From IMG/VR virus record IMGVR_UViG_3300042391_001116, positions 1,309 to 65,308 of that record: 64,000 nucleotides of DNA; one strand, 5' to 3'. This document shows, in pieces, positions 1 through 64,000 of the stretch (the stretch's first letter is position 1; every line of letters starts with the position of its first letter). The translations under genes were made by a program, and so were the position numbers. The stretch is from a virus. Lineage: Duplodnaviria > Caudoviricetes. The notes under the pieces are model-generated. The model saw nothing but the letters and a program-made list of their open reading frames with translations. It was not told where the DNA came from and did no database searches.

Positions 1-925
1 TATTAACTACATACATCATTTTATCACATAAATCATCAATTTTTGGGTCTGCCCATTCACCATTACAATAAATACCAAATTGGCCAGATGATGTCAGAGG
101 GGCGCTCAATGGCACTGAGAGGTGTGCAAATTCAGTACAGGCCGTTTCATTAGTACAAATGGTAGGAATACCACAAGCAATAGATTGAAAAGGAGACATG
201 CCCCAACCTTCGCCCTTTGTTGGATATACAAAGCAATCAACCGAGTTTATTAAATCAGCCAAATCTTCTTCACTTAAGTAATCTTCTATTACTTTAATTT
301 GCTCATTCTTGCCTAAAACGTTATCACCATTAACAAAGTATCTAGCATCAGGAGTTCCTCTGCTTTTTAAAATTAATTTGTATCTATCATCATTTTTAAA
401 CAATTTTAAAAATGCGTCTACGACAAGTTGAGTATTCTTCCTAGTAGATGGGCTACCAATATGCAAGAACGTGAAGTCGTTATTATTTTTCTTATGATTT
501 GGATAAAAAATATCAGTGTCAACGCCAAGATCAAAAGCAAACACTGGCACTACAACCCCGCTATTTATAAAACAATTCTTAGCCCAGGCTGATGTTGTCC
601 ATATTTCATCACATTTATTCATTTCAACTACCCATTCAGGTGGCAGCATAGTTGTTTCCCAATAAGTAAAACCAACAACGTAATCGCCATTATAACTATA
701 ATCGCATGGTAAACAGTTGTTTATTAGAATTGAAGAGCGGTCAGGTTCTGGTATGAACTGTATACCAGAATTAATATTTACAGATATACTTTTAACATTA
801 TGATCAGAAACACAAATATCCTCAAGACCAACGACTTTTACGTCTTTTAGTCTTGAGGATATATTGTCAGATGCATACGTATAACCGTCAGCTAGATTGC
901 TCGCTAATTTTCTCCAGTAAATCAT
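1..925 (-). CDS. GT-B fold (GT4-like) glycosyltransferase, 3' end runs off the left edge
   Basis: Not in the ORF track; manual translation from ATG at 925: MIYWRKLAS...GFTYWETT...DEIWTTS...FTFLHIGSPSTRKN...YPTKGEGWGMSPFQSIACGIPTI. Same motifs as 7097-8353 and 58069-59079. Confidence 0.88.
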   Translation of the reverse strand, partial: MIYWRKLASNLADGYTYASDNISSRLKDVKVVGLEDICVSDHNVKSISVNINSGIQFIPEPDRSSILINNCLPCDYSYNGDYVVGFTYWETTMLPPEWVVEMNKCDEIWTTSAWAKNCFINSGVVVPVFAFDLGVDTDIFYPNHKKNNNDFTFLHIGSPSTRKNTQLVVDAFLKLFKNDDRYKLILKSRGTPDARYFVNGDNVLGKNEQIKVIEDYLSEEDLADLINSVDCFVYPTKGEGWGMSPFQSIACGIPTICTNETACTEFAHLSVPLSAPLTSSGQFGIYCNGEWADPKIDDLCDKMMYVVN

Positions 926-1016
926 CTTTATTTTCAACAACCTTATAAAGTTTAATAGAACCTAAATCAGAAATTAAAATATCTGATTCTTCTACTTTTT
1001 CAATCTCTATTGACAT
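888..1016 (-). CDS. small acidic hypothetical protein (42 aa)
   Basis: Manual: MSIEIEKVEESDILISDLGSIKLYKVVENKDDLLEKISEQSS, with purine-rich SD (GGAAAGGGGG) upstream; overlaps the GT start by 38 nt. Confidence 0.55.
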   Translation of the reverse strand: MSIEIEKVEESDILISDLGSIKLYKVVENKDDLLEKISEQSS

Positions 1017-1051
1017 TATACCCCCTTTCCTGACTAATATTTCAATAAAAA

Positions 1052-1807
1052 CTATTTTTCAATAGAAAATGCAATAGGTATTTTAGAATCCTTTGATTCT
1101 TTTTCTAAAACATCCAGAGGGTATCCATGATTTTTAGTGAATTCAACTCTGTAGTTAAACCAGCCAATGATGCCATTCCAGAATTTATCATCGGTTGAGT
1201 CTCTTAACTCCATTAGTTCTTCATCTGTAAGCAAAAAGCTAAGGACACCTAAAGGCATATATACTGTCAGGTTGTAATTCTGATCTTTATCAGAAGCATA
1301 CTGCTTTAATAAACTCTGGTAGTCTTCAACAATTCTTTTTACTGCTGGACCACCGTAATGATCAAGAGACCCATTTTCGTTTCTAATTCTTGGGCAATAG
1401 TCATCAACGTTAGTTATTGTACCAAACGATCTACAAACCAATGGTCTAAACCCATAGATGGTACAACCACCTTTATAGAAAGCACAATGTCTTTTAGTTT
1501 CACCACCAGGCTTATAAGTCTCATCATGCATCGCATCTTTTAACGCATCTATGACAGACATAATCCACTTATCTGCTTCATCTTCGCCAGAGTTTTCCAT
1601 TTTTAAATAATATTCTTGACGAATATGAAAGGCAATACTGGCGCATTCCATCATTGGAATTGTTAAGCCAATCTTGCAGCAACCACCAGAGCCAAGACAT
1701 TTGGATTCAGTAGCATTCTGCTTTGCTTCTAGAACCCTGATTTGATTATAGATCATATCTAGGTGAGCAAAAGTTGTAATGTCTTTAATACTAACATTTC
1801 TTCTCAT
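1052..1807 (-). CDS. YkgJ/FliB-like cysteine-cluster (Fe-S/Zn) protein
   Basis: CLGSGGCC and CAFYKGGCTIYGFRPLVCRSF motifs typical of the CxxCxxCC family. Confidence 0.8.
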   Translation of the reverse strand: MRRNVSIKDITTFAHLDMIYNQIRVLEAKQNATESKCLGSGGCCKIGLTIPMMECASIAFHIRQEYYLKMENSGEDEADKWIMSVIDALKDAMHDETYKPGGETKRHCAFYKGGCTIYGFRPLVCRSFGTITNVDDYCPRIRNENGSLDHYGGPAVKRIVEDYQSLLKQYASDKDQNYNLTVYMPLGVLSFLLTDEELMELRDSTDDKFWNGIIGWFNYRVEFTKNHGYPLDVLEKESKDSKIPIAFSIEK

Positions 1808-2460
1808 CGTAATTTACCTTTGTCTTCATCTACTTTTTTAATCTCATATTCGTATCGGTCATCGTCAGAAGTAACCCACTTGTGAGCATTTTCTACATCC
1901 CATAACTTTGTATTTATAAAACGCTCAATAAGAGTGCCAGTTTTAGTCGTAAACGATGGGTCAAATAAACGCACTCTGTTATTTGGCTGTATAGCAAAAT
2001 TACCATCATCTCTTTCAATCACATGACCACACTTATGTTGACCCGGATTTACTGAAAAACCGCCATTGATTACATTATCATCAGGTGAGTGCCAATCAAG
2101 TGTAAACAAATATTTACCATTAACAAACTCTCCAGTACGGGCAACATAAGTCATACGCATATTTCGCATAGCCTGAAATTCAGTAACAGAAACATGGTGA
2201 GAAAAAGAATTCCAAAGAACAAGATCGTGAATATCAATTTCTGGCGAATCTTCTTTAGAACAAAAAGCGGAAATTGGCATACGCCACCACACTCCACCAT
2301 CTTCCATAAGAAAATGAAATAGCGGACTTCTTCCCTGTATTGAAGTTACTCCAAATATCATACATGGGAACTTAAGATCATGGCTGTCACGCTGGTCGCG
2401 TAAATAGTTACCACGAACATAACACTCAATAGGGGGAATATTGGCATTTAGTTCAGGCAT
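1804..2460 (-). CDS. conserved phage hypothetical protein
   Basis: 218-aa ORF with ATGA coupling; MPELNANIPPIECYVR N-terminus resembles a family common in aquatic phages. Confidence 0.75.
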   Translation of the reverse strand: MPELNANIPPIECYVRGNYLRDQRDSHDLKFPCMIFGVTSIQGRSPLFHFLMEDGGVWWRMPISAFCSKEDSPEIDIHDLVLWNSFSHHVSVTEFQAMRNMRMTYVARTGEFVNGKYLFTLDWHSPDDNVINGGFSVNPGQHKCGHVIERDDGNFAIQPNNRVRLFDPSFTTKTGTLIERFINTKLWDVENAHKWVTSDDDRYEYEIKKVDEDKGKLR

Positions 2461-2505
2461 TGCTCACACCTTTCTCAAGAGCAACCATCGTTATCATATT
2501 TTTTT

Positions 2506-2802
2506 TCATCGTAATTTACCTTTCTTTTTTAAAGCATTTGCTTTCTGCATTTCTCTTCTCTTTCTTTCAACTAACTCTTGCATCGGAGACTTAGGTCGAC
2601 GATTAGACGTATTTTTAAGATTACGGCCTTTACCCCGGTACTTAAGTAAGTCATATTTCTTAACCCAGTTATATAATGCTTGAGGACTTAATTCAACATT
2701 ATAATTTTTCTGTAACAACTTACAAATATCTGTAAGGTTCATTCGTCTTTTAACATACATTTCGTATAAGAATTCTTTATCTTTATAAGGTTCTAAAGCC
2801 AT
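2506..2802 (-). CDS. helix-turn-helix DNA-binding protein
   Basis: Start moved to MALEPYKDKEFLYEMY; HTH-like NLTDICKLL...SPQALYNWVKKY and basic tail. Confidence 0.65.
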   Translation of the reverse strand: MALEPYKDKEFLYEMYVKRRMNLTDICKLLQKNYNVELSPQALYNWVKKYDLLKYRGKGRNLKNTSNRRPKSPMQELVERKRREMQKANALKKKGKLR

Positions 2803-3373
2803 TAGATACTCCATACCACAAGCCAATGCCAATAGCATCAGTAATATCACTATCTACAACAGTTGTATCAAAGTCTGGAAACACATTATTCAATATTGTT
2901 CTGACGCGCTGTTTTCTTTCATCAGATAATCTTTTTTGTATTCCTTTTTCACCGTACTTATCCTTCAAGTCTTTAGTGTCTTTCTTTGTAAGGTTTTTAT
3001 AGCCGATACCTGACTTCCATTTTAAAGGATTAACGTCTTGAACTATCTTACAGTAGTCATCCAACTCACCCCATGTAAAACCAATTATATAAGACAAAAT
3101 ACGGCTTGCTTGAAAGTTTTGTATAAAAATAGATTGCTCAATAACTGCTACATCAGGCTTATACTTGTCACAAATCAAAGGCATTTCTTTTTTAATTTTA
3201 GAAAATTTGTTAGAAATCTCAGGGATAAGAGAGTAATCAATCTTACCACAATCAACTATCTTAATTCCATTCTTATCCATATCAAGAACAGCCCAGGCTA
3301 AAGAGTGAGATGCTGGATCTAGCGATATTACGCGACACGCTTTCATGGTGGAGAGCATTGAGGAAACAGTCAT
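2783..3373 (-). CDS. ruvC: RuvC-like Holliday junction resolvase
   Basis: SLDPASHSLAWAV, VIEQSIFIQN and DITDAIGIG acidic catalytic motifs. Confidence 0.8.
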   Translation of the reverse strand: MTVSSMLSTMKACRVISLDPASHSLAWAVLDMDKNGIKIVDCGKIDYSLIPEISNKFSKIKKEMPLICDKYKPDVAVIEQSIFIQNFQASRILSYIIGFTWGELDDYCKIVQDVNPLKWKSGIGYKNLTKKDTKDLKDKYGEKGIQKRLSDERKQRVRTILNNVFPDFDTTVVDSDITDAIGIGLWYGVSNGFRTL

Positions 3374-3702
3374 AACATCTCTTTCCTAATTTTTTCTTCA
3401 TCCCATCCCCATGAAACAAGTCTTGCAATGTATCTTTCAGTCTTACACCTTTCGCATATTTTTTCTTTGTTATATCTTGACAAGATTGTTGAGCAATCTT
3501 CAGTAATGCAAATTCTTTTCTTAGTTTTATTTGATTTATCAGTATAATACTTTTCAAGTAGTTTCCTGTTGGTAACTACTTTTCTACACTCTGATGAACA
3601 ATAAATGCCGTTGTAAGTCTTGGGGACAAAACTTACAAGGCATTCATCATTAGCACAAAAAATCTCTTTAAAAAGGTTCGTGCTCTTCTTTCTTGCTTCC
3701 AT
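3370..3702 (-). CDS. Zn-ribbon/treble-clef hypothetical protein
   Basis: CANDEC, CSSEC, CITEDC and CERC Cys pairs; start placed at MEARKK. Confidence 0.65.
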   Translation of the reverse strand: MEARKKSTNLFKEIFCANDECLVSFVPKTYNGIYCSSECRKVVTNRKLLEKYYTDKSNKTKKRICITEDCSTILSRYNKEKICERCKTERYIARLVSWGWDEEKIRKEML

Positions 3703-4435
3703 TCGTACCTGACCAGCATTGAGAATACAGATCGCATGAACCACAATTTTTAGATGTCATTTTGTATGGTTGATCAGGGATCGTATTCTCTGTGAAGTTT
3801 TTATAAAACTTCCTGTATTTCGTAAATAATTTGTCAATAAAAGCATCATCTCTATCAATTAAAATTGGTAGAATTTGTTGATTATTTTTATTTTCATAAA
3901 TAACAAAAGCTTGTGGTAGATCTAAGCAGCGCATATAGATTTGTGCTTGCCTAACATGATCATCTTTTGGCTTCTTATAAATTCTCCTATATTCAAAACC
4001 TTCCATTGAGATTGACTTTATCTCAATAAGCTTTCGCCCGTAGAAGTCAATTATACCATCAGCAGTGCCTTCAATGGGCGGATCATCATAAGTTACTGGA
4101 ATTTCCTCTCCAACAAGAATACCCATATGATTCAAGTAACTATAAATACGTTCGTGAACCTTATGTCCATTATCAAAGATACGATAAGTCTGAGGATTAA
4201 ATGAAGTCTCAACTTCTACACCATTAAACAAGTAATACCAATATCTTGCACATTGGTTTGTATAACTAGGATGGAACCCGCCAACTTTCTTTATCTTCTT
4301 TTCATTTCTTTCAAGAAATGAGGCATCAATTTTTTCAGTTAATTCCTGTTCAAGATCAGCAGATGTTTTTTCAACACTTTCTTCTCTAGGAATTGATTCC
4401 TCTTTTGGCGCTTTTAAGGCCTTAAGTGCTTTCAT
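3668..4435 (-). CDS. Cas4-like/RecB-family PD-(D/E)xK exonuclease
   Basis: GTADGII...IEIKS, QAQIY, N-terminal C(ARY) plus C-terminal CGSCDLYSQC Fe-S ligands. Confidence 0.85.
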   Translation of the reverse strand: MKALKALKAPKEESIPREESVEKTSADLEQELTEKIDASFLERNEKKIKKVGGFHPSYTNQCARYWYYLFNGVEVETSFNPQTYRIFDNGHKVHERIYSYLNHMGILVGEEIPVTYDDPPIEGTADGIIDFYGRKLIEIKSISMEGFEYRRIYKKPKDDHVRQAQIYMRCLDLPQAFVIYENKNNQQILPILIDRDDAFIDKLFTKYRKFYKNFTENTIPDQPYKMTSKNCGSCDLYSQCWSGTNGSKKEEHEPF

Positions 4436-4752
4436 TAGTTATTTCCTTTTCCAATTATTTTAAGCACGTTGATGTTTTCAACCAATGCCTCATACATAGT
4501 CTTCCAAATATCGTTGACAAACTTATCTTGTTCGCCCATAATACTTGACTTACGCTTATAAACTTGAGATTTAACAATCATCATGGTTCTATACCCAGCA
4601 AGAACATTGGCATACTTCAAAGCCTGTGCTCCAACATAGAAATCTGGGTTTTCAATAATGTCTTGAACAATTCTCATAGACTCTAAGAACTCTTCAGCTT
4701 TATCACCCATCTGTTCAGCTAACCAGTCTGGGTTCACAATTATATCTGCCAT
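4435..4752 (-). CDS. hypothetical helical protein
   Basis: 105-aa ORF with SD (AGGAG), coupled to the nuclease gene. Confidence 0.7.
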   Translation of the reverse strand: MADIIVNPDWLAEQMGDKAEEFLESMRIVQDIIENPDFYVGAQALKYANVLAGYRTMMIVKSQVYKRKSSIMGEQDKFVNDIWKTMYEALVENINVLKIIGKGNN

Positions 4753-4800
4753 AACACTCCTTTATATATCCTCGTAGTTAGAAACAATATGATATCACGA

Positions 4801-6240
4801 TTAGTAACAATATTTCTTTAATTCATTAGCAATCCACTCAACAACTGGTGCAGCAACAGCATTACCAATCATTTTATAACGATTAGTATTGCTAATCTCT
4901 TTACCATTATCGGCAAATCTTGTATGGTCATCAGGGAATCCCATCAATCGCTCACATTCAATAGGTGTAAGCCTTCTTAGGATCAATTCTGGTGTGCATA
5001 CAGCATGCATTGACACAGTGTCTAATGTGTATGAGGGGTCATTTGGTTCACCAAACCCTTTTCCTGCTGGTCCAGCGGAGTCTGAGCGACCAATGATCGT
5101 GCCCTGAATGGGGATAGCAGTATGTTCTTCAGCAATCAATGGAACTTGATTACCACCAGTTCCCATTCTGCTCATAAGAGTAGGCACAATACCATCATCA
5201 TAAACACGAACATCATTAACCCTTGTACCATCAACAATTAGAACAGTTGAACGCGATTCACTATTGTTATCAAAAGCGTTCAAAGTTGGGCTAACGTCTT
5301 CTTGTCGCCAAACTTCTGGCGGTAAGTTACCGTCAGCATCCCTAGCACCAGAGCGAATAACTTTGACAAAAGATTCAATAGTGTGCATAACAAAGTTTTC
5401 GTCAGGTCGCTTATGGCTAGTAGCCCTGAATGTTGAACCGCCTTCTTGATAATTACCAAAACCAGTTTTGCCATAAAGAACAGGTTGTGCTACAGAATTA
5501 CCACCACTTTCAACACGCATTGTTGGGAATACTTCTTCAGATACTTGTGGATCTATTCCGTTTTTGTGATTGAATCCGTATGTTGGTCCGCTAACTTGAT
5601 CAGAGCCTGATAGAGCATGGGTGGAAGTTTGTTTCCTCTTCTTTCGGCTCTTCTTAAGATTCCCGTCGCTGTCTTCGGGGACAGGTAATATTTGTGTTCC
5701 ACATCTGCTAACGATTGTAGGACAGAAACTAGCAATAAGGAACAATCTTCTCCTTCTGTGTGGGACTCCAAACCATTGTGCATCCAAGATGTGCCATTCA
5801 ATTGCCAATGCCCCGATGTTTGCCATTTCGTCAATGACTGCTGAGAAGTCTTCTCCTTTATTACTTGTGAGGGCACCTGGTACGTTTTCCCAGATTGCGA
5901 TTTTTGGGTATTCATTTCCTGTTGCATTTCTCATCTCCTTGATGATTCTAGTCGCTTCGTAAAACATTGATGATCTATCACCATCAAGACCAGCGCGCTT
6001 CCCAGCAACTGACAAGTCCTGACATGGTGAACCAAAGGTAATCAAATTGACGGGCTTAATTTTTGCACCATCAACATCTTGAACATTAAAATATTTATCA
6101 GTATCAGGCCAATGCTTGTTTAAAACAGATTGACACGTTTTGTCCCACTCAACCTGCCAAACACTTTCCCAGCCAGCATTTTGAAAACCAAGATCAAAAC
6201 CTCCGACCCCAGCAAACAAACTTCCAAATGTTAATTCCAT
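4801..6240 (-). CDS. dcm: DNA (cytosine-5) methyltransferase with long variable region
   Basis: Motif I SLFAGVGGFD, IV GSPCQDLS, VI WENVPG, VIII HRRRRLF, IX RRLTPIECERLMGFP, X YKMIGNAV. Confidence 0.93.
   Translation of the reverse strand: MELTFGSLFAGVGGFDLGFQNAGWESVWQVEWDKTCQSVLNKHWPDTDKYFNVQDVDGAKIKPVNLITFGSPCQDLSVAGKRAGLDGDRSSMFYEATRIIKEMRNATGNEYPKIAIWENVPGALTSNKGEDFSAVIDEMANIGALAIEWHILDAQWFGVPHRRRRLFLIASFCPTIVSRCGTQILPVPEDSDGNLKKSRKKRKQTSTHALSGSDQVSGPTYGFNHKNGIDPQVSEEVFPTMRVESGGNSVAQPVLYGKTGFGNYQEGGSTFRATSHKRPDENFVMHTIESFVKVIRSGARDADGNLPPEVWRQEDVSPTLNAFDNNSESRSTVLIVDGTRVNDVRVYDDGIVPTLMSRMGTGGNQVPLIAEEHTAIPIQGTIIGRSDSAGPAGKGFGEPNDPSYTLDTVSMHAVCTPELILRRLTPIECERLMGFPDDHTRFADNGKEISNTNRYKMIGNAVAAPVVEWIANELKKYCY
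5553..5927 (-). CDS. nested alternative-frame ORF, M.EcoHK31I beta-subunit-like N-terminal region
   Basis: KTSQQSLTKWQTSG...WMHNGLE...CSLLLVSVL...YYLSPKTATGILRRAERRGNKLPPMLYQAL matches the beta polypeptide pattern as I recall it; starts near motif VI as in EcoHK31I. Confidence 0.68.
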   Translation of the reverse strand: MQQEMNTQKSQSGKTYQVPSQVIKEKTSQQSLTKWQTSGHWQLNGTSWMHNGLESHTEGEDCSLLLVSVLQSLADVEHKYYLSPKTATGILRRAERRGNKLPPMLYQALIKLADQHTDSITKTE

Positions 6241-6241
6241 T

Positions 6242-6352
6242 TTAGTTCCAATCGTCGTTTTCTATTTCTTCGTACACTTTATACATTAAATACATTGATG
6301 CAACTGTTGAACCGAAAAAAAAGATTCCAATTGCAATAATTATTTTACTCAT
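6242..6352 (-). CDS. small single-pass membrane protein (36 aa)
   Basis: Manual: MSKIIIAIGIFFFGSTVASMYLMYKVYEEIENDDWN; exactly fills the gap and overlaps the upstream stop. Confidence 0.6.
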   Translation of the reverse strand: MSKIIIAIGIFFFGSTVASMYLMYKVYEEIENDDWN

Positions 6353-6644
6353 ATGTTGTTCCTTCTATGAGATCATTAAAAACATCCCAGTCAATGATAG
6401 CAACCTTGATATCGGAATCCTCACCTAGAACAACAGAAATGCAAGGATATTTATAGTTGGATCTCCATGCATCCTTTCGCATTTTAATCCAAGCTTCTCT
6501 AGACAGAGTAAATGTTGAAGTATTATGCTTATAATCAAGAACAAAACTATGATAAGTAGCATCACCTTTTTTTAAGCCTCTACCAGAGTTTTTAACCGCT
6601 TTAGCCTTATCACGCTTGATTTCTTGCTTTTCATCTCTTTTCAT
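6345..6644 (-). CDS. PD-(D/E)xK-type Holliday junction resolvase-like nuclease
   Basis: NSGRGLKKGDA...VLDYKH pattern of small phage resolvases. Confidence 0.65.
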   Translation of the reverse strand: MKRDEKQEIKRDKAKAVKNSGRGLKKGDATYHSFVLDYKHNTSTFTLSREAWIKMRKDAWRSNYKYPCISVVLGEDSDIKVAIIDWDVFNDLIEGTTYE

Positions 6645-7048
6645 TGGACAGCCCAGTAATATTCAATATCTGTAGGTTCATCAAAGTATTGAGAGTAGTA
6701 GTTGAAATCTTTACGCAATAAATTTGAACGATGTGAACGATGAATTCTTTCATCACCAAACCAAAATGGCATAACAACTTCAGATTCATCTACAATTTCA
6801 AAAGACATAGTGTTCTTATAACCACGACGAATCCATTCAGATATTGTAAAATTCTGATAGACCTTCATGGCTTCCTCATAGCCTCTCCACATTTTAGTAA
6901 CAGGGTGATTAACCCAGCCTTTAGATTCAGTACGACCAAGTAAGATATTTAAAACTTGAAAAGTCTCAACTCGTTGCTTACCTAAACGGCGGTAGTCCAA
7001 GATTTCAATGGATTTTTTAAAATCTGGCAGTGGAAGAAAAGTTTGCAT
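6641..7048 (-). CDS. pyrimidine-dimer DNA glycosylase / MSMEG_6728 family (T4 endonuclease V-like)
   Basis: MQTFLP...LDYRRLGKQRVE...WVNHPVTKMWRGYE...HRSHRSNLLRKD; AGGAGG SD precedes this ATG. Confidence 0.85.
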   Translation of the reverse strand: MQTFLPLPDFKKSIEILDYRRLGKQRVETFQVLNILLGRTESKGWVNHPVTKMWRGYEEAMKVYQNFTISEWIRRGYKNTMSFEIVDESEVVMPFWFGDERIHRSHRSNLLRKDFNYYSQYFDEPTDIEYYWAVQ

Positions 7049-7096
7049 AGTGCCTCCTATAGTTGGTGTCAGCATAGTGTAGCAGAGTTGAAGACA

Positions 7097-8353
7097 TCAC
7101 TTACCTATATTTGAAGATAGCAAAAATTTATTTTCTAGATCCCAGATGGCTTGGTCTGTCGGCTTCTGGAAAATAGGTTGAGAAAGTAATGATCTATACA
7201 TTTCTTCTGGAACACGGTGAATTGGGTCATCCTTTGTAAACTGTATTCCATTATGTAGTAAATAACTTCCATTCCCCGTATACATTAAATAGAAGCTGCT
7301 TTTATGATCTAATTCTTTAAAAGATTTAATACCAACTCTTTTTACTAAATTGTTTAACATATAGTCAACTCTAGTTTGCCAATTATATTCTTCATAAATC
7401 AACGGTGCTTGTTTATAATAAAAATCGCATTGAGATGAAAAATCATTATAGGCATTTAACATTAAATTCATTAAAGATTCAAAATCTGCTAAAACAACTT
7501 CACCTTCAAAATAACCAGAATACGATGTTGGACCAATAGTAGAATCAATAATATTATTTTTAAAGTATTTATCGTAAGAACACCATCTACTTGTAGAAAT
7601 AACTGGCATACCAGTAGCAAGAGCCTGAAGAGGAATAAATCCAAATCCCTCACCCTCAGACGGATAGACAAGAACATCATGTTCATTGAATAACTGGATC
7701 ATTTCATCTCCAGATAAAGTTTTAAATATTTTATTAATGTTAGAAAATAAAGATGAAACACCATTATCACCATAGTACTGGTCGGTATGATACTTTAAAG
7801 TTAACTCAACATCATTATTATTACCAAAAAGAGTGATAAAAGCTTTTTCAACAAGATCAGCCCTTTTCCTAGGAGAACCAGAATCAACATGAAGAAACCT
7901 AATCTTACTTCCTTGACCTCTTTTAAATGGCTTCCATTTATCATCAATTCCATGTTCAAATACAAAAGTTGGTGTTTTAACTCCAGAGTTACCAACAGCA
8001 TCTGCTGCAAATTGGTTACCTACCCATATTTCATCAACCTCGTTCATTGAATCAATCCAATGAGACCACACCCTCGTTGTTTCTAAGTGAGTTCCATAAA
8101 TTTTGTATTGATGATCATAAAATTTATTAAAACTTGGATCACGAAAACTAGTCATAGTTTTTAAGTTATACCATTCTGGCTCCATATAAAACATTTGTAT
8201 TTGTGATGATGGAGAATTCTGCATCACTTTTAGCTTATTTTTTTTATATTGGAAGTTATTAAAATGCTCACAAATTTTGTAATAGCCATAAGAATATCCA
8301 TAAATGCCATTAGCATCTTTAATATGCTGGTCTGTATGCATTGAAAAAATCAT
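7097..8353 (-). CDS. GT4-like glycosyltransferase with extra C-terminal domain
   Basis: DEIWVGNQF, FLHVDSGSPRKR, VYPSEGEGFGFIPLQALATGMPVI. Confidence 0.88.
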   Translation of the reverse strand: MIFSMHTDQHIKDANGIYGYSYGYYKICEHFNNFQYKKNKLKVMQNSPSSQIQMFYMEPEWYNLKTMTSFRDPSFNKFYDHQYKIYGTHLETTRVWSHWIDSMNEVDEIWVGNQFAADAVGNSGVKTPTFVFEHGIDDKWKPFKRGQGSKIRFLHVDSGSPRKRADLVEKAFITLFGNNNDVELTLKYHTDQYYGDNGVSSLFSNINKIFKTLSGDEMIQLFNEHDVLVYPSEGEGFGFIPLQALATGMPVISTSRWCSYDKYFKNNIIDSTIGPTSYSGYFEGEVVLADFESLMNLMLNAYNDFSSQCDFYYKQAPLIYEEYNWQTRVDYMLNNLVKRVGIKSFKELDHKSSFYLMYTGNGSYLLHNGIQFTKDDPIHRVPEEMYRSLLSQPIFQKPTDQAIWDLENKFLLSSNIGK

Positions 8354-9270
8354 TACGACTCCATCAGGATTTTTTTGATCTCTTCTCTTTCAACATCGCT
8401 TAGATCAATAGATGACATACCATTCCACTTATTCTCGCCATAGGCATACCAAGCACCACGACGCTGAATAATATTGGCTTCAATTGCCATGTCAATAAGT
8501 TCACGTTCTGTATCAATCATACCCTTATCAGGAAGAACATAATAATAACCAGTTGTTCCAATAGTAGGAAGCTGCTTAGTTTTCTCAATTGTCCAAGTAG
8601 CGCGCTGACTAGTGATACGACTTGAGTCATCTCTCTCCATTTCCTTTTGTGACATAGAAAGAAATAGTTTAACAATGTTATGCATATTATGATGAACGGT
8701 ATTACCCATCTTTGCTTTGGTTACAGCAAACATTCCGCTTAAATCAACAGTTTGATGAGCGACAAACAGCATAATATTTTTTTCTTTATGAAGGTGATTA
8801 ACCAGCTTTTGCAAAAAGTAGCCTTGTGATCGTGCTTGTAATCCTAATGCTTTACCACCGTCAGGCTTGTCATAAAACTCTTCCTTAATAATATTAGAAA
8901 GACTATCAAACAAGAAGATGTGCTTCTCGTCAGGATGATTCAAATATGGTACAAGGCTCTTAAGAATATCTTCAACAATAGTTGATTGAATAACAACAAC
9001 ATCGCTAATATCAATTCCACATTTTTGAGCGTATACATCAGAATAAGAGTACTCTGAATCAATAATGACAGGTCGATAGCCCATCTTTTGTGCTTGAGAA
9101 ATAATTCTAAAACACATAGTTGTTTTACCAACCGATGGTGTTCCCCAAAATAAATGAGTTGCCCCGGAGTTAAGTCCACCACCTAAAGCCCTGTTTAATG
9201 CAAGGCTAGGTGTTGGAATAATTTCATGTTCAGGCATTTTATCGCCTTTACGCTTGTCTACAAATAACAT
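8353..9270 (-). CDS. recA: RecA/UvsX-like recombinase
   Basis: SLALNRALGGG, Walker A GTPSVGKTT, Walker B FLFDSL, C-terminal IQRRGAWYAY. Confidence 0.9.
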   Translation of the reverse strand: MLFVDKRKGDKMPEHEIIPTPSLALNRALGGGLNSGATHLFWGTPSVGKTTMCFRIISQAQKMGYRPVIIDSEYSYSDVYAQKCGIDISDVVVIQSTIVEDILKSLVPYLNHPDEKHIFLFDSLSNIIKEEFYDKPDGGKALGLQARSQGYFLQKLVNHLHKEKNIMLFVAHQTVDLSGMFAVTKAKMGNTVHHNMHNIVKLFLSMSQKEMERDDSSRITSQRATWTIEKTKQLPTIGTTGYYYVLPDKGMIDTERELIDMAIEANIIQRRGAWYAYGENKWNGMSSIDLSDVEREEIKKILMES

Positions 9271-9273
9271 TAT

Positions 9274-9768
9274 TTACTTTCTTTCTAAGACAACTAGTCT
9301 TCTCTTTGTATGGGGAACAAACCCCGGCAAATCCAAATCACAAAATTCAAAGTCCATTGCTACAGTAACCTTTTTATCAGTTGACTCTAGTATAGCACTC
9401 GCCTGTAACACACTAGGCTCATGCTCAACAGAATGTTCAATAATAACCACCCGAGCAGAATCCACCATAGCCTTAAAACAAGCCCACTCAGGCTCTTCCC
9501 CCTCAATTTCTAACCCCATAGCCATGATTCCACAGTTTGTTAGTTTTAAATCGCCAACACCGCCTTCAAACCAATCCTGAACGGAGCCATGGAAGGCACC
9601 TGTGATAGACTTCAAGGGGTCAATAGCAATCAATCTGTTATGGGTTTTGATAGTATTTTTATAAGCGCCTACATCAATCACGGCATCTAGGTCGTCGCCA
9701 AGGAAATACTCACAAATATGGTGTCTGAGCATGTATTCTTTGCTAACCAAATATTCCCATCTGTCCAT
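9274..9768 (-). CDS. possible class I SAM-methyltransferase-like protein
   Basis: VIDVGAY and IAIDP motifs; ATG at 9768 overlaps the upstream stop (TGATG). Confidence 0.5.
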   Translation of the reverse strand: MDRWEYLVSKEYMLRHHICEYFLGDDLDAVIDVGAYKNTIKTHNRLIAIDPLKSITGAFHGSVQDWFEGGVGDLKLTNCGIMAMGLEIEGEEPEWACFKAMVDSARVVIIEHSVEHEPSVLQASAILESTDKKVTVAMDFEFCDLDLPGFVPHTKRRLVVLERK

Positions 9769-10364
9769 CAGAAACCAACCTTTGGCATTATCAAGGCTGT
9801 ACCGCAACCTACAGGGAAATTCACCATGTCGTGATTATTCTCTGATGACCAATCCACTGCTGCTTTATAAGAGCCGATAGGCGGATGGTCTCCGTCAGAA
9901 GGGTTGTTTGTATCATGAATAGTTATAGCCCACTTCTTATGCTTATTCATTCGGCTTCCATAATGCTCAAGGTCACGATAGACCTGATCATAAGAATGGT
10001 CAGCATCAACATGAAGATAATCAATATCACTGAAACGCTCGTACACATCATCAGTCATGGCTTGATAAAGTTTTATATCCTCATAACCTTTGATTTCACC
10101 TTCATAAGTTGGCAAACCCCAAGGTCCAACATTCGCATCAATTAAGGAAACATTCGTATGAACAATCCTAAACTGCTTGACTAAATCTTGTTGAGCTTTA
10201 AGCATTAACTTTGGAACAAACCCAGCTCCTGACCCAAGACATACACAATTCTTTGCTTCTATTGAGTAGGGGATCCCATAATAAAAGATACCCATACCAA
10301 GATAGGAATTATATGCTCCATGAGACTCAGACCATTTTGATTCTTTTATGATTTCATCAAACAC
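9768..10364 (-). CDS. class I SAM methyltransferase (Methyltransf_24-like)
   Basis: LGSGAGF, LIDA, YLHVDADHSYDQVYRDL, ITIHDT; GTG start overlaps the dnaE stop. Confidence 0.82.
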   Translation of the reverse strand: MFDEIIKESKWSESHGAYNSYLGMGIFYYGIPYSIEAKNCVCLGSGAGFVPKLMLKAQQDLVKQFRIVHTNVSLIDANVGPWGLPTYEGEIKGYEDIKLYQAMTDDVYERFSDIDYLHVDADHSYDQVYRDLEHYGSRMNKHKKWAITIHDTNNPSDGDHPPIGSYKAAVDWSSENNHDMVNFPVGCGTALIMPKVGF

Positions 10365-13300
10365 TTTCTGGCACCTTAATCCCTTTCCTCTGAATGTAAT
10401 CTTGAATAGAAATAATTGAAGTATCAGTAGCAAGTTTATACGAGTCAAGACGAGTGAGTGCTTCTTTTTCAACAATCTTAGACATTTTTACAGCAAACCA
10501 GCCATTATCTTTAATAACATGCTTGATCTTTCCATACACCATGGGGAAAATAACAATCTTAATAATCTTAATACCATCCCAGGCGTAAAGATTAGCCATG
10601 TTCTTACCCTTAGCAGTCACAAAAGATCTACTACTGAACACGTGAACAAGCGCCTTATCTGTCTCTTCAGAGTCACAAATACCTAATTCTTCCTGATAGA
10701 GCCAGCTTAAGTCATGCTCAAGACCTTGGTCCATCATGGTAATTAACTCCATTATTTCAGAGTTATGGCACTCATAAGCATCACAGAACATATGAAGCGT
10801 TCTGTCCCCGATCAAGGCATAAATTAACTGCCTGTTTGAGATCTCAGCGTTCCTATCACAAAAGATCGTAGTTGAGCCAGATTGATCTTCTATTTCAACA
10901 CGGAGGTATTGAGGGGTTTTCTTGGTAGAACGCACCACAGCCTTCACAATGGTCAAAGGAGAGTTAATCTCATGGAAGTCCGCCAAAGGCTTCACATACT
11001 TATCAATCTCATTCTCATCCTGATTAAGATTGATAGCAAACCCCAAAATAGGCAAATAATACTTCTCATTATCATAAGCCGAAGTATAGCCAAGGCTCTT
11101 ATAAGCCCCAACCTTATCCAAGCTATCCCGAAGTTTAGTATTAACACGCTTCTTACTGCACTTGGCATTAAATTCCTCAATAGACGAAAAAGGTCTCAAC
11201 TCAAGAATCTCAGTAATAGCACTACCACCACAACCACTCACATTACGAAGCCCAAAACGAATACCATCATCATCAATAGAAAACGACTCATTAGACAAAT
11301 TCACATCAGGCGGATTAACCTTAACACCCATACGATTAGCCTCCATCAAATAAGCCGTAATTCTATCCTGAGCATCCTCATTATAAAGAAGCGACCAAAT
11401 AAACTCAATCGGATAATGAACCTTCAACCACATCGTCTGATACGACAACATAGAATAAGCAACAGCATGAGACTTATTAAACATATACAAAGCTGCTAAT
11501 TCAAACTCAGACCACATCTTCTCAGCAGCCTTAGGCGTAATGATAGCATTACTAATAAACTTATCACGATACTGATCAAAGTCGGCAGCATCACGTTTCT
11601 TACCAATGATCTTACGCAACTTGTCAGCCTCAGCCCAAGTAAACCCAGCAATACTCACAGCCATCTGCATCAACTGCTCCTGAAAAATAACCGTACCAAA
11701 AGTTTCCTTCAAAATACCCTCGACTGAAGGATGAGGATACACAGGCTTCTCCTTACCCTTCTTACAGTCAATATACTTCTGACCCTGAGACAACAAAGCG
11801 CCCGGTCTAACCAAAGCATTACTTACAGCAAGATCATTAAAATTAGAAATCCCCATACGCTCAATAAGATTCCTATAAGCCGAAGCATCAACTTGGAAGA
11901 TCCCAACCGTATTAGCATCATCAAAATTCTTATAAACAAGATCATCATCCAAAGCCAAAGAAAGATCCGTAACATCAACACCATGCCTCTCCTTAACCTT
12001 AGCCAAACAATCCTTAATAACCGAAACCATCTTCAAACCCAAAATATCAACCTTGATCAGACCAACCGCCTCAGCATCCTCCATATCAAAAGCCGTAACA
12101 ATAGAACGCTCATCATCACCACGATTCTTCCGACTCTCAACAGGACACACCTCATTCAGTGGCACAGACGACACCACCATACCAGCAGCATGCACACCAG
12201 AAGTACGAATCCGATTCTCCAACTTACGAGCAATAGGAATAATATCAGGATACTTAGAAGCAAACACACGCCCCTTAGCCGAAGCCTCCAACTCATCCAA
12301 AGTCTCAAAAAACGGCGTAATATTATTAATCTCCTCATACGGCACCTGATACACACGCGCAATATCCTTAATAACACTCTTAGCCTTAAACGTACCATAA
12401 ATAGAAATCGCGGCAACATTATCCTTACCCCAACGACCCCTCAAATACTGCTTAACCTCATCACGACGCTTATCCTCAAAGTCCAAATCAATATCAGGAT
12501 AATCATTACGCTCAGGATTCAAAAAACGAGAAAACAACAAACCATACTTAATAGGATCAACCTTAGAAATATCCAACAAAAAGGCCAACAAACTACCACC
12601 AACACTACCACGACCAGGACCACGCCCAACATTATTATTATCAGCCCATTTAATCAAATCCCAAACCATCAAAAAATAGTCAGAAAAACCAAGCCGAGCA
12701 ATAACCCCCAACTCCTCATCCAACCTAACCCCATACTCCTCAGACAACCCACGCCGACCAAGTTCAAACACAGCAATCTCACGCAAATACTCATCCGAAT
12801 CCAAAGCCTTCAAATACTTAGGCAACAACTTCCGCTTAACAGCAATCTCCGCAGTGCATTTTTGTGCCACCTCCATCGTGTTCTCTAAGATATCTGTCCT
12901 ATCCAAACCAACAGTACTAAACCACGATTGAATCTCTGAAGCAGAAGCGATATAAGGATTGATCTCATCAAAGCGCAAAAAGCGATCTGGATACATAGCA
13001 TTAATTTTCTCAATAGTGCTACCCTCATGGCGACAATTCTCTTTAGCCTTACGCAAGTCACCAGCGTTCAACGAAGGATACTGAGAGATCATCAGCAAAA
13101 CTTCCTCGTCACCACGATCATGAACTGTCGGGAAATGGCAGTCAGCAGTCGCTACAGGCTTCTTATTGAAAGCACTAGCCAAATCCAAGATACCTTTATT
13201 AATCTTAGGTGGATTCCATGCCTGTACTTCATAATAGAAGTCATCACCAAAGATTTTAATAAACCGTTCCGACAAATATTCAGCACGACTGGTGTTACCA

Positions 13301-13743
13301 GCATCAATAGCTTTTGCAATCGCACCGCCAAGACAGCCAGATAAAGCAACAATGTCATCATCAACCAAATCAGTTAATAGATCAAAGTCCACTCTAGGCT
13401 TGTAATAGAAGTTATTTGTCCAACCAATCTGGCTAGCTTTAAATAACTTCTTTAACCCCTCATCGTTCTTTGCTAAAAGAATAAGGTGAGATCTTTCATG
13501 ATGACCATCACCATCAGAGTTAACAGAATCAACAAAGTAAGCTTCAACACCAAACAAAGGTTTGACGTTAGTCTTTCTACAAGCATCTTGGAACTTTAAA
13601 ACACCGCCCATAGTTCCATGATCTGTTATTGAAGCAGCATACTGTCCATTGCTAGAAGCAATATTTGCAATGTCAGTTGGTGTAGACATTCCATCCAGCA
13701 AAGAATATTCTGAATGACAATGTAAGTGCACGAAATCAGTCAC
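10357..13743 (-). CDS. dnaE: DNA polymerase III alpha subunit (C family)
   Basis: PHP HLHCHSEYSLLDG, GRGSVGGS, PDIDLDF, GVHAAG, KVDILGL, FNKSHAVAY; no intein seen. Confidence 0.97.
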   Translation of the reverse strand: MTDFVHLHCHSEYSLLDGMSTPTDIANIASSNGQYAASITDHGTMGGVLKFQDACRKTNVKPLFGVEAYFVDSVNSDGDGHHERSHLILLAKNDEGLKKLFKASQIGWTNNFYYKPRVDFDLLTDLVDDDIVALSGCLGGAIAKAIDAGNTSRAEYLSERFIKIFGDDFYYEVQAWNPPKINKGILDLASAFNKKPVATADCHFPTVHDRGDEEVLLMISQYPSLNAGDLRKAKENCRHEGSTIEKINAMYPDRFLRFDEINPYIASASEIQSWFSTVGLDRTDILENTMEVAQKCTAEIAVKRKLLPKYLKALDSDEYLREIAVFELGRRGLSEEYGVRLDEELGVIARLGFSDYFLMVWDLIKWADNNNVGRGPGRGSVGGSLLAFLLDISKVDPIKYGLLFSRFLNPERNDYPDIDLDFEDKRRDEVKQYLRGRWGKDNVAAISIYGTFKAKSVIKDIARVYQVPYEEINNITPFFETLDELEASAKGRVFASKYPDIIPIARKLENRIRTSGVHAAGMVVSSVPLNEVCPVESRKNRGDDERSIVTAFDMEDAEAVGLIKVDILGLKMVSVIKDCLAKVKERHGVDVTDLSLALDDDLVYKNFDDANTVGIFQVDASAYRNLIERMGISNFNDLAVSNALVRPGALLSQGQKYIDCKKGKEKPVYPHPSVEGILKETFGTVIFQEQLMQMAVSIAGFTWAEADKLRKIIGKKRDAADFDQYRDKFISNAIITPKAAEKMWSEFELAALYMFNKSHAVAYSMLSYQTMWLKVHYPIEFIWSLLYNEDAQDRITAYLMEANRMGVKVNPPDVNLSNESFSIDDDGIRFGLRNVSGCGGSAITEILELRPFSSIEEFNAKCSKKRVNTKLRDSLDKVGAYKSLGYTSAYDNEKYYLPILGFAINLNQDENEIDKYVKPLADFHEINSPLTIVKAVVRSTKKTPQYLRVEIEDQSGSTTIFCDRNAEISNRQLIYALIGDRTLHMFCDAYECHNSEIMELITMMDQGLEHDLSWLYQEELGICDSEETDKALVHVFSSRSFVTAKGKNMANLYAWDGIKIIKIVIFPMVYGKIKHVIKDNGWFAVKMSKIVEKEALTRLDSYKLATDTSIISIQDYIQRKGIKVPESV

Positions 13744-13745
13744 TA

Positions 13746-14279
13746 CTATCCAATCTTCAATTCACTCAGTGAATTGATTGAGTTCAAACTCCCTATTAAG
13801 TAAGAATTATACCATGTCTTAAAAACATATGACGGTGCCGTTGTCATTGCCCGAACTTTATTTACTTCATATGGATTATCATCAACATACAAAGCAGGTC
13901 CAATTTTGTTAATAAAATTAAATTTCTCATACATATCACATACAATTACATCAGAGTACATGACGCTCCACTTATCAAGCCAAGTGTGTATAGCATTAAT
14001 AGAATTATCAGATCTTCTAGCCGTAATAAAAAAAATGTCATAGCCATTCATGAACCAATCATTGACGCTATGCCATGAGTCTTTAATAGGTAGCAAATCA
14101 TACCAAAAAGCTTTATTATCAAATAAATGCTCTAAACTTTCATCACCATAAGGTGTCAATAAAGCCTTGGCTATTGATTTAGATGTAATTTTAATATCTT
14201 TATTCTCAGCATACTGAACTAATTGTTTGCTAATATCTGTTAAAACTCCATCAAGGTCTAAACAAATTTTTTTATTCAT
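13746..14279 (-). CDS. HAD-family 5'(3')-deoxyribonucleotidase-like protein
   Basis: CLDLDGVLTD, FITAR, YVDDNP. Confidence 0.8.
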   Translation of the reverse strand: MNKKICLDLDGVLTDISKQLVQYAENKDIKITSKSIAKALLTPYGDESLEHLFDNKAFWYDLLPIKDSWHSVNDWFMNGYDIFFITARRSDNSINAIHTWLDKWSVMYSDVIVCDMYEKFNFINKIGPALYVDDNPYEVNKVRAMTTAPSYVFKTWYNSYLIGSLNSINSLSELKIG

Positions 14280-14282
14280 AAC

Positions 14283-14318
14283 GCCAGCCTTTGCTGGCAG
14301 GGTTTTACCCCTGCCAGC
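14283..14318 (-). promoter_or_regulatory. two mutually exclusive RNA hairpins between ssb and the HAD gene
   Basis: 10-bp stem 14293-14302/14309-14318 (loop 6) overlaps a 6-bp stem 14283-14288/14293-14298 covering the AAAGG just upstream of ATG 14279. Confidence 0.55.
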
Positions 14319-14330
14319 CTAAAGCATCAA

Positions 14331-14969
14331 TCACCAACTGTCCTTAGCAACTTCACCTGTAGTGAAGAACGCTTCCTGCTTTGCATAAGGCAAAGTCATG
14401 TAAACGCTGTTAAGGTCATGTGTTGGCAAAGACTTAATGTTCTCTGGCATTGGCGACTGATCCAACGGAATCAAAGTGTAATTGGTATCCTGAGCACCTG
14501 AACCAGTGCGTGAGTACTTGTAGTAACGGTCAGTAATAGAACCGAACTCCTTTGCGTACTCAATCAAGATAAGACCAATATGACGTTGATTAAACGTAGT
14601 GTCAATAATGCGCGGTTCCCAAGTGCCAGGCTCAGTCTCAATAGCAACGTTCATAAGTAAGTGAGCCTTTGGTCTCCAACGACCATCTTTTGTAACCTGC
14701 TCACTAGCCCAACAACGATAATTGAACTTCTCAAGCCCAGAAGTTGAAGCTGCACGCCACTTCCAGTTGATTGGTGATGTAACAACTGGTACAGTGATTG
14801 CTGTACCGATTGCCTCATCAAAGTTTTTTGAATCTTCTGTCAATTCCTGACGGAAGCGAATCTTAAAAGTTTCACCCGATTGGATCGTGAAAAACTTCTT
14901 TGTACCCGACGCGCTTTGTGACGGAATATTCTTCTCTAAGTCTTTTAGTGTTTTTAATGATTGAAACAT
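14331..14969 (-). CDS. single-stranded DNA-binding protein (gp32-like)
   Basis: KKFFTIQSGETFKIRF, KYSRTGSGAQDTNY; position between primase and polymerase. Confidence 0.7.
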   Translation of the reverse strand: MFQSLKTLKDLEKNIPSQSASGTKKFFTIQSGETFKIRFRQELTEDSKNFDEAIGTAITVPVVTSPINWKWRAASTSGLEKFNYRCWASEQVTKDGRWRPKAHLLMNVAIETEPGTWEPRIIDTTFNQRHIGLILIEYAKEFGSITDRYYKYSRTGSGAQDTNYTLIPLDQSPMPENIKSLPTHDLNSVYMTLPYAKQEAFFTTGEVAKDSW

Positions 14970-14972
14970 TTC

Positions 14973-15899
14973 CTACCTACCTCCAATGATTGTTTGTTTG
15001 TTTTGATATGATTTTTGTATTTCCTGCTCGGACATTTCGCATGGGTCTTTTACATGATCTGAAATGATCATGCGACTCAAGTCCTTGCCTTCGCAAGATC
15101 TAATTATAGCATCGCACATGGCATCTCCAGCGTCATCTCTGTCAGAAAAAATAATTATTTTATCAAACCATTTTCTCAACATAGATGACTGATTCTCTGA
15201 CACCTTTGCACCAAGTGTTGCTACACAATTTTTATAACCAGCTTGAATTACTTTTGCACAGTCTAAACTTCCTTCTACAACTATGCACTCATCAAACTTT
15301 TTTGCATTCTGTATATTGAATAATATATCTGCTCTTTTAAATCCCTTATTGTAAAGATACCTTGGATCTTGCCAATCATGAATAGCCCTACCAATTAAAC
15401 CTACAACATTATATTTTGTATCTCTAACTGGTATCACTATTCTATCTTTGACCTTTGAAAATCCAATCTCTAAATAAGCTAAAGTTTCTTTAGTCAACCC
15501 TCTTTCAATTAATGGTTGCAATAGATTTAACTCATCACTATTGTAATCAATCTTAATTGAATCAGTTGTTAACTCCTCGACCTTTGCTGGATTCAAAGAC
15601 CTTTCTAATTGATACTGCAAATTTACAGGATCAACTACATTTTCACGACCATATGATTTGCCAGTAACATGCTTATACAGTTGCCTAAAGTTACCTTTTC
15701 TATCACATGATGGATTAAAGCACTGCCATAGCCCGGTCTTCAAGTTTATATAGAAAGCAGGGCTGTGTGTATTCTTATGAAATGGGCAATAAAGAGTTGC
15801 CTCTTTACCACTCTCTGTTTGAATATTTATATTATTATCAGAAAACAATCTTCTGATATCTGACTCAAGGTTACTTGAGGAATACAATTTTGAATTCAA
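14973..15899 (-). CDS. DNA primase (DnaG-like, CHC2 Zn finger + TOPRIM)
   Basis: CPFH...WQCFNPSC, VVEGSLD, DRDDAGD. Confidence 0.92.
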   Translation of the reverse strand: MNSKLYSSSNLESDIRRLFSDNNINIQTESGKEATLYCPFHKNTHSPAFYINLKTGLWQCFNPSCDRKGNFRQLYKHVTGKSYGRENVVDPVNLQYQLERSLNPAKVEELTTDSIKIDYNSDELNLLQPLIERGLTKETLAYLEIGFSKVKDRIVIPVRDTKYNVVGLIGRAIHDWQDPRYLYNKGFKRADILFNIQNAKKFDECIVVEGSLDCAKVIQAGYKNCVATLGAKVSENQSSMLRKWFDKIIIFSDRDDAGDAMCDAIIRSCEGKDLSRMIISDHVKDPCEMSEQEIQKSYQNKQTIIGGR

Positions 15900-16062
15900 A
15901 AGTCTCAGTCTCCTGCTTGTAATCTGTATAAAGTTTGGTACTAGAAAACTTGTACTTTTCCTTTATTTCATCTTCCATCCAAGGCCTAAGTCTAATAATA
16001 GATTCAACATCACGACTTGTACCCTTAAGAACATATGCTACTGAATTATCTTTTGTTTTCAT
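15871..16062 (-). CDS. hypothetical protein
   Basis: ATGA-coupled to the helicase stop. Confidence 0.6.
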   Translation of the reverse strand: MKTKDNSVAYVLKGTSRDVESIIRLRPWMEDEIKEKYKFSSTKLYTDYKQETETFEFKIVFLK

Positions 16063-17288
16063 CCTAAATCCCATTCTTCATTCCACTTACCAGTTTCAAG
16101 ATTCCATCTTAGATAAAAACCAAAATGGCTTGCTCGTCTGACCTTGCGTGATACAACCTGAAACAGATCAGAATTATATTCACGATGAATTGCCAAAACT
16201 AGGTCGGCATCATAAGCCAATTGCTTTGACCATGCTACTTCCTCAAGTTCTGGCGGTCTGTCTCCATGACCTTCTGCCATAGTTACTGCTGCTACGTCAA
16301 TAATAGGAATATTGTTTTTAACAGCAATTCTTTTAAAAGCTTTTGAAAGGTTCTTTGCTTTTTCTGTTTCAGTCTTTGCACCGCTTGAATCATCAAACAA
16401 ACCATGATAGTCAAGAATAACCATATCTGGTTGATACTGGTCAATCTTAGCCTGAACCATGTTCTGGTCTGCTGTCTCAAGCCCCTCTGATGTAATCAGA
16501 TAGATCGGTTGCTTACCCTCAAAAGTCTTCTCAGCCCATGAAGCATATCTATCCACAATCTTGGCATTGGCTTTAACAAGGTCAGTATTAGTAAAGTTAC
16601 CTTCACCATTATTTAACAATGTGTCTAGTCTTTGACCTTCTTGAAGTTTATTCATTTCTAATGAAATAATCATTGGTCTATAGCCAGCTCGCCAAGCATT
16701 AGCAGCAAATAGTCTTGCAATAAAAGACTTGCCAACGCCTGTCCAACCTAGCAACACAATAAAGTCACCAGCCTGCCAACCACCAAACACTTTATCAATA
16801 ACACTAATACCGCTGGGAATACCAACAATATCACTATCAGGATTGAGCGAACGTTCACGCAGTTCATTACTACGGTCACGCCATTCACCCGCCAAGTCAG
16901 TATCCTTTAGATTGCTAGAATACTTATACAACTTAGAAGTGTTTTCCATTAGATAAGACAAAGCTTCTTTTGGACCAAGTTCACCTAGAAGAGAATGAGC
17001 CTGGGCAACAATCCTTCTAGTTTGCAGAGCCAAAGATTCTCTCTTAGCCTGTTCAACATAGTAACCTAAAGGCTCTGTCGCTGTAATAAACTCAAAGTCA
17101 GAGAAATGAGATTTAATAGTATCTTTTGATGGTGGTTTACTATGCTTATCGTAATGACTTAGAATAAAATTCCAGATATCCCGATACTCAGCAAATACAC
17201 CATCAACTCCCTCGTTTACAGCGGAAACCATGTCACCGCTTTCAACAATTGAGTTAATCAATCGCATTTCATAGTTCATATTCTTCAA
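16059..17288 (-). CDS. dnaB: DnaB-like replicative helicase
   Basis: GWTGVGKS, ISLEM, VILDYHGL, LAYDAD. Confidence 0.92.
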   Translation of the reverse strand: MKNMNYEMRLINSIVESGDMVSAVNEGVDGVFAEYRDIWNFILSHYDKHSKPPSKDTIKSHFSDFEFITATEPLGYYVEQAKRESLALQTRRIVAQAHSLLGELGPKEALSYLMENTSKLYKYSSNLKDTDLAGEWRDRSNELRERSLNPDSDIVGIPSGISVIDKVFGGWQAGDFIVLLGWTGVGKSFIARLFAANAWRAGYRPMIISLEMNKLQEGQRLDTLLNNGEGNFTNTDLVKANAKIVDRYASWAEKTFEGKQPIYLITSEGLETADQNMVQAKIDQYQPDMVILDYHGLFDDSSGAKTETEKAKNLSKAFKRIAVKNNIPIIDVAAVTMAEGHGDRPPELEEVAWSKQLAYDADLVLAIHREYNSDLFQVVSRKVRRASHFGFYLRWNLETGKWNEEWDLG

Positions 17289-17589
17289 TCAACTTTCTTG
17301 TGTCGGCAACTGTTTGTTTAAATTTATCAATTGATAAACGTTCTTTCTTTACTTTATCAACAAAGTCTCTTGATTTAATAGCAAAATCAAAAACAAGCAT
17401 TGGCCCATATTCTGATTTTACATATAATTTGATAGCATTAAGCAAGTCATCACTATCGTAATGCTTTGCCATGCTATCGGCTATATCTTCTTGACGAGGG
17501 GAATCTGGAATAAATAACTTACCTTCAGATTCGCACACTGCTTTAAACGCTTGAATTAAATCACTACCAGCAATTGACATTGGTATCAT
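17269..17589 (-). CDS. hypothetical protein
   Basis: Coupled ORF in the replication operon. Confidence 0.65.
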   Translation of the reverse strand: MIPMSIAGSDLIQAFKAVCESEGKLFIPDSPRQEDIADSMAKHYDSDDLLNAIKLYVKSEYGPMLVFDFAIKSRDFVDKVKKERLSIDKFKQTVADTRKLIEEYEL

Positions 17590-17813
17590 CCATCTTTTTG
17601 AAATTTGATAATTAATCTTTCATATTCGGATACGCCAGCAATTACGCCAACAATAACATCACTATCGCTACTGAAAGCGTTAGTTAAACATTGTTTGTGC
17701 ATAGTGCACTTGGCGCAACCACTCTTGGCGTATTCTATATCAACAAGGTTATAAGATAACCATCTTTGTGAATGCTCATCTTGTGAGCAAACCGCTTTAC
17801 TAAGCCATGTCAC
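17586..17813 (-). CDS. whiB: WhiB-like Fe-S transcription factor
   Basis: WLSKAVC...AKSGCAKCTMHKQCL...GVIAG (variant of GV/IWGG). Confidence 0.75.
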   Translation of the reverse strand: MTWLSKAVCSQDEHSQRWLSYNLVDIEYAKSGCAKCTMHKQCLTNAFSSDSDVIVGVIAGVSEYERLIIKFQKDG

Positions 17814-18004
17814 TTATCAAGTTCTTTAAGCTTTGCCTCAATTTGTTCGTCAAGAGCAGCCCAAAGTTTTTTCCATGATGATTCATCTTCCATTGAAGAT
17901 GCCATAATCTTAGCACCAGCATCAAGGCGAAGAGATTCATAATTACCAAGGTTCTTGGTAATACCTACCGATGCCCAAATTTCTGCTTTATCATTGTCAA
18001 TCAT
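17810..18004 (-). CDS. conserved phage hypothetical protein
   Basis: SVGITKNLGNYESLRLDAG; coupled ORF. Confidence 0.7.
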   Translation of the reverse strand: MIDNDKAEIWASVGITKNLGNYESLRLDAGAKIMASSMEDESSWKKLWAALDEQIEAKLKELDK

Positions 18005-18432
18005 AATTTGTTAACCTTTTCTCGTAAAGAAACAATACTGTTTCTTATGTTGTTGTTTTTAACATTAGCAGGTCTTCCAGACTTCCTGCCAGAAAAGAAT
18101 GCTACCACATCGTAAACATCGGATTCTGTATAAAACCGCCAATTTTTATACGCCTCACTTTTTTCTGCTTCTAATGCTGGTCTGGCAAGCAATCCATTCT
18201 TTTCATATTTTCTGATTGTATCAGATCTTTTACCAGTAATTTTAGATAACTCACCAATAGTGTACAAACGACTTAAAAGTAATTCACCACCATTGAAGGG
18301 GACAATTTCTTCATTCTCTTCTAACAGGAATTTCACAATTACACTGTTAGAAGAGCGATGAATCTTTTTTACTTTTACAATAAGTGTTTTATATAAATAA
18401 AACTTATTTTCTATAATTTTATTTGTTATCAT
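18001..18432 (-). CDS. MerR-family HTH protein
   Basis: YTIGELSKITGKRSDTIRKYEKNGLL...WRFYTESD. Confidence 0.85.
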   Translation of the reverse strand: MITNKIIENKFYLYKTLIVKVKKIHRSSNSVIVKFLLEENEEIVPFNGGELLLSRLYTIGELSKITGKRSDTIRKYEKNGLLARPALEAEKSEAYKNWRFYTESDVYDVVAFFSGRKSGRPANVKNNNIRNSIVSLREKVNKL

Positions 18433-18607
18433 TTCTTATCTTTTCTAAGATTTTATTTAGTTTATCAACTTGAATATCAGCAGAATGACCACACTTTATA
18501 CATGTAACATCTACCCAGTATTGTCCTAAACTATAATATTGTTCTCCAATGTATTTTCTACCACCGCATTTAATGCAGCGCATATACACATCTGAGAACT
18601 TAATCAC
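18419..18607 (-). CDS. Zn-ribbon protein
   Basis: CIKCGG and CIKCGH. Confidence 0.7.
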   Translation of the reverse strand: MIKFSDVYMRCIKCGGRKYIGEQYYSLGQYWVDVTCIKCGHSADIQVDKLNKILEKIRNDNK

Positions 18608-18608
18608 C

Positions 18609-18812
18609 TTACTTTTTCAGTGTTGATGCCGAACTAGGATCTCCAACTTGAGTCGCAAGAAAACCTTTAAGAACGCTAATGCCAGCTGCTAAAACAGCAG
18701 CACTTGCAGACTTAACTTCATCAACACCACCAACAGTGTAAATAGCAATAAATGCCTGGGCAGCTGTCCACAGTGCTCTTTCAGCAATATCTTTATATAG
18801 TTTGTTATTCAT
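18609..18812 (-). CDS. holin (r1t-like)
   Basis: ERALWTAAQAFIA, two hydrophobic helices. Confidence 0.7.
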   Translation of the reverse strand: MNNKLYKDIAERALWTAAQAFIAIYTVGGVDEVKSASAAVLAAGISVLKGFLATQVGDPSSASTLKK

Positions 18813-18821
18813 ATTATCTCC

Positions 18822-19994
18822 TTATAGCCAGCAGTTATATTCTGCTGTTACAATACCCTTATCTGGATGAACAAACATTAGCGGTTGTGATGGTTGCCCA
18901 ATGGCCGCTAGGCTCTCCATTGCATAAGTGTTTGTAGATTCTGGACTACCAGAAATTCTAAACTGTACAGTATTAAATGTCATCTTAGTTGGTGTGTGAA
19001 AATGTCCACAGTAAACATCTGTAAAATCTTCCTGTACAGCCCCAACTTTCCAGCCATAAACTTTCTTTTGAAAGCCATACAGCGTAGAGAGACTACCAAA
19101 CTGATCACCATGAATCAACATTGACTTATAGTTACCAATTGAGTCAATAGCATACCAATTTCTCTCTCCACGACCATCAGGGATCTGGAAACTAATTCTC
19201 TTTTCATCTTCGTACATCAACTGAATGATGCGATAAAGCATTCTATCGGCATTAGTCTCTGGATCATGATCTCTACGTGAACGACCACCAATAGCCCCAT
19301 GATTACCAATGACACCGACAAAAACAACCTTCTCAAAGTTTTCCAACATTTTGTTGATAAACTTTCTCATAATTCTTGGACCATCAACAGTTACCTGACG
19401 ATATAGTCCACCATCAACTAAGAAGCTTTGTCCGGGGAAAATAAGTTCACCCTCAACAATGTCGCCAAGACACCAAATATGAATTTCATTAATTGGGTGA
19501 TCTGCTCTTTGAACATTTGTTACATCAACAACTTTTTGAGCAAATTTTTCAATACGTTCTTCACATACAGTAGAGTTATAGTCAGGTGTAACTTTAGCAA
19601 GTTGCCAGTCAGCTAGGACTGCAACTGCTACTTCTTCATTCTTATTATTTTTCTTACTTTTAGTTGCAAAAAAATTTCTGTCAATTTCAGCAGGCTTTTG
19701 TTTTACAATTGTATCTTTTACGGCGGAGTAAACAGCAGAAGCAATTTCATCCTGCTTACTCTTTACCTTTTCATACTCTGAAAGAAGTTTACTGTAAGCA
19801 ACACGCAGAGCAGCGTCACTCACATTATCACTAGAAGTTTCTAAACCAGGAATGTCCACGATTCCGTTTTCCTTTCTAAATTTGCATAAGCCAAGTACAT
19901 CCATTGACTTACGACATGAGGGTTGTGCATATTTTTGATTGGGTGAATTGGGTTCAAACTCAAGTTCACAATTCTTGCCTTCGCATTTCTTCAT
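18822..19994 (-). CDS. calcineurin-like metallophosphoesterase with N-terminal Cys/coiled-coil region
   Basis: LADWQL, LGDIVEG, GNHG, IHGD, GHFH; start at MKKCEGKNC. Confidence 0.85.
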   Translation of the reverse strand: MKKCEGKNCELEFEPNSPNQKYAQPSCRKSMDVLGLCKFRKENGIVDIPGLETSSDNVSDAALRVAYSKLLSEYEKVKSKQDEIASAVYSAVKDTIVKQKPAEIDRNFFATKSKKNNKNEEVAVAVLADWQLAKVTPDYNSTVCEERIEKFAQKVVDVTNVQRADHPINEIHIWCLGDIVEGELIFPGQSFLVDGGLYRQVTVDGPRIMRKFINKMLENFEKVVFVGVIGNHGAIGGRSRRDHDPETNADRMLYRIIQLMYEDEKRISFQIPDGRGERNWYAIDSIGNYKSMLIHGDQFGSLSTLYGFQKKVYGWKVGAVQEDFTDVYCGHFHTPTKMTFNTVQFRISGSPESTNTYAMESLAAIGQPSQPLMFVHPDKGIVTAEYNCWL

Positions 19995-20050
19995 TGTCCC
20001 TCCTACGGGTTGGGTCAATCGTACCACAAACCGTAGGTATTATTTTGTCA

Positions 20051-20488
20051 TTAGGAAAGTTTTTTTTGCATATTTATTCTTTTAGAAAAATCACGCTTTT
20101 GTGTATGAGGCTTAGTATTTTTAACATTTTCTCTCATCTTATCTCTCTGCTTCATATTAGGTTTTCTGCCTTCCATATGGAGAGCACTATGCTCTTTGTG
20201 AGTGCAAACAAAAAAGTTTTCAACACGATTATCTACTTTAATTTCATTTATATGATGCACTGTTTCCCAAGGCTGAAGATATCGACCAAGATAATTCTCC
20301 ATAACAAGTCTGTGTTCATAAACATAACCACGAATATTCCGGGGGTGATCTGGGAGTAATACTCTTATATAACCTTTATCATCAATGTATTTACCACCAG
20401 CAAAATTAGGATTATTAGAACCAGTATTATTTTTTGGTGCCCAGCTTATATCTTTTCTTTTAGAAGCTAATTCCCTTCTAGCATGCAA
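20051..20488 (-). CDS. HNH endonuclease
   Basis: YEHRLVME...VHHINEIKVDNRVENF...HSALH. Confidence 0.88.
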   Translation of the reverse strand: MHARRELASKRKDISWAPKNNTGSNNPNFAGGKYIDDKGYIRVLLPDHPRNIRGYVYEHRLVMENYLGRYLQPWETVHHINEIKVDNRVENFFVCTHKEHSALHMEGRKPNMKQRDKMRENVKNTKPHTQKRDFSKRINMQKKLS

Positions 20489-20490
20489 TT

Positions 20491-21168
20491 TTAGATACCG
20501 CCAGCATCTTCAACATAAATTTGGATAGGAGCACTGGAGTTACCTTCAATTCTCCAATTAGGAGCATTAACAATATTAGCGCCAGCAACTCTGGACACTG
20601 AAAGAAAGAAACTTTGGTTAGTCAAAGAAGAACCAGTAGTCTGTAAAACAGTATACGTTCCCGATCCTATTTTACTTGGGTAAGTGTTTGACTTGATTGC
20701 TTCGTTTGCTATGTTTGCTGGCAAGCCCATTGCTACGTTTGCAAAGGTGAATGTATGCGGGGTAATCTCCCAATATCCAAGTTTTTGCTTGCCAGCGTCT
20801 GCTATGTTAGAACCATTATACAGATTTATAACATACCTTGAGTCCTCTGCGCCAGCAGAAAGCACAGAAATTGCAGGAATGTTTACAGTTATTTTATAAT
20901 ATCTATTTTCAGCAATACTAACTCGTGTATCAGAACCACCAGTCCCAGACTCATCTTTTAAATAAATTACTTCATGCTCAGTAAAATCTGAATATCCAGT
21001 AGCATTAGGTGACTGAGTTGTTAACTGATTAAACTTAAGGACACCTGTAGCTTTATCATCAATAACATCTTTAACTTGCTCAATATTAGTAGACATTTGA
21101 GAAAGCCTAAGGCTAGTTATAGGAGTACCGTCACTCCAAGATACAAAATTATAGTTTTCGTAAGCCAT
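20491..21168 (-). CDS. probable minor tail protein
   Basis: Beta-rich S/T/N composition; end of the tail module. Confidence 0.55.
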   Translation of the reverse strand: MAYENYNFVSWSDGTPITSLRLSQMSTNIEQVKDVIDDKATGVLKFNQLTTQSPNATGYSDFTEHEVIYLKDESGTGGSDTRVSIAENRYYKITVNIPAISVLSAGAEDSRYVINLYNGSNIADAGKQKLGYWEITPHTFTFANVAMGLPANIANEAIKSNTYPSKIGSGTYTVLQTTGSSLTNQSFFLSVSRVAGANIVNAPNWRIEGNSSAPIQIYVEDAGGI

Positions 21169-21194
21169 ACTTCTCCATTATACTACAAAATTAA

Positions 21195-21941
21195 TTAAAA
21201 AACGATTGGTCCTCTATACTGGTAATTCAAGAGCTTTTCTTCAATCCATTCCTCAAATAATGGGGTTATATTGGGGACATCGCTAGGTCTTTGAGTCGCA
21301 TCAGGGTTGCCTTGTAAATATAAAGAAACATGCGTATCTGGAAAACTATTCAAAAGTTCTTGATACACATTTTCTGGCATATCCATTAATTCTAATATTT
21401 TAGAAGAAATTACGCTTTGAACCTCTTCATTATTAAAGGGTTCTTTATTGACAATACTCCATTCAATAATGAGCTTAAATAACTCACCAAGAGTTCTAGC
21501 ATGCCTTTGCGGATGCAATGCTATTAATTGATTTTCTAAATATTCTGATTGAACATATTTATCCGAATTACCCCATCCATTATCAATAGCTTTTTGTTGC
21601 CATTCAGGAAGTTCACTATAATTTCTTTTAAGAACATTGCATTCTTTTTCTTGAACTTCACTATAAATAATAAAAAAATCAGGAGCAAAATCTAAAACTA
21701 CTTTTAAAAATTTTAAATCACTTAAAGATATATTCAAAGGTAAACTATAAGCAGATTTACCATCCCATGTAATACAAACAGGCCCCATAGAATCAGAATC
21801 ACACCGACCTTCAGACTGGTTGCCTTTATTAATTCTTGCACAAGCAGCAAAAGAAAAAACACCGTAATTATCAGTATTATTAATAATTTTATCTAAATAT
21901 CCAAATTGATTCCTGGAAGTTCCATAATCTTTTAAAGCCAT
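21195..21941 (-). CDS. unknown family, paralog A
   Basis: Shares RCD..MGP, HARTLxEL..EW and DMP motifs with 42941-43579 and 43576-44274. Confidence 0.75.
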   Translation of the reverse strand: MALKDYGTSRNQFGYLDKIINNTDNYGVFSFAACARINKGNQSEGRCDSDSMGPVCITWDGKSAYSLPLNISLSDLKFLKVVLDFAPDFFIIYSEVQEKECNVLKRNYSELPEWQQKAIDNGWGNSDKYVQSEYLENQLIALHPQRHARTLGELFKLIIEWSIVNKEPFNNEEVQSVISSKILELMDMPENVYQELLNSFPDTHVSLYLQGNPDATQRPSDVPNITPLFEEWIEEKLLNYQYRGPIVF

Positions 21942-21942
21942 C

Positions 21943-23664
21943 TCAAACTCCTTGTCTGTTTTCTAGAACTTCTAAGCGTTCTAATACTTCTTTCAATGCA
22001 GATACCGTTATACTCAGTATACCATTTGGATCATACATTGATGGTGAAAAATTATTAGGGTCTGTATAATCCATATCCTCTTCTCTTCCTAAAGGAAGAT
22101 TGTAATCATAATGAACTAATCCTATATCAACAGTCTCTACTTCTTCAACAATAAAACCATATTGAGTATTTAATGATTTTAAATATTTTTCAGTATTACT
22201 AGCAAGACTATGAGATCTCCAGTTGTATGTAACAGGATTTAATTTTTTAATTAATTCGGACCCAAAATTATTTGAATTAATATTTTCTTTTAAAATTCTT
22301 CTTGAACTACTATTTAAAACTCTACCAGCTGTATTTCTTACGAGCGTAGTACCAGACCCAGAACCAATATTAGACAATAAAAAGAAATTAAGCGTATTTG
22401 AGCCAACTGCACTTATTTGAAAACGATCACAATTACTAAGTGCCCAGAAATTAGTATCAGTTTCTAAAGTACTACCATAAGTAGTATCAGTAAAACCATT
22501 CAAAGTTGCAACAAGAGCATTACCGTATTTAAATTTTATTTGACTATCCTGAACAAGTGTACCATCTTGACCAAGTTTAACCATTAAAGAATCTGAAAGA
22601 CTTGCGCCACCATAAGTCATTCCAGCAGTAGAAAGAGTATACCCAGCCAACGCTCCGTTAACAATAGCAACAACACCAGCAGTTGTAACACCAAACCCAG
22701 CACCCGCTGCGCCAGATGTGATAGCAGTATTAACAAAGTTAGCCCCAGTAGCGTCTATATAACCATTAGAGTATAAAGTAGTAGCAACAGCACTTATAGA
22801 AGTGCTAGAGATATCCCAGCCCCCAATAGAACCTGCTTCAGCAGTCATAGTCCCACCCTCTGTAACAGAAAAAGGGGCAGACGCAAAATTTGCATGACCA
22901 GACCAATGAGCACCATTAGAAGCAACTTTAAAAATTGTATTAGCAGAACCAATACTTAAACTAGTACCAGAAATAGTACCACCAGTAACAGCATTACCCG
23001 ATATGGTACTAGCAGAACCAGCAGTAATATTACCAGTAATAATTGCATTAGTAGCAGTTAAAAGACCATTAGAAGCAACACTGAAAACACCGCCATTAAT
23101 ACTAATTGAACCACCAGTAATAGCACCATTACTTATTGAACCATTAGCAAAAGTACCACCAGCATTAATATTCCCACTAAAATTACCAGAAGATGCCTCA
23201 ATCTGACCACGAACAACAATATTATTATTAAACTCTGCACTACCATTACTTCTAATCTGCCAGCCAGTAGTCCCTGCTACATAACTATTGCTACTAATTG
23301 TTTGTCCAACTTGAACAACGTTAATAGCAAGTTCATTAGCAGTAATAGTATTAGCAGCTATCTGAATAGCAGTAATCTCATCAGCCCCAATATGACGACC
23401 TTGGACTGAGTTCTCTAATAAAACAATACCAGCAGGAGAAAGTATTTGAGTCGATATAAAGTTAGCAATATACTGATCAAATCTATTCCGATTATTAGTA
23501 CGAGATAGTTCCCTAGCATTATCCTGATTAGAAGTTGTTACATCTGTACCAAAATCAAAAATGCTATATTTACTAGAATCAATAAGAGAAGATGAAACAC
23601 CGTCATGGTTGTGTCCACCAGATCTAAAAAATCTTATACCGCTTTCTGGAGTGCTACTAGGCAT
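21943..23664 (-). CDS. tail fibre/spike with C-terminal intramolecular chaperone (peptidase S74-like)
   Basis: G/S/T beta repeats; SSRRILKENI...KLNPVTYNW...QYGFIVEEV and terminal coiled coil. Confidence 0.8.
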   Translation of the reverse strand: MPSSTPESGIRFFRSGGHNHDGVSSSLIDSSKYSIFDFGTDVTTSNQDNARELSRTNNRNRFDQYIANFISTQILSPAGIVLLENSVQGRHIGADEITAIQIAANTITANELAINVVQVGQTISSNSYVAGTTGWQIRSNGSAEFNNNIVVRGQIEASSGNFSGNINAGGTFANGSISNGAITGGSISINGGVFSVASNGLLTATNAIITGNITAGSASTISGNAVTGGTISGTSLSIGSANTIFKVASNGAHWSGHANFASAPFSVTEGGTMTAEAGSIGGWDISSTSISAVATTLYSNGYIDATGANFVNTAITSGAAGAGFGVTTAGVVAIVNGALAGYTLSTAGMTYGGASLSDSLMVKLGQDGTLVQDSQIKFKYGNALVATLNGFTDTTYGSTLETDTNFWALSNCDRFQISAVGSNTLNFFLLSNIGSGSGTTLVRNTAGRVLNSSSRRILKENINSNNFGSELIKKLNPVTYNWRSHSLASNTEKYLKSLNTQYGFIVEEVETVDIGLVHYDYNLPLGREEDMDYTDPNNFSPSMYDPNGILSITVSALKEVLERLEVLENRQGV

Positions 23665-26600
23665 TACACCACCTTCCTTAAAGTCATAGTTTGAGAATAT
23701 CCACTACCAACAGAAGTGCTTATAGATATAACCCAATAATCACTATTAATTATATCAAATTGATCAAGAGTAGTAATACGAATTCTATCCCCAACTTGCA
23801 ATGTTGGCATTAAAACTGTATTAACTTCAAGAATTGGAATCGGCTCAGAAAGTTTTTCAATTATAAAATTAGCAATAGATTGAGCATGTTCAGCATTAGT
23901 AATAAATGGACTATCTATTACAATTTCTTTAAGACCATATTTTCTTCTATTCTCAGAGTTAACAGCCTTTTGTTCAATTATTTGATTTTTATTTTCTGAG
24001 ACCTGGATGGGAATACCAGCAATAGATGCAAAAGCAACCTTTTGTGTAATCGGATTAGTTCCTTCGGCAAAGGCAATATTGTTGGCACCAATGCTTTCAG
24101 AAGCAGAAATAATAAGATTACCTTTAAAGGGAGATGCAGACCAATGAAGAATATTTATCTCATCTGGGTCTTCAAATAAAATACCCGTAATAAAAGGATT
24201 TTTAACATTCAAAGCAGGAGTTTTATCATATTCAAAATTAAAGTATCTAACTTCTCTAATCAATGAATTAGAATTATGAGAAGCAGCCGTTGTACCAAGA
24301 ACTCCTCTTTCCACTGATAAGAAGTTCATATTATTTTTATTTGAATATTTAATAATTTCACTATCAATAACAATGTACCCAGAAGTTGGGAATGGTATAA
24401 GATCAAAACTTGATGCTGGAATAGTATTAGCAGAATTACTAAGGTTTGACGAAAGTGTTACCACACCCAATGTTGTGGGGTCTGGAGCTCTCCAGATAGG
24501 CTGTGTTTCATTAGTATTAGCAACAACCCCGGATATTTTTATAATGACACTATTGACTTGTAAGGTCTTTTGAATAGATGCATCAACAATAAAATCTTCA
24601 TCAGAAATTGATTTTTGCACATTGGCATGTTGGTCTATTGACGTTTCAAAAAATTCATAATAATTATCGTATCTAATATTATCATTTTCATCAACAAAAA
24701 TTCTACCAAGATCACTAAATGTAATATTCTGAATAGCCTGATAGATAGATTCATTAATGCTATACAGAAATGGGAACTTTTTAATTTCTTTTATCTGTGT
24801 TTCACGATATCTTTTTAGAGCATTTGTTGCAGATATACATTTATTGTATATAATAAATTCATCAATATAAACATTAATACCGCTAATATTAATAGATGAA
24901 GTTGGTTTAACCACACCAACACCAGATGTGAATGAAGAACCTCTACCGCCAAATGTTAAATGGTTTGTTCCAAAATCTGGCTCATATCCGTTTGTCAAAG
25001 TAGTGCTACCATGCTGCACTCCATCAACATAATACTTCAAAACATTATCAGAGTAATCATAAGTAGTAATAACATGGTTCCAACCATTAGGCTCTGGCAT
25101 AGTCGTAGAACTAGTAATAGTTGAAGTAGCTGTTGCACTATTTGAGGTGTTTAAAATTTTTAATTTAACACCATGATTTGTTGAAGAAATATAAAAGAAT
25201 TCAATACCAGCAGTTGATGAGCTATTTGACCAACTACTTATATACTCTCCAGAAGCACCTAGACCGCCCTGTGGTGACTTAAATACATACTCAATGGACC
25301 AATCACGGTTTGTATTGGTAGAATTTGATGTCACATCCCAAGAAGTGTCATAAGGTAGTCTAATAAAAGAATCAACCGTAGATCCGCCAGATATAGTATT
25401 GGATAAATAAATACTTTTATCATCAGTATTCCAAGTCATAGATGACTCGTTTGTAAAATTAACAAAAGCACTAGGAACAGCATTATTTCTATGCCTATTT
25501 CTATTTGAACCAGTAAACCCAGCATTTCTAGAGCCAATACTATCTAAGACTACATTGGTCAATAACTCAGTAGAACCAATAGTTGCTCTACCAGATGTTT
25601 TAGTAAGATTAAGATCAAAAGTATCGTTATTGCCAGAATGATAAAATTCTAACCTAATTTTATAAGGTATACCAGCGGTCCAACTATATGTAGCCGAATA
25701 GTAAGCAAGAGAAGTTTTTTCATTCCAACCGTTAATAAGAAGATTATCATCAATATATAATCTAAAACCACCCTCATCAATCTCAACACCAATTTCTTCG
25801 TCTACAGCAGTTGTAATTGGTACAAAGTATCCATCAAAGACACCTTGATAAAACTTATTGTTTAAAGAAGCATTATCAGTGCTTAAATTATATGATATTA
25901 ACTCAACATTAGATTTTATCCCAACATAAGATGGAGAAACCGATGATGACAATCCAAGGGCTTTATCTAAGTCAGATAACACTTTTTCGTTAGTGTCTAA
26001 CTGTAGATCTTTAATAGTATACTCAAAGCCAGGAGCTGGCTGATAAACTCTATACCTCAACCCTTCACCGACATAAGAGTTCCCAGCATTCTTAGTGTCA
26101 TCGTTAAACTTTAAATGCAAAATTGCGTTATCAATAGATGGACTGTCCTGAAACCTATTATATTTAATAATTTTATGATTAGGAGTATTACCAAAATATA
26201 ATAAATCTTCTACAGCGTCGCCAACAGTTGTGTTTTCTTTAAAGAAACCTTTTTCTAAAACTTTATCATTTAAAAATTTAAATCTATCTTGCAAAGAAAT
26301 TTGCACAGTCATGTCGCTAGTTGAAGAAGATACTTCTTCAATAAAGAAAGTTCCAATTTCTACATATTCAAATGGATCAAAAGTTATTACAGCATTAGCA
26401 CTATGAGATGAGGCAGTTGTCCCAGCATAACCACGCTCAGCAACCTCAAGACCCCAAATATCACTACTTATAATAGTTTTTTTCTTAACAAGTATTTTTT
26501 CTTCTTGGAATAAATTTTTATCTATAGTAACTATGTAATAGTTGGATTCAAGATTTGTATTGGCAGTATCTCCATAAGGAAATTCATTTAAATTACTAAC

Positions 26601-27542
26601 ATAAACACTAGTAGCACTACTTGAAATATTAGAAGTTAAATATGATTCAACAATGTTATCAGTAGATTCATAAGACTTCCATCCATGAGAAATGTTAACT
26701 TTAACGTCTTTTTGCAAATATTTGCCATAATCAGAATTAGTATTTAGAATATTAAACTTTTTACTACTATTATCAATAGTAATAGAAGAAGAAGTTTGAG
26801 AAGTACCAGCTATTGGTAAAGATGTTTCATGCAAATCACGAACACGATCTTCTGCTGTATCAATAATATAATCAGAAATGTCCATTTGATACATAGGAGA
26901 TACAGACACAATTCTTGCATAGTCCTCTGGATTCTTAGTGGATACCACTGTTATCAATACTCTAGAAACATTGGCGTATGTAGAGTCCAAGTTAATTATT
27001 TTTTCAAATTCATCATTATTTGTATCAAAAGATATTGTTTGATTAAGTAATGTCGTGTTACCAGCAGCGACAGCGACTGTAAAAGATTTAATTTGACCTA
27101 AATTTCTAGATGTAATAACTTTAACTTTATTAATAGTAGTAGGTGCAAAAGTAATATCAACATAAGGGTTAGTTACAAATAAACCACTAGCATCACTTTT
27201 ACTATTAGACCACCACCCATACTTCAAATTGTCTGTAAGGTCACTTGGCATAGCACGATACTTCCCGTTAGCAGTAATTACCTTATTTAAATTATCTTTA
27301 ACATCACAAACACCCCAAGAAAAAGTTTCATACGGAATACCATCCAAAACTTGCTCTTTATTAAAATAAGTGCCAAGCAAACCTGACGCATTATCGCTAT
27401 TTGTAGTAATTGAAACATTACTTAAGTGTCGAGCATCTTGAAAATCAATAACAACTCTAGGCTTAATAAATTGTGAATACGAGGTCAAAGCAGACTGAAA
27501 TGAATTACTTAATGTTTTCCCATTAATATCAATAGTTTGCAT
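23664..27542 (-). CDS. large minor tail/baseplate hub protein with PA14-like and LamG/ConA-like domains
   Basis: DEGGFRLYIDD...YKIRLEFYH; WNHVITTYD...YYVDG...IDEFIIYN; located after the tape measure gene. Confidence 0.75.
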   Translation of the reverse strand: MQTIDINGKTLSNSFQSALTSYSQFIKPRVVIDFQDARHLSNVSITTNSDNASGLLGTYFNKEQVLDGIPYETFSWGVCDVKDNLNKVITANGKYRAMPSDLTDNLKYGWWSNSKSDASGLFVTNPYVDITFAPTTINKVKVITSRNLGQIKSFTVAVAAGNTTLLNQTISFDTNNDEFEKIINLDSTYANVSRVLITVVSTKNPEDYARIVSVSPMYQMDISDYIIDTAEDRVRDLHETSLPIAGTSQTSSSITIDNSSKKFNILNTNSDYGKYLQKDVKVNISHGWKSYESTDNIVESYLTSNISSSATSVYVSNLNEFPYGDTANTNLESNYYIVTIDKNLFQEEKILVKKKTIISSDIWGLEVAERGYAGTTASSHSANAVITFDPFEYVEIGTFFIEEVSSSTSDMTVQISLQDRFKFLNDKVLEKGFFKENTTVGDAVEDLLYFGNTPNHKIIKYNRFQDSPSIDNAILHLKFNDDTKNAGNSYVGEGLRYRVYQPAPGFEYTIKDLQLDTNEKVLSDLDKALGLSSSVSPSYVGIKSNVELISYNLSTDNASLNNKFYQGVFDGYFVPITTAVDEEIGVEIDEGGFRLYIDDNLLINGWNEKTSLAYYSATYSWTAGIPYKIRLEFYHSGNNDTFDLNLTKTSGRATIGSTELLTNVVLDSIGSRNAGFTGSNRNRHRNNAVPSAFVNFTNESSMTWNTDDKSIYLSNTISGGSTVDSFIRLPYDTSWDVTSNSTNTNRDWSIEYVFKSPQGGLGASGEYISSWSNSSSTAGIEFFYISSTNHGVKLKILNTSNSATATSTITSSTTMPEPNGWNHVITTYDYSDNVLKYYVDGVQHGSTTLTNGYEPDFGTNHLTFGGRGSSFTSGVGVVKPTSSINISGINVYIDEFIIYNKCISATNALKRYRETQIKEIKKFPFLYSINESIYQAIQNITFSDLGRIFVDENDNIRYDNYYEFFETSIDQHANVQKSISDEDFIVDASIQKTLQVNSVIIKISGVVANTNETQPIWRAPDPTTLGVVTLSSNLSNSANTIPASSFDLIPFPTSGYIVIDSEIIKYSNKNNMNFLSVERGVLGTTAASHNSNSLIREVRYFNFEYDKTPALNVKNPFITGILFEDPDEINILHWSASPFKGNLIISASESIGANNIAFAEGTNPITQKVAFASIAGIPIQVSENKNQIIEQKAVNSENRRKYGLKEIVIDSPFITNAEHAQSIANFIIEKLSEPIPILEVNTVLMPTLQVGDRIRITTLDQFDIINSDYWVISISTSVGSGYSQTMTLRKVV

Positions 27543-28448
27543 TTACACCTCCTGCAAAGACAAAGAACAGTTCCAATAATATTCATTATTGTTTAAATCT
27601 CTTCTTATCAATGTCTCAGAATAATCCATAACTAATACATTATACTCTTCATTTGTATGAATTGTAAGCCCATCAGTGTCTAAATTTCTAACTTTTAGGA
27701 TATGGCTTCTGGGGTCAGAACATATATCTTTAACTACATCTCTACCAGCATGAAGATCAACAGTATTGTCTCTTTTGCCCGGCAAGAATGACCATTCAAT
27801 AGTAATACTTCTTTTATTCTGTGATGTCTTAAAATAAACACCTTTTTTAGCTGTCCAATTACTATTCATAATATACTTAGGAGTATCAGCAAAAGAAGAA
27901 GTTCTATTATGCTCGCTTAACGGGATACCATCCAAAACAAAGAATGGTTTAATATCACCAGAATCTTCAACAAGACTAGTTCTTAAAATATCTATTGAAC
28001 TAACAAGAGTTTTTGAACTTGAAGATATATTAGATGCAATTCCAACATAAAAATCTACAGTTGATAATGCAACAGTAACATTAGGTAGAATACTAATACT
28101 TGATGATAGATTAACAATTAAAGCTGCACTATCAATTGAAACACCAGGAAGGACTGAAATGCCAGAATTAATAGAGTTAACAATTAGGACATCACTAGTT
28201 GTTGATGAATTTGGCAGTATTTCTGACTCAATAACATAACTATAAATATTTGCGTCAGATACGACATCTGTATTTACTAAAATGTTTGATTCAACAGTAT
28301 AACTATAAATATAAACATCAGATACAACAGATGTAGTTACTACAATATCTGATGCAATTTGCTCAATAGAAAAAATATTGGTTGTAGCAAAGTCAAATCC
28401 AGAAGAAGGAATAGATATACTATAATAAGTATCGTCGTAACTACTCAT
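27543..28448 (-). CDS. minor tail protein
   Basis: C-terminal half similar to 28445-28846 (LSEHNR, WSFLP, GRD). Confidence 0.65.
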   Translation of the reverse strand: MSSYDDTYYSISIPSSGFDFATTNIFSIEQIASDIVVTTSVVSDVYIYSYTVESNILVNTDVVSDANIYSYVIESEILPNSSTTSDVLIVNSINSGISVLPGVSIDSAALIVNLSSSISILPNVTVALSTVDFYVGIASNISSSSKTLVSSIDILRTSLVEDSGDIKPFFVLDGIPLSEHNRTSSFADTPKYIMNSNWTAKKGVYFKTSQNKRSITIEWSFLPGKRDNTVDLHAGRDVVKDICSDPRSHILKVRNLDTDGLTIHTNEEYNVLVMDYSETLIRRDLNNNEYYWNCSLSLQEV

Positions 28449-28846
28449 CCTAGATCCTCTAAAGTCATAGTAACATCATAATATCTGCATTGACTTTGTA
28501 AAACATTCTTGATCATATCTTCACTATAACTAGTGATTAAACAATTATAATTGTTCCAAATATCTTTTTGATCACCTTGAACAGATAGAACAACAATAGC
28601 CCCAGTATTCACAAGGGTATGCAGAAAATCTCTTCCTACTCTTTCGTCAGCAGTCGCTGACGCTTTATTTGGCAAATATGTCCAAGAAAAATCAAAAGAA
28701 TTCTTTTTAGGCTTATAAAATCTTTTTGTATTGCCAGAAGCGAGTTCAATATCATTATTATCAAAAATAAGTGACGAACTAAAAGTTCTATTATGCTCAG
28801 TAATTTCTGTGCCATTAATTTTAATTAAAGCATTAATTGACATCAC
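28445..28846 (-). CDS. distal-tail-like minor tail protein
   Basis: Immediately after the tape measure gene; ITEHNR, WTYLP, VGRD. Confidence 0.65.
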   Translation of the reverse strand: MMSINALIKINGTEITEHNRTFSSSLIFDNNDIELASGNTKRFYKPKKNSFDFSWTYLPNKASATADERVGRDFLHTLVNTGAIVVLSVQGDQKDIWNNYNCLITSYSEDMIKNVLQSQCRYYDVTMTLEDLG

Positions 28847-31800
28847 ATACCTCTAGCTAAGCCAGAATAGCTTTTTACAACACGATTCTCCATACCAGCA
28901 GACTTCTGATTATTCGGAAGAACGTTCATATTATATTGCTTAAGCATTTCTTGGAACCACTTATCTTCACCAATAAAGTTATCAACATAAATATTAGTAG
29001 TAGTAACAGAAGAAGATCCACCACCGTTGCTCACAGGAGCATCGTAATTGGGCTTCTTGAAACGCAAATCGTTAAGCATAGACAAAGTAGCCATACCCAC
29101 ATTAGCGACTGACCTAGAATTAATAACATACTCCCCACCGTGAAGAATAGCAGGGACAGGCTGAGAGCCAAACCCTGGAACACTGTAACCACCATTACCA
29201 AATTTGGGAATCTTACCACCGTTATATGCACTAGGAATACCCACTTCACCTGAAAACATAGTCTTAACTTGATTCAAATATTCACTTTCAATTGTGTCAC
29301 GATACGCTCGGTAGGCATTATTGGCTTGGAGCGCCGAATGGCCTTGGATCCTACTTCGGTTTCTAACCTCAACAACATGCCGAGCAGCCTGATCTACAGC
29401 ATCGGCTCTCTCTTGAGTATTGAACAACGCCCAATCTGGATTAGTTTTTTGCGTAGCCTTAAATGCACTCATCAGATCAGACTTAACTTTTGCAATAGTC
29501 TCTAGAGGGTATGGGCTTGGTCCTGGAGCACCAACGACTGCGCCACCAGATCCACCAGGTAATGCATTACCCCAACTCGGCGGAGCATCTACAGGGTTCG
29601 GAGCATTATTACCACTACTATTACCACTCCCAGGCGTATCCCCAGCAGCAACATTTTTCAAATAGATAACAGTTGCCAATTGCTCAACCACCGAAGACAA
29701 CTTGGTTGCTAAACCATCAACTACAGACCCAACACCGCCAACTATTTTAGTAAAGTCTCTCAACAAAGTTGTATTAGCTTCCAAGACAGCCTCAGTAAAA
29801 GTAGCAAACGGATTATTCTCTGTAAAAATTGTTCCAAGAGCAGTCAATGCTGGAGTAACAATATCAGTAGCAATTTTGTTAAAACCTTTAGCCTGGTCAA
29901 ATACATCAGTAACTAACGTACCCATAGCTGCCGTTATCAAAGCATGATCACCTATTTGACCTTCAATACCAGCAATCATTCCGATCGTTGCGCCAATAAT
30001 AGTATTATCAGCAGTTGTTGATAACAAACCATACTTGTTAGAAGCCTCAACAATAAGAGCATCCAAAGAAGTACCAAAAACAGCGACACCCGCGTTAGGA
30101 AGTTTAATGTCAGTTGCCATCTTATTCAACATGCCTTCAAAAATAACGCCATTTGCAGTAGCAATGCCAGTAGCAACAGTATTTAATTGACCAAGTTGAG
30201 TTTCATATTCCTCAATGGTCTGAGGAGGAAACTTTGTTATTACCGCAGCAGCGTCTTTAAATTTTTGAATTTGATCATCAAAAAATTTATCTGCTTCCTC
30301 TTTCGCTTTACTAATCTGCTCCTTCAATGCCTCAAAATTTTCTTGAACAAGATCTTTTGTTCTAGCGTCATCAACTTTACCCAAATCCAGTGTGAAATCA
30401 AGCCCGGACTTCCTATCCTCAAGAGCAAGAACTCTGGCATCATCAATACGACCTTCATAAATAGCGAGAGCACGATTCCTAACATAATTAGCAACCTGCA
30501 ATTGTCTTTCATCAATAATCTTGCGTCGCTCAGCCTGATATTCTTTTTCTTTAGTTAAAGACTCTTCTGCCTTAGCAAGTTTATTAAGAGTTTCAATTTG
30601 AACATCATAAACATGCAAAGCAGCATCTTTCTGCTTTTCAAGAGCATCAGTCATATCTTCAACAACTTTAGACACCGTTTCAGAAACTGCATCCAACACT
30701 AAATCAACAAACTTTTGCCTCAAATCAGTCAACATCTCAAGAAGTTCACCCTCTGCTTCGTTAATAATTTTTCCTAGACCACCAGCAGGAGGATCATTGA
30801 AAACATCTTCATACGCCTTAGCAGCATCCTCAGCACCATCAACTAAACTATCACTACCCGAATCAATCAACGCTGTAGTGCTTTCAACTATCCTCTCAAA
30901 AACACCTTCAGCAAGAGTTCCTATTCTAGTTAAAACACCTTTTGCTGCATCACCAAGACCGCCAGCAATACCAGCTATTTTGTCAGTAATACTAGAAACA
31001 ACTTTTCCAATACCACTAAAAGTTGCATCTAAAGCGTTAGCACTAGCCTCAATAGCGCCAAGAAGCATGCTTCTTATCTGCTTAAGACCAGGTATATGCC
31101 TCATAAAATCAGTAATAGTGCTAATCATCGTATGGAATTTCATAATAATCCACTTAATAGCAGCACCCATAAGATTTGTCATACCCTTAGCAAGTTCGCC
31201 AACAATCTTTAAAACATGTTTATAAAGAAAAACCATAGTATCAATCCACATTGATACTATTTTTATTATTAATTTAACAGCGACACCAGCAAACAAAACA
31301 ATGCCCTGAAGAATTTGGAAAAGACCCTTCTTCCAGTCGCCTTTAAATATGTTGATAAAACCTTTAACAATTTTCACTATAGCGCGAACCTGATTCACAG
31401 CGCCAACAAGCAGGAAATTCAAAGCAGGAATAATGTATTTATCAAAAAAGGCTTTAACAGATTTAGCAACACCTTTAATTTTTGCACCCATACCCTCAAA
31501 CTGTTTTTGTGTACCGACAGAACCAGTCATTAAATTCATAAAAGTTGCTATTAAATTTTTAAATGGTTTAATAACAGACCCAACTATCTGACCAAGTATA
31601 TGAAAAGTTTCCCTAAAAGTTTTTTTGGTTGCTTCGCTCTTAGACCCAAGACTCTTAAAACTATTTATAAGAGTAAGAATTACAGCAACAGCAGCGAAAA
31701 TAACTCCAACAATACCCATACTCATCATAACTATTTTTACCATCTTCATCACGTTCATAGATGCAAATAAAGACTTTGTGAAAGCAAAAACAGCCGTTTT

Positions 31801-34800
31801 TGCCATCATAAAAACGCTTGAAAAGTTATAAGCCTTCTGCTGAGCTGCCATAGCAGCCATAGATAGTCTTGTTTTATTAATTGCAGTTTTGAAAGCAGTT
31901 ATACCCATAATACTTTTCAAAAAACTTATTTGTTTAAATACTAACATTTTAAGTTTTAACTGAAGCCCTGAAGTTCCAATCGTTGAAGCAGTAAAAAAGT
32001 TGGACATCTGAGCATATCTGGCTTTAATTGAAGCACCAAGTACTTTGAAAGAAGCTATAGGATTTTTTACGAATGACTGTATTGCTGTAGAAATTTTACC
32101 AGTTTTAATAACAGCAATTAATTTATTAATTCCAGATTTTGCAACACCAACAGTTCTTGCATAACCATTGGCTATCATTGTCTTCATATTATTAAAGCCA
32201 GCTTTTATGGATGGGAGGGGTGTTTGCATTACCCCAGAAAAACCGCTAAAAAGATTTGTCATTGAAGTCATAGTGCCAGTAAAAGCATTCCCTACATGCT
32301 TCATACCACTAACAGCAGCATTTTTAATGCCTTTCATCCCGCTAATCAATTTACCTTTCAAAGCAGTAACTGTAGGAGTGACTCTCAACTTTGCTTTCTG
32401 CAAAGCACCAATAACTCCACCGTTAGCAATCCTCATCTCCTGTTTAGGAGTCAAATCAACAAGCCTAGAATAATCAGGCTTACCAATAGCACTAGTCAAT
32501 GGATTTTTCTTCAAAGATGCCATACGATACTGGGCTTGAGCAATAGGAGCACCTGGGGTGCTACCAGCACCAGCAATATAACTCAATTTCTGTTTTGTAC
32601 CCCTAACAAACCTTCTGTCAACAGCAGCCCTTTCTGCTCTACGCTGTGCCCTCTCACTGGCACCAATTGCAGGTGCAGTTCTAGGCATAAGATCAACAAC
32701 TTCATCAGACAAACCAAGACGAGCACCACGATGCATAGCACCGATAGTTCGCGCTCTCGCTGTAGCAAGCTGCTTTGGAGTCATTGGAAGAAGAGCTCCC
32801 TGCCCCCGATTTGGAACAAAAGGTTTCATTTTTCCAGTTTTAGTAAAAGAACCACCCATGTTCTTATGCCTATCAAACATTCTTTGACCAACCGCCCCCA
32901 CTGGAGCGTTAGTAACAGGGGCAGGAGGCCCCTGCAAACGGCTACCCTGACGAAGTATACTCACAACATTACCGCCAGCGACTGCCCCACTAGCACCAGA
33001 AACACTACTAAGAGCTTTAGTCGCAGCTTCTGCCTCAGCAGAAGCAGTGGACACCTTCTGTAAAGCGCCCGTCAATATACCAAACCTATTAGCCATTATG
33101 CCGACAGGACCACGCATTGAAGCAAGTCTCGCTATAAACATCTGCGAACGTGTAGCAGCAGTCTGGAACGAAGACCCCACCATTACCACAGGTTTTGTTA
33201 AACGCATTAAAGCAGGATTCATTGCCAAAACTTGAGCATTCAACATTGAAACCGAAGGCAGAAGTTTAAAAAAGGCTCCCATCAAAGTTCCAACAGCAAC
33301 TTTAGCCAGATTGAAAGCATAGATTAAAGGACCCAGAGCAGCAATACCAGCAATAATTACAGCGATCGCAGTTTTTGTACCACCACTCATATTACGAAAT
33401 GCATTAGCAAGACTATACATTGCTTTATCAATGAATTGAATAACTGGTTTAAAACCTTTAATTAATTCGGAAGCAATTAATTGAAAATTGACTCTAATTC
33501 TTGAAGTAGATGCGCTAACGGACTTCAATGCAATGTCAACTTCCTGTTCGGCTAATTTAGCAGCATCTTCAACTCCAACAAGTTGAGCAACCATGACTCT
33601 ACCAACCTGACTTCGCACACCGACAATTAAGTCTTCACCAGCAGCTCTTCTGTCTAAAACTAATTCACCTACAGCAGCTCTCATCTGGGCAGCATTATCA
33701 ACATCCGCCTGAGTAATAGTTTTTACCACAGTCTTACCGTCTTCAATTAATTCAATAACATTTTTAGAAAGATCATCACTAATATGCATGCTTGAAATTC
33801 TTGCAAGGTTACCAAAATCACTATAACTTTTAAGCAGAGGGGCTGCTGAACCTTCTTTACGTAACTTATTAGCAGCATCCACCATATCTTTTAAAGATTT
33901 ATCAACAACAAGACCATTTTCTGAAATTCTTGTCAACTCAGTATTGAACTCAGCAATGTCAGCAATAGACTCCGCCATACGAGGCCCTTGCCTAAGCACA
34001 AATAGTTGAGTCATAAACTCCATCGCGCCTTCAACACCAGCGCCTGATTCTCTGACTTTCGTAAAAGCCTGTGACAAATAGTCAAGAGAGTTAATACCAA
34101 TACTGGCAGCTTGCTTAAAATCAAATCCCATAACCTTAGTAAGTTCTTCATACATTGTCTTACTTTCCTCAGTTGGATCGGTCAATCTTTGCAAAGAAAC
34201 TTTAATAGCGTTAGCAGAAGAAGCAGTATCAAAACCAGCAGCCTTCATAGGTGCCAGCAACCCCATTGCTTCAGACATTGAAAGACCAAACTGTGTAGCA
34301 GCAGCACCAGCCTCAGGTAAGGCTTTAGCAATATCATTTAATGATAAAACAGTAGTGTTTTCAATCAAGTTGAATCTAGCAAGAGTTCCATTAACAATAT
34401 TTAAAGCAGAAGTCTCTCTTTGAACAGCATCTTTCACATCATCATGCGCCCTAGCATTATTATCTAGAGCCTTGGTTGCCTGGAAATAAATAGTTTGTAT
34501 TAAATCTTTTGATTGAGCTATATCTACATCTCCGAGCTGTTCCGCCATTAAAACAGATTCCGTTAAAGAACTAAGAGCCTCTTTTGAAGACAAACCCAAC
34601 TGAGCAAAGTCAACACCTAAACTGATAACTAAAGACTTGTTATCACCAAATTTTTGTGCCAAAGAAGTAAAAGCATCCTCCATAGATTTAAATCTTTCAA
34701 CCTGCTCTTCAGCCTGTTTCTTTTGCAAGGGGTCGGCATTCGCCAAACGCTCCATAGCATTTTTACCACTAACGCTCATCTTAATAAAGGCACGATCAGC

Positions 34801-35367
34801 CGTCATTGAAGCGTTTTCAAGAAGTTTATCAAGTTTAGTAAGTTCTTTGTCAACAGCAGCAAAACTACCTAAAGCTATCCGCCCAAAAGCCAATATGGGT
34901 AGCGTCAAACCAGTCATCAACTGCCTGCCAGTCCACTGAGCATTCTTTCCAGTCAAAACCATTTGAGAAGAAAGAGATTTTAAATCAGAAACTAAAACTT
35001 TTGCTTTAACACTTTTTAATGTTGAAGAATAAGACTTTAAACCGCTAATCATCTTCTGACTTGTTACACCGACAGATGCTTGATTCCTTGTAAGCATCTT
35101 CATGTCTGAAGTAGTTCTTCTCATCTCGTTACCGAGAGCAGACTGGTTTTGTACAAGTTCCTTAAGAGACTTAGCATGCTTTTGGGATCCAGCAATCCCA
35201 CCACCCAACGCTTGATTCAAGCCTTTTTGAGTAGCATCAAGACGACTGGCACCAGCAGTTGCGCCCTGCATCGTAGCATTGATATTTCTAAGACCAGCAC
35301 TCAACGCATGTAGTTGATTAATGCCGTTAACTTGGAGGTTGATAATTATGTCATTAGGGTTAGTCAT
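28843..35367 (-). CDS. tape measure protein (~2170 aa)
   Basis: Long Ala/Gly-rich helical ORF after the tail chaperones; C-terminal AILHGGEYVIN. Confidence 0.93.
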   Translation of the reverse strand: MTNPNDIIINLQVNGINQLHALSAGLRNINATMQGATAGASRLDATQKGLNQALGGGIAGSQKHAKSLKELVQNQSALGNEMRRTTSDMKMLTRNQASVGVTSQKMISGLKSYSSTLKSVKAKVLVSDLKSLSSQMVLTGKNAQWTGRQLMTGLTLPILAFGRIALGSFAAVDKELTKLDKLLENASMTADRAFIKMSVSGKNAMERLANADPLQKKQAEEQVERFKSMEDAFTSLAQKFGDNKSLVISLGVDFAQLGLSSKEALSSLTESVLMAEQLGDVDIAQSKDLIQTIYFQATKALDNNARAHDDVKDAVQRETSALNIVNGTLARFNLIENTTVLSLNDIAKALPEAGAAATQFGLSMSEAMGLLAPMKAAGFDTASSANAIKVSLQRLTDPTEESKTMYEELTKVMGFDFKQAASIGINSLDYLSQAFTKVRESGAGVEGAMEFMTQLFVLRQGPRMAESIADIAEFNTELTRISENGLVVDKSLKDMVDAANKLRKEGSAAPLLKSYSDFGNLARISSMHISDDLSKNVIELIEDGKTVVKTITQADVDNAAQMRAAVGELVLDRRAAGEDLIVGVRSQVGRVMVAQLVGVEDAAKLAEQEVDIALKSVSASTSRIRVNFQLIASELIKGFKPVIQFIDKAMYSLANAFRNMSGGTKTAIAVIIAGIAALGPLIYAFNLAKVAVGTLMGAFFKLLPSVSMLNAQVLAMNPALMRLTKPVVMVGSSFQTAATRSQMFIARLASMRGPVGIMANRFGILTGALQKVSTASAEAEAATKALSSVSGASGAVAGGNVVSILRQGSRLQGPPAPVTNAPVGAVGQRMFDRHKNMGGSFTKTGKMKPFVPNRGQGALLPMTPKQLATARARTIGAMHRGARLGLSDEVVDLMPRTAPAIGASERAQRRAERAAVDRRFVRGTKQKLSYIAGAGSTPGAPIAQAQYRMASLKKNPLTSAIGKPDYSRLVDLTPKQEMRIANGGVIGALQKAKLRVTPTVTALKGKLISGMKGIKNAAVSGMKHVGNAFTGTMTSMTNLFSGFSGVMQTPLPSIKAGFNNMKTMIANGYARTVGVAKSGINKLIAVIKTGKISTAIQSFVKNPIASFKVLGASIKARYAQMSNFFTASTIGTSGLQLKLKMLVFKQISFLKSIMGITAFKTAINKTRLSMAAMAAQQKAYNFSSVFMMAKTAVFAFTKSLFASMNVMKMVKIVMMSMGIVGVIFAAVAVILTLINSFKSLGSKSEATKKTFRETFHILGQIVGSVIKPFKNLIATFMNLMTGSVGTQKQFEGMGAKIKGVAKSVKAFFDKYIIPALNFLLVGAVNQVRAIVKIVKGFINIFKGDWKKGLFQILQGIVLFAGVAVKLIIKIVSMWIDTMVFLYKHVLKIVGELAKGMTNLMGAAIKWIIMKFHTMISTITDFMRHIPGLKQIRSMLLGAIEASANALDATFSGIGKVVSSITDKIAGIAGGLGDAAKGVLTRIGTLAEGVFERIVESTTALIDSGSDSLVDGAEDAAKAYEDVFNDPPAGGLGKIINEAEGELLEMLTDLRQKFVDLVLDAVSETVSKVVEDMTDALEKQKDAALHVYDVQIETLNKLAKAEESLTKEKEYQAERRKIIDERQLQVANYVRNRALAIYEGRIDDARVLALEDRKSGLDFTLDLGKVDDARTKDLVQENFEALKEQISKAKEEADKFFDDQIQKFKDAAAVITKFPPQTIEEYETQLGQLNTVATGIATANGVIFEGMLNKMATDIKLPNAGVAVFGTSLDALIVEASNKYGLLSTTADNTIIGATIGMIAGIEGQIGDHALITAAMGTLVTDVFDQAKGFNKIATDIVTPALTALGTIFTENNPFATFTEAVLEANTTLLRDFTKIVGGVGSVVDGLATKLSSVVEQLATVIYLKNVAAGDTPGSGNSSGNNAPNPVDAPPSWGNALPGGSGGAVVGAPGPSPYPLETIAKVKSDLMSAFKATQKTNPDWALFNTQERADAVDQAARHVVEVRNRSRIQGHSALQANNAYRAYRDTIESEYLNQVKTMFSGEVGIPSAYNGGKIPKFGNGGYSVPGFGSQPVPAILHGGEYVINSRSVANVGMATLSMLNDLRFKKPNYDAPVSNGGGSSSVTTTNIYVDNFIGEDKWFQEMLKQYNMNVLPNNQKSAGMENRVVKSYSGLARGM

Positions 35368-35416
35368 GTATAATACCAACTATAATTATGTCATTAAAAC
35401 AACATAAAAGCAAAAC

Positions 35417-36039
35417 TTATCCTTCATAGCCAAGACCAATCGGAAGGAATCTAAAGTCCGAAGCAGCAAGAGTTTTTGGAGGCTCTATCGGAGCTGGATC
35501 ATACCAATCATCATCAAAGTCAACCTCTCCACCCCAAGCCATAGAACTAATTTTGATTTGTTTAGTGAACTCGTTACTGCAAGCTCTATATAAAATAAAA
35601 AGTTCTTCCAGAGTTATACTTTCTTCTAACTCTAGAATACTTTTCCATGCACCTGTCTGCACAAAAACTTCTGCTTCATATTTCAGTAAAGGCAACTCAT
35701 CCCAAGGGATAGCCTCGGCATCATCACCTTTACTGCTTATGAGTTTGGGTCGTTACCCATAGCAGCAGTCATAAGGTCACCGTATGAACGCAAGTCCAAA
35801 ATGTCCTCTAAAGCTTCTGCATCAGCAGCTAGTTCTGGATCTGTTGCCATCAAAGCAATAGAAGCAGATTCAACCATACGATCAATATCTTCATCAGACA
35901 TTTGACCATCTTCACCAGGCTTCATGTTGTTTGCAACTTTCATAAATTTTCTTAGTTGACGAATTGTCAAAGGCTTGATAATTCTCTTCTTGCCATCAGC
36001 AAAAAGAATCTCAGCGCCATTACGTATATCTTTGTTCAA
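35417..36039 (-). CDS. tail assembly chaperone, extended form via -1 frameshift
   Basis: Zero frame GAC CCA AAC TCA TAA; -1 frame CCC AAA CTC ATA AGC... is open into ORF 35417-35695. Confidence 0.85.
35737..36039 (-). CDS. tail assembly chaperone (short form)
   Basis: Between tail tube and tape measure genes; IKPLTIRQLRKF. Confidence 0.85.
   Translation of the reverse strand: MNKDIRNGAEILFADGKKRIIKPLTIRQLRKFMKVANNMKPGEDGQMSDEDIDRMVESASIALMATDPELAADAEALEDILDLRSYGDLMTAAMGNDPNS
35743..35749 (-). other. programmed -1 frameshift slippery heptamer CCCAAAC
   Basis: X XXY YYZ pattern in register, two codons before the stop. Confidence 0.82.
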
Positions 36040-36067
36040 AATAAACTCCTTGTTGTAAAAGGCAAAA

Positions 36068-36097
36068 GCCTCAAGTATATTTTACCACACTTGAGGC
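36068..36097 (-). terminator. intrinsic terminator after tail tube gene with extended -10 (TGGTAAAAT) in its loop
   Basis: GCCTCAAGT/ACTTGAGGC stem followed by TTTTGCCTTTT on the minus strand. Confidence 0.65.
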
Positions 36098-36123
36098 CGT
36101 TGCTTTCTAAAAATTTAATTATT

Positions 36124-36714
36124 TCACGTTTGGTCAATAATTTTGCCGTATTCATATCCTACGTCAGAACTAACAGGAAGAATTCTAAAAGAAACAGCAA
36201 AAACTGTTGCCTCTGCTCTCTTCATGCTAATTGTTGACGATTCCATTGAAATGGCTCGCTTAGTGTTAAACTTACGTGTCTTAGTGGTTGCAGCATCTGA
36301 ACCGACAGCGTTTCCAAGAATCTGGATAGCCTTTTCGTAAGGATACACGTTCTGAACACCGAACAAGAATGTCTTAGTGTTAGCACCGTCATTGTTAGAA
36401 ATAACGTCTGCTCCACCAGCAGCATTGTCGTAGCTCCATGCTAGAGCAAGGTTGTTCAAAGTAGCTTCAGCAAGAGTCGTCTTGACCATTACCTTAACCT
36501 TTGACTGAATAACCTTAGCAGCATCTCCGTACTGATCAACTTCAATGTCAACCATATCTGGTTCCCATGAAATTTCAACTCCACCTTGAGTACCGCCAAC
36601 CGAAGTTAGCGAATCAAAGTCGCTGTTTGTCATTGTGGTGTTTGACGCACCAATTTTTACTTCTGCTTCACCAACAACAATGTTGGCCGTAGTAACTGTA
36701 TTTGCACCGGGCAT
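36124..36714 (-). CDS. major tail (tube) protein
   Basis: NIVVGEAEV, VGGTQGGVEISWEPD, siphovirus tube position. Confidence 0.85.
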   Translation of the reverse strand: MPGANTVTTANIVVGEAEVKIGASNTTMTNSDFDSLTSVGGTQGGVEISWEPDMVDIEVDQYGDAAKVIQSKVKVMVKTTLAEATLNNLALAWSYDNAAGGADVISNNDGANTKTFLFGVQNVYPYEKAIQILGNAVGSDAATTKTRKFNTKRAISMESSTISMKRAEATVFAVSFRILPVSSDVGYEYGKIIDQT

Positions 36715-36725
36715 ATTACTTCCTC

Positions 36726-36920
36726 CTATTCACAGACAAAAATTCTTTTGCCTCGTTTGTCTCGCCATTTGGCAATCTTTTGGGCATGTTCGGGTTTAAC
36801 AGAACCTGTTTTCCGACCAATACCTAAACCTTTGTTCCATTCAAACTCATATATTCTAGAATCAACTTTCGCTATGTAGCCAGAATTTTTCCCGATATAT
36901 GTGATTGTAACGTAGTCCAT
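36726..36920 (-). CDS. small hypothetical virion-associated protein
   Basis: Start MDYVTITYIGKNSGY, 6 nt after TGGTATGAT. Confidence 0.6.
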   Translation of the reverse strand: MDYVTITYIGKNSGYIAKVDSRIYEFEWNKGLGIGRKTGSVKPEHAQKIAKWRDKRGKRIFVCE

Positions 36921-36937
36921 TCCTATATCATACCATA

Positions 36938-37357
36938 TTATCTTTTCACATGATGAATAACAAATTCCAAAGTCATTTGGTACCATCCATCCCTTTCAGC
37001 AGGGGCTTCTAAAGATGTATCAGTAAGTTCTGTAGAAAGAATCCTACAATTTGTACCTGCTACACCATTAGACTGGGATATCTGATCGCCTTTACCAAGC
37101 AACTCAATAATTCTTTCCCCCAGATTCAATACCCTGTCCACATCTGTGTCGTAAATAGAATACAGGACAGAATCTCTCCGATACCAAAATGACTCAACAT
37201 CTGGTATAACTGGAGTATAGTAATAAACTATAAATGGCGGACTAGCATTCCCATAACCAATTGTTGGGAATATGTCAATTGTACTACCAGCAATAGAAGT
37301 AATAGTTGCATCATTCTTAATAAAAGAGTTAATATCGTAAACACTAATGACTGCCAT
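36938..37357 (-). CDS. tail terminator-like protein
   Basis: Synteny and size. Confidence 0.6.
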   Translation of the reverse strand: MAVISVYDINSFIKNDATITSIAGSTIDIFPTIGYGNASPPFIVYYYTPVIPDVESFWYRRDSVLYSIYDTDVDRVLNLGERIIELLGKGDQISQSNGVAGTNCRILSTELTDTSLEAPAERDGWYQMTLEFVIHHVKR

Positions 37358-37359
37358 GA

Positions 37360-37938
37360 TTACACCAATTTAATCCTAGAATAAGACTTTGTAAGTTCTT
37401 CAATAAGAATCTTTTTTGCCTTAGCCTGTATAGTAATTCTAGGCATGCCAGATTTAGCACTAAAATGAAAAGGATTAAGCTGAGGAATTCTTAATGGGCC
37501 AAGAAGTTTTTGACCTTTCTTCCATCGACCGCTAGTATGGGAAATCATATAACGACTTGTAGTTGCCCCTCGCTGAGGAAGTCTCTTCTTTATTGTAAAA
37601 GCCCTACGCCCAATTTTACCTGACTCTGCCTTCATAAAAATACTAGTAGCAATCGCCCCATTGAAAGCTCTTTTAAAACCACCAGCTGAACGAAAACCAC
37701 CACGACCCATCTCTGCTTTAATTTTAAGTCTTGCACCAGCCTTGCCATACTTTTCAACATAAACTTCAATAAAACGACCAGGCTTGCCTCTTTTTCTTAT
37801 ATTATATAAAACATAACCACCAGCACGCATTGTTGCTTTGTCATTAATAGAAGCAATTTTATTTGGCATAGTAATAATTTTTTTCTCTAATCTAGCAATA
37901 TTAGTAAAAGTAGTTGTAGGAATTTGTACACTAATCAT
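37360..37938 (-). CDS. basic neck/tail completion protein
   Basis: Synteny between stopper and terminator. Confidence 0.55.
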   Translation of the reverse strand: MISVQIPTTTFTNIARLEKKIITMPNKIASINDKATMRAGGYVLYNIRKRGKPGRFIEVYVEKYGKAGARLKIKAEMGRGGFRSAGGFKRAFNGAIATSIFMKAESGKIGRRAFTIKKRLPQRGATTSRYMISHTSGRWKKGQKLLGPLRIPQLNPFHFSAKSGMPRITIQAKAKKILIEELTKSYSRIKLV

Positions 37939-38305
37939 TTTCCACAACCTTCTTAGCGCCAATAGTTATATGATGCACTTTACCACTAAACTGCATTTTC
38001 TTTTGAATCGCTATTATTTCAAAATATGATTCATCAATTATATTATTATATCTATCTTTTAAATCTTTTAATCTAATTGAATAAGATATTTTATCAAGAT
38101 ATTGTTTTGGCACAAATAAATCCATTTGCTCAAAGTTAGCAACATAAGGGTTATTCAAACTTTCAGATGAAGACTGCTGGGCAAAAACAGGGATAGTTTC
38201 AGAGAACTCAAAAGTAACAGATCTTTGACCAGCAGCGTTTATTTGAGTAGTTTTGCTGTAGATGTCAATTTTATGATGAAATTTTAAAAAAGTACCATAA
38301 GCCAT
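37931..38305 (-). CDS. head-to-tail stopper
   Basis: 124-aa beta-rich protein; synteny. Confidence 0.6.
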   Translation of the reverse strand: MAYGTFLKFHHKIDIYSKTTQINAAGQRSVTFEFSETIPVFAQQSSSESLNNPYVANFEQMDLFVPKQYLDKISYSIRLKDLKDRYNNIIDESYFEIIAIQKKMQFSGKVHHITIGAKKVVEND

Positions 38306-39231
38306 CAGACAATATAATCCATAATAAATAACATATAATCCATCAAAAGAACATCTGCTTCAATATTGCCTGTGCTCTCATAGAAGTTAGGACTCATAGT
38401 GAAAGATGTAGTATCCATACTGATACTAGAAATACCATGCCTTCTGTACTCAGAGTCATCATTCATAAGATCATTAATCAATAATTCAGCAGCCTGCTGG
38501 ACATTTAATGGAACATACTTCCAACCAAAATCACCCTCAACTTTATAATCAGAACTATCTTTAAACTTAACACCCATAATTCTAGACATATTAGTTTGAA
38601 TAACACTAGGTTTAAAACGAATATAATATGAAGAATTAAAATTGCCAGATTGACGAACTTTCTCTAAGTTGAGCAAACCAGAATTTGAATAATCGTGAAT
38701 AACCTCTGCATCTACATCTCCATAGTTAAAAGTAACCTTTTTTAATTCAGAAATAGGCAAAGGCAAATGAAGATTTTTATGATTATTACCATCAACAATA
38801 AAAGACTTATCAGGGAAATGCTCAAAGCTTTGACCACAATAAGTATTAATAATATTTCTTACTTTAAGTTCATAAGAATCAAAAACATCCTCAAAAGTAT
38901 CAATCAAATCAGGATGAGAATCAAAGAACGTATCCGAATCTAGGTATGGTGTGTAAACATTAATATACTGAGATTGAGTATACGTTTGCCCAGACATTGC
39001 GTAAGTAAACTGAACATCGTGAATACCAGCAGAGTTAAGTCTATATATACCGCTATTTTGCTGACCTAGAGTCACAGTGTAAACCCCGGCGCTAGTGCGA
39101 GTAGCTGCTACGTTTGAAACAACAGAATCACCAAAATCGTGATTAACATTTACGGTAACAACATTAGACGTTGGATCAGATGGAAGTGTAAGAGTTAAAG
39201 TTTTACTTGTATTTATTTTTACATTATCCAT
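38305..39231 (-). CDS. head-to-tail adaptor with N-terminal Ig-like domain
   Basis: IINTYCGQSF...GDFGWKYVPLNVQQAAELLI. Confidence 0.7.
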   Translation of the reverse strand: MDNVKINTSKTLTLTLPSDPTSNVVTVNVNHDFGDSVVSNVAATRTSAGVYTVTLGQQNSGIYRLNSAGIHDVQFTYAMSGQTYTQSQYINVYTPYLDSDTFFDSHPDLIDTFEDVFDSYELKVRNIINTYCGQSFEHFPDKSFIVDGNNHKNLHLPLPISELKKVTFNYGDVDAEVIHDYSNSGLLNLEKVRQSGNFNSSYYIRFKPSVIQTNMSRIMGVKFKDSSDYKVEGDFGWKYVPLNVQQAAELLINDLMNDDSEYRRHGISSISMDTTSFTMSPNFYESTGNIEADVLLMDYMLFIMDYIV

Positions 39232-39238
39232 TTAAACC

Positions 39239-39328
39239 TCAACAGTCACATTCTTCGCATCCACAATCGCAGTGCTCAATGCAATCACATCCGCAATCAC
39301 ATGTCTTATTTCTAAGTTCAGCATCCAT
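39239..39328 (-). CDS. metallothionein-like Cys-rich peptide (29 aa)
   Basis: Manual: MDAELRNKTCDCGCDCIEHCDCGCEECDC; ATG overlaps the endolysin stop (TAATG). Confidence 0.72.
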   Translation of the reverse strand: MDAELRNKTCDCGCDCIEHCDCGCEECDC

Positions 39329-40140
39329 TAGCCAAACATTTTTTTCCAAGTGACAGGACCAACTGAACCATCAGCAGTCAAGCCATTTGCTGTCTGCCAT
39401 GCCTTAAGCGCAGCGACAGACTTAGGACCGAAATCGCCATCAGCCTTAGCACCAATGATTGATTGGACTAACATAGCTGGCGCACCTTTTGAGCCAAGCC
39501 CAACAGGAGATCCGGGGTAACCAAAATGCATAGGACCAGCCTCTACAGCCCCACCAGAAGGCTTCAGAGCCTCTGCTGGCGCTTGTACAGAGCCATCTGG
39601 AGAAGCGTCGCCTAGACAGTACTGCCAGTGCCATGCTTCAAATTCTTTAGAAGAGGAATCTGATCCCTGAAGGTAGAAGCCATACTTGGGAGCATTAGCA
39701 CACATCCACTCAAAGCACTTCCCACCCATTGAAGTAAGTTTTCCATTAACATCGTAACCAAGATCAATAGCAAGACCCCAGCCATGATTAGAACCCTTAA
39801 GACCAGTTGGATCGGGGGCAGCTGAAGGAGCTTTACCCTTCTTCAACCACCAAGTCTTACCTTCATACTTACGAGTAACACCCGTTCCAGTATCAGTAGT
39901 AACATAGCGATCCATAAACATTGAAAGTTGACCTTCAAAAGATCTGTAATCTCCAACGTTCTTTAACTTAAAACCCGCAGCCAAAGCTGCATCGTACATC
40001 TTATTAAATTGTGCAGCGACAGGCGCATACATCTGTCCACCAGTCTTAACTTTCGCTAAAACAGTAGGGGCTAACTGTCCATTCTTATATTGCTTAAGAG
40101 CAGTTGGAACAACTAGCTTTATGTAAGGGTATTGACTCAT
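39328..40140 (-). CDS. endolysin: M15 Zn-peptidase + peptidoglycan-binding domain
   Basis: YRSFEGQ, SNHGWGLAID, EAWHW; ADGDFGPKSVAALKAWQ..GLTADGSVGPVTW. Confidence 0.9.
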   Translation of the reverse strand: MSQYPYIKLVVPTALKQYKNGQLAPTVLAKVKTGGQMYAPVAAQFNKMYDAALAAGFKLKNVGDYRSFEGQLSMFMDRYVTTDTGTGVTRKYEGKTWWLKKGKAPSAAPDPTGLKGSNHGWGLAIDLGYDVNGKLTSMGGKCFEWMCANAPKYGFYLQGSDSSSKEFEAWHWQYCLGDASPDGSVQAPAEALKPSGGAVEAGPMHFGYPGSPVGLGSKGAPAMLVQSIIGAKADGDFGPKSVAALKAWQTANGLTADGSVGPVTWKKMFG

Positions 40141-40200
40141 ATTTTATCGTTCTCCTATTTATAAATTATACCTTGTTTATTGATATCAAACCAAATTTTA

Positions 40201-40437
40201 TTACTTTTTGACCTCGACTCCAGTAAAAGCTTCATTAATTTCTTCAATAGTCAATTGGCCATCAAGAGAAGCCCTTGCTAGTTTAATAAATACTTCAGAA
40301 CAGGCTGTGAACCCAGCAAGAAGAGCTGCCTTCCATACGGGGATCTCCCCTAGCATAGAAGCACCACCAATGATTGGCAAAGATGAAACAATAAATACTG
40401 CTCCTATTCTTTGGGCGATAGTTTGAATTTTATTCAT
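40201..40437 (-). CDS. holin-like membrane protein
   Basis: Two hydrophobic segments; directly upstream of the endolysin. Confidence 0.6.
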   Translation of the reverse strand: MNKIQTIAQRIGAVFIVSSLPIIGGASMLGEIPVWKAALLAGFTACSEVFIKLARASLDGQLTIEEINEAFTGVEVKK

Positions 40438-40438
40438 A

Positions 40439-40618
40439 TTACTTTTCCTCCTTCTTTACAAGAACACCGAATAGATGAACTGATAGCGCAATAACGCTAA
40501 TGTAAATTCCATATTTTTTAACATCACCAGAAAGAGTGATGAGGACTAGTGCTGTTCCAGCAATTGTCCAAGCCAAAGAATGGCTTTCACTAACTAATTT
40601 TTTAATAATATTTTTCAC
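40439..40618 (-). CDS. small two-TM membrane protein (59 aa)
   Basis: Manual: MKNIIKKLVSESHSLAWTIAGTALVLITLSGDVKKYGIYISVIALSVHLFGVLVKKEEK; GTG overlaps the upstream stop. Confidence 0.65.
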   Translation of the reverse strand: MKNIIKKLVSESHSLAWTIAGTALVLITLSGDVKKYGIYISVIALSVHLFGVLVKKEEK

Positions 40619-42138
40619 TTTACTCTCCTTCCATTGCTGGATTCAGCCTTAGCAGACTGAGGTAATGGCATAGCTGACGCTAATACTGCGCCAACTGCAA
40701 CAACAACTCTTCTTTCGGCTACAGATATCTCTGAACCGATTGGGGCATAATTGTCAAAAGCCCCATCAAAAACATTTATTTCTGCCTCAAAAGAAGATCT
40801 AACTTCTTCTGGGGCACCTTGGACAGCATCAACAATTTCTTGACCCTGCTCATCAGTCAAATCACCGACAGTAACTTCAGCAAAAACTTCTGATGCCTGA
40901 TCGCCTGTGATAGAGCTTAGGACTTCAGCACTTGTTGAAATGCTCAACGCTTGAGTTTCATCAATGCCGTTTTCAATAATTGAGTCAACTGCTTCTTGGA
41001 CTTGATCGTCTGTAACTGTATCGCTACCCAATACATCAATAAGGCTATTGAAGGCTTCTTCGGATAATGGGTTATCTAAAATTGCACCAATGACAGATAT
41101 AAATTCTTCATCCGATAATTCCTCATCAAAGACCTGATCTACTAATTCAGCAAACCCATCATCTGATAATGGCTGGTCAAATATTGATTCAATAACAGCA
41201 TCAAACTGTTCTTGGCTAAGATCTGAGTCAAGCAAGTCAGACGCTATATTCAGCAACTCTTCTTCTGACTCGGCATTACCTAGAGCCTCATCTACTACAG
41301 AAGCAATTTCTTCTGCTGTTAGGTTCTCATCAGTAATGTCATTTACTAGATCTTGGTTGTCTGTTGGTTCATCAACAATTGTATCCACAGGGATATCCAC
41401 AGGTTCATCTACAGGTATTTCAATGGTTGTTTCAGGGGTTGTTATTTCTTCTTCTGGTACAAGAACTTCTTCTGGTTCAGTAATTACTGTAAAAGTGGTC
41501 TCAGGCAATTCTACGGTGGTCTCAGGCTCAATAAATAAGGCTTCCGTAGTTGATGTCGTTGGTGTTTCCGTAGTTGTTGAAGTAGTAGTTTCTATTTCTG
41601 GCTCAGTGGTCTGTACGGTAGTACTGCTGGATGTTGTAGTGTCAGGAATAGTAGTAGAGGGAGTAGTGCTAGTAGTGCTAGTGGTAGCAACGTCAGTAGT
41701 AGTAGTTTCTTCAATTGGACCTCCTGTTATTGTAGTTGTATTACTTTGTAACCCATTGAATGACAATTCGTAACGAATATTCCATTGAATACCATCACGC
41801 CAAGCATTAGGGTCACCACAGCAAGTAGCAGCCCTTAAACGATAATTACCAGCAGGTAATTGTAAATCAATTTTAGACTGAAGTCCAAGATAATCGTCAT
41901 TTGAAGCAATCTCTTGACCAGTGTCGGCGTTATACAACCAGAGTTGAGGATCTGACGGAAGTATATCAGATTGATATGTTTGTGCCAAAAATTGAGTTGG
42001 CTCTAGATACGAAAAAAAGAAATCTGTTGGCTGAGTAATAACTTCTCGCCCAGAAGCCCCTGCCTGTGTTGGCAGGAAGGACATGACAGCCAAAGTTGTT
42101 GGCAGGAATCTTAAAATTTTTCTAGTTAAATTAAACAT
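40615..42138 (-). CDS. secreted, C-terminally anchored protein: PPC-like domain, Thr/Pro linker, acidic helical repeats
   Basis: Signal-peptide-like N-terminus, DPQLWLY...SNDD, TTTT tracts, C-terminal VVVAVGAVLA. Confidence 0.7.
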   Translation of the reverse strand: MFNLTRKILRFLPTTLAVMSFLPTQAGASGREVITQPTDFFFSYLEPTQFLAQTYQSDILPSDPQLWLYNADTGQEIASNDDYLGLQSKIDLQLPAGNYRLRAATCCGDPNAWRDGIQWNIRYELSFNGLQSNTTTITGGPIEETTTTDVATTSTTSTTPSTTIPDTTTSSSTTVQTTEPEIETTTSTTTETPTTSTTEALFIEPETTVELPETTFTVITEPEEVLVPEEEITTPETTIEIPVDEPVDIPVDTIVDEPTDNQDLVNDITDENLTAEEIASVVDEALGNAESEEELLNIASDLLDSDLSQEQFDAVIESIFDQPLSDDGFAELVDQVFDEELSDEEFISVIGAILDNPLSEEAFNSLIDVLGSDTVTDDQVQEAVDSIIENGIDETQALSISTSAEVLSSITGDQASEVFAEVTVGDLTDEQGQEIVDAVQGAPEEVRSSFEAEINVFDGAFDNYAPIGSEISVAERRVVVAVGAVLASAMPLPQSAKAESSNGRRVK

Positions 42139-42200
42139 CTAATCAACTCCTTATCTATTATAGATTAGAGTTGATTATTTATATAGTTTAAAAGTTAATC

Positions 42201-42944
42201 TTAAAAGTCATCAACATAAGCAGTATCATCATGTGAGTGACTTAATTCATCTTCATTATTATGAAGATGCTCATCAAATTTATTATTAAAAGCATCTTGT
42301 ATATCAACACTAGGACTTTCATCATTAGTCACCATATTGACCATGAAAGTACTAATTATCCATTTATCATCAGAAAGAGCTGGGCGACCAACATGCGGGT
42401 GCGTGAATGTTGCTGGGAATAAAACAATTCGCCCAGCAACAGGGTTAACAGCAGCTTTGTGTATTGGGAACTCTGTTTCCCCACCAACTTCAACGGTATT
42501 CAAATATACAACGCAACCCAATACCCGATTAGATGACCAATGAGCAGGTATGCTATCAACATGCTGACGGTAAAAGCCATGATATTGCGGATATTGCTGT
42601 AACTGAAATCCCGTATCATTAATTGATGCCAATTCGTGCAAATCCTGGAACTCTGCTTGATACCAAGCGACTGCTGAGGTTAAGCCTTCAACAATTTGCC
42701 GTTCAATAATTTCAAACTTGTCATTCCAATTGCCTTTACCTATTTTTTGAACAGATAGAGCACAATCTCGACTTGACTTCATGGCCTGATCCAATCCACC
42801 ACCTGTCTCACCATCCCAAGAAACATTGTCCCAGATTGGTCTTAATTCAGTGATTAAACGGTCACATACCGCAGGGTCAATCAAACCGTCATAAACGGCG
42901 ATCATATCTTTTTTCTCTGTCAAATACCGAATATCAACTTTCAT
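42201..42944 (-). CDS. 2OG-Fe(II) oxygenase, prolyl-4-hydroxylase-like
   Basis: FYRQHVDS, VYLN, GGETEF, HPHVG, KWIIST. Confidence 0.88.
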   Translation of the reverse strand: MKVDIRYLTEKKDMIAVYDGLIDPAVCDRLITELRPIWDNVSWDGETGGGLDQAMKSSRDCALSVQKIGKGNWNDKFEIIERQIVEGLTSAVAWYQAEFQDLHELASINDTGFQLQQYPQYHGFYRQHVDSIPAHWSSNRVLGCVVYLNTVEVGGETEFPIHKAAVNPVAGRIVLFPATFTHPHVGRPALSDDKWIISTFMVNMVTNDESPSVDIQDAFNNKFDEHLHNNEDELSHSHDDTAYVDDF

Positions 42945-43579
42945 ATTTCACCTGTCTCGTAGTCTATAGAATAATTTATTAACTTTTCCAACCATTCCTG
43001 GGCTTCAGTAGTCAGTGGTGGTATTGTATCAGTTGTTCTAGCTGCAGCATCAGTGTTACCTGACAAAAATCGCCCTAATCTACCAAAAGGTACTTCATTA
43101 ATAACCCAATCGTACACTACGGATGGCATATCCATTACAGATAACATACCATAACAAACTCTAGCGGTTGCTTCTCTTGATCCCAAATCATACGCCCAAG
43201 CCCATTCAACTAAATATCTCAATAACTCCTGATATGTACGTAAATTATGTGGTTCTCGTAATAATTTATCTTCTTGTTCAGGTGTGTTTAATTCAATATG
43301 CCTTACAAACCCATATGGAACGGCAGCAATAACTGGATAGGATGAATAAATCATGTCAACAGTTACATAATGATCATTTGTAATTACGTCTAACGGCTCT
43401 GTCTTCCCGCAATCACATTTGTTTTCAGATTCAATCCAAAGGTGATTGCCAACAGGGCCCATTCTATTAGTATCGCAACGACCAGTTTTTCCTAGAACTA
43501 TTTCAGCTCTACATACACCGAAAATACCTGTATCATCAGATACACCGATCTCTTTATGAAATGTATTAAAGTTGGTCAT
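42941..43579 (-). CDS. unknown family, paralog B
   Basis: RCDTNRMGPVGNHLW...CDCG, RTYQELL..EW, DMP. Confidence 0.75.
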   Translation of the reverse strand: MTNFNTFHKEIGVSDDTGIFGVCRAEIVLGKTGRCDTNRMGPVGNHLWIESENKCDCGKTEPLDVITNDHYVTVDMIYSSYPVIAAVPYGFVRHIELNTPEQEDKLLREPHNLRTYQELLRYLVEWAWAYDLGSREATARVCYGMLSVMDMPSVVYDWVINEVPFGRLGRFLSGNTDAAARTTDTIPPLTTEAQEWLEKLINYSIDYETGEI

Positions 43580-44274
43580 TTATATTCACCAATTGAGCGA
43601 CACAAAGCAATTTTTTCATACATCCATTCGCTCAAAAAATCAGGAATATCAGGGATAGGTTCTGTTGGTCTTACTCTCGCATCAGTAAACCCCATCAAAA
43701 ATCTGCCAACCTTCTCTGCTGGCATTTCATTCATTAACCATTCAACACACTGAGTTGGCATATCCCACACAGAAACAATGCCATGGCACACTTCAGCAAC
43801 ATGTTCTCGATTGCCTAATTCAACATACGCAAAATCCCATTCCAAAATTAGCTTTAACAATTCCTGCAAAGTTCTAGCATGTTCAGTATGAAAGTCCTCA
43901 ATTGTTGACACTTCATCAGCCAAATCTTCAAGTTCCATATACATTAAAATACTGTACGGTAAAAACTCCATAACGGGAAATAGTGCTGTTATATTATCAA
44001 ATCTAACGTGATGATGACCAGTCAACAAGTATGGTTGTTCAGTCCTACCACAAGTACAAATTTTTAATTCTTCATTCCATTCATGGAAACCTGTTGGGCC
44101 AATTGCTGTCTTGCGATCACATCTTTCAGCCTCTGCTACTTTTCTGCCTTCAAATTTTCCTTTAGCGTTGACAAGCTGCGTAAAACTAAATACGCCTTTA
44201 TTGTCGTTAACACCGGGCTTACGATAAAAAAAACCTGGCGCTCCATACCGATTAATTGCGTCTTGTAATTTCAT
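43576..44274 (-). CDS. unknown family, paralog C
   Basis: RCDRKTAIGPTGFHEW...CTCG, HARTLQELL..EW, DMP. Confidence 0.75.
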   Translation of the reverse strand: MKLQDAINRYGAPGFFYRKPGVNDNKGVFSFTQLVNAKGKFEGRKVAEAERCDRKTAIGPTGFHEWNEELKICTCGRTEQPYLLTGHHHVRFDNITALFPVMEFLPYSILMYMELEDLADEVSTIEDFHTEHARTLQELLKLILEWDFAYVELGNREHVAEVCHGIVSVWDMPTQCVEWLMNEMPAEKVGRFLMGFTDARVRPTEPIPDIPDFLSEWMYEKIALCRSIGEYK

Positions 44275-44281
44275 TTTATCC

Positions 44282-45274
44282 TCATGTTTTAATTATATAC
44301 ACAACATATGTGCCTGTAAACGTATGCAAGTGTGCTGTGTCAGCGTTCGTAGTAGCAACAGTGGCAGCCGTATGAGTATGCGTCATTGAATGGCTGTGAC
44401 TCACACTCATTCCATTCGTAGTCGAAGCATTTGTAGTGTGGAAATGGTTTGCGCTAATACCACCAGTTGTGAAGCCATGAGCGTGGTTTGCGTTTATATT
44501 CCCTGTGTTTGAGTTTGCACCAGAGTTAGGCTTAAAATATGAGTGTGAGTGGTTTGCCGATTCAGTACCCGTGTTACCACTATGCGTATGGTCAGCAGAT
44601 ACGTTGCCTGTGTTCACCGCAACTTGTCCATGCGTATGGTCAGCTGACTGGTTGCCAGTATTTGCCGTTATTGACGTGCTGTTTAGCGTGTGTGTATGCC
44701 CCGTTGAGGAAGTATTAGCACTACTAACGGTCTGAGTCTGTCTAGTGCCAGTTCCAGGACTTGCGTTCAATGTTGTTGTAGAAAACGGCAACAATCCACT
44801 TGCAAAGTTTGGCAAAGTAAAAGTAGTTGAACCGTCACCTGCCCCGTAACGATCGCCAATTACAGCGTATAAAGCAGCATAAGTTGTGCGTGAAACAGTT
44901 GTGCCATCACAAGTCAAAAACCCTGATGGCGGAGAATCAGACGAACCGCCCCAAGCGGTAATTGAGCCAGTAGGAACAAGCCTATTATAAGATGCATCAA
45001 CAGAAACTGTTGCAGTTGACCCCTCAGCAGGAGTGTGAGATACAGATATTCCAGTTCCAGCAGCAACATTAGAAACATAATTACCCGTAGTATCAGTACC
45101 AAGAGTAATAGCACCACCATCAGCAGTAGCAAAAAAATCTACAGTAGAAGTACCAGTTTTAAAATATAGTTTTCCATCAGCATAATTTAAAGCAAGTTCG
45201 CCATATTCCAAAGAAGCAGCTGCAGGGACATTAGCAGACGTACCACTATTTTTAATTTTTATGGTATTAGCCAT
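44282..45274 (-). CDS. tail fibre with collar domain and HxH needle repeats
   Basis: PTGSITAWGG...FLTCDGTTVSRTTYAALYAVIG...TFTLPNF; nine HxH motifs. Confidence 0.85.
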   Translation of the reverse strand: MANTIKIKNSGTSANVPAAASLEYGELALNYADGKLYFKTGTSTVDFFATADGGAITLGTDTTGNYVSNVAAGTGISVSHTPAEGSTATVSVDASYNRLVPTGSITAWGGSSDSPPSGFLTCDGTTVSRTTYAALYAVIGDRYGAGDGSTTFTLPNFASGLLPFSTTTLNASPGTGTRQTQTVSSANTSSTGHTHTLNSTSITANTGNQSADHTHGQVAVNTGNVSADHTHSGNTGTESANHSHSYFKPNSGANSNTGNINANHAHGFTTGGISANHFHTTNASTTNGMSVSHSHSMTHTHTAATVATTNADTAHLHTFTGTYVVYIIKT

Positions 45275-45283
45275 TTAAACCTC

Positions 45284-47011
45284 TTAGAAAGTTCCACCAT
45301 CAACCGTAGTCGTATCAAGGGTGATACCACTAATACTACCACCAGTGATAGTCACATTGTTTGAATTTTGAGTAGAAATTGTTCCAAGGCCTAAAGTTGT
45401 TCTAGCAGTAGCAGCATCAGAGTCATCAAGTAAAGTTCTCATGAACGATGACAGAGTAGTTACAGAAGCAGTACCAGAGCCAGTGAAATAAGGTAGAGCA
45501 TCAGCAGCACTAGTTAGACCAGCGAGAGCAGTAAGTTCAGCATCATAAGCCTGAACATCTGTGCCGATTACTAAACCAAGAGCACTACGAGCTCCAGCAG
45601 CATCAGTTGCGCCAGTACCACCCTTGTTCAAAGCAATAGCGGTTGCGCTCCATGTACCAGTAGTCACAGTGCCAAGCGATGTTAGGCTAGAGTTAATAAC
45701 TCCTGTGCCAAGGGTTGTTGCGTCAAGAATTGTTGTACCAGCAATTTGGTAAGACTTACTAGTAACAAGGTTTAGACTTTCTGAAGAAGTCCAGCAACCA
45801 GTAGCATTCACCCAGTTAAATGTTTTGTCTGTCGCTCCCTTAAGAGTAATACCACCACCATCAGCGGTTGTATTTGTTGGAGTTGCAACTGAACCAAGTT
45901 CAATATTTTTATCGTCAACAGTAATAGTTGTGCTGCTAATAGTTGTAGTTGTTCCATTAACAGTTAAGTCACCAGTAATTGTAGCACTACCACCAATAGA
46001 CAAATTACTTGTAATAGTAACATCACTAGGTAAGCCAATAGTTACAGAACCAGTAGAACCACTAACTTCAACTTCATTAGTTGTACCAGTTAATCCAGTA
46101 ACACCAGCATTTGTTACTGTAAAAGTACCGCCCTCAACACCAGTATTAGATAAAGTAATTCCAGTACCAGCAGAAATAGAACCAACATAATCACCAGTAG
46201 TATCCGTTCCTAGAGCAACAGAGTTAGCAGCAACAGTTGCAGTAAGAGTTGCACTACCAAGATTAGTAATGGTAACATTACCAGTTAAATCTCCGCCCAA
46301 AGTGATAGTGAAGTCAGCAACATCAAGATTTAACTTAGCATTAGCATCATCATAAGTAGCACCAATACCACTATGAGTACCATTAGTAAACAAAGCAGCA
46401 GCAGCATCTTGAGCTGCCTCATCAAAATCAGATACACCAGTAGAAGCAATACTGATAGCGCTATTGGAAGCAGCAGTTACACGACCATAAGCATCGACTG
46501 TAAAAGAAGCACTATGCGTTGCATTTCCGTGTGACCCAGCAGATACGCCAGTGGTTGTCAAAGAAAGATCCACAGCGCCATCGCCAGCGTCATCGTAAGC
46601 AGCAGAAATACCAGTATGAGAACCGTTAGTTACGAGTTGAGCGCCAACAATATCTTGGATAGTTTCACTGCTGATAGTAATACCAGATACGGCGCTATCT
46701 ACATAAGCAGTAGTAGCAACAGCGTTAGAGTTATTGTTAGCAGTTTTTGTTGTAGCAGTAGCATTTGATCCAAGACTTACAAGACCAGAAAAAGTCTTAT
46801 TACCAGAAATAGTCTGGACACCAGAAAGAGTGATAAAAGCGCCATCTCCGCCAATAGAAATAACAGTATTAGCATTACCGCTAACATCCGTTCCAAATCC
46901 ATAATAAAGAACGCTATCTACTTCATTAAACGCCAGTTCAGCATTTTTTAATGAAGAAGGTGCACCAGCAACTCCTGTAGCCCTTCTTTTGATTCTAATT
47001 GTATTAGCCAT
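45284..47011 (-). CDS. long tail fibre protein
   Basis: ELAFNEVD N-terminal module; G/T/S/A-rich repeats. Confidence 0.75.
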   Translation of the reverse strand: MANTIRIKRRATGVAGAPSSLKNAELAFNEVDSVLYYGFGTDVSGNANTVISIGGDGAFITLSGVQTISGNKTFSGLVSLGSNATATTKTANNNSNAVATTAYVDSAVSGITISSETIQDIVGAQLVTNGSHTGISAAYDDAGDGAVDLSLTTTGVSAGSHGNATHSASFTVDAYGRVTAASNSAISIASTGVSDFDEAAQDAAAALFTNGTHSGIGATYDDANAKLNLDVADFTITLGGDLTGNVTITNLGSATLTATVAANSVALGTDTTGDYVGSISAGTGITLSNTGVEGGTFTVTNAGVTGLTGTTNEVEVSGSTGSVTIGLPSDVTITSNLSIGGSATITGDLTVNGTTTTISSTTITVDDKNIELGSVATPTNTTADGGGITLKGATDKTFNWVNATGCWTSSESLNLVTSKSYQIAGTTILDATTLGTGVINSSLTSLGTVTTGTWSATAIALNKGGTGATDAAGARSALGLVIGTDVQAYDAELTALAGLTSAADALPYFTGSGTASVTTLSSFMRTLLDDSDAATARTTLGLGTISTQNSNNVTITGGSISGITLDTTTVDGGTF

Positions 47012-47301
47012 TAATAATTTCCTCCATTCATAGTCATCCCTGTAGATGGATGAATATGGTCTGACCTAGCAGCTAAAAGAGAACTTCCACTACTACCCAC
47101 ATTTGCTAACTCTAAGGGGATACTGTCAGAAAAACTTATAGTTGTTGGTACTGTAATTGTAGCAGAGCTTGTATTCAAAACCGTAATGTCACTAGTTTGA
47201 CTATTATTTGACATTAATTGCACAACAGTAACTTCATTAGAAGAAACAGTAACAATACTGGTATCTGTAGATAATAAGAGAGTTGTTAGATCACCCGGCA
47301 C
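47011..47301 (-). CDS. small tail-fibre-associated protein
   Basis: ARSDHIHP motif; coupled ORF. Confidence 0.6.
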   Translation of the reverse strand: MPGDLTTLLLSTDTSIVTVSSNEVTVVQLMSNNSQTSDITVLNTSSATITVPTTISFSDSIPLELANVGSSGSSLLAARSDHIHPSTGMTMNGGNY

Positions 47302-47629
47302 GCGTAACCTCTCCTTGGACTGATGCTTTTCCTGCTATTAAAGTAGTGACAATAGTATTATTAGTCTCTTGAAGATCGTAATAATACACACCACTTCTAA
47401 TATTGGAACTTACATTTGGCAGCAAAGAGAATTGCATAACCCCATTAGGACCATCTGTTATTTGTGTTGTGAAAGTAGCAACAACGGTGTCGGAAGTCTT
47501 AGTTTTCCGAACTTGACCTGTATAAGACCTAGTAGATATATTAATATTTGCATTAGCACTATTACGGAGTCTAACCTCATGCATATAGGTATCTCCTTGA
47601 TAGATAATAATATTTCTTTCAGCAGCCAT
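47291..47629 (-). CDS. BppU-N-like Ig-fold structural protein
   Basis: IIIYQGDTY...GVYYYDLQ. Confidence 0.65.
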   Translation of the reverse strand: MAAERNIIIYQGDTYMHEVRLRNSANANINISTRSYTGQVRKTKTSDTVVATFTTQITDGPNGVMQFSLLPNVSSNIRSGVYYYDLQETNNTIVTTLIAGKASVQGEVTRAG

Positions 47630-47674
47630 AATTACACCTCATTTAATAATACCCGAATTACAGCCTAGTAGCAA

Positions 47675-47947
47675 TTATAATTCTTGTTTAACCCATCTAC
47701 AAGTATCTTCATCCAGAGTATATTCACCCTCGGCGGGTTTAATTGGTATAAAAGCATCACGGCTTTCATCGTATGTGTATCCAATACCAGCATAGTTCTT
47801 ACGGAAGTTGCCGTTGTAACTTGTTTGCACCCAACGACCACCAAGAGTTTCTACAAACCAATCGTAGCCTTCATTAGGCATATTGTTGTCTCCGACAAGT
47901 ACACGGACAACAACATTGTTTTCATCTAATTCGGCAAAGTGACTCAT
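47675..47947 (-). CDS. conserved phage fibre-associated protein
   Basis: MSHFAELDENNVV...WVQTSYNGNFRKNYAGIGYTYD. Confidence 0.7.
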   Translation of the reverse strand: MSHFAELDENNVVVRVLVGDNNMPNEGYDWFVETLGGRWVQTSYNGNFRKNYAGIGYTYDESRDAFIPIKPAEGEYTLDEDTCRWVKQEL

Positions 47948-48399
47948 AGTAGATACCTCACAATAACTACGCCTGAACCGCCTGCGCCACCACCTGTTAC
48001 ACTCGTAATGTTTTGTCCACCGCCACCGCCACCAGTGTTTACTGTTCCAGCAATAGCGTCAGGGTTAGTGGAACCATTATAGTATCCACCGTTTCCTCCA
48101 CCAGTAGTACCACCAGTACCACCTGTACTGTATATAGGACTGCCTCCATCAGCGACTTGTCCGCCACCGCCACCTATGATGCCATACCCATCAAATTGGT
48201 CACTATTTCCACCAGCACCTGAACCTCCACCGCCTACAACAAGAATGTCCATACTCTTGCTACCAGTAACAACAAAGTTGCCCGAAGCATTAAAAGTATG
48301 GTAACGATAACCACCACTATCCGTAGTAGTACCACCAGTAGCAGAGAAAGCAACGGCACCTTTCATGCTCCCAATTAAGCCAGCAAGTGCACAAGTCAT
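47944..48399 (-). CDS. glycine-rich domain structural protein
   Basis: YRYHTF...LVVGGGGSG...GGAGGSGVVIVRY. Confidence 0.7.
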   Translation of the reverse strand: MTCALAGLIGSMKGAVAFSATGGTTTDSGGYRYHTFNASGNFVVTGSKSMDILVVGGGGSGAGGNSDQFDGYGIIGGGGGQVADGGSPIYSTGGTGGTTGGGNGGYYNGSTNPDAIAGTVNTGGGGGGQNITSVTGGGAGGSGVVIVRYLL

Positions 48400-49406
48400 T
48401 AGGTCAAGCCGTTCCCGCTAATAATCCATGTTGTTGAAGCAATCTTAACAGCAGTAGCCATACCAAATGGGGCAAGAGTTCTAGAACCTGTTGTTCCAGG
48501 ACCAGCAAGATACATAGTGTCAGATGTAATCGCAATAGTTACTGTTGCACCCGAACCAGCAACAAAAACAATAGTTGTACCAATAGGCATAGCAACATTA
48601 GAATTAGCAGGAATAGTTGCTGTACGAGTTGCAGTAGAATAAATGTGTTTTCCAGCATCAGAAGCAACAACTGCTATATTACTAGTCAAACTAGCATTTT
48701 GAGGCAGACCCATATAACCGACACCACTAGCAGCAGTTGTGGTTGTTCCATCAAGGGGGCTTCCAGTGAAATTTGTAGCAGTAACAGTTCCATTTACATC
48801 TAATGCTGTTCCGGGATCGTATTTGCCAATACCCACACGATGGTTAGTAGCATCAACTTTTAATGTTGTGGAACTTATCCCAGCCCCATCAACTCTTAGG
48901 TCTCCTTCTAATACAAGACCAGTTGAGGTGTCATATTGTAGGTTTACACTGCCTGCGGGATTGTTTGAACTATCTTTGTAAACGACCTGATACGCATCAC
49001 CAGCAACAGGACCTGTTGCGCCTGTAGGACCTGTTTTACCTGCTAGGTGGACACTAAAAGATGGGTCAAAGTCTGGTGTCCCAACAGTTACATCAGGGGT
49101 AACAGTCATGTAGTAAGAACCAGAAAATAAAGAAATAGCGTAACAAGTACCAAGTATGTAATTACTTGAATCCTCTTCCACCCGTACATAATCGCCAGAC
49201 GCAAATGCTCCAACACTACTGGTTTGGAAACTCCAATCACCAGATTCAGGGTCTTGTCCTGCGGTTCCTGGTGTGCCAATAACATAACCAAGACCTTGTG
49301 GTCCAGTATCGCCATTTGCGCCAGGTGCCCCATTCATACCAGGAAGGCCTTCTGGGCCTTGTGGACCTTCTGGACCTAAGAGGTTGGAAGTAAGATATTT
49401 AATCAT
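48399..49406 (-). CDS. collagen-like fibre protein
   Basis: (Gly-X-Y)n: GPEGPQGPEGLPGMNGAPGANGDTGPQG and GKTGPTGATGP. Confidence 0.75.
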   Translation of the reverse strand: MIKYLTSNLLGPEGPQGPEGLPGMNGAPGANGDTGPQGLGYVIGTPGTAGQDPESGDWSFQTSSVGAFASGDYVRVEEDSSNYILGTCYAISLFSGSYYMTVTPDVTVGTPDFDPSFSVHLAGKTGPTGATGPVAGDAYQVVYKDSSNNPAGSVNLQYDTSTGLVLEGDLRVDGAGISSTTLKVDATNHRVGIGKYDPGTALDVNGTVTATNFTGSPLDGTTTTAASGVGYMGLPQNASLTSNIAVVASDAGKHIYSTATRTATIPANSNVAMPIGTTIVFVAGSGATVTIAITSDTMYLAGPGTTGSRTLAPFGMATAVKIASTTWIISGNGLT

Positions 49407-49409
49407 TTA

Positions 49410-49742
49410 CTACCCCAAATATTCCACACCACTAATTGTAGTAGTAACATTACCAGTATGACTCATATAGATTGAGTATCCATTACTTAGAATAAGGTTA
49501 GTGTCTATCTGAACAACATTGCTAGACGGAATAGATAAAGAACTTATATAAATATTATTTTCCGCAGCAGAGCCAGCTGGTGCAATTATGTGAATAGTAA
49601 CTGTTTTAGCAGTACTATTATTAGCATTACAGATACTAATATTTTTTACAATAGTATAATTACCAGAGGTACTATTAGCAGTATAAACATTAGCAGCACT
49701 AGTATTTCCTACAAAAAGAGTTTTCGGTGTTAAAGAAGCCAT
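49410..49742 (-). CDS. hypothetical structural protein
   Basis: Beta-rich ORF in the structural operon. Confidence 0.6.
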   Translation of the reverse strand: MASLTPKTLFVGNTSAANVYTANSTSGNYTIVKNISICNANNSTAKTVTIHIIAPAGSAAENNIYISSLSIPSSNVVQIDTNLILSNGYSIYMSHTGNVTTTISGVEYLG

Positions 49743-50087
49743 TTATATCCCCACCCATAAAAGAACTTGAGTATCATAAGTTGTAGTATTCATATCCTGA
49801 ATACTAGTCGCATCAAGAATATGATCAACAGTTGCATTATTGCTATGAGCAACAGCAACAATTCCATCATATCCCCTGCTAGAAACAGTTAAAGTATTCG
49901 CTGATCGCGAAGCAATAAGAATCTTTTCTTCAGTGACAAGGCCACGATCAATAACAATAACAAAATTATTTGAAGAACCCGTTGGGAAAGTAGAACCATC
50001 AGTCAAACTAATAGAAGTAGCAGTATTGCTAAGACTAGCAGATAAAGTAGTTGAAACTACATTGCCTAAAAATTCTCGTCTTTCCAT
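49743..50087 (-). CDS. hypothetical structural protein (RGxxGxxAxxH module)
   Basis: Module also present twice in 23664-27542. Confidence 0.6.
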   Translation of the reverse strand: MERREFLGNVVSTTLSASLSNTATSISLTDGSTFPTGSSNNFVIVIDRGLVTEEKILIASRSANTLTVSSRGYDGIVAVAHSNNATVDHILDATSIQDMNTTTYDTQVLLWVGI

Positions 50088-50088
50088 A

Positions 50089-50472
50089 TTAGTCGAGGCT
50101 GATCACCAAAGCGCCAGACGCAATTCTAATTGAGTCACCAGCCAAAACAGTACGGTTAGTTGTTAGAGTACCGTGGTACAGCATATTACCCGATGTAGAA
50201 GCGTCAAGAACAGCTACAGAAACAACAGTCACCGCTGGCATCGTATTGAAATCAACATTAGTGTCATTACTTGTTGAACCAGAAGATGCAGCACTAAACG
50301 TGATAGCTTGACGCGCATAAGAACCACCAGTGACTTCTGTTCCAGCCGAAGAATCAGAAGGGGCTACAGTATAAAGTGCAGCATAAACAGTTGTTGGCTT
50401 AGTAAACGTTGTAGTACCAAGCGAATGGTCAATTAACTTATTTTCCAAATAATTAGATGCGGAACCCGCCAT
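50089..50472 (-). CDS. phage structural protein
   Basis: SNYLENKLIDH...TEVTGGSYARQ family pattern. Confidence 0.65.
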   Translation of the reverse strand: MAGSASNYLENKLIDHSLGTTTFTKPTTVYAALYTVAPSDSSAGTEVTGGSYARQAITFSAASSGSTSNDTNVDFNTMPAVTVVSVAVLDASTSGNMLYHGTLTTNRTVLAGDSIRIASGALVISLD

Positions 50473-50474
50473 TA

Positions 50475-50810
50475 TTAACTCTCCTTAGCAAGTTCTTCAA
50501 GTTCCAACTGATCAGGAAGTCTAAAATTATCTAGTGTTAAAAGATGATCTGCTTCCTCAACTGGAATCTGATGAATTCTTTGCTCTTGTGAAAACTGATA
50601 TCCACTAGGTGTTGCATAACCATAGCCAGAAGAAAAGTAAATAAACTTATATCCGGGCTGTGCTACTGCAATATCAAAATCTCTATCGTTTTTTTCTTTT
50701 GTAATCTTAGGAGCAGCAGCTTTTTTAGGAGCAGCAGCTTTCTTTACAACTGATTTTTCATCAGTTGACTTAGCGTTTGTGTCTGTTGATTTAATAACAT
50801 TATCAGTCAT
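50475..50810 (-). CDS. small protein downstream of the capsid gene (capsid-associated candidate)
   Basis: KKAAAP repeat (18-nt DNA repeat at 50707/50725) plus a domain homologous to the GT C-terminus at ~7130-7295. Confidence 0.65.
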   Translation of the reverse strand: MTDNVIKSTDTNAKSTDEKSVVKKAAAPKKAAAPKITKEKNDRDFDIAVAQPGYKFIYFSSGYGYATPSGYQFSQEQRIHQIPVEEADHLLTLDNFRLPDQLELEELAKES

Positions 50811-50852
50811 AGTATAAAATTGTACCACATATTCTATTCAATACAAAGCAAA

Positions 50853-50876
50853 GAACCCCAGTTTTCACTGGGGTTC
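50853..50876 (-). terminator. intrinsic terminator after major capsid gene
   Basis: GAACCCCAG/CTGGGGTTC stem followed by TTTGCTTTGT. Confidence 0.75.
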
Positions 50877-50917
50877 AATGCCGAACGTTTTAATTGTAAC
50901 TATAACGCCCTAAGGTA

Positions 50918-51949
50918 TTAGAGAGTACGAAGCTTGACATTCTTTGCGATTACATACGAGTCAGCATTCTCAATATTGGATGCAACTCTCATGTACTGTG
51001 TGTACTCAATGGTGTCAGTCTTTGGCTTGAACTGACGGTACACGGTGATGTCGCGGTGGATACCGATAACACGGTTGTTCGGGAACGTGAGTTCCAAATA
51101 GCCGTGTGAACCAGCAGCACCAGAGTAGTCACCAGTAACAGCTTCAGGCATCAAAGGAACTTCAACCAACGGAATACCGAATGGAGCAAGACCAGTAGCA
51201 CCAGGACCACCATTTGCACGCATTGAGCCTTGCAGGAATGCCATATCACCAACGAGTGAACCAGGTGATGGAGCGCCAGCAGTAGCAAGAGTAGCCGAGT
51301 TGGGGTTACCCAAACTATAGATTGAGTCCTGAACAACGCCTGAACCAGAGAAGAACTTTAGTTCATTACGACGCTGCAAGTACTTGCTTGGCAGGTTACG
51401 AAGAACACGGTCATATGTTGAACGTGAAACGTTGTTCCCAGCCTCATCAACTACGCGACCAGAAGTTGTAGCCAACTTCACAAAGCCATTAAGAGCCTTG
51501 AGAAGAGAGTTGCTAGAAGAGGTGTTACCATTGATGAACAAATCATCCATGTCATTAGCAGTTTGACGTGCCATGATCTGAGCGATATGATCTTCCAATG
51601 ATGGTCCTTCAATGTTATCTTCCAAAGACTCAGTGCTGAGCGCCCAGTCAAGACGAAGCTTGACGGTGCTCAAAGAGACCTTGGTGAATGTGACAGCAGC
51701 ATTTGCAGCTGTGTCGGTTGCCTCAGTTGCCTTTGCAAGCAAACGAGTGCCAACGGAAGTCTTATCAATTTCCATTTGCGGGGTACGCATGCGAACCACT
51801 CTTGAGTTCTGCATGAGCACTGATTGATCAATCACGAAGTCAATAAAACGATTTGACTGCGCTGGCTTCATCAAACCACCACTATCGTTATTAACCACGC
51901 TAGTAGTGACTTCATCTGCCTTACTTAAAATTTCTTGTTGAGTTGCCAT
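50918..51949 (-). CDS. major capsid protein (HK97 fold)
   Basis: GGLMKPAQSNRFIDFV, SLEDNIEG, position after protease/scaffold. Confidence 0.9.
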   Translation of the reverse strand: MATQQEILSKADEVTTSVVNNDSGGLMKPAQSNRFIDFVIDQSVLMQNSRVVRMRTPQMEIDKTSVGTRLLAKATEATDTAANAAVTFTKVSLSTVKLRLDWALSTESLEDNIEGPSLEDHIAQIMARQTANDMDDLFINGNTSSSNSLLKALNGFVKLATTSGRVVDEAGNNVSRSTYDRVLRNLPSKYLQRRNELKFFSGSGVVQDSIYSLGNPNSATLATAGAPSPGSLVGDMAFLQGSMRANGGPGATGLAPFGIPLVEVPLMPEAVTGDYSGAAGSHGYLELTFPNNRVIGIHRDITVYRQFKPKTDTIEYTQYMRVASNIENADSYVIAKNVKLRTL

Positions 51950-51966
51950 AGTATTATTCCTCCTAA

Positions 51967-53718
51967 TTATGACTGATAACCAAGTGCGCTAATTAAGCCT
52001 TGGGGTAAATAAACGTTGTTCCAAACAGAAGTAGATACGGACTTAACAAGTTCCTCTTCATCAGCGTCATCTTCAGGGTCAACACTTTTCTTAATTGCAC
52101 CAGATGTTGCGATTGTATTGACCTTTTCTTCTTGGTCAGCCAAAGACTTCTCTGCTGCTTCTAACTTTCCTTGAATTTCAGTTGCCTGAACTTCAAAACT
52201 CTTTGCAATGCTGTCGATTTTTTCTTGAACAGTTGCTTCAACTTCTTCTTTAATTGAAGTAGCGAAGTTAGCCAGTTTCTCGTCAACCACAGCACTAAGA
52301 GCATCCTTAAGGATTTCAATATCCATTTCTTCCTCCAATGTGTTCTCAGTTACTTCAACTTTAGATTCTGTTGAAGTTGTTTCTTTTACATCTTGAACAA
52401 CCCAGTTAACAAACCTTTTCAAAAGAGAAAGTTTATTGTAGTCTTGTTCTTCCATGTTTAAGATCGTATCATATTGTACATCATTTTGCAAGATATCTGC
52501 TTGCATTTTAGTAATATTTGTATCTTCTTCATCTACAAATTCTTTGATGTCATCAATAGGGGCTGAACTATCAAGCATATCAGCTAATGCTGTAACAATA
52601 TCTTTTACTTCATTCCAATCTTCTTCTACTTCATCAATTACATCTAATTGACTGTCAGAACTCTTATTCATAGTGGTCTCCTTTTTCTTACTAGGCCTCT
52701 TTTTCTTTTTAGGCTTAACTTTTGCAGAAGGATCGCCATAGCCCTGTTGAGGATTCTTAAGACCAGAATTCATATTAGTTGTTGCAACTTCACCTTCTTT
52801 AACAAGTTTATCAGGAATACTGCAACCACATGAGCAATTGTCTTTTTCAATATCAAAATCTTCATCATATTTTTTTGTACAGTTATTTAAAGTTTCAACT
52901 TTAGATCTAGCCCAAGCCCATCCAGCGTCACCGCCCCAGAGATTCCAAGCAATACGGCCATTAGAAGGGTAGCCATCTTCACCAGGACTCCATCCTTTAC
53001 CTTGCTTGTCCACTTCATGACGGGGAAAGTAACTTGCAACTTTTCTAACAAACTGTTCACTAGCATTACCGCCAGCAGAAAGTCTTCTTGCAGAACCAAG
53101 CCCAACGCTCGTTCCACCACGACCAAATTCTCTACGTTGTGATAATCCAATTGCAGCAATCTTCTTTACACTATCTGGGATAGAAAGATCTATGTCACCA
53201 CAATCTACTTTTAAAACATAATCATAATTGCCATCAGAATCCATTTTAACAATATCAATAACTGCAACTTGATTAGCAGGATTATCAACTAAACTAAGTT
53301 CACCAAGTTCATAATCTTTAATTACGTTAACTGGCTTTCCTCTAAAAATTTTTTTAGTGTCCATCTCTTTTTGGATAATCTTTCCACCAATTGAAAAAGC
53401 ACGAAGTGTCCCATCAAGAACTTTTTCCCAAGTATCTTGAGCACCTTTAGAAATATATGCTTCTACACGAATAGCATTATAAGACTCACCATCAGCGCCT
53501 TTAACAATAACTGGCTCATACTTAATAGCTTTACCTACAGCAATAGGAGAATGCATCTCTCTAATGTTGCCAGACCAGTTTTTAAATGCAACAAGTGATG
53601 CATTAAAGTCAATAATATCTCCAGCTTTATCAATATTATCTGCTGTAGCAATTCCCACTACAATACGTTCTTCTCTCTTGATAAAATCAATTGGGAACGA
53701 TATATTAAAATTTTCCAT
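51967..53718 (-). CDS. prohead protease fused to scaffold, with inserted domain
   Basis: IREMH, RAFSIGG, ELSLVDNPAN; acidic coiled-coil C-terminus. Confidence 0.88.
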   Translation of the reverse strand: MENFNISFPIDFIKREERIVVGIATADNIDKAGDIIDFNASLVAFKNWSGNIREMHSPIAVGKAIKYEPVIVKGADGESYNAIRVEAYISKGAQDTWEKVLDGTLRAFSIGGKIIQKEMDTKKIFRGKPVNVIKDYELGELSLVDNPANQVAVIDIVKMDSDGNYDYVLKVDCGDIDLSIPDSVKKIAAIGLSQRREFGRGGTSVGLGSARRLSAGGNASEQFVRKVASYFPRHEVDKQGKGWSPGEDGYPSNGRIAWNLWGGDAGWAWARSKVETLNNCTKKYDEDFDIEKDNCSCGCSIPDKLVKEGEVATTNMNSGLKNPQQGYGDPSAKVKPKKKKRPSKKKETTMNKSSDSQLDVIDEVEEDWNEVKDIVTALADMLDSSAPIDDIKEFVDEEDTNITKMQADILQNDVQYDTILNMEEQDYNKLSLLKRFVNWVVQDVKETTSTESKVEVTENTLEEEMDIEILKDALSAVVDEKLANFATSIKEEVEATVQEKIDSIAKSFEVQATEIQGKLEAAEKSLADQEEKVNTIATSGAIKKSVDPEDDADEEELVKSVSTSVWNNVYLPQGLISALGYQS

Positions 53719-53757
53719 ATTACCCCTATGTTACAGTATTTTTATTAAAAATACAAA

Positions 53758-54021
53758 TTACCCTATTGCATAAACACTTAAAGTACATGAGGCGGTTGAA
53801 ATTTGAAATGTAGTGTAATCACCAGGGATGCAATGGTACATATGTGCACCATTGGTTGGTGAGTGAGGAATACTTATTTGATATATTCCGTTCAACACAA
53901 CAGTCGCTGTTGTGCTGCTATTTTGATTCCAAAAATAAATTGCAGATGTATGATGATTAAGACTCTGCACACCGTCAGTACTTACTACTGCCGTATCTGA
54001 ATAAACTAAACTTCCATTCAT
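53758..54021 (-). CDS. small hypothetical (possible decoration) protein
   Basis: 87-aa beta-rich ORF between portal and protease. Confidence 0.6.
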   Translation of the reverse strand: MNGSLVYSDTAVVSTDGVQSLNHHTSAIYFWNQNSSTTATVVLNGIYQISIPHSPTNGAHMYHCIPGDYTTFQISTASCTLSVYAIG

Positions 54022-54033
54022 TATTTTCTCCTT

Positions 54034-55650
54034 TTAGGCACTAGTATTTGTGCCATTATCTTGATTCTGACCGCGCTCTGCTTGGTCACCATTCTGTCGA
54101 GGATCCACAGCGCCATCGGCTGTATCTGCTGATGCTCTTCTGGGGAAAGCCGACTGATTGTTTGAATTCATAGGGGGCGCACCCGCCCCTTCTTTTTTAA
54201 TTTTAGTGGGGAAAGGAAGAACCTCATCACCATCTGATCTTTCTGGATATCCAAGATGACCTCTGACCTCATTAGGTGTAATAATTTCAGTTCTCAAATA
54301 CCTATCATAAATTCTAGACTGCATCTCGTCATCAACAAGATCAATCCTCTTAAACTTCAAAGTTAAAAGATCAGTAAACTCAGCAATAATCTTATTAATC
54401 TTCTTTTCAATAACAGCTTGATCTGGACCAATAACCTGAGTCTTAAATGTCTTATCAGCATCTCTAGACACAGCAAGGTTTGCGTTATCATAAACGCCAA
54501 CCTTTGGCGCTGGAACTCTATTGGCAACTAGGATTTCATCTCTGTTTGATTTTCTGAATTTATCAAATGACGCATCTTGAATTCCCGCCTCAAGCTTCTC
54601 AAATTTGATATCAGCATCAGAACCGATAGAAGAAGGAATAGGGATAACAAGAGTACCATGATTTCTGCCTTTGACTTCATTTCTAAAATAGTTAACTAAT
54701 TCTTGTTTTGATTTTGCACTAAGCTTTGCACCCTTTAAGATAATTGCATATCTAGGAATTGCTTTATTTTCAAAGTAATCAATATTATATTCTTTTGCGT
54801 ATTTATCACCAACGATAGCTGCAGCAGCAGAAACGGCTGGCGGAATACCGTAATAAGAGTTGTTCGGTGAATAAATTTTAAAATGAATTAACTCGTTTGG
54901 GTTAGCATCTAAATTAAGTGGATCTTCTGTTTCAAGATCTTGGAAATTTCTAAAATAGACAGCACTAATCTTATTGCTCTTAGCAATTTGAACGTACCCA
55001 TCTCTTTTTCTTCTAACTCTTACAAGAGTTGCTGGAACATGACCGATATAGCCAACTGAGCCATCAACATTTCTACCAATTTCAAGATACCCGTTTCCAA
55101 CAGTCATGACATCAAGCCATACTCTAACCATTGTTTCTAAAAACGTTTCTTCATCATTTAAATTTTCAAAAATATCATCAAGACGTTCTTTTTCATCTTG
55201 AAGACCTTTTCTAACTCTAGAAAGCTTTTCAACATCACCTTGAGTCTTTTCAATTCTTCGCCTTGCTTTTGTGGTCTCAACAAATTCGTATCCAAGACCA
55301 ACAGTGTTCATTGCTCTAGCATTAATAGCCGAGTTATGAATAGCACTTTGATCATAAAGACCAGCAAGTGTATCTAGGTCATATGGGGGAGTAACAACAT
55401 CATAAAGAGAGTATCCATCCAGCATTTCTGGGTCAACATACTTAGCACCAGTCTCACCCATTCCAGTAAGTCTTTTTTGTAGGTTATAAAACTTTCTTTT
55501 CATCTTAGGTGAAAGTTGAGAAGTTTTAACCTGAGTAAATGGATCATTGTTTTCCATTTTTGATAGAACTTGAACATATGAAAGTTCGTCTATTTCAACG
55601 CCATCTTCTGGATCATCTATATGCATTGTTGTTCCCATCTTATACTCCAA
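54034..55650 (-). CDS. portal protein
   Basis: GNGYLEIGRN, YYGIPPAV, YFENKAIP, ITPNEVRGHLGY. Confidence 0.92.
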   Translation of the reverse strand: MEYKMGTTMHIDDPEDGVEIDELSYVQVLSKMENNDPFTQVKTSQLSPKMKRKFYNLQKRLTGMGETGAKYVDPEMLDGYSLYDVVTPPYDLDTLAGLYDQSAIHNSAINARAMNTVGLGYEFVETTKARRRIEKTQGDVEKLSRVRKGLQDEKERLDDIFENLNDEETFLETMVRVWLDVMTVGNGYLEIGRNVDGSVGYIGHVPATLVRVRRKRDGYVQIAKSNKISAVYFRNFQDLETEDPLNLDANPNELIHFKIYSPNNSYYGIPPAVSAAAAIVGDKYAKEYNIDYFENKAIPRYAIILKGAKLSAKSKQELVNYFRNEVKGRNHGTLVIPIPSSIGSDADIKFEKLEAGIQDASFDKFRKSNRDEILVANRVPAPKVGVYDNANLAVSRDADKTFKTQVIGPDQAVIEKKINKIIAEFTDLLTLKFKRIDLVDDEMQSRIYDRYLRTEIITPNEVRGHLGYPERSDGDEVLPFPTKIKKEGAGAPPMNSNNQSAFPRRASADTADGAVDPRQNGDQAERGQNQDNGTNTSA

Positions 55651-55966
55651 AATGGCGCTTAAAAGCGTCTTCGTAAGGATCGGGTGTCAGTCCATCAGAC
55701 AATCTTGCACTTTGATCTTCAAACTCTGATTTAGTAACTTTCCTAGCACCAGAGATCCACGCTGGGTATCCTGCGTCACTACCAGTCCAGTACAAAGCAG
55801 CTTCTGCTACTCTCTTTTCAATCTTTGGATCGTTAATAATACCTTCAGCTGATAAAACACCATCGCCATCACTTAAAGGTAAACCATCAGGAGTCATCCA
55901 AACACATACACCAAATGAAGTGTCTGGAACCCAAATCTTTTTGCTATCAACAATACTTGTTTCCAT
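55640..55966 (-). CDS. hypothetical protein
   Basis: ORF with a -10 (TATGAT) 7 nt upstream of the ATG. Confidence 0.7.
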   Translation of the reverse strand: METSIVDSKKIWVPDTSFGVCVWMTPDGLPLSDGDGVLSAEGIINDPKIEKRVAEAALYWTGSDAGYPAWISGARKVTKSEFEDQSARLSDGLTPDPYEDAFKRHFGV

Positions 55967-56012
55967 TTAACATATCATACACCATTTAAAATAAAAAAGC
56001 ACCAATAAATAC

Positions 56013-56041
56013 AAAAAGCGTACCAAGTTGGTACGCTTTTT
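56013..56041. terminator. bidirectional terminator-like palindrome after RNR
   Basis: AAAAAGCGTACCAA-G-TTGGTACGCTTTTT. Confidence 0.75.
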
Positions 56042-56062
56042 GCAGATTATGTATTTTTTTTA

Positions 56063-57991
56063 TTACTTAATCGGGCAAGCTCCACCTTCACACTCTAAAC
56101 TTTCAATTGAAAGATTATTAATAGAGTCAGTAAAAGAAACACTATTTTTAATTTTTGAACTTAACTTCAAGTAATCAGATTCAGTAATCTCTTCATATGG
56201 CGCAAGGTTAAAGCCATGATCACTATGCAATAGGAAAGATACAGACTTAATTCTATTTGTATAATTCTTAGACAACCATTCTTTAATATCAGTAAGTTCA
56301 TCTTTCTTATAGTAAACAGTTACGCTAACATTGTTATCAGCCCATCCAGACTGGGCTTTAACAACCCATTCTAATTGCTGCACAGCAGTAAGTTGATTAG
56401 CAAAAGTTGCATGATCTGGTGTTTGACATGGGAATTCAATCACGCACATTGAATGATTTTCTTTACCATCTAAACCAATATCATAAACAACGTTATAACC
56501 CTTTTCACGACAATATGTCACAAGAGGATCATTGCTAACCATTCTTACACGACGAATATAATATTTAGCATAAGCTGGATGAATACCGGGGGTAACACCA
56601 GCAAGAAGACTCAATGTACCACTAGGCTTAACAGTTGTAAGTTTAATTGATGGATTAATACCCAAAACCCCAGACCAGTGCTTATCAAACTCTTTCAACT
56701 CTACATAACAATCACTAACCCAAGAAAGCTGTTCCTCAGTAGACTGAAGCCAGCCAGTAATACCCTGACCCAAACGGCGATTTCTCGTAATAACATCGCG
56801 ACTCTTCTTGTATGGATAATACAAACTAGTAATTGCCTTTTGTGTCTTATAAAGAAGCTTGCTTAAATCAAGAAGTTCCTTCTTTGATTCAATATTTGGC
56901 AAAAATATTTCAGCAAGGTTACACGGTTCACCATCTTCCAAACCAATTTCACCACAAGGGTTAGTGCCAATAACTTTTGAATCGTTTACTTTTTCACCAA
57001 GACGACCTGTCTTGCGAATAAGTTTGCGGTTGATCAACCCATAAGGCTCTCCAGACCCATCGTAACCCTTCCAGAACTCATCTGTCATCTCTTCATGGGA
57101 ATCTGCAAAGATTGAGTTATTAGAGTTTGCACGCCAGTTTGGAATGTCATTACGACCCCAGTTTTTAGCCCTCAAGAAAAGTGTGTCATCAGGATCACCA
57201 ATAGCAATTTGAGCAGATCTACGTGAAGAACCAGCAACAACAATTTTACCAATAATATTTGCAATATCTAAAGCATCAACAGAACGAATATCTTTGCCAA
57301 CTCTTTTATCAAGAATATTACAAATATCAGTAATACCTTCAATTAAAATTTCTGGACCAGATGCTGTTCCACCAAATGTTTTCAAAGTAGCGCCAAAGCC
57401 TCTAATCAAAAGAGTGCTGTATGTAAAAGATTCTCCAGTTTCAAAATAACTAGTCAATACCTTGCCAAGAAGGGCCGACCAGCCCTGTCGCGAGTCTGGA
57501 ACAATAAAGTCAGCATCGTTTGTTCTTTCGTGCTTAACAAATTCAACATGCTTAACTTTCGGCATCTTATAAACAACTGAGCGTTCAACAGTGAATCCAA
57601 CTCCACCACCAACCATGAGGTGATCCATCAAAAACTTAAAGTCATCAACACAAGAAATAGTTGTCATCCAGCAATTAACTAGAGACACACCACTCATCTT
57701 TTCAACAAGAGGCGTACCTAACTGCCAAAGGGAGCGACCAGCAAAAATCCCTTTAAGATTAAAGATGTAATCAAATAGACGCTCTGCTTCATCTTGTGTA
57801 TATCCTGCACCAATAGATTGAGCACCATTGATTGATCGGCCAATAGTCTCGTGCCATAGTTCTTTTCGACCCAAAGACTCAATGTCTCTAGCGTATGTTC
57901 TCTTATAAACTATTTCGCCAAGACCATTAAAACCCCAAGGTGGTGTCTTATCTGCATAAGAATTAATAAATTGTTCTGATAATATCGTCAT
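56063..57991 (-). CDS. nrdJ: class II (adenosylcobalamin) ribonucleotide reductase
   Basis: SLVNCW, GTNPCGEI, TTVKPSGT, C-terminal CEGGACPIK; no beta subunit nearby. Confidence 0.9.
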   Translation of the reverse strand: MTILSEQFINSYADKTPPWGFNGLGEIVYKRTYARDIESLGRKELWHETIGRSINGAQSIGAGYTQDEAERLFDYIFNLKGIFAGRSLWQLGTPLVEKMSGVSLVNCWMTTISCVDDFKFLMDHLMVGGGVGFTVERSVVYKMPKVKHVEFVKHERTNDADFIVPDSRQGWSALLGKVLTSYFETGESFTYSTLLIRGFGATLKTFGGTASGPEILIEGITDICNILDKRVGKDIRSVDALDIANIIGKIVVAGSSRRSAQIAIGDPDDTLFLRAKNWGRNDIPNWRANSNNSIFADSHEEMTDEFWKGYDGSGEPYGLINRKLIRKTGRLGEKVNDSKVIGTNPCGEIGLEDGEPCNLAEIFLPNIESKKELLDLSKLLYKTQKAITSLYYPYKKSRDVITRNRRLGQGITGWLQSTEEQLSWVSDCYVELKEFDKHWSGVLGINPSIKLTTVKPSGTLSLLAGVTPGIHPAYAKYYIRRVRMVSNDPLVTYCREKGYNVVYDIGLDGKENHSMCVIEFPCQTPDHATFANQLTAVQQLEWVVKAQSGWADNNVSVTVYYKKDELTDIKEWLSKNYTNRIKSVSFLLHSDHGFNLAPYEEITESDYLKLSSKIKNSVSFTDSINNLSIESLECEGGACPIK

Positions 57992-58068
57992 CGTTCCTCC
58001 TAGAAAAATGTGTAAATTCAATGGTATCAATCTAATTGATCCAAGCAAAGACTAAATGCTTAGGCTAA

Positions 58069-59079
58069 TTAAAAGTTTTTTTCAAATTCCGTCAAACGGG
58101 AGAGCATCTTATCAGCGACATTTGACCAAGACATCTCACCGTGAATTATTTTTGCTGAACGCAACGTATATTTTTTAAAATCGTCATATTCACTCACAAC
58201 ATGTTCCATCAAATCAAGTAGTTCATCGTAATTAGGCACAGCCCATTCCCCGACATCACAGGCGTACAAGTGATCATGGAAGTCAGACTTACCCCAGGTT
58301 GCTGGGAGCGGGATGGACATTTTAGCAAAATCTGCACACCCTGTTAAGTTTGTGCAGATTGTAGGAAGTCCTGTAGCAATAGCTTCAAAAGGAATCATCC
58401 CAAAACCTTCACCACTTGTTGGGTAAACCATGCAATGGCACTTGTGATATAAACGCACAAGTTGATCAACAGAAAAGTTATCTGGAATACCAATAATTTG
58501 AGGATGATTATGGGCTGGCACAATATGACCATCAAGATAAACATCTGCAAAACAAAACTTATTGTATTTAAGAATTAGTTGAAAGTCATCGTTGCCTTCA
58601 TACAACTCTAAAAAAGCATCAACAACAAGTTGAGCGTTCTTTCTTTTAGAATCTCCACCTACATGAAGGAAGTTAAATTTACCTGTAAGTTCTCTTTCAT
58701 ATATTTCAAAGTCATCAGATATGCCGTGAGGAATAACATGAACGTTGGGATGAATATTGTTTTTAATATAGATATCTTTAACAAATTCTGATGTAGCCCA
58801 TATTTCAGAGCATCGCGACATATTATGTTTCCAACTATCTGGAACAATTGTAGACTCCCAAGGAGTATAACCAATATTATAGTTATTATGTATCTGATAA
58901 TAAATTGGCGGACAGAAATTAATATGAAAAGGTATTTCTTCTCTATTATAGAAAACACCAACACCCTTCTCTTGTAAAGCAAGGATGGAACTAACGGCAG
59001 CATTTTGGTAGCCTTGGCTAAACCAATTTTCTCCGCTTAAGTCTGTGTTGTTGAGGCTAAACCAGCTAACTTTCTTCAT
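58069..59079 (-). CDS. GT4-like glycosyltransferase
   Basis: GYTPWEST, EIWATS, FLHVGGDSKRKN, YPTSGEGFGMIPFEAIATGLP. Confidence 0.88.
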   Translation of the reverse strand: MKKVSWFSLNNTDLSGENWFSQGYQNAAVSSILALQEKGVGVFYNREEIPFHINFCPPIYYQIHNNYNIGYTPWESTIVPDSWKHNMSRCSEIWATSEFVKDIYIKNNIHPNVHVIPHGISDDFEIYERELTGKFNFLHVGGDSKRKNAQLVVDAFLELYEGNDDFQLILKYNKFCFADVYLDGHIVPAHNHPQIIGIPDNFSVDQLVRLYHKCHCMVYPTSGEGFGMIPFEAIATGLPTICTNLTGCADFAKMSIPLPATWGKSDFHDHLYACDVGEWAVPNYDELLDLMEHVVSEYDDFKKYTLRSAKIIHGEMSWSNVADKMLSRLTEFEKNF

Positions 59080-59305
59080 TTAAACTACTTATGTTCTGCT
59101 TTTCAATATCAAGACATTGTACACCCTTAGCAATAAGATCTGCTGCTTGTTCTTTAGAAATTTCACAAGTAATTGGTGTATTGCGATAAGCGCAACGAGT
59201 AGCTGCTAAATAGAACTCGCCCATTTTCATAATTGAAATAAGATCAGAGTCCATTATAACGAATGGTCCACAATCATCTGATTCTGCAACAGCGATTATT
59301 TCCAT
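59066..59305 (-). CDS. hypothetical protein (likely leaderless)
   Basis: TATAAT 6 nt upstream of the ATG. Confidence 0.65.
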   Translation of the reverse strand: MEIIAVAESDDCGPFVIMDSDLISIMKMGEFYLAATRCAYRNTPITCEISKEQAADLIAKGVQCLDIEKQNISSLNEES

Positions 59306-59330
59306 AAATAAATTATACAGCCTTTTTTAT

Positions 59331-59380
59331 ACTAAGCATACTAAGCGCGCTAAGCGTACATATATGCTTAGTTTGCTTGA
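59331..59380. repeat. 9-bp-phased CTAAGC direct and inverted repeats at the strand switch
   Basis: CTAAGC at 59332, 59341, 59350; GCTTAG 59366, GCTTGA 59375; ACTAAGCATA/TATGCTTAGT perfect inverted repeat. Confidence 0.75.
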
Positions 59381-59485
59381 TTAACGCGTACTTGCGTATT
59401 TGAGGGTATCACATGAAATTGAATAAAATGCAAAAAAAATGAAGATTTCTGAAAAAAATTTTTTATCTATGATAAAGTTCTCATC

Positions 59486-60178
59486 ATGGAATTTGAAACA
59501 ATAAAAATACTTAATGCTGGTGAGATAGATCTTCTCGATTGTATGGGAAATGACTTAAGCGTTGTTAATGCTGCTAAGGTTTCTTTTGTATCCTATGAAC
59601 AGGTGCTTGATGATAAGTCTAAAGGTTTAATTAACTTTTTAGTTAAAAACAAACATGCTACACCATTTGAACATGTAGTCTTTAAGTTTCATATTAAGTG
59701 TCCAATCTTTGTAGCAAGAGAATGGTTTAGACATAGATGGTCTTCATTTAATGAAATGAGTATGCGATATCATCAACCTGCAAGTCTTGACTATTACACT
59801 CCTACTTCTGATAAGATTCGCAAACAAGTTGGAAAGCCTGGTTCTTACTCTTTTGAAGAAATTACTGACCCAGAAGTTAAAGATGCTTTCTACTCTATTT
59901 TCCAAGAAACTGTGCTTCAGGCAGATAAAGCTTATTATAAACTTATTGATCTTGGGATTGCAAAAGAACTTGCTCGCTGTGTACTTCCAGTAACTCAATA
60001 CACAGAGTTTATCTGGACTGTTAATGCCAGAAGTTTAATGAACTTTATGTGTCTCAGAAATGACAGCAATGCTCAATACGAGATTGCTGAGTATGCTAGA
60101 GAGATTGAAAATATTTTTGGTATGATATTACCAGCAACATATGCTTCATGGGTTGCAAATGGAAGAGAGTCAATATGA
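59486..60178 (+). CDS. thyX: FAD-dependent thymidylate synthase
   Basis: HATPFEH, AREWFRHRWSSFNEMSMRY, NARSLMNF..LR...AQYEI. Confidence 0.95.
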   Translation: MEFETIKILNAGEIDLLDCMGNDLSVVNAAKVSFVSYEQVLDDKSKGLINFLVKNKHATPFEHVVFKFHIKCPIFVAREWFRHRWSSFNEMSMRYHQPASLDYYTPTSDKIRKQVGKPGSYSFEEITDPEVKDAFYSIFQETVLQADKAYYKLIDLGIAKELARCVLPVTQYTEFIWTVNARSLMNFMCLRNDSNAQYEIAEYAREIENIFGMILPATYASWVANGRESI

Positions 60179-60348
60179 ACAAAAAAATTAATTTAGCATC
60201 TTACATTCTACTTGTAATGTTATTTTCTGTATTATTTAAATATGGTATTCATATATCATTTAAAACAGATCCTGGTTATATTGGACCAATTTTCTTATTT
60301 CATGCACTTATTATGAGTGCAGCAATGTTTGGTGGTAAAAGTAAATGA
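60175..60348 (+). CDS. small two-TM membrane protein
   Basis: ATGA-coupled to thyX; hydrophobic. Confidence 0.6.
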   Translation: MNKKINLASYILLVMLFSVLFKYGIHISFKTDPGYIGPIFLFHALIMSAAMFGGKSK

Positions 60349-60641
60349 AAATAGTTCCGTATAGCTCTAGAGAAAATTTAGAGGATTTAAATACTCTGCA
60401 TATTCTAATCAAGGCTGTTCCTTTTGAAAATGGCTTTGCCCCGGCAATGGTCATTGTGTCTCCAGATGATAATTACTCTTTGAATCTAGATGAGCTTCAT
60501 TGCTTAATGGATGGCATTGAAATAGCAGAGAGTAAGATCAGCGAAATTATTGATTATATTATTAATACTAAAACATTTAATTTTCACAGGAATCTTCAGC
60601 AAGAAATTTACGAGGATGACGAGGATGATGATGAAGAATGA
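60345..60641 (+). CDS. hypothetical acidic protein
   Basis: Coupled ORF. Confidence 0.65.
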   Translation: MKIVPYSSRENLEDLNTLHILIKAVPFENGFAPAMVIVSPDDNYSLNLDELHCLMDGIEIAESKISEIIDYIINTKTFNFHRNLQQEIYEDDEDDDEE

Positions 60642-60922
60642 TTATTGGAAGAGTAATACCTGATTTTCCCTATCCAGAAAAAGAATGCCCATATTGTTAT
60701 CAAAAATTAACTGTTGTCAATGCTATTCATTATGAAGATAAATACCATTACAAAGCATTGTATTTAGATCCTAATCCTATTTGTCCTATTTATGATGAAG
60801 GCGCAAGAAAAGCGTATGCAAAAGTCTATTATTCATCGGAAGAAGCTTTTGAGTATTACAGAGATGTAAAAATACCAGTACAACGCTGGAGTCAAGAAAA
60901 TTTGTATACAATTTATCCATAA
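60638..60922 (+). CDS. hypothetical protein with CPYC
   Basis: Coupled ORF. Confidence 0.65.
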   Translation: MIIGRVIPDFPYPEKECPYCYQKLTVVNAIHYEDKYHYKALYLDPNPICPIYDEGARKAYAKVYYSSEEAFEYYRDVKIPVQRWSQENLYTIYP

Positions 60923-60943
60923 TGTGGTAACATAGTTGATACT

Positions 60944-61975
60944 ATGCCTGTACAATCCTGCTCTAATAACGGTAATCCTGGGTACAAATGGGGGGAGCAA
61001 GGCGCTTGCTACACTTACCCCAAAGGTAATCTTGCTCAAAAAAAGAAGGCTAAGAAAAAAGCTTTCTACCAAGGACTTGCTTCAGGTGAAGCCAGCAACT
61101 TTAGAAAATTAGATGATGAAGATTTTGATGAAAATGAACTTGAATTTATTTTAAAGTCGTTAACAGAATGGTTTAAAGAAAAATGGGTCGATATATCTAG
61201 ACCAAAGGCTGGTGGTGGATTTGAACCATGTGGTCGGGATGATGCTAAAACAGGCAAATACCCTAAGTGCGTACCCGCTGCAAGAGCTGCAAGAATGACA
61301 CCAGAACAAATTGCGTCTGCTGTAAGAAGAAAAAGAAGAGCCGAGTCTACTGAAACAAGAGAAGACAAGAAGCCTATCAATGTTCCTACAGAAAAAGCAG
61401 CTTCAGTAAATGTTCCTACCAACCCAAAGCTTTATGCAAGAGTTAAAGCAGAGGCTAAAGCAAAATTTGATGTTTATCCATCCGCCTACGCCAATGCATG
61501 GCTTGTACGTGAATATAAGAAAAGAGGTGGAGGCTACAGAACCGTGAGTAAAGGTATTGAGATAGTTAAGATAGCTGAAGATTTAGCAGAAGAGGAAGCA
61601 ATGCTTGCTGATGCTCTTGTAGCCATTGCCAGAATGTATGGAAAGTTTAATGAAGATGAAAATGGAATTTGGGCTGGATATGATAGCCCCGAAGAAAACG
61701 ATGTTAAAGATATTGGTGTTAAATGTTCTAACTGTGTTCTTCATGAAGGCAACGGTGTTTGCAAGATTATTGCTCAACAGGTTGAAGATGAAGGGAAGTG
61801 CAGATTTGCTGTCATACCAGATGGCGTTGTCCAAGTAGATGATTCAGAGATGTCTGAAGAATACGAAGACGATTATGAAAAAAGTAGTAATGTAACAAAA
61901 TTTGACCTTTTAAGGTATATAATAGAGGGTCTTTCTCCATTTGGAGTAGACTCTACTAACAAGGAGATAAAATGA
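60944..61975 (+). CDS. multi-module phage protein (DUF5872-like and Cys modules)
   Basis: GYKWG..CYTY; WFKEKW...PCGR...YPKCVP; PTNPKLY...YPSAYANAW; CSNC..C..C. Confidence 0.7.
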   Translation: MPVQSCSNNGNPGYKWGEQGACYTYPKGNLAQKKKAKKKAFYQGLASGEASNFRKLDDEDFDENELEFILKSLTEWFKEKWVDISRPKAGGGFEPCGRDDAKTGKYPKCVPAARAARMTPEQIASAVRRKRRAESTETREDKKPINVPTEKAASVNVPTNPKLYARVKAEAKAKFDVYPSAYANAWLVREYKKRGGGYRTVSKGIEIVKIAEDLAEEEAMLADALVAIARMYGKFNEDENGIWAGYDSPEENDVKDIGVKCSNCVLHEGNGVCKIIAQQVEDEGKCRFAVIPDGVVQVDDSEMSEEYEDDYEKSSNVTKFDLLRYIIEGLSPFGVDSTNKEIK

Positions 61976-62340
61976 TTATTCAACTTCCCTATGATAATGC
62001 TGAAGTTAGCAAGAAAGGCCATGACTCAATGAAGGCATGGCATGAGAATATGGCTAAGTCCCATGAAACAGCTGCTGTCTGGCATCAGATGCAGTCTGAA
62101 GGCTTGTCAAAAGCAATGAACGAAGTCCCACTTGACCCAGAAGTGAAGCCTGCTCCAAAAGCCGGGGCAACTGGTTCTTCAACTGATTCACCTGATTCAA
62201 CACCTACGCCTACTAAGGAAATCCCTATGGACCCCATGAAGAAGGCTGATCTTGTTAAGATTCTTGAAGATCACATTGCAGAATTTGGTTCAATAGGCAT
62301 CGCTCCTAAGGATATTGCAAATATTATTCTTGGTGAATGA
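61972..62340 (+). CDS. hypothetical protein
   Basis: Coupled ORF with His/Trp helical repeat. Confidence 0.65.
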   Translation: MIIQLPYDNAEVSKKGHDSMKAWHENMAKSHETAAVWHQMQSEGLSKAMNEVPLDPEVKPAPKAGATGSSTDSPDSTPTPTKEIPMDPMKKADLVKILEDHIAEFGSIGIAPKDIANIILGE

Positions 62341-62546
62341 TGGATATTGGCTACGCATCAATAATTGTAGCCATCGTCACAACGGTGGGAACTGTTATTG
62401 TAACAATTATTCAAAAGTTTAGAAAAGAAAATCGTGACGACCACAGTAAAGTTGTTGATGCTCTAGTATCTCTTAAAGAAGACGTTAAGGATATTGACAA
62501 AAAACTTGATGGTCATATTGATTGGCATCTAAAAGGCAAAAAGTGA
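62337..62546 (+). CDS. membrane protein (TM + coiled coil, holin-like)
   Basis: ASIIVAIVTTVGTVIVT...IDKKLDGHIDWH. Confidence 0.6.
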   Translation: MMDIGYASIIVAIVTTVGTVIVTIIQKFRKENRDDHSKVVDALVSLKEDVKDIDKKLDGHIDWHLKGKK

Positions 62547-62944
62547 TTGATCCTTATTGGTACAAAGCAAGATTCTTAAGTGTTGTTGATGGCGACACTA
62601 TGGATCTAATGGTTGATCTTGGCTTTGAAATTCACCATAAAATAAGAGTAAGATTATATGGAGTAAATACTCCAGAATCTAGAACAAAGGATTTAATAGA
62701 AAAAGCATTAGGTCTTAAAGCAAAAGAATATGCAAAAGAATGGTTTCATAATCATGAAGTTGTATTTGTAAAAACTATACTTGATAAGAATGAAAAGTAT
62801 GGTCGAGTATTAGCAGAAATCTATTCGTCTTCAGATATTGATGACGAAAAAACTGCTTGTCTAAATAAAGATATCATTGGGTCTGGCTTTGCCAGACAAT
62901 ATTTTGGTATTGGCGATAAAACTTGGACCGAATTTAAAAAATAG
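62543..62944 (+). CDS. thermonuclease (SNase-like)
   Basis: VVDGDT, RVRLYGVNTPE, KYGRVLA; GTG start. Confidence 0.88.
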   Translation: MIDPYWYKARFLSVVDGDTMDLMVDLGFEIHHKIRVRLYGVNTPESRTKDLIEKALGLKAKEYAKEWFHNHEVVFVKTILDKNEKYGRVLAEIYSSSDIDDEKTACLNKDIIGSGFARQYFGIGDKTWTEFKK

Positions 62945-62958
62945 TGCTATAATAGTTC

Positions 62959-63025
62959 GCATGGGGCGATCCTTGGCTGTAGGTATTAGGAAACTTTATC
63001 TGTGGTGCAGGGGTCGCCTCACTGC
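62959..63025 (+). ncRNA. candidate structured RNA / 5' leader hairpin
   Basis: ~24-bp GU-rich rod capped by AG-GAAA-CT, starting ~6 nt after TGCTATAAT. Confidence 0.5.
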
Positions 63026-63039
63026 TTTTGGAGGATACG

Positions 63040-63369
63040 ATGAAAAAGATTGCCCCGCCAATCCCACCGCTTGTTGAAATCTTTTGGGAAGATCACTATA
63101 GTCTAGGTGATGACTGGTTTGAGCCAGGTGCTGTACACGAAATATGTATTCTTTCAGCAGTAGGCTATCTAGTCTCTCAAGATGAAAAATACTACTATGT
63201 CTCTTGCACTTATGAGGTGGAAACAGGAAATTATTCCGCTGGAACCGCCGTATTAAAAAATTGCGTGGTAGACTTCCATATCTATAGCACTCCCGATCAA
63301 CCATACGAGAAGAAACTAGAAAAGAGCAAAAATGCTAAACCAATTAGAAGTAGAAAAACTAATAGCTAG
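63040..63369 (+). CDS. conserved phage hypothetical protein
   Basis: VEIFWEDH...SAVGYLV; GGAGG SD. Confidence 0.7.
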   Translation: MKKIAPPIPPLVEIFWEDHYSLGDDWFEPGAVHEICILSAVGYLVSQDEKYYYVSCTYEVETGNYSAGTAVLKNCVVDFHIYSTPDQPYEKKLEKSKNAKPIRSRKTNS

Positions 63370-63760
63370 TGTCCCTAAATCTTCTTCCCCAGAAGATCAT
63401 CGTGCAGCAGCATCTATTGCTATTGGGGTTAGAGATGACAAGTCACTTGCTGACATCGTAAAGTACTACGGCATTAACAAAGAACTTGCTATCAAATGGT
63501 GGACTTTCTTTGGGTTTGATGATAATGTCAAACTAGAAAAGAAAAAGCGTGGTAATAAATCTTCCACGATTGAAACCTATATTAAAGCCCATATTGGCGA
63601 TACCGTTTCTTCAGCAGATATTATTGAGGGTTGTGAAATTTCTACACCAACTTTTTATAACTTTATGAACGCTAATAGAGGATACTTTAAAAGAGTTAAT
63701 CGTGGACTGTATACAATTGTAGATCCAATTCAAGAAAGAAAAGAGGCGAAGAATGTATAA
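63332..63760 (+). CDS. hypothetical, C-terminal winged-HTH-like
   Basis: SSADIIEGCEISTPTFYNF...RGLY. Confidence 0.6.
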   Translation: MLNQLEVEKLIASVPKSSSPEDHRAAASIAIGVRDDKSLADIVKYYGINKELAIKWWTFFGFDDNVKLEKKKRGNKSSTIETYIKAHIGDTVSSADIIEGCEISTPTFYNFMNANRGYFKRVNRGLYTIVDPIQERKEAKNV

Positions 63761-64000
63761 AATGAGAAAAGAAACAAAGCATAAAGAAATGAGAGAAGCA
63801 AGTGAGCAAAGAATTGCTCAAATGACAATAGAAGAAAAAGCTGAGTTTTGGGAAAAAATTGCTAAGCAATGGTATGACTACTACTTGACATATTCAAGCC
63901 AATACTTTAAGGCTTCTAGAGAATTAGATGATGTAGATGAAGAACGCCAAAAGTGGAAGATTGTTGCCATGAGCCTTGGGGCATTAGAAGATGCTATTGA
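63753..64000 (+). CDS. hypothetical protein, truncated by window end
   Basis: Manual: MYKMRKETKHKEMREASEQRIAQ... open to the edge. Confidence 0.6.
   Translation, partial: MYKMRKETKHKEMREASEQRIAQMTIEEKAEFWEKIAKQWYDYYLTYSSQYFKASRELDDVDEERQKWKIVAMSLGALEDAI

Follow-up and report, generated by a model that had tools for sequence, protein, structure and literature searches.

YqbF, a protein of a skin/PBSX-type prophage of Bacillus subtilis, consists of a small beta/alpha domain and a module of the helix-extended-helix type. In PBSX-family phages its gene comes directly after that for the major capsid protein (MCP; PMC11526630). In phage lambda the gene directly after that for the MCP (E) is Fi; its product, the DNA packaging chaperone gpFI, delivers terminase-DNA to the prohead by way of the major head protein (PMC13595911, PMC7889075, PMC4493119). 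Phage glycosyltransferases (GTs) that glycosylate capsids are known from the mycobacteriophages Che8 and Rita, according to the account of Freeman et al. 2023 given in PMC11256854, and chloroviruses encode GTs that put glycans on capsid proteins (PMC9614988). Other phage enzymes, of both the GT-A and the GT-B type, glycosylate 5hmC in DNA, the known sources of the acceptor hydroxyl being TET/5mYOX enzymes or a ThyA-like hydroxymethylase (bioRxiv 10.1101/2023.12.21.572611).

The locus described here lies in a window of 64,000 nucleotides, the whole stretch of viral DNA that was analysed, and links a GT4-type glycosyltransferase with a small protein encoded directly after the MCP, the two sharing a C-terminal domain. 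The small protein is like gpFI in the position of its gene and in having a flexible N-terminal part ahead of a small folded C-terminal domain. However, its family scores below 1% against lambda Fi with hhalign (0.2% for the distant-family alignment, A4, and 0.1% for the domain-only profile, A2). In a structural comparison using VIA, in whose list Z values below 8 are common and whose stated noise range takes in both of the following scores, the best match of the C-terminal domain was the N-terminal domain of YqbF (2HJQ, PF14553; Z 4.4, rmsd 3.2 Å over 48 residues, 19% identity), tied at rank 1 with many others, whilst the C-terminal domain of gpFI (2LSM) gave a weak match at rank 11 (Z 3.8, rmsd 4.9 Å over 52 residues). 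The order of domains in YqbF is reversed relative to that in the small protein, and the Pfam model PF14553 had no match at E ≤ 10 in the whole record or among the aligned members of the family (A1). Hence, given fold scores in the noise range and no link at the level of sequence, gpFI and YqbF are treated here as possible working analogues and not as its family. The literature searched contained no enzyme with a fused gpFI domain and, as far as it extends, the acquisition by a glycosyltransferase of a domain from the head module is new.

The tailed glycosyltransferase and its setting

The source record is a 65.3-kb IMG/VR viral contig, approximately 63% complete, of which the window covers most. 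From position 1 to around 59,100 of the window, the genes are mostly on the minus strand, with a plus-strand block starting at around 59,500. In transcription order, the head module comprises a GT4 paralog at its upstream edge (58069..59079, minus strand, 336 aa; Pfam and PHROG matches), a ribonucleotide reductase, the portal (54034-55650), a prohead protease bearing a long extension at its C terminus (51967-53718), an HK97-like MCP (50918..51949, minus strand; Pfam Phage_capsid, 29.1 bits; phrog_1623, E 5e-82), the small protein (50475..50810, minus strand, 111 aa), a Gp80-like fibre or head-associated protein (50089..50472, minus strand; Pfam PF23140 Gp80, E 3e-41; phrog_240, head protein) and, finally, small fibre-related proteins and a collagen-like fibre (48399-49406). 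The MCP is 49% identical to those of the BE cluster of Streptomyces phages. Also encoded in the window are a 2OG-Fe(II) oxygenase, placed inside the cluster of fibre genes, and a FliB/YkgJ-like protein; together with the collagen-like fibre, these fit protein rather than DNA modification.

The tailed GT (7097..8353, minus strand, 418 aa) is found some 43 kb from the head genes, inside a DNA-metabolism block. It is neighboured on one side by a UvsX-like recombinase and on the other by a Pyr_excise glycosylase, a Holliday-junction resolvase and a C5-DNA methyltransferase; the block further includes a DnaE-like polymerase, a Cas4-like exonuclease and a RuvC-like protein. The core of the enzyme matches Pfam PF00534 Glycos_transf_1 over residues 148-268 (37.1 bits, cut-off 26.4) and phrog_2170 over residues 41-338 (E 8e-45), and its AF2 model (mean pLDDT 84) has the GT-B architecture of two Rossmann domains. 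When the core was compared with the PDB using Foldseek, there were 482 matches with E ≤ 1e-3, those listed being GT-B enzymes, mostly of the GT4 family. The best of them was 3oy2 (E 1e-11), a GT4 of chlorovirus NY-2A, a likeness to the virion-glycosylating systems. We know of no GT of Che8, Rita or the chloroviruses that has been described as carrying a domain derived from the head module.

The canonical GT4 motif E-x7-E is absent from the tailed clade, with E235-x7-Q243 being invariant in the window GT and 23 aligned orthologues; the paralog at 58069-59079 retains E-x7-E. As a consequence of this replacement, the activity or donor use of the tailed enzymes may be unusual, although a variant motif is no proof of inactivity. 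A third GT4 paralog is cut by the window edge (2..940, minus strand; Pfam Glycos_transf_1, E 1e-13).

Homology between the tail and the post-MCP protein

According to the family alignment, the small protein begins with the ATG at 50810 (MTDNVIKS...), as had been assumed in an earlier note made from the sequence of this window. The protein has an N-terminal motif, MTDNVIKSTD, followed by a disordered linker rich in Lys, Ala and Pro and a folded C-terminal domain (50478..50657, minus strand). Its close family consists of 53 homologues, 101-164 aa in length. The 36 of these aligned as A1 have an N-terminal MSDNVIKSTDV motif, a linker rich in Lys, Ala and Pro that differs in length between members, and a well-conserved C-terminal domain of approximately 58 aa; in the AF2 model, residues 1-55 are disordered and the domain has a pLDDT of around 84.

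The earlier note had claimed that the end of the GT is homologous to this protein. In a single comparison within the window, the two are 25% identical (BLASTP E 2e-4), a result which, taken by itself, would leave room for a chance or compositional resemblance between two short segments. However, the A1 profile also aligns with the GT (hhalign 77%, E 2e-5) and, in an unbiased scan over all six frames of the 65.3-kb record, it has just two matches, one being the small protein and the other the GT tail (E 5.7e-6). Orthologues of the GT from other records extend the comparison further, with their tails matching the small-protein profile at per-record E values from 1e-4 to 4e-17, the far stronger matches in related phages running from 9e-15 to 4e-17, and most of the tails being much nearer to the small-protein family than is the tail of the window's own enzyme. 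The window small protein is 50% identical over 56 aa to the tail of the orthologue on contig L112 (E 2e-13), and a profile built solely from GT tails (A5) aligns with one built solely from small-protein domains (A6) over 62 columns, at 99.5% and E 1.1e-22; against the distant small-protein family, the GT-tail profile scores 99.2% (E 9e-20). It is these comparisons through orthologues that settle the matter. The homology is confirmed with very high confidence, the profile-profile check that had been suggested being significant, and chance resemblance is refuted, its probability being negligible in view of the orthologue and profile scores, the two matches in the record and the shared predicted secondary structure.

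The tail domain occupies residues 353-415 of the GT (7109..7297, minus strand), an assignment supported by the A1 record scan, the comparison of A5 with A6 and the AF2 model. As claimed, the alignment is free of gaps: the 52 residues 355-406 of the GT correspond to residues 62-113 of the 50475-50828 open reading frame. With the tails of the orthologues, a gap-free alignment spans the whole domain, including a common FRxP(T/D)..E motif near its end. The tail conforms to the general pattern of the domain, G..Y.T..G..F(T/S)....(I/P).....E...L(L/I)....FR.(P/A)...E. Structure prediction, likewise proposed as a check, gave the same order of strands and helices in two AF2 models made from independent alignments, the domain having a pLDDT of 80-89 in both. 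In the small protein, a strand at 60-65 is followed by two short strand pairs, a strand at 85-89, a helix at 90-97, a further short pair and a helix at 107-116; in the GT tail, at an offset of 293 residues, there are strands at 353-358 and 378-382 and helices at 383-390 and 400-415. As predicted, the tail begins with three short strands and a helix, which are followed by a short strand pair and a last helix.

Neither of the other GT4 paralogs has a match to A1 in the record-wide scan, in agreement with the observation that the one at 58069-59079 lacks the tail. The suggestion of a third, weaker copy at 36726-36986 did not hold up: the BLASTP alignment was gapped, with E 0.07, hhalign gave 6% and 2%, and the region does not appear in the A1 record scan at E ≤ 10.

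A search of 1.84 billion representative proteins with the domain-only profile (A2) returned just 109 matches, in which the domain occurs in only two architectures, namely small proteins of approximately 60-185 aa with the domain at the C terminus and GT4 fusions; the exceptions were a few repetitive proteins, each containing many short partial matches, which are probably spurious. The weaker A2 matches were aligned as a distant family (A4), which corresponds to phrog_9487 and has the consensus ...SGVxFTxxHPFQLVxxxEAxxLLxxxRFRxAxxxEVKxYY. The N-terminal halves of these proteins vary, with many beginning in a manner resembling the close family (M(T/A)ITSxDV-like), some, such as P0124, having a SAP domain (E 3e-5) and one, gp27 of Streptomyces phage TunaTartare, having a SAP-like N terminus.

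The small-protein gene is in strict synteny with the MCP. In the close family, the MCP gene is directly upstream at 87 of 91 loci and a Gp80-like gene directly downstream at 89 of 91. Distant members on contigs L200, L203 and L205 likewise come directly after an MCP of the phrog_1623 type, and TunaTartare gp27, a family member by hhalign (98.5%, E 2e-15), is encoded after the MCP, gp26. Wherever the context is readable, the gene follows a phrog_1623-type MCP. All 127 of the Streptomyces records having a homologue of the MCP also have the small protein, for which every annotation listed reads 'hypothetical protein' or 'unknown function'. GT4s belonging to the same PHROG as those of the window are present in these phages too, and in at least one of them (Cross) the GT4 adjoins ribonucleotide reductase, as it does here. 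The tailed GT lies outside the post-MCP gene position; as it carries the domain only and sits in the DNA module, it is not a member of the post-MCP gene family.

Other searches with the small protein were less informative. A tblastn search of 50,697 phage records using the window small protein and the GT tail gave no match, relatives among these records being reached only with the distant-family profile. Matches of the small protein to Pfam, PHROGs and PDB sequences (HC2, MBD, keratin) were dismissed as low-complexity or chance similarities. Foldseek against the PDB produced nothing under E 0.1, with GINS B-domain-like matches only, and the ESM Atlas search yielded no informative cluster. The single clear relative in the BFVD is an uncharacterised protein from an uncultured phage of the Caudovirales, the other matches being weak.

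Evolution of the tail and a second fusion

Orthologues of the GT were found on more than 70 IMG/VR contigs, nearly all of them tailed, and the tail has been kept in frame in approximately 60 diverged examples, with an identity in the core of 55-97%. In a tree of 93 domain sequences, a single branch (SH-aLRT 96) parts the GT tails, which are on longer branches, from the post-MCP domains, a topology consistent with one old acquisition. Tail-less orthologues are found in two lineages (L149/L150 and L152), ending just past the GT core and having no separate open reading frame for the tail downstream. Hence the tail can be lost, and is dispensable in some lineages.

A second fusion is present on a 5.7-kb JGI contig, L199, on which a GT4 continues in frame into a complete distant-family small protein, forming a protein of 424 aa (P0158). 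The small-protein part retains its own Met, with a GGAG sequence eight bases upstream, and matches phrog_9487 (E 8.5e-10). The order of genes is MCP (phrog_1623, E 8e-94), a GT-A-like galactosyltransferase, a polysaccharide pyruvyl transferase and the fusion, such that a three-gene glycan cassette, counting the GT4 of the fusion, stands between the MCP and the small protein. The domain of P0158 is sister to that of the free-standing protein P0122 (74% identity, SH-aLRT 97), and its GT part has its nearest window paralog at 58069-59079 (33%, E 9e-50), the tailed GT being more distant (30%, E 3e-34). Therefore this fusion arose independently of that in the window clade, and a head-module domain has apparently been captured by a glycosyltransferase twice. 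However, no relatives of the fusion were detected in IMG/VR or among the proteins of 233-742 aa in a set of 5.8 billion clusters, and P0158, as a singleton, could be the product of a lost stop codon or of an assembly error.

Read-through of the P0158 type shows how such fusions can originate by accident, and the tail of the window clade might in the same way be a neutral or merely stabilising leftover of an old read-through, having no role in targeting. The existence of tail-less orthologues and the longer branches of the GT tails would fit such an origin. Set against it are the maintenance of the tail in frame across so many diverged orthologues, in which the residues of the family's core persist, as does the FRxP(T)..E motif, and the fact that the window clade has kept the folded domain whilst losing the linker, which implies selection for that domain; we consider a leftover to be quite improbable. 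That part of the earlier proposal under which the enzyme captured a module is accordingly borne out: the tail is a true homologue, with the same predicted fold, carried by around 60 orthologues, grouped by a single branch of the tree and paralleled by a separate second fusion.

Possible partners of the tail

The other part of the earlier proposal was that the captured module docks the enzyme on proheads or virions. The best-supported reading of the data is indeed that the tail steers the GT to assembling capsids, and we put this forward tentatively, as somewhat short of an even chance. The tail is a small beta/alpha domain of approximately 60 residues, placed after the last GT-B helix and descended from the C-terminal domain of an adaptor-like post-MCP protein. 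Since that C-terminal domain is constant, the N-terminal parts variable and the gene tied to one MCP family over highly diverged phages, the simplest partner for the domain would be the MCP lattice of proheads or capsids, a constant neighbour and the partner also bound by the C-terminal domain of lambda gpFI, whilst the variable N-terminal part (an ITSxDV-like motif, a basic linker or a SAP domain) would contact a second partner. Borrowed by the GT, the domain would concentrate the enzyme on assembling capsids, leading to the glycosylation of the MCP or of capsid-attached proteins. The last helix of the GT-B fold packs back on the N-terminal half, which binds the acceptor, and the tail is therefore predicted to emerge beside the acceptor site, a geometry suited to substrate recruitment.

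The grounds for suggesting capsid docking are the synteny with the MCP, the gpFI-like layout of the small protein, the position of the glycan cassette on L199 and the absence of a route to an acceptor on DNA. The last of these bears on the main rival, a DNA-directed enzyme: the shared domain might bind packaging or DNA machinery (terminase, portal or DNA), with the tailed GT acting on DNA or on a DNA-associated protein. With its gene among those for DNA metabolism and a C5-cytosine methyltransferase two genes away, the enzyme is placed as might be expected for such a function, and its setting resembles that of the systems that glycosylate 5hmC or 5hmU in DNA (T4 alpha- and beta-GT; MT-5mYOX-GT clusters), in which GT-B enzymes are found near DNA-metabolism genes and a cytosine methyltransferase (bioRxiv 10.1101/2023.12.21.572611). 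The SAP and SAP-like N termini of P0124 and TunaTartare gp27, along with the Lys/Ala-rich linker of the close family, also suggest contact with DNA.

However, the window GT differs from these systems in being of the GT4 type and in lacking a 5mYOX/TET or ThyA-like partner: in its own record, 63% complete, and in four complete relatives, there was no match to Thymidylat_synt and none over the cut-off to Tet_JBP, such that no known route would supply DNA with an acceptor hydroxyl. With a net charge of -5.2 for the post-MCP domains and -0.2 for the GT tails, the shared domain is itself acidic to neutral, and the parts of the small proteins that resemble DNA-binding sequences are N-terminal, belonging to the half that the GT of the window clade did not acquire. 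Furthermore, the GT core is structurally closest to GT4 enzymes that have proteins, lipids or small molecules as their substrates, and the independent fusion, P0158, is in a head module, where the adjoining pyruvyl transferase points to a glycan of the polysaccharide type. Hence we regard a DNA-directed role as unlikely, whilst giving it some weight.

Alternatively, the tail might pair with the post-MCP protein itself, the disordered, Ser/Thr/Lys-rich N-terminal half of which would be the substrate, unless the GT simply rides along with it. Homologous small domains often self-associate, the long disordered half of the small protein contains a conserved motif with S/T residues, and in P0158 the enzyme and the small protein form one chain. 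Moreover, the small protein is encoded in every one of the four complete genomes that have a tailed GT. However, across seven genomes the tail and the resident small-protein domain show no co-variation (permutation p 0.21, a comparison of low power), and the tails resemble the close and distant families to about the same degree, instead of tracking the resident copy. Such pairing appears to us an unlikely explanation.

Capsid docking is itself opposed by several observations, namely the weak fold matches to gpFI and YqbF and the absence of sequence similarity to either, the tail-less orthologues, the E-x7-Q motif, the lack of co-variation between tail and small protein in the seven genomes and the singleton status of P0158. 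In addition, its location among the genes of the DNA module means that the tailed GT may be expressed alongside the replication genes. The wider proposition, that the C-terminal domain is a portable capsid-address tag acquired at least twice independently by phage GTs for targeting capsids, is more doubtful than docking in the window clade, being perhaps a one-in-three matter.

Few systems are known in which virions are glycosylated by phage enzymes, a process that bears on the immune recognition of therapeutic phages and on stability in the environment. A GT with a borrowed head-adaptor domain would offer a simple, testable answer to how such an enzyme finds its substrate among host proteins and, if true, would mean that targeting to the virion is built into the glycosylating enzyme. 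Should the domain indeed bind capsids, it would further provide a compact capsid-display tag and a handle for docking foreign proteins on capsids of this type. The comparison also defines an uncharacterised domain family, made up of phrog_9487 and an aquatic clade and including the gp27-type proteins of all 127 Streptomyces BE-cluster records searched; since these Streptomyces relatives are cultured, it is in them that the function of the domain can be tested.

The post-MCP gene and its neighbours

Directly behind the MCP gene, BE-cluster Streptomyces phages encode a 'hypothetical protein', which in TunaTartare is gp27 (L207:4084-4470) and which is present in 126 further Streptomyces phage records. 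It has a SAP-like N-terminus and is a member of the domain family that includes the small post-MCP protein of the window (50475-50810). The window and these phages also have in common the gene order GT4 - RNR - portal - protease - MCP - small protein. Only residues 3-162 of the 583 aa prohead protease (51967-53718) constitute the protease domain; the long stretch that follows, up to the C-terminus, is possibly a scaffold fused to it. The next gene after the small protein encodes a Gp80-family protein (PF23140; 50089-50472), and a gene of this family lies immediately downstream of the small protein in 89 of the 91 related loci, with two copies following its neighbourhood in locus L205. The family name derives from fibre I of podophage GP4.

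Glycosyltransferases with and without the tail

In L199, a 5.7 kb JGI contig, an inserted cassette of three glycan genes (L199:1664-5568), encoding a GT-A-like galactosyltransferase, a polysaccharide pyruvyl transferase (PF04230) and a GT4, separates the MCP from the post-MCP protein. This GT4 (P0158) is fused in frame with the entire small protein, which retains its own Met with GGAG upstream; the fusion is known from this singleton contig.

In the tailed GT clade, the GT of the window (7097-8353) and all 23 aligned orthologues invariably have E-x7-Q (residues 235-243 of the window GT) in place of the GT4 motif E-x7-E, which the tail-less paralogue (58069-59079) retains. P0158 likewise has Q at this position. 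The 62-63% identical GT orthologues of loci L149, L150 and L152 (3001-4062 in each) end directly after the GT core, and no separate tail ORF is found downstream of any of them; these are natural tail deletions.

Possible modification genes in the window

A 2OG-Fe(II) oxygenase (PF13640; 42201-42944) is encoded within the fibre cluster, and a CxxCxxCC protein of the YkgJ/FliB type (1052-1807) adjoins the third GT4 (2-940). Together with the collagen-repeat fibre (48399-49406) and the three GT4s, these look like a toolkit for the modification of virion proteins.

Follow-up and report, generated by a model that had tools for sequence, protein, structure and literature searches.

Nearly every codon in a 1.9-kb block within the dnaE gene of an uncultured phage of about 100 kb ends in G or T. 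The block begins and ends inside the gene, acts on nucleotides rather than on codons, and is present, displaced or missing in related phages. Standard models of replication, transcription or codon selection do not predict a near-saturating bias of one strand over a few kilobases. The observation is confirmed and strong. The explanation that we favour, at a little below even chances, is a strand-polarised substitution domain, produced as DNA synthesis sets out from the sharp 5' edge of the block.

The only published description of the kind, and the closest to it, is that of GRINS, regions of 'intense nucleotide skew'; judged by composition, the phage patch resembles them. GRINS are longer than 500 bp and have mean absolute GC and TA skews above 0.15; they are further defined as repeats, a second region of the cluster or genome matching at more than 80% DNA identity (Nivina et al. 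2021, PMC8256042). They have been linked to gene conversion in polyketide synthases. According to the same authors, such regions are frequent in replication, recombination and repair genes, and single-copy skewed regions are also seen; they proposed a cause of the G-T misinsertion kind and left the mechanism open (PMC8256042). Our search of the literature on skew, strand asymmetry and later GRINS work found no such phage patch described.

The block lies in what we call the window, the whole 64,000-nucleotide stretch of DNA analysed. Its source is an IMG/VR virus record of 65,308 bp, estimated to be about 63% complete; related contigs are 100-111 kb long. The minus strand carries nearly all genes of the record. 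The replication module runs in the order DnaB-like helicase, DnaG-like primase, an unknown gene, NT5C-like nucleotidase, DnaE, two methyltransferase-like proteins and a RecA-like recombinase. DnaE matches Pfam families PF02811, PF07733, PF17657 and PF14579 (E 1e-17 to 1e-77), with a PHP domain at residues 6-174, the polymerase core at 330-569, the fingers at 573-733 and an HhH domain at 806-887, the domain order of DnaE-type polymerase III alpha subunits. The block spans the catalytic core. The features concerned are these:

10357..13743, minus strand: dnaE-type DNA polymerase III alpha gene, 1128 aa (ORF list, translation, Pfam)
10981..12855 (1875 bp), minus strand: G/T-ending block, dnaE codons 297-921, GT3 0.941 (likelihood fit)
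12838..12858, minus strand: sharp 5' edge of the block, support codons 296-302 (likelihood fit)
10927..10998, minus strand: softer 3' edge of the block, support codons 916-939 (likelihood fit)
13746..14279, minus strand: NT5C-like 5'-nucleotidase gene directly upstream of dnaE, unbiased here (GT3 0.64)
8353..10475, minus strand: methyltransferase-like genes and RecA-like gene downstream of dnaE, unbiased here
11731..12888, plus strand: 385-aa antisense ORF, a by-product of the G/T bias (ORF list, genetic code)
10882..11499, plus strand: 205-aa antisense ORF, the same by-product (ORF list)

GT3 is the share of codons ending in G or T, and the borders come from a maximum-likelihood two-edge fit with support given as the 2-lnL interval. 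Inside the block 588 of 625 codons end in G or T, against a GT3 of 0.668 in the remainder of dnaE (lnLR 73) and of 0.628 genome-wide (binomial P = 1.6e-75). The fit pins the 5' edge down to 7 codons and leaves a range of 24 for the 3' edge; the last A-ending codons before the 5' edge are GCA CAA AAA. Across 1745 windows of 40 codons taken from all ORFs, mean GT3 is 0.628 (sd 0.104) outside the block and 0.938 inside it, and no ORF of the 65-kb record other than dnaE exceeds 0.75 overall. A preliminary description of this DNA had placed the block at 10985-12852, and there it stands out statistically, the fit running from nt 12855 to nt 10981. Its hand counts of codons ending in A or C (4 of 100 between 12852 and 12553, 23 among the first 60 of the gene) are exact; the codons that it named as dominant, AAG, GAG, TTG, CGT and GGT, do dominate, as do GAT and GCT. 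A further patch that it singled out at 9400-9520 is unexceptional: 35 of 40 codons there end in G or T, and equally strong windows occur elsewhere in the genome.

The bias changes the character of the DNA. Four-fold sites in the block are 2% A, 3% C, 24% G and 72% T, compared with 27% A, 10% C, 9% G and 54% T in the same columns of unbiased close relatives. Between positions 11001 and 13000 the coding strand has a GC skew of 0.37-0.45 and a T-over-A skew of 0.21-0.30; the block means, in 150-nt windows, are 0.42 and 0.27, and the two skews are correlated over dnaE (r = 0.76). Runs of GGG or longer number 12.3 per kb of coding strand in the block and 4.6 in the flanks. Predicted folding of the antisense, A/C-rich strand is halved (-28 vs -51 kcal per 300 nt), and that of the sense RNA shows no reduction in the block.

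Is the block peculiar to this phage? Among 80 related loci fetched for comparison, blocks of the same kind occur in other IMG/VR phages with differing borders, and some close relatives do without one. The closest relatives, L001-L003 and L056, share the block. L010, at 95% amino-acid identity, has a uniformly weaker version (0.81), and L005 a faint one; 29 nt over codons 291-300 (window 12845-12873) are identical in L005, a distant relative. In L006 and L008 (83%) the G/T bias also rises at codon ~300, the fitted start in L008 lying earlier (220). Further groups have short patches that start at codon ~250 (L072, L080) or ~516 (L065). No patch is found in dnaE of the close relatives L004/L048, L007 and L009. 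Of 9 lineages fitted, 7 have a 5' edge that is sharper than the 3' edge, as read along the G/T-rich strand, and we found no motif common to the patch edges of different lineages. The nearest cultured relatives are Streptomyces phages of the Stanwilliamsviridae, which have the same gene order at only 38% amino-acid identity; one of them, Jay2Jay, shows no G/T bias. From this synteny one may guess at freshwater Actinobacteria as the hosts.

In a sister clade, which we call clade A (patches in L015, L018, L023, L027, L030-L034, L044 and L052), the patches extend beyond a part of one gene. They span all of dnaE (96-100% in L023 and L052) or fade from 5' to 3' along it. In this clade G+T rises abruptly where the NT5C-like gene begins, reaches its maximum shortly before dnaE and then falls off across 4-6 kb and five or six genes. 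On its way the patch crosses a small hydrophobic ORF, an inserted Dcm methylase, dnaE, a methyltransferase and recA, and in L023 and L052 the counterparts of the downstream methyltransferase-like and RecA-like genes fall inside it. The G/T-rich stretches that appear 'intergenic' in clade A mostly probably encode a small hydrophobic peptide and are weak evidence as neutral sites. Here, then, is a natural series in one orthologous gene (no patch, short patch, 1.9-kb block, fading gradient, whole-module patch) on which mechanisms can be tested.

Judged from the compared sequences, the block arose in place. The window's amino-acid identity to a given relative is alike in block and flanks: to L004 it is 0.85/0.88/0.74 for N flank, block and C flank; to L023, which is biased over the whole gene, 0.72/0.71/0.58; and to the unbiased L020, 0.71/0.73/0.54. 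The block protein is closest to that of L004, which is unbiased (distance 0.12). L004/L048 are nearest for the flanks as well as for the block (distances 0.12-0.15), and the whole-gene-biased lineages are no closer in the block (0.29-0.30). A blastn search of the block against the 65-kb record, about 63% complete, returned the self-match only.

The bias acts at the level of nucleotides. Where the window and unbiased relatives differ at a first or second codon position, the G/T base is the window's in 64 cases and the relative's in 25 within the block (p = 4e-5); the corresponding counts are 26 vs 25 and 24 vs 20 in the flanks, and unbiased pairs divide about 50:50. The non-synonymous excess consists mostly of transitions (48 vs 14), and clade A has a like G/T excess at first and second positions throughout the gene. 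The synonymous first position of leucine codons is as biased as third positions, with TTG:CTG at 82:4. ATA is absent from biased regions (0 of 153 isoleucine codons in clade A, compared with 31% in the sister L014), and arginine usage there shifts from AGA to CGT.

One relative, G001, bears on the question of orientation. There the dCMP deaminase gene runs opposite to dnaE and has A or C at the end of 84% of its codons, so that both genes are G/T-rich on one and the same absolute strand. Homologues in L100 and L102 have 77-83% A/C-ending codons amid ordinary neighbour genes. On the evidence of this single gene family, the sign of the bias follows the DNA strand and not the orientation of the gene. 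Provided that the dnaE and deaminase patches share a cause, explanations at the codon and mRNA levels are excluded, again as far as one gene family can tell.

How is the composition maintained? Synonymous changes within the window's subgroup were polarised by L010. Keto-to-amino changes per synonymous site amount to 21/525 in the block and 46/255 in the flanks, a ratio of 0.22 (p = 3e-10), whereas amino-to-keto changes amount to 20/41 and 34/107, a ratio of 1.5 (p = 0.06). Summed per-site rates are 0.53 in the block vs 0.50 in the flanks. The block rates predict an equilibrium of 92% G/T; 94% is observed. When six independent close pairs are compared, strongly biased windows show 3-5 times less keto/amino divergence, in part through saturation in the more diverged pairs, and about the usual within-class transversion divergence (G-T, A-C; ratios 0.4-1.7). 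The block composition is still moving rather than static: when L010 is compared with its four relatives, 66 block sites have A/C in L010 and G/T in the relatives, and 5 have the reverse. Amino-acid divergence is not raised in block-bearing lineages, the distance to the outgroup L009 being 0.196 for the window and 0.193 for L004. Local hypermutation is thus unsupported: amino-acid divergence shows no excess, transversions are unchanged and keto/amino turnover is below that of the flanks. The rates admit two descriptions. Either transitions are divided between the strands at ~93:7 in the block vs ~64:36 in the flanks, or selection acts weakly against A and C, with a scaled S of ~2. At equilibrium the two cannot be told apart by composition tests of mutation against selection (four-fold G:T ratio, Arg and Ile codons).

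According to the reading that we favour, nearly all fixed transitions in codons 297-921 would be amino-to-keto (C to T, A to G) on the DnaE-coding strand; very few such changes would arise on the complementary strand, and positions left free by the protein would drift to G or T. The DnaE-coding strand would regularly be left single-stranded, or would be re-synthesised with G-T type mispairs. Synthesis would begin at a fixed point at the 5' edge and run a variable distance in the direction of the gene; an origin or a D-loop could provide the start, as could a nick followed by strand displacement. The observed sign would result if the exposed strand were deaminated, and equally if G-T type misinsertions entered the nascent one. 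We prefer this reading because the patches ignore gene borders, move between lineages, keep their strand sign and have a sharp 5' and a soft 3' edge. On the G/T-rich strand, such a pair of edges fits a displaced or nascent strand extending from a fixed start. From this pattern we infer both the physical cause, be it single-strandedness or polar synthesis, and the role of the 5' edge as an initiation site. Exposure by end resection predicts the reverse geometry, in which the sharp border lies 3' on the G/T-rich strand.

Several observations weigh against strand-polarised synthesis. The change in rates (backward down 4-5x, forward up ~1.5x) is equally expected from weak selection or another fixation bias. 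Loss of ATA and the shift from AGA to CGT need transversions, which simple deamination does not supply. In the window the block is a plateau, not a gradient, and it coincides with the catalytic core domains. The edge has no origin-like features, and the genome-wide GC skew turns near 59-60 kb, away from the block. We found no iterons or AT-rich unwinding element at the 5' edge; a search for repeat families and tandem arrays at 12.7-13.1 kb yielded a single 24-nt duplication of coding sequence, at 12702-12749. Promoter-like sites number 22 vs 20.5 expected, none of them above chance at the edge. To our knowledge, a transition polarity of at least 93% has no precedent in a double-stranded DNA phage.

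The preliminary description had suggested an intragenic origin, R-loop or D-loop with the coding strand displaced. An origin or D-loop is compatible with the data in sign and geometry, though unproven: the direction of the bias and the shape of the edges fit a displaced or re-synthesised strand. Against it stand the lack of origin features and of any raised mutation input, and the case for an R-loop of the gene's own transcript is undercut, as discussed below. A companion suggestion, avoidance of a modification motif, finds no support: every synonymous A and C is affected.

The heavy and light strands of vertebrate mitochondrial DNA offer a parallel to the proposed strand-polarised substitution. 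Their asymmetry stems from strand-displacement replication and deamination of the strand left single-stranded. There, as in the phage, one strand is enriched in G/T at synonymous sites through C-to-T and A-to-G changes, with comparable strength, and the clade A relatives show a gradient with distance from a start point, though the window's own block is a plateau. The signature of single-strand deamination, an excess of C-to-T and A-to-G changes on one strand at synonymous sites, is found in the block. Unlike the mitochondrial case, the phage domain covers 2-6 kb of a double-stranded genome of ~100 kb and is not genome-wide, and its forward rate is raised only ~1.5x (p = 0.06) while the backward rate falls to 0.22x. 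Bacterial chromosomes have a G/T-rich leading strand, a weak, chromosome-wide skew that switches at ori and ter. The phage asymmetry has the same sign and the same independence from gene orientation, but it is near-saturating and local. In phage T4, R-loop origins lie at oriF/uvsY and oriG/gene 34, and lambdoid phages have intragenic origins; T4 and lambdoid origins are defined by a promoter and an unwinding element, or by iterons. Initiation inside a coding region of the replication/recombination module would fit the position of the block, whereas its edge has no promoter above chance and no unwinding element or iterons that we could find. We know of no T4 or lambdoid origin that leaves such a compositional footprint.

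A serious alternative, though one that we think less probable, is selection: the G/T-rich strand or its A/C-rich complement would be kept for a property of the DNA, synonymous A and C being weakly deleterious. For example, the A/C-rich template strand might be favoured because it cannot fold when single-stranded, or the G/T-rich strand because it preferentially loads the phage's RecA-like recombinase. Keto-to-amino changes 4-5 times rarer and amino-to-keto changes ~1.5 times commoner are as expected for a scaled S of ~2, and neither amino-acid nor transversion divergence is in excess. Of the 37 codons in the block that still end in A or C, about 16 have stayed the same across all five window-group sequences, and ATA and AGA are depleted by way of transversions. 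The halved predicted folding energy of the antisense strand and a RecA-like gene two to three genes downstream also suit this alternative. Yet the close relatives L004, L007 and L009 manage with the same gene and no patch, borders vary by lineage, and the patch disregards gene borders, covering unrelated genes in clade A. An S of ~2 per site would be hard to maintain in a phage population, sense-RNA folding is not lowered, and we know of no function that requires 2-6 kb of such G/T-rich DNA.

The two accounts carry different consequences. A mutational cause would make a patch a marker of the start site of DNA synthesis and of its direction; a selective cause would point to an unknown function of strand-asymmetric DNA. 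A bolder form of the mutational account, which we think unlikely, is that the patches are footprints of fixed unidirectional start sites of strand-displacement-like synthesis, a mitochondria-like replication or repair intermediate that may also underlie bacterial GRINS. Were it true, start sites would be legible from sequence alone and would move between closely related phage lineages.

A GRINS-type process, in which recurring gene conversion or repair synthesis between homologous copies (here, co-infecting related phages instead of repeats in one genome) would create the skew and even it out, is improbable. The likeness of the block to GRINS is considerable: kilobase-scale coding DNA, 1875 bp long, with intense, correlated skews (GC 0.42, TA 0.27, r = 0.76), an abrupt change, a peak at third positions and an effect on amino acids (keto-directed non-synonymous differences 64 vs 25). 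Published skewed regions, some of them single-copy, are likewise frequent in replication, recombination and repair genes (PMC8256042). The bias also lifts the nucleotide identity of diverged lineages, as between the window and L023 (0.76 in the block vs 0.70 in the N flank). The phage block differs in being single-copy, in lying in a polymerase gene, in keeping one sign throughout, and in having borders that are inherited and shifted among relatives. No second copy is present in the record, whereas GRINS are repeats by definition. Protein distances show no transfer of the block among its carriers; the window-L006 distance (0.17) is the largest in the subclade. As the mechanism of GRINS is itself open, the name is more a label than an explanation.

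We doubt strongly that the block reflects an R-loop of dnaE's own transcript, the narrower version of the idea in the preliminary description, in which the coding strand is displaced and deaminates. A coding-strand GC skew of 0.42 and dense GGG+ runs (12.3 vs 4.6 per kb) favour R-loops, and the direction of the bias is right. The block, however, begins 890 nt inside the gene with no promoter-like site above chance, and the relatives' dCMP deaminase gene is biased on its template strand. Moreover, RNA:DNA hybrids gain no stability when the RNA-like strand loses A, and the input of substitutions shows no rise.

Codon choice for translation or some other property of the mRNA, such as tRNA supply or avoidance of Rho or RNase, is highly improbable. 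In its favour, third codon positions show the strongest bias and the sense RNA is poor in C. But the bias begins and ends within one gene, first and second positions are shifted too, and the sign is reversed relative to the mRNA in the deaminase gene. AAG, TTG and CGT are used against the genome's own preferences. Short non-coding stretches are included in relatives, a weak point as they mostly probably encode a peptide. We found no tRNA genes in the window. Translational selection is rejected on the first and second positions, the intragenic borders, the reversed deaminase sign and the lack of tRNA genes.

We give almost no credence to a segment recombined in from a genome with uniformly G/T-biased codons, which the preliminary description had also raised: the borders are sharp and whole-gene-biased relatives exist (L023, L052), but segment-wise distances refute it, with identical nearest relatives for block and flanks, no drop in identity across the edges, a biased clade A no closer in the block (identity 0.70-0.71) than unbiased distant lineages (0.70-0.74), and the codon ~300 edge shared by L006 and L008, the subclade members with the most divergent block proteins.

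Two other candidates were rejected. Mutagenesis by a diversity-generating retroelement would call for a reverse transcriptase, a template/variable repeat pair and adenine-specific changes. The record has no RVT_1 match and no second copy of the block; both A and C are affected, and the protein is conserved. Repair of breaks made at an intein or homing site is at odds with the 120 best homologue clusters, all of 1104-1139 aa and without intein domains, and also with the edge geometry, which is the reverse of that expected from end resection.

Finally, the two plus-strand ORFs of 385 and 205 aa are not overlapping antisense genes. With G or T at every sense third position, codons in the antisense frame all start with C or A, so no stop is possible and such ORFs arise automatically. 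G/T blocks in general create long spurious antisense ORFs, inflate the DNA similarity of diverged genes, and distort codon-based and phylogenetic analyses.

A second recurrent skew patch (a local bias of G/T versus A/C between the strands) is the dCMP deaminase gene of related phages, with a sign opposite to that of dnaE relative to the gene. Between 77 and 84% of its codons end in A or C in the relatives G001, L100 and L102, and its neighbours on the same strand have ordinary codon endings. The gene, which has HAE and PCxxC motifs (PF00383), lies at these positions:

G001 67600-68208 (the same gene as L085 7600-8208 and L099 2095-2703), dCMP deaminase gene
L100 3998-4603, dCMP deaminase gene
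L102 4004-4642, dCMP deaminase gene

The gene was not found in the window's record, which is incomplete. The window itself has a mild patch of opposite sign:

5520-5970, minus strand, codons 91-240 of the Dcm methylase gene (4801-6240)

There the share of codons ending in G or T falls to 0.20-0.47, averaging about 0.34, from 0.63-0.70 on both sides, and G+C is higher within the patch. Possible readings are a foreign segment and a patch of the A/C type. It also overlaps a nested ORF flagged in the preliminary description.

At the 5' edge of the G/T-ending block in dnaE, 29 nt (12845-12873, codons 291-300) are identical between the window with its closest relatives and the distant relative L005, in a comparison where synonymous sites are saturated everywhere else; the stretch could be a DNA element under conservation or the junction of a recombination event. 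In the C-terminal part of dnaE (codons about 960-1127, about 10360-10865), amino-acid and synonymous divergence among the window's closest relatives jumps to 0.10 from 0.02, a sign that a breakpoint of recombination may lie immediately downstream of the block.

Two long antisense ORFs overlap the block:

11731-12888, plus strand, ORF of 385 aa
10882-11499, plus strand, ORF of 205 aa

They are an automatic by-product of a sense strand in which every third position is G or T, and gene callers may wrongly report them.

Upstream of dnaE, both the window's group and its sister clade, clade A, have a G+C-rich hairpin between a 212-aa gene and the NT5C-like (5'-nucleotidase) gene, at the same position with different sequences:

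about 14293-14319 of the window, minus strand, hairpin
L015, L032 and L044, intergenic hairpin upstream of the NT5C-like gene

The skew patch of clade A starts just after this hairpin. A short stretch of 76-90% G/T, which the window lacks, separates the NT5C-like gene from dnaE in clade A (L023, L052, L031 and others):

L023 2887-2991
L052 1385-1591
L031 1831-1948

The probable product of this stretch is a small hydrophobic peptide in which the motif D/N-W-[RK]-[LV]-G...W is conserved. In part of clade A, a gene for a C5-cytosine DNA methylase (350-423 aa) is inserted between the same two genes:

L015, L018, L031, L034 and L044, directly upstream of dnaE

The skew is weaker in the 5' part of this methylase gene than around it, as though the insertion were recent. 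L031 has a further insertion of higher G+C upstream of the module (1-1310), carrying three small ORFs with the common start M(A/T)DDI(V/I)(T/Q)RL.
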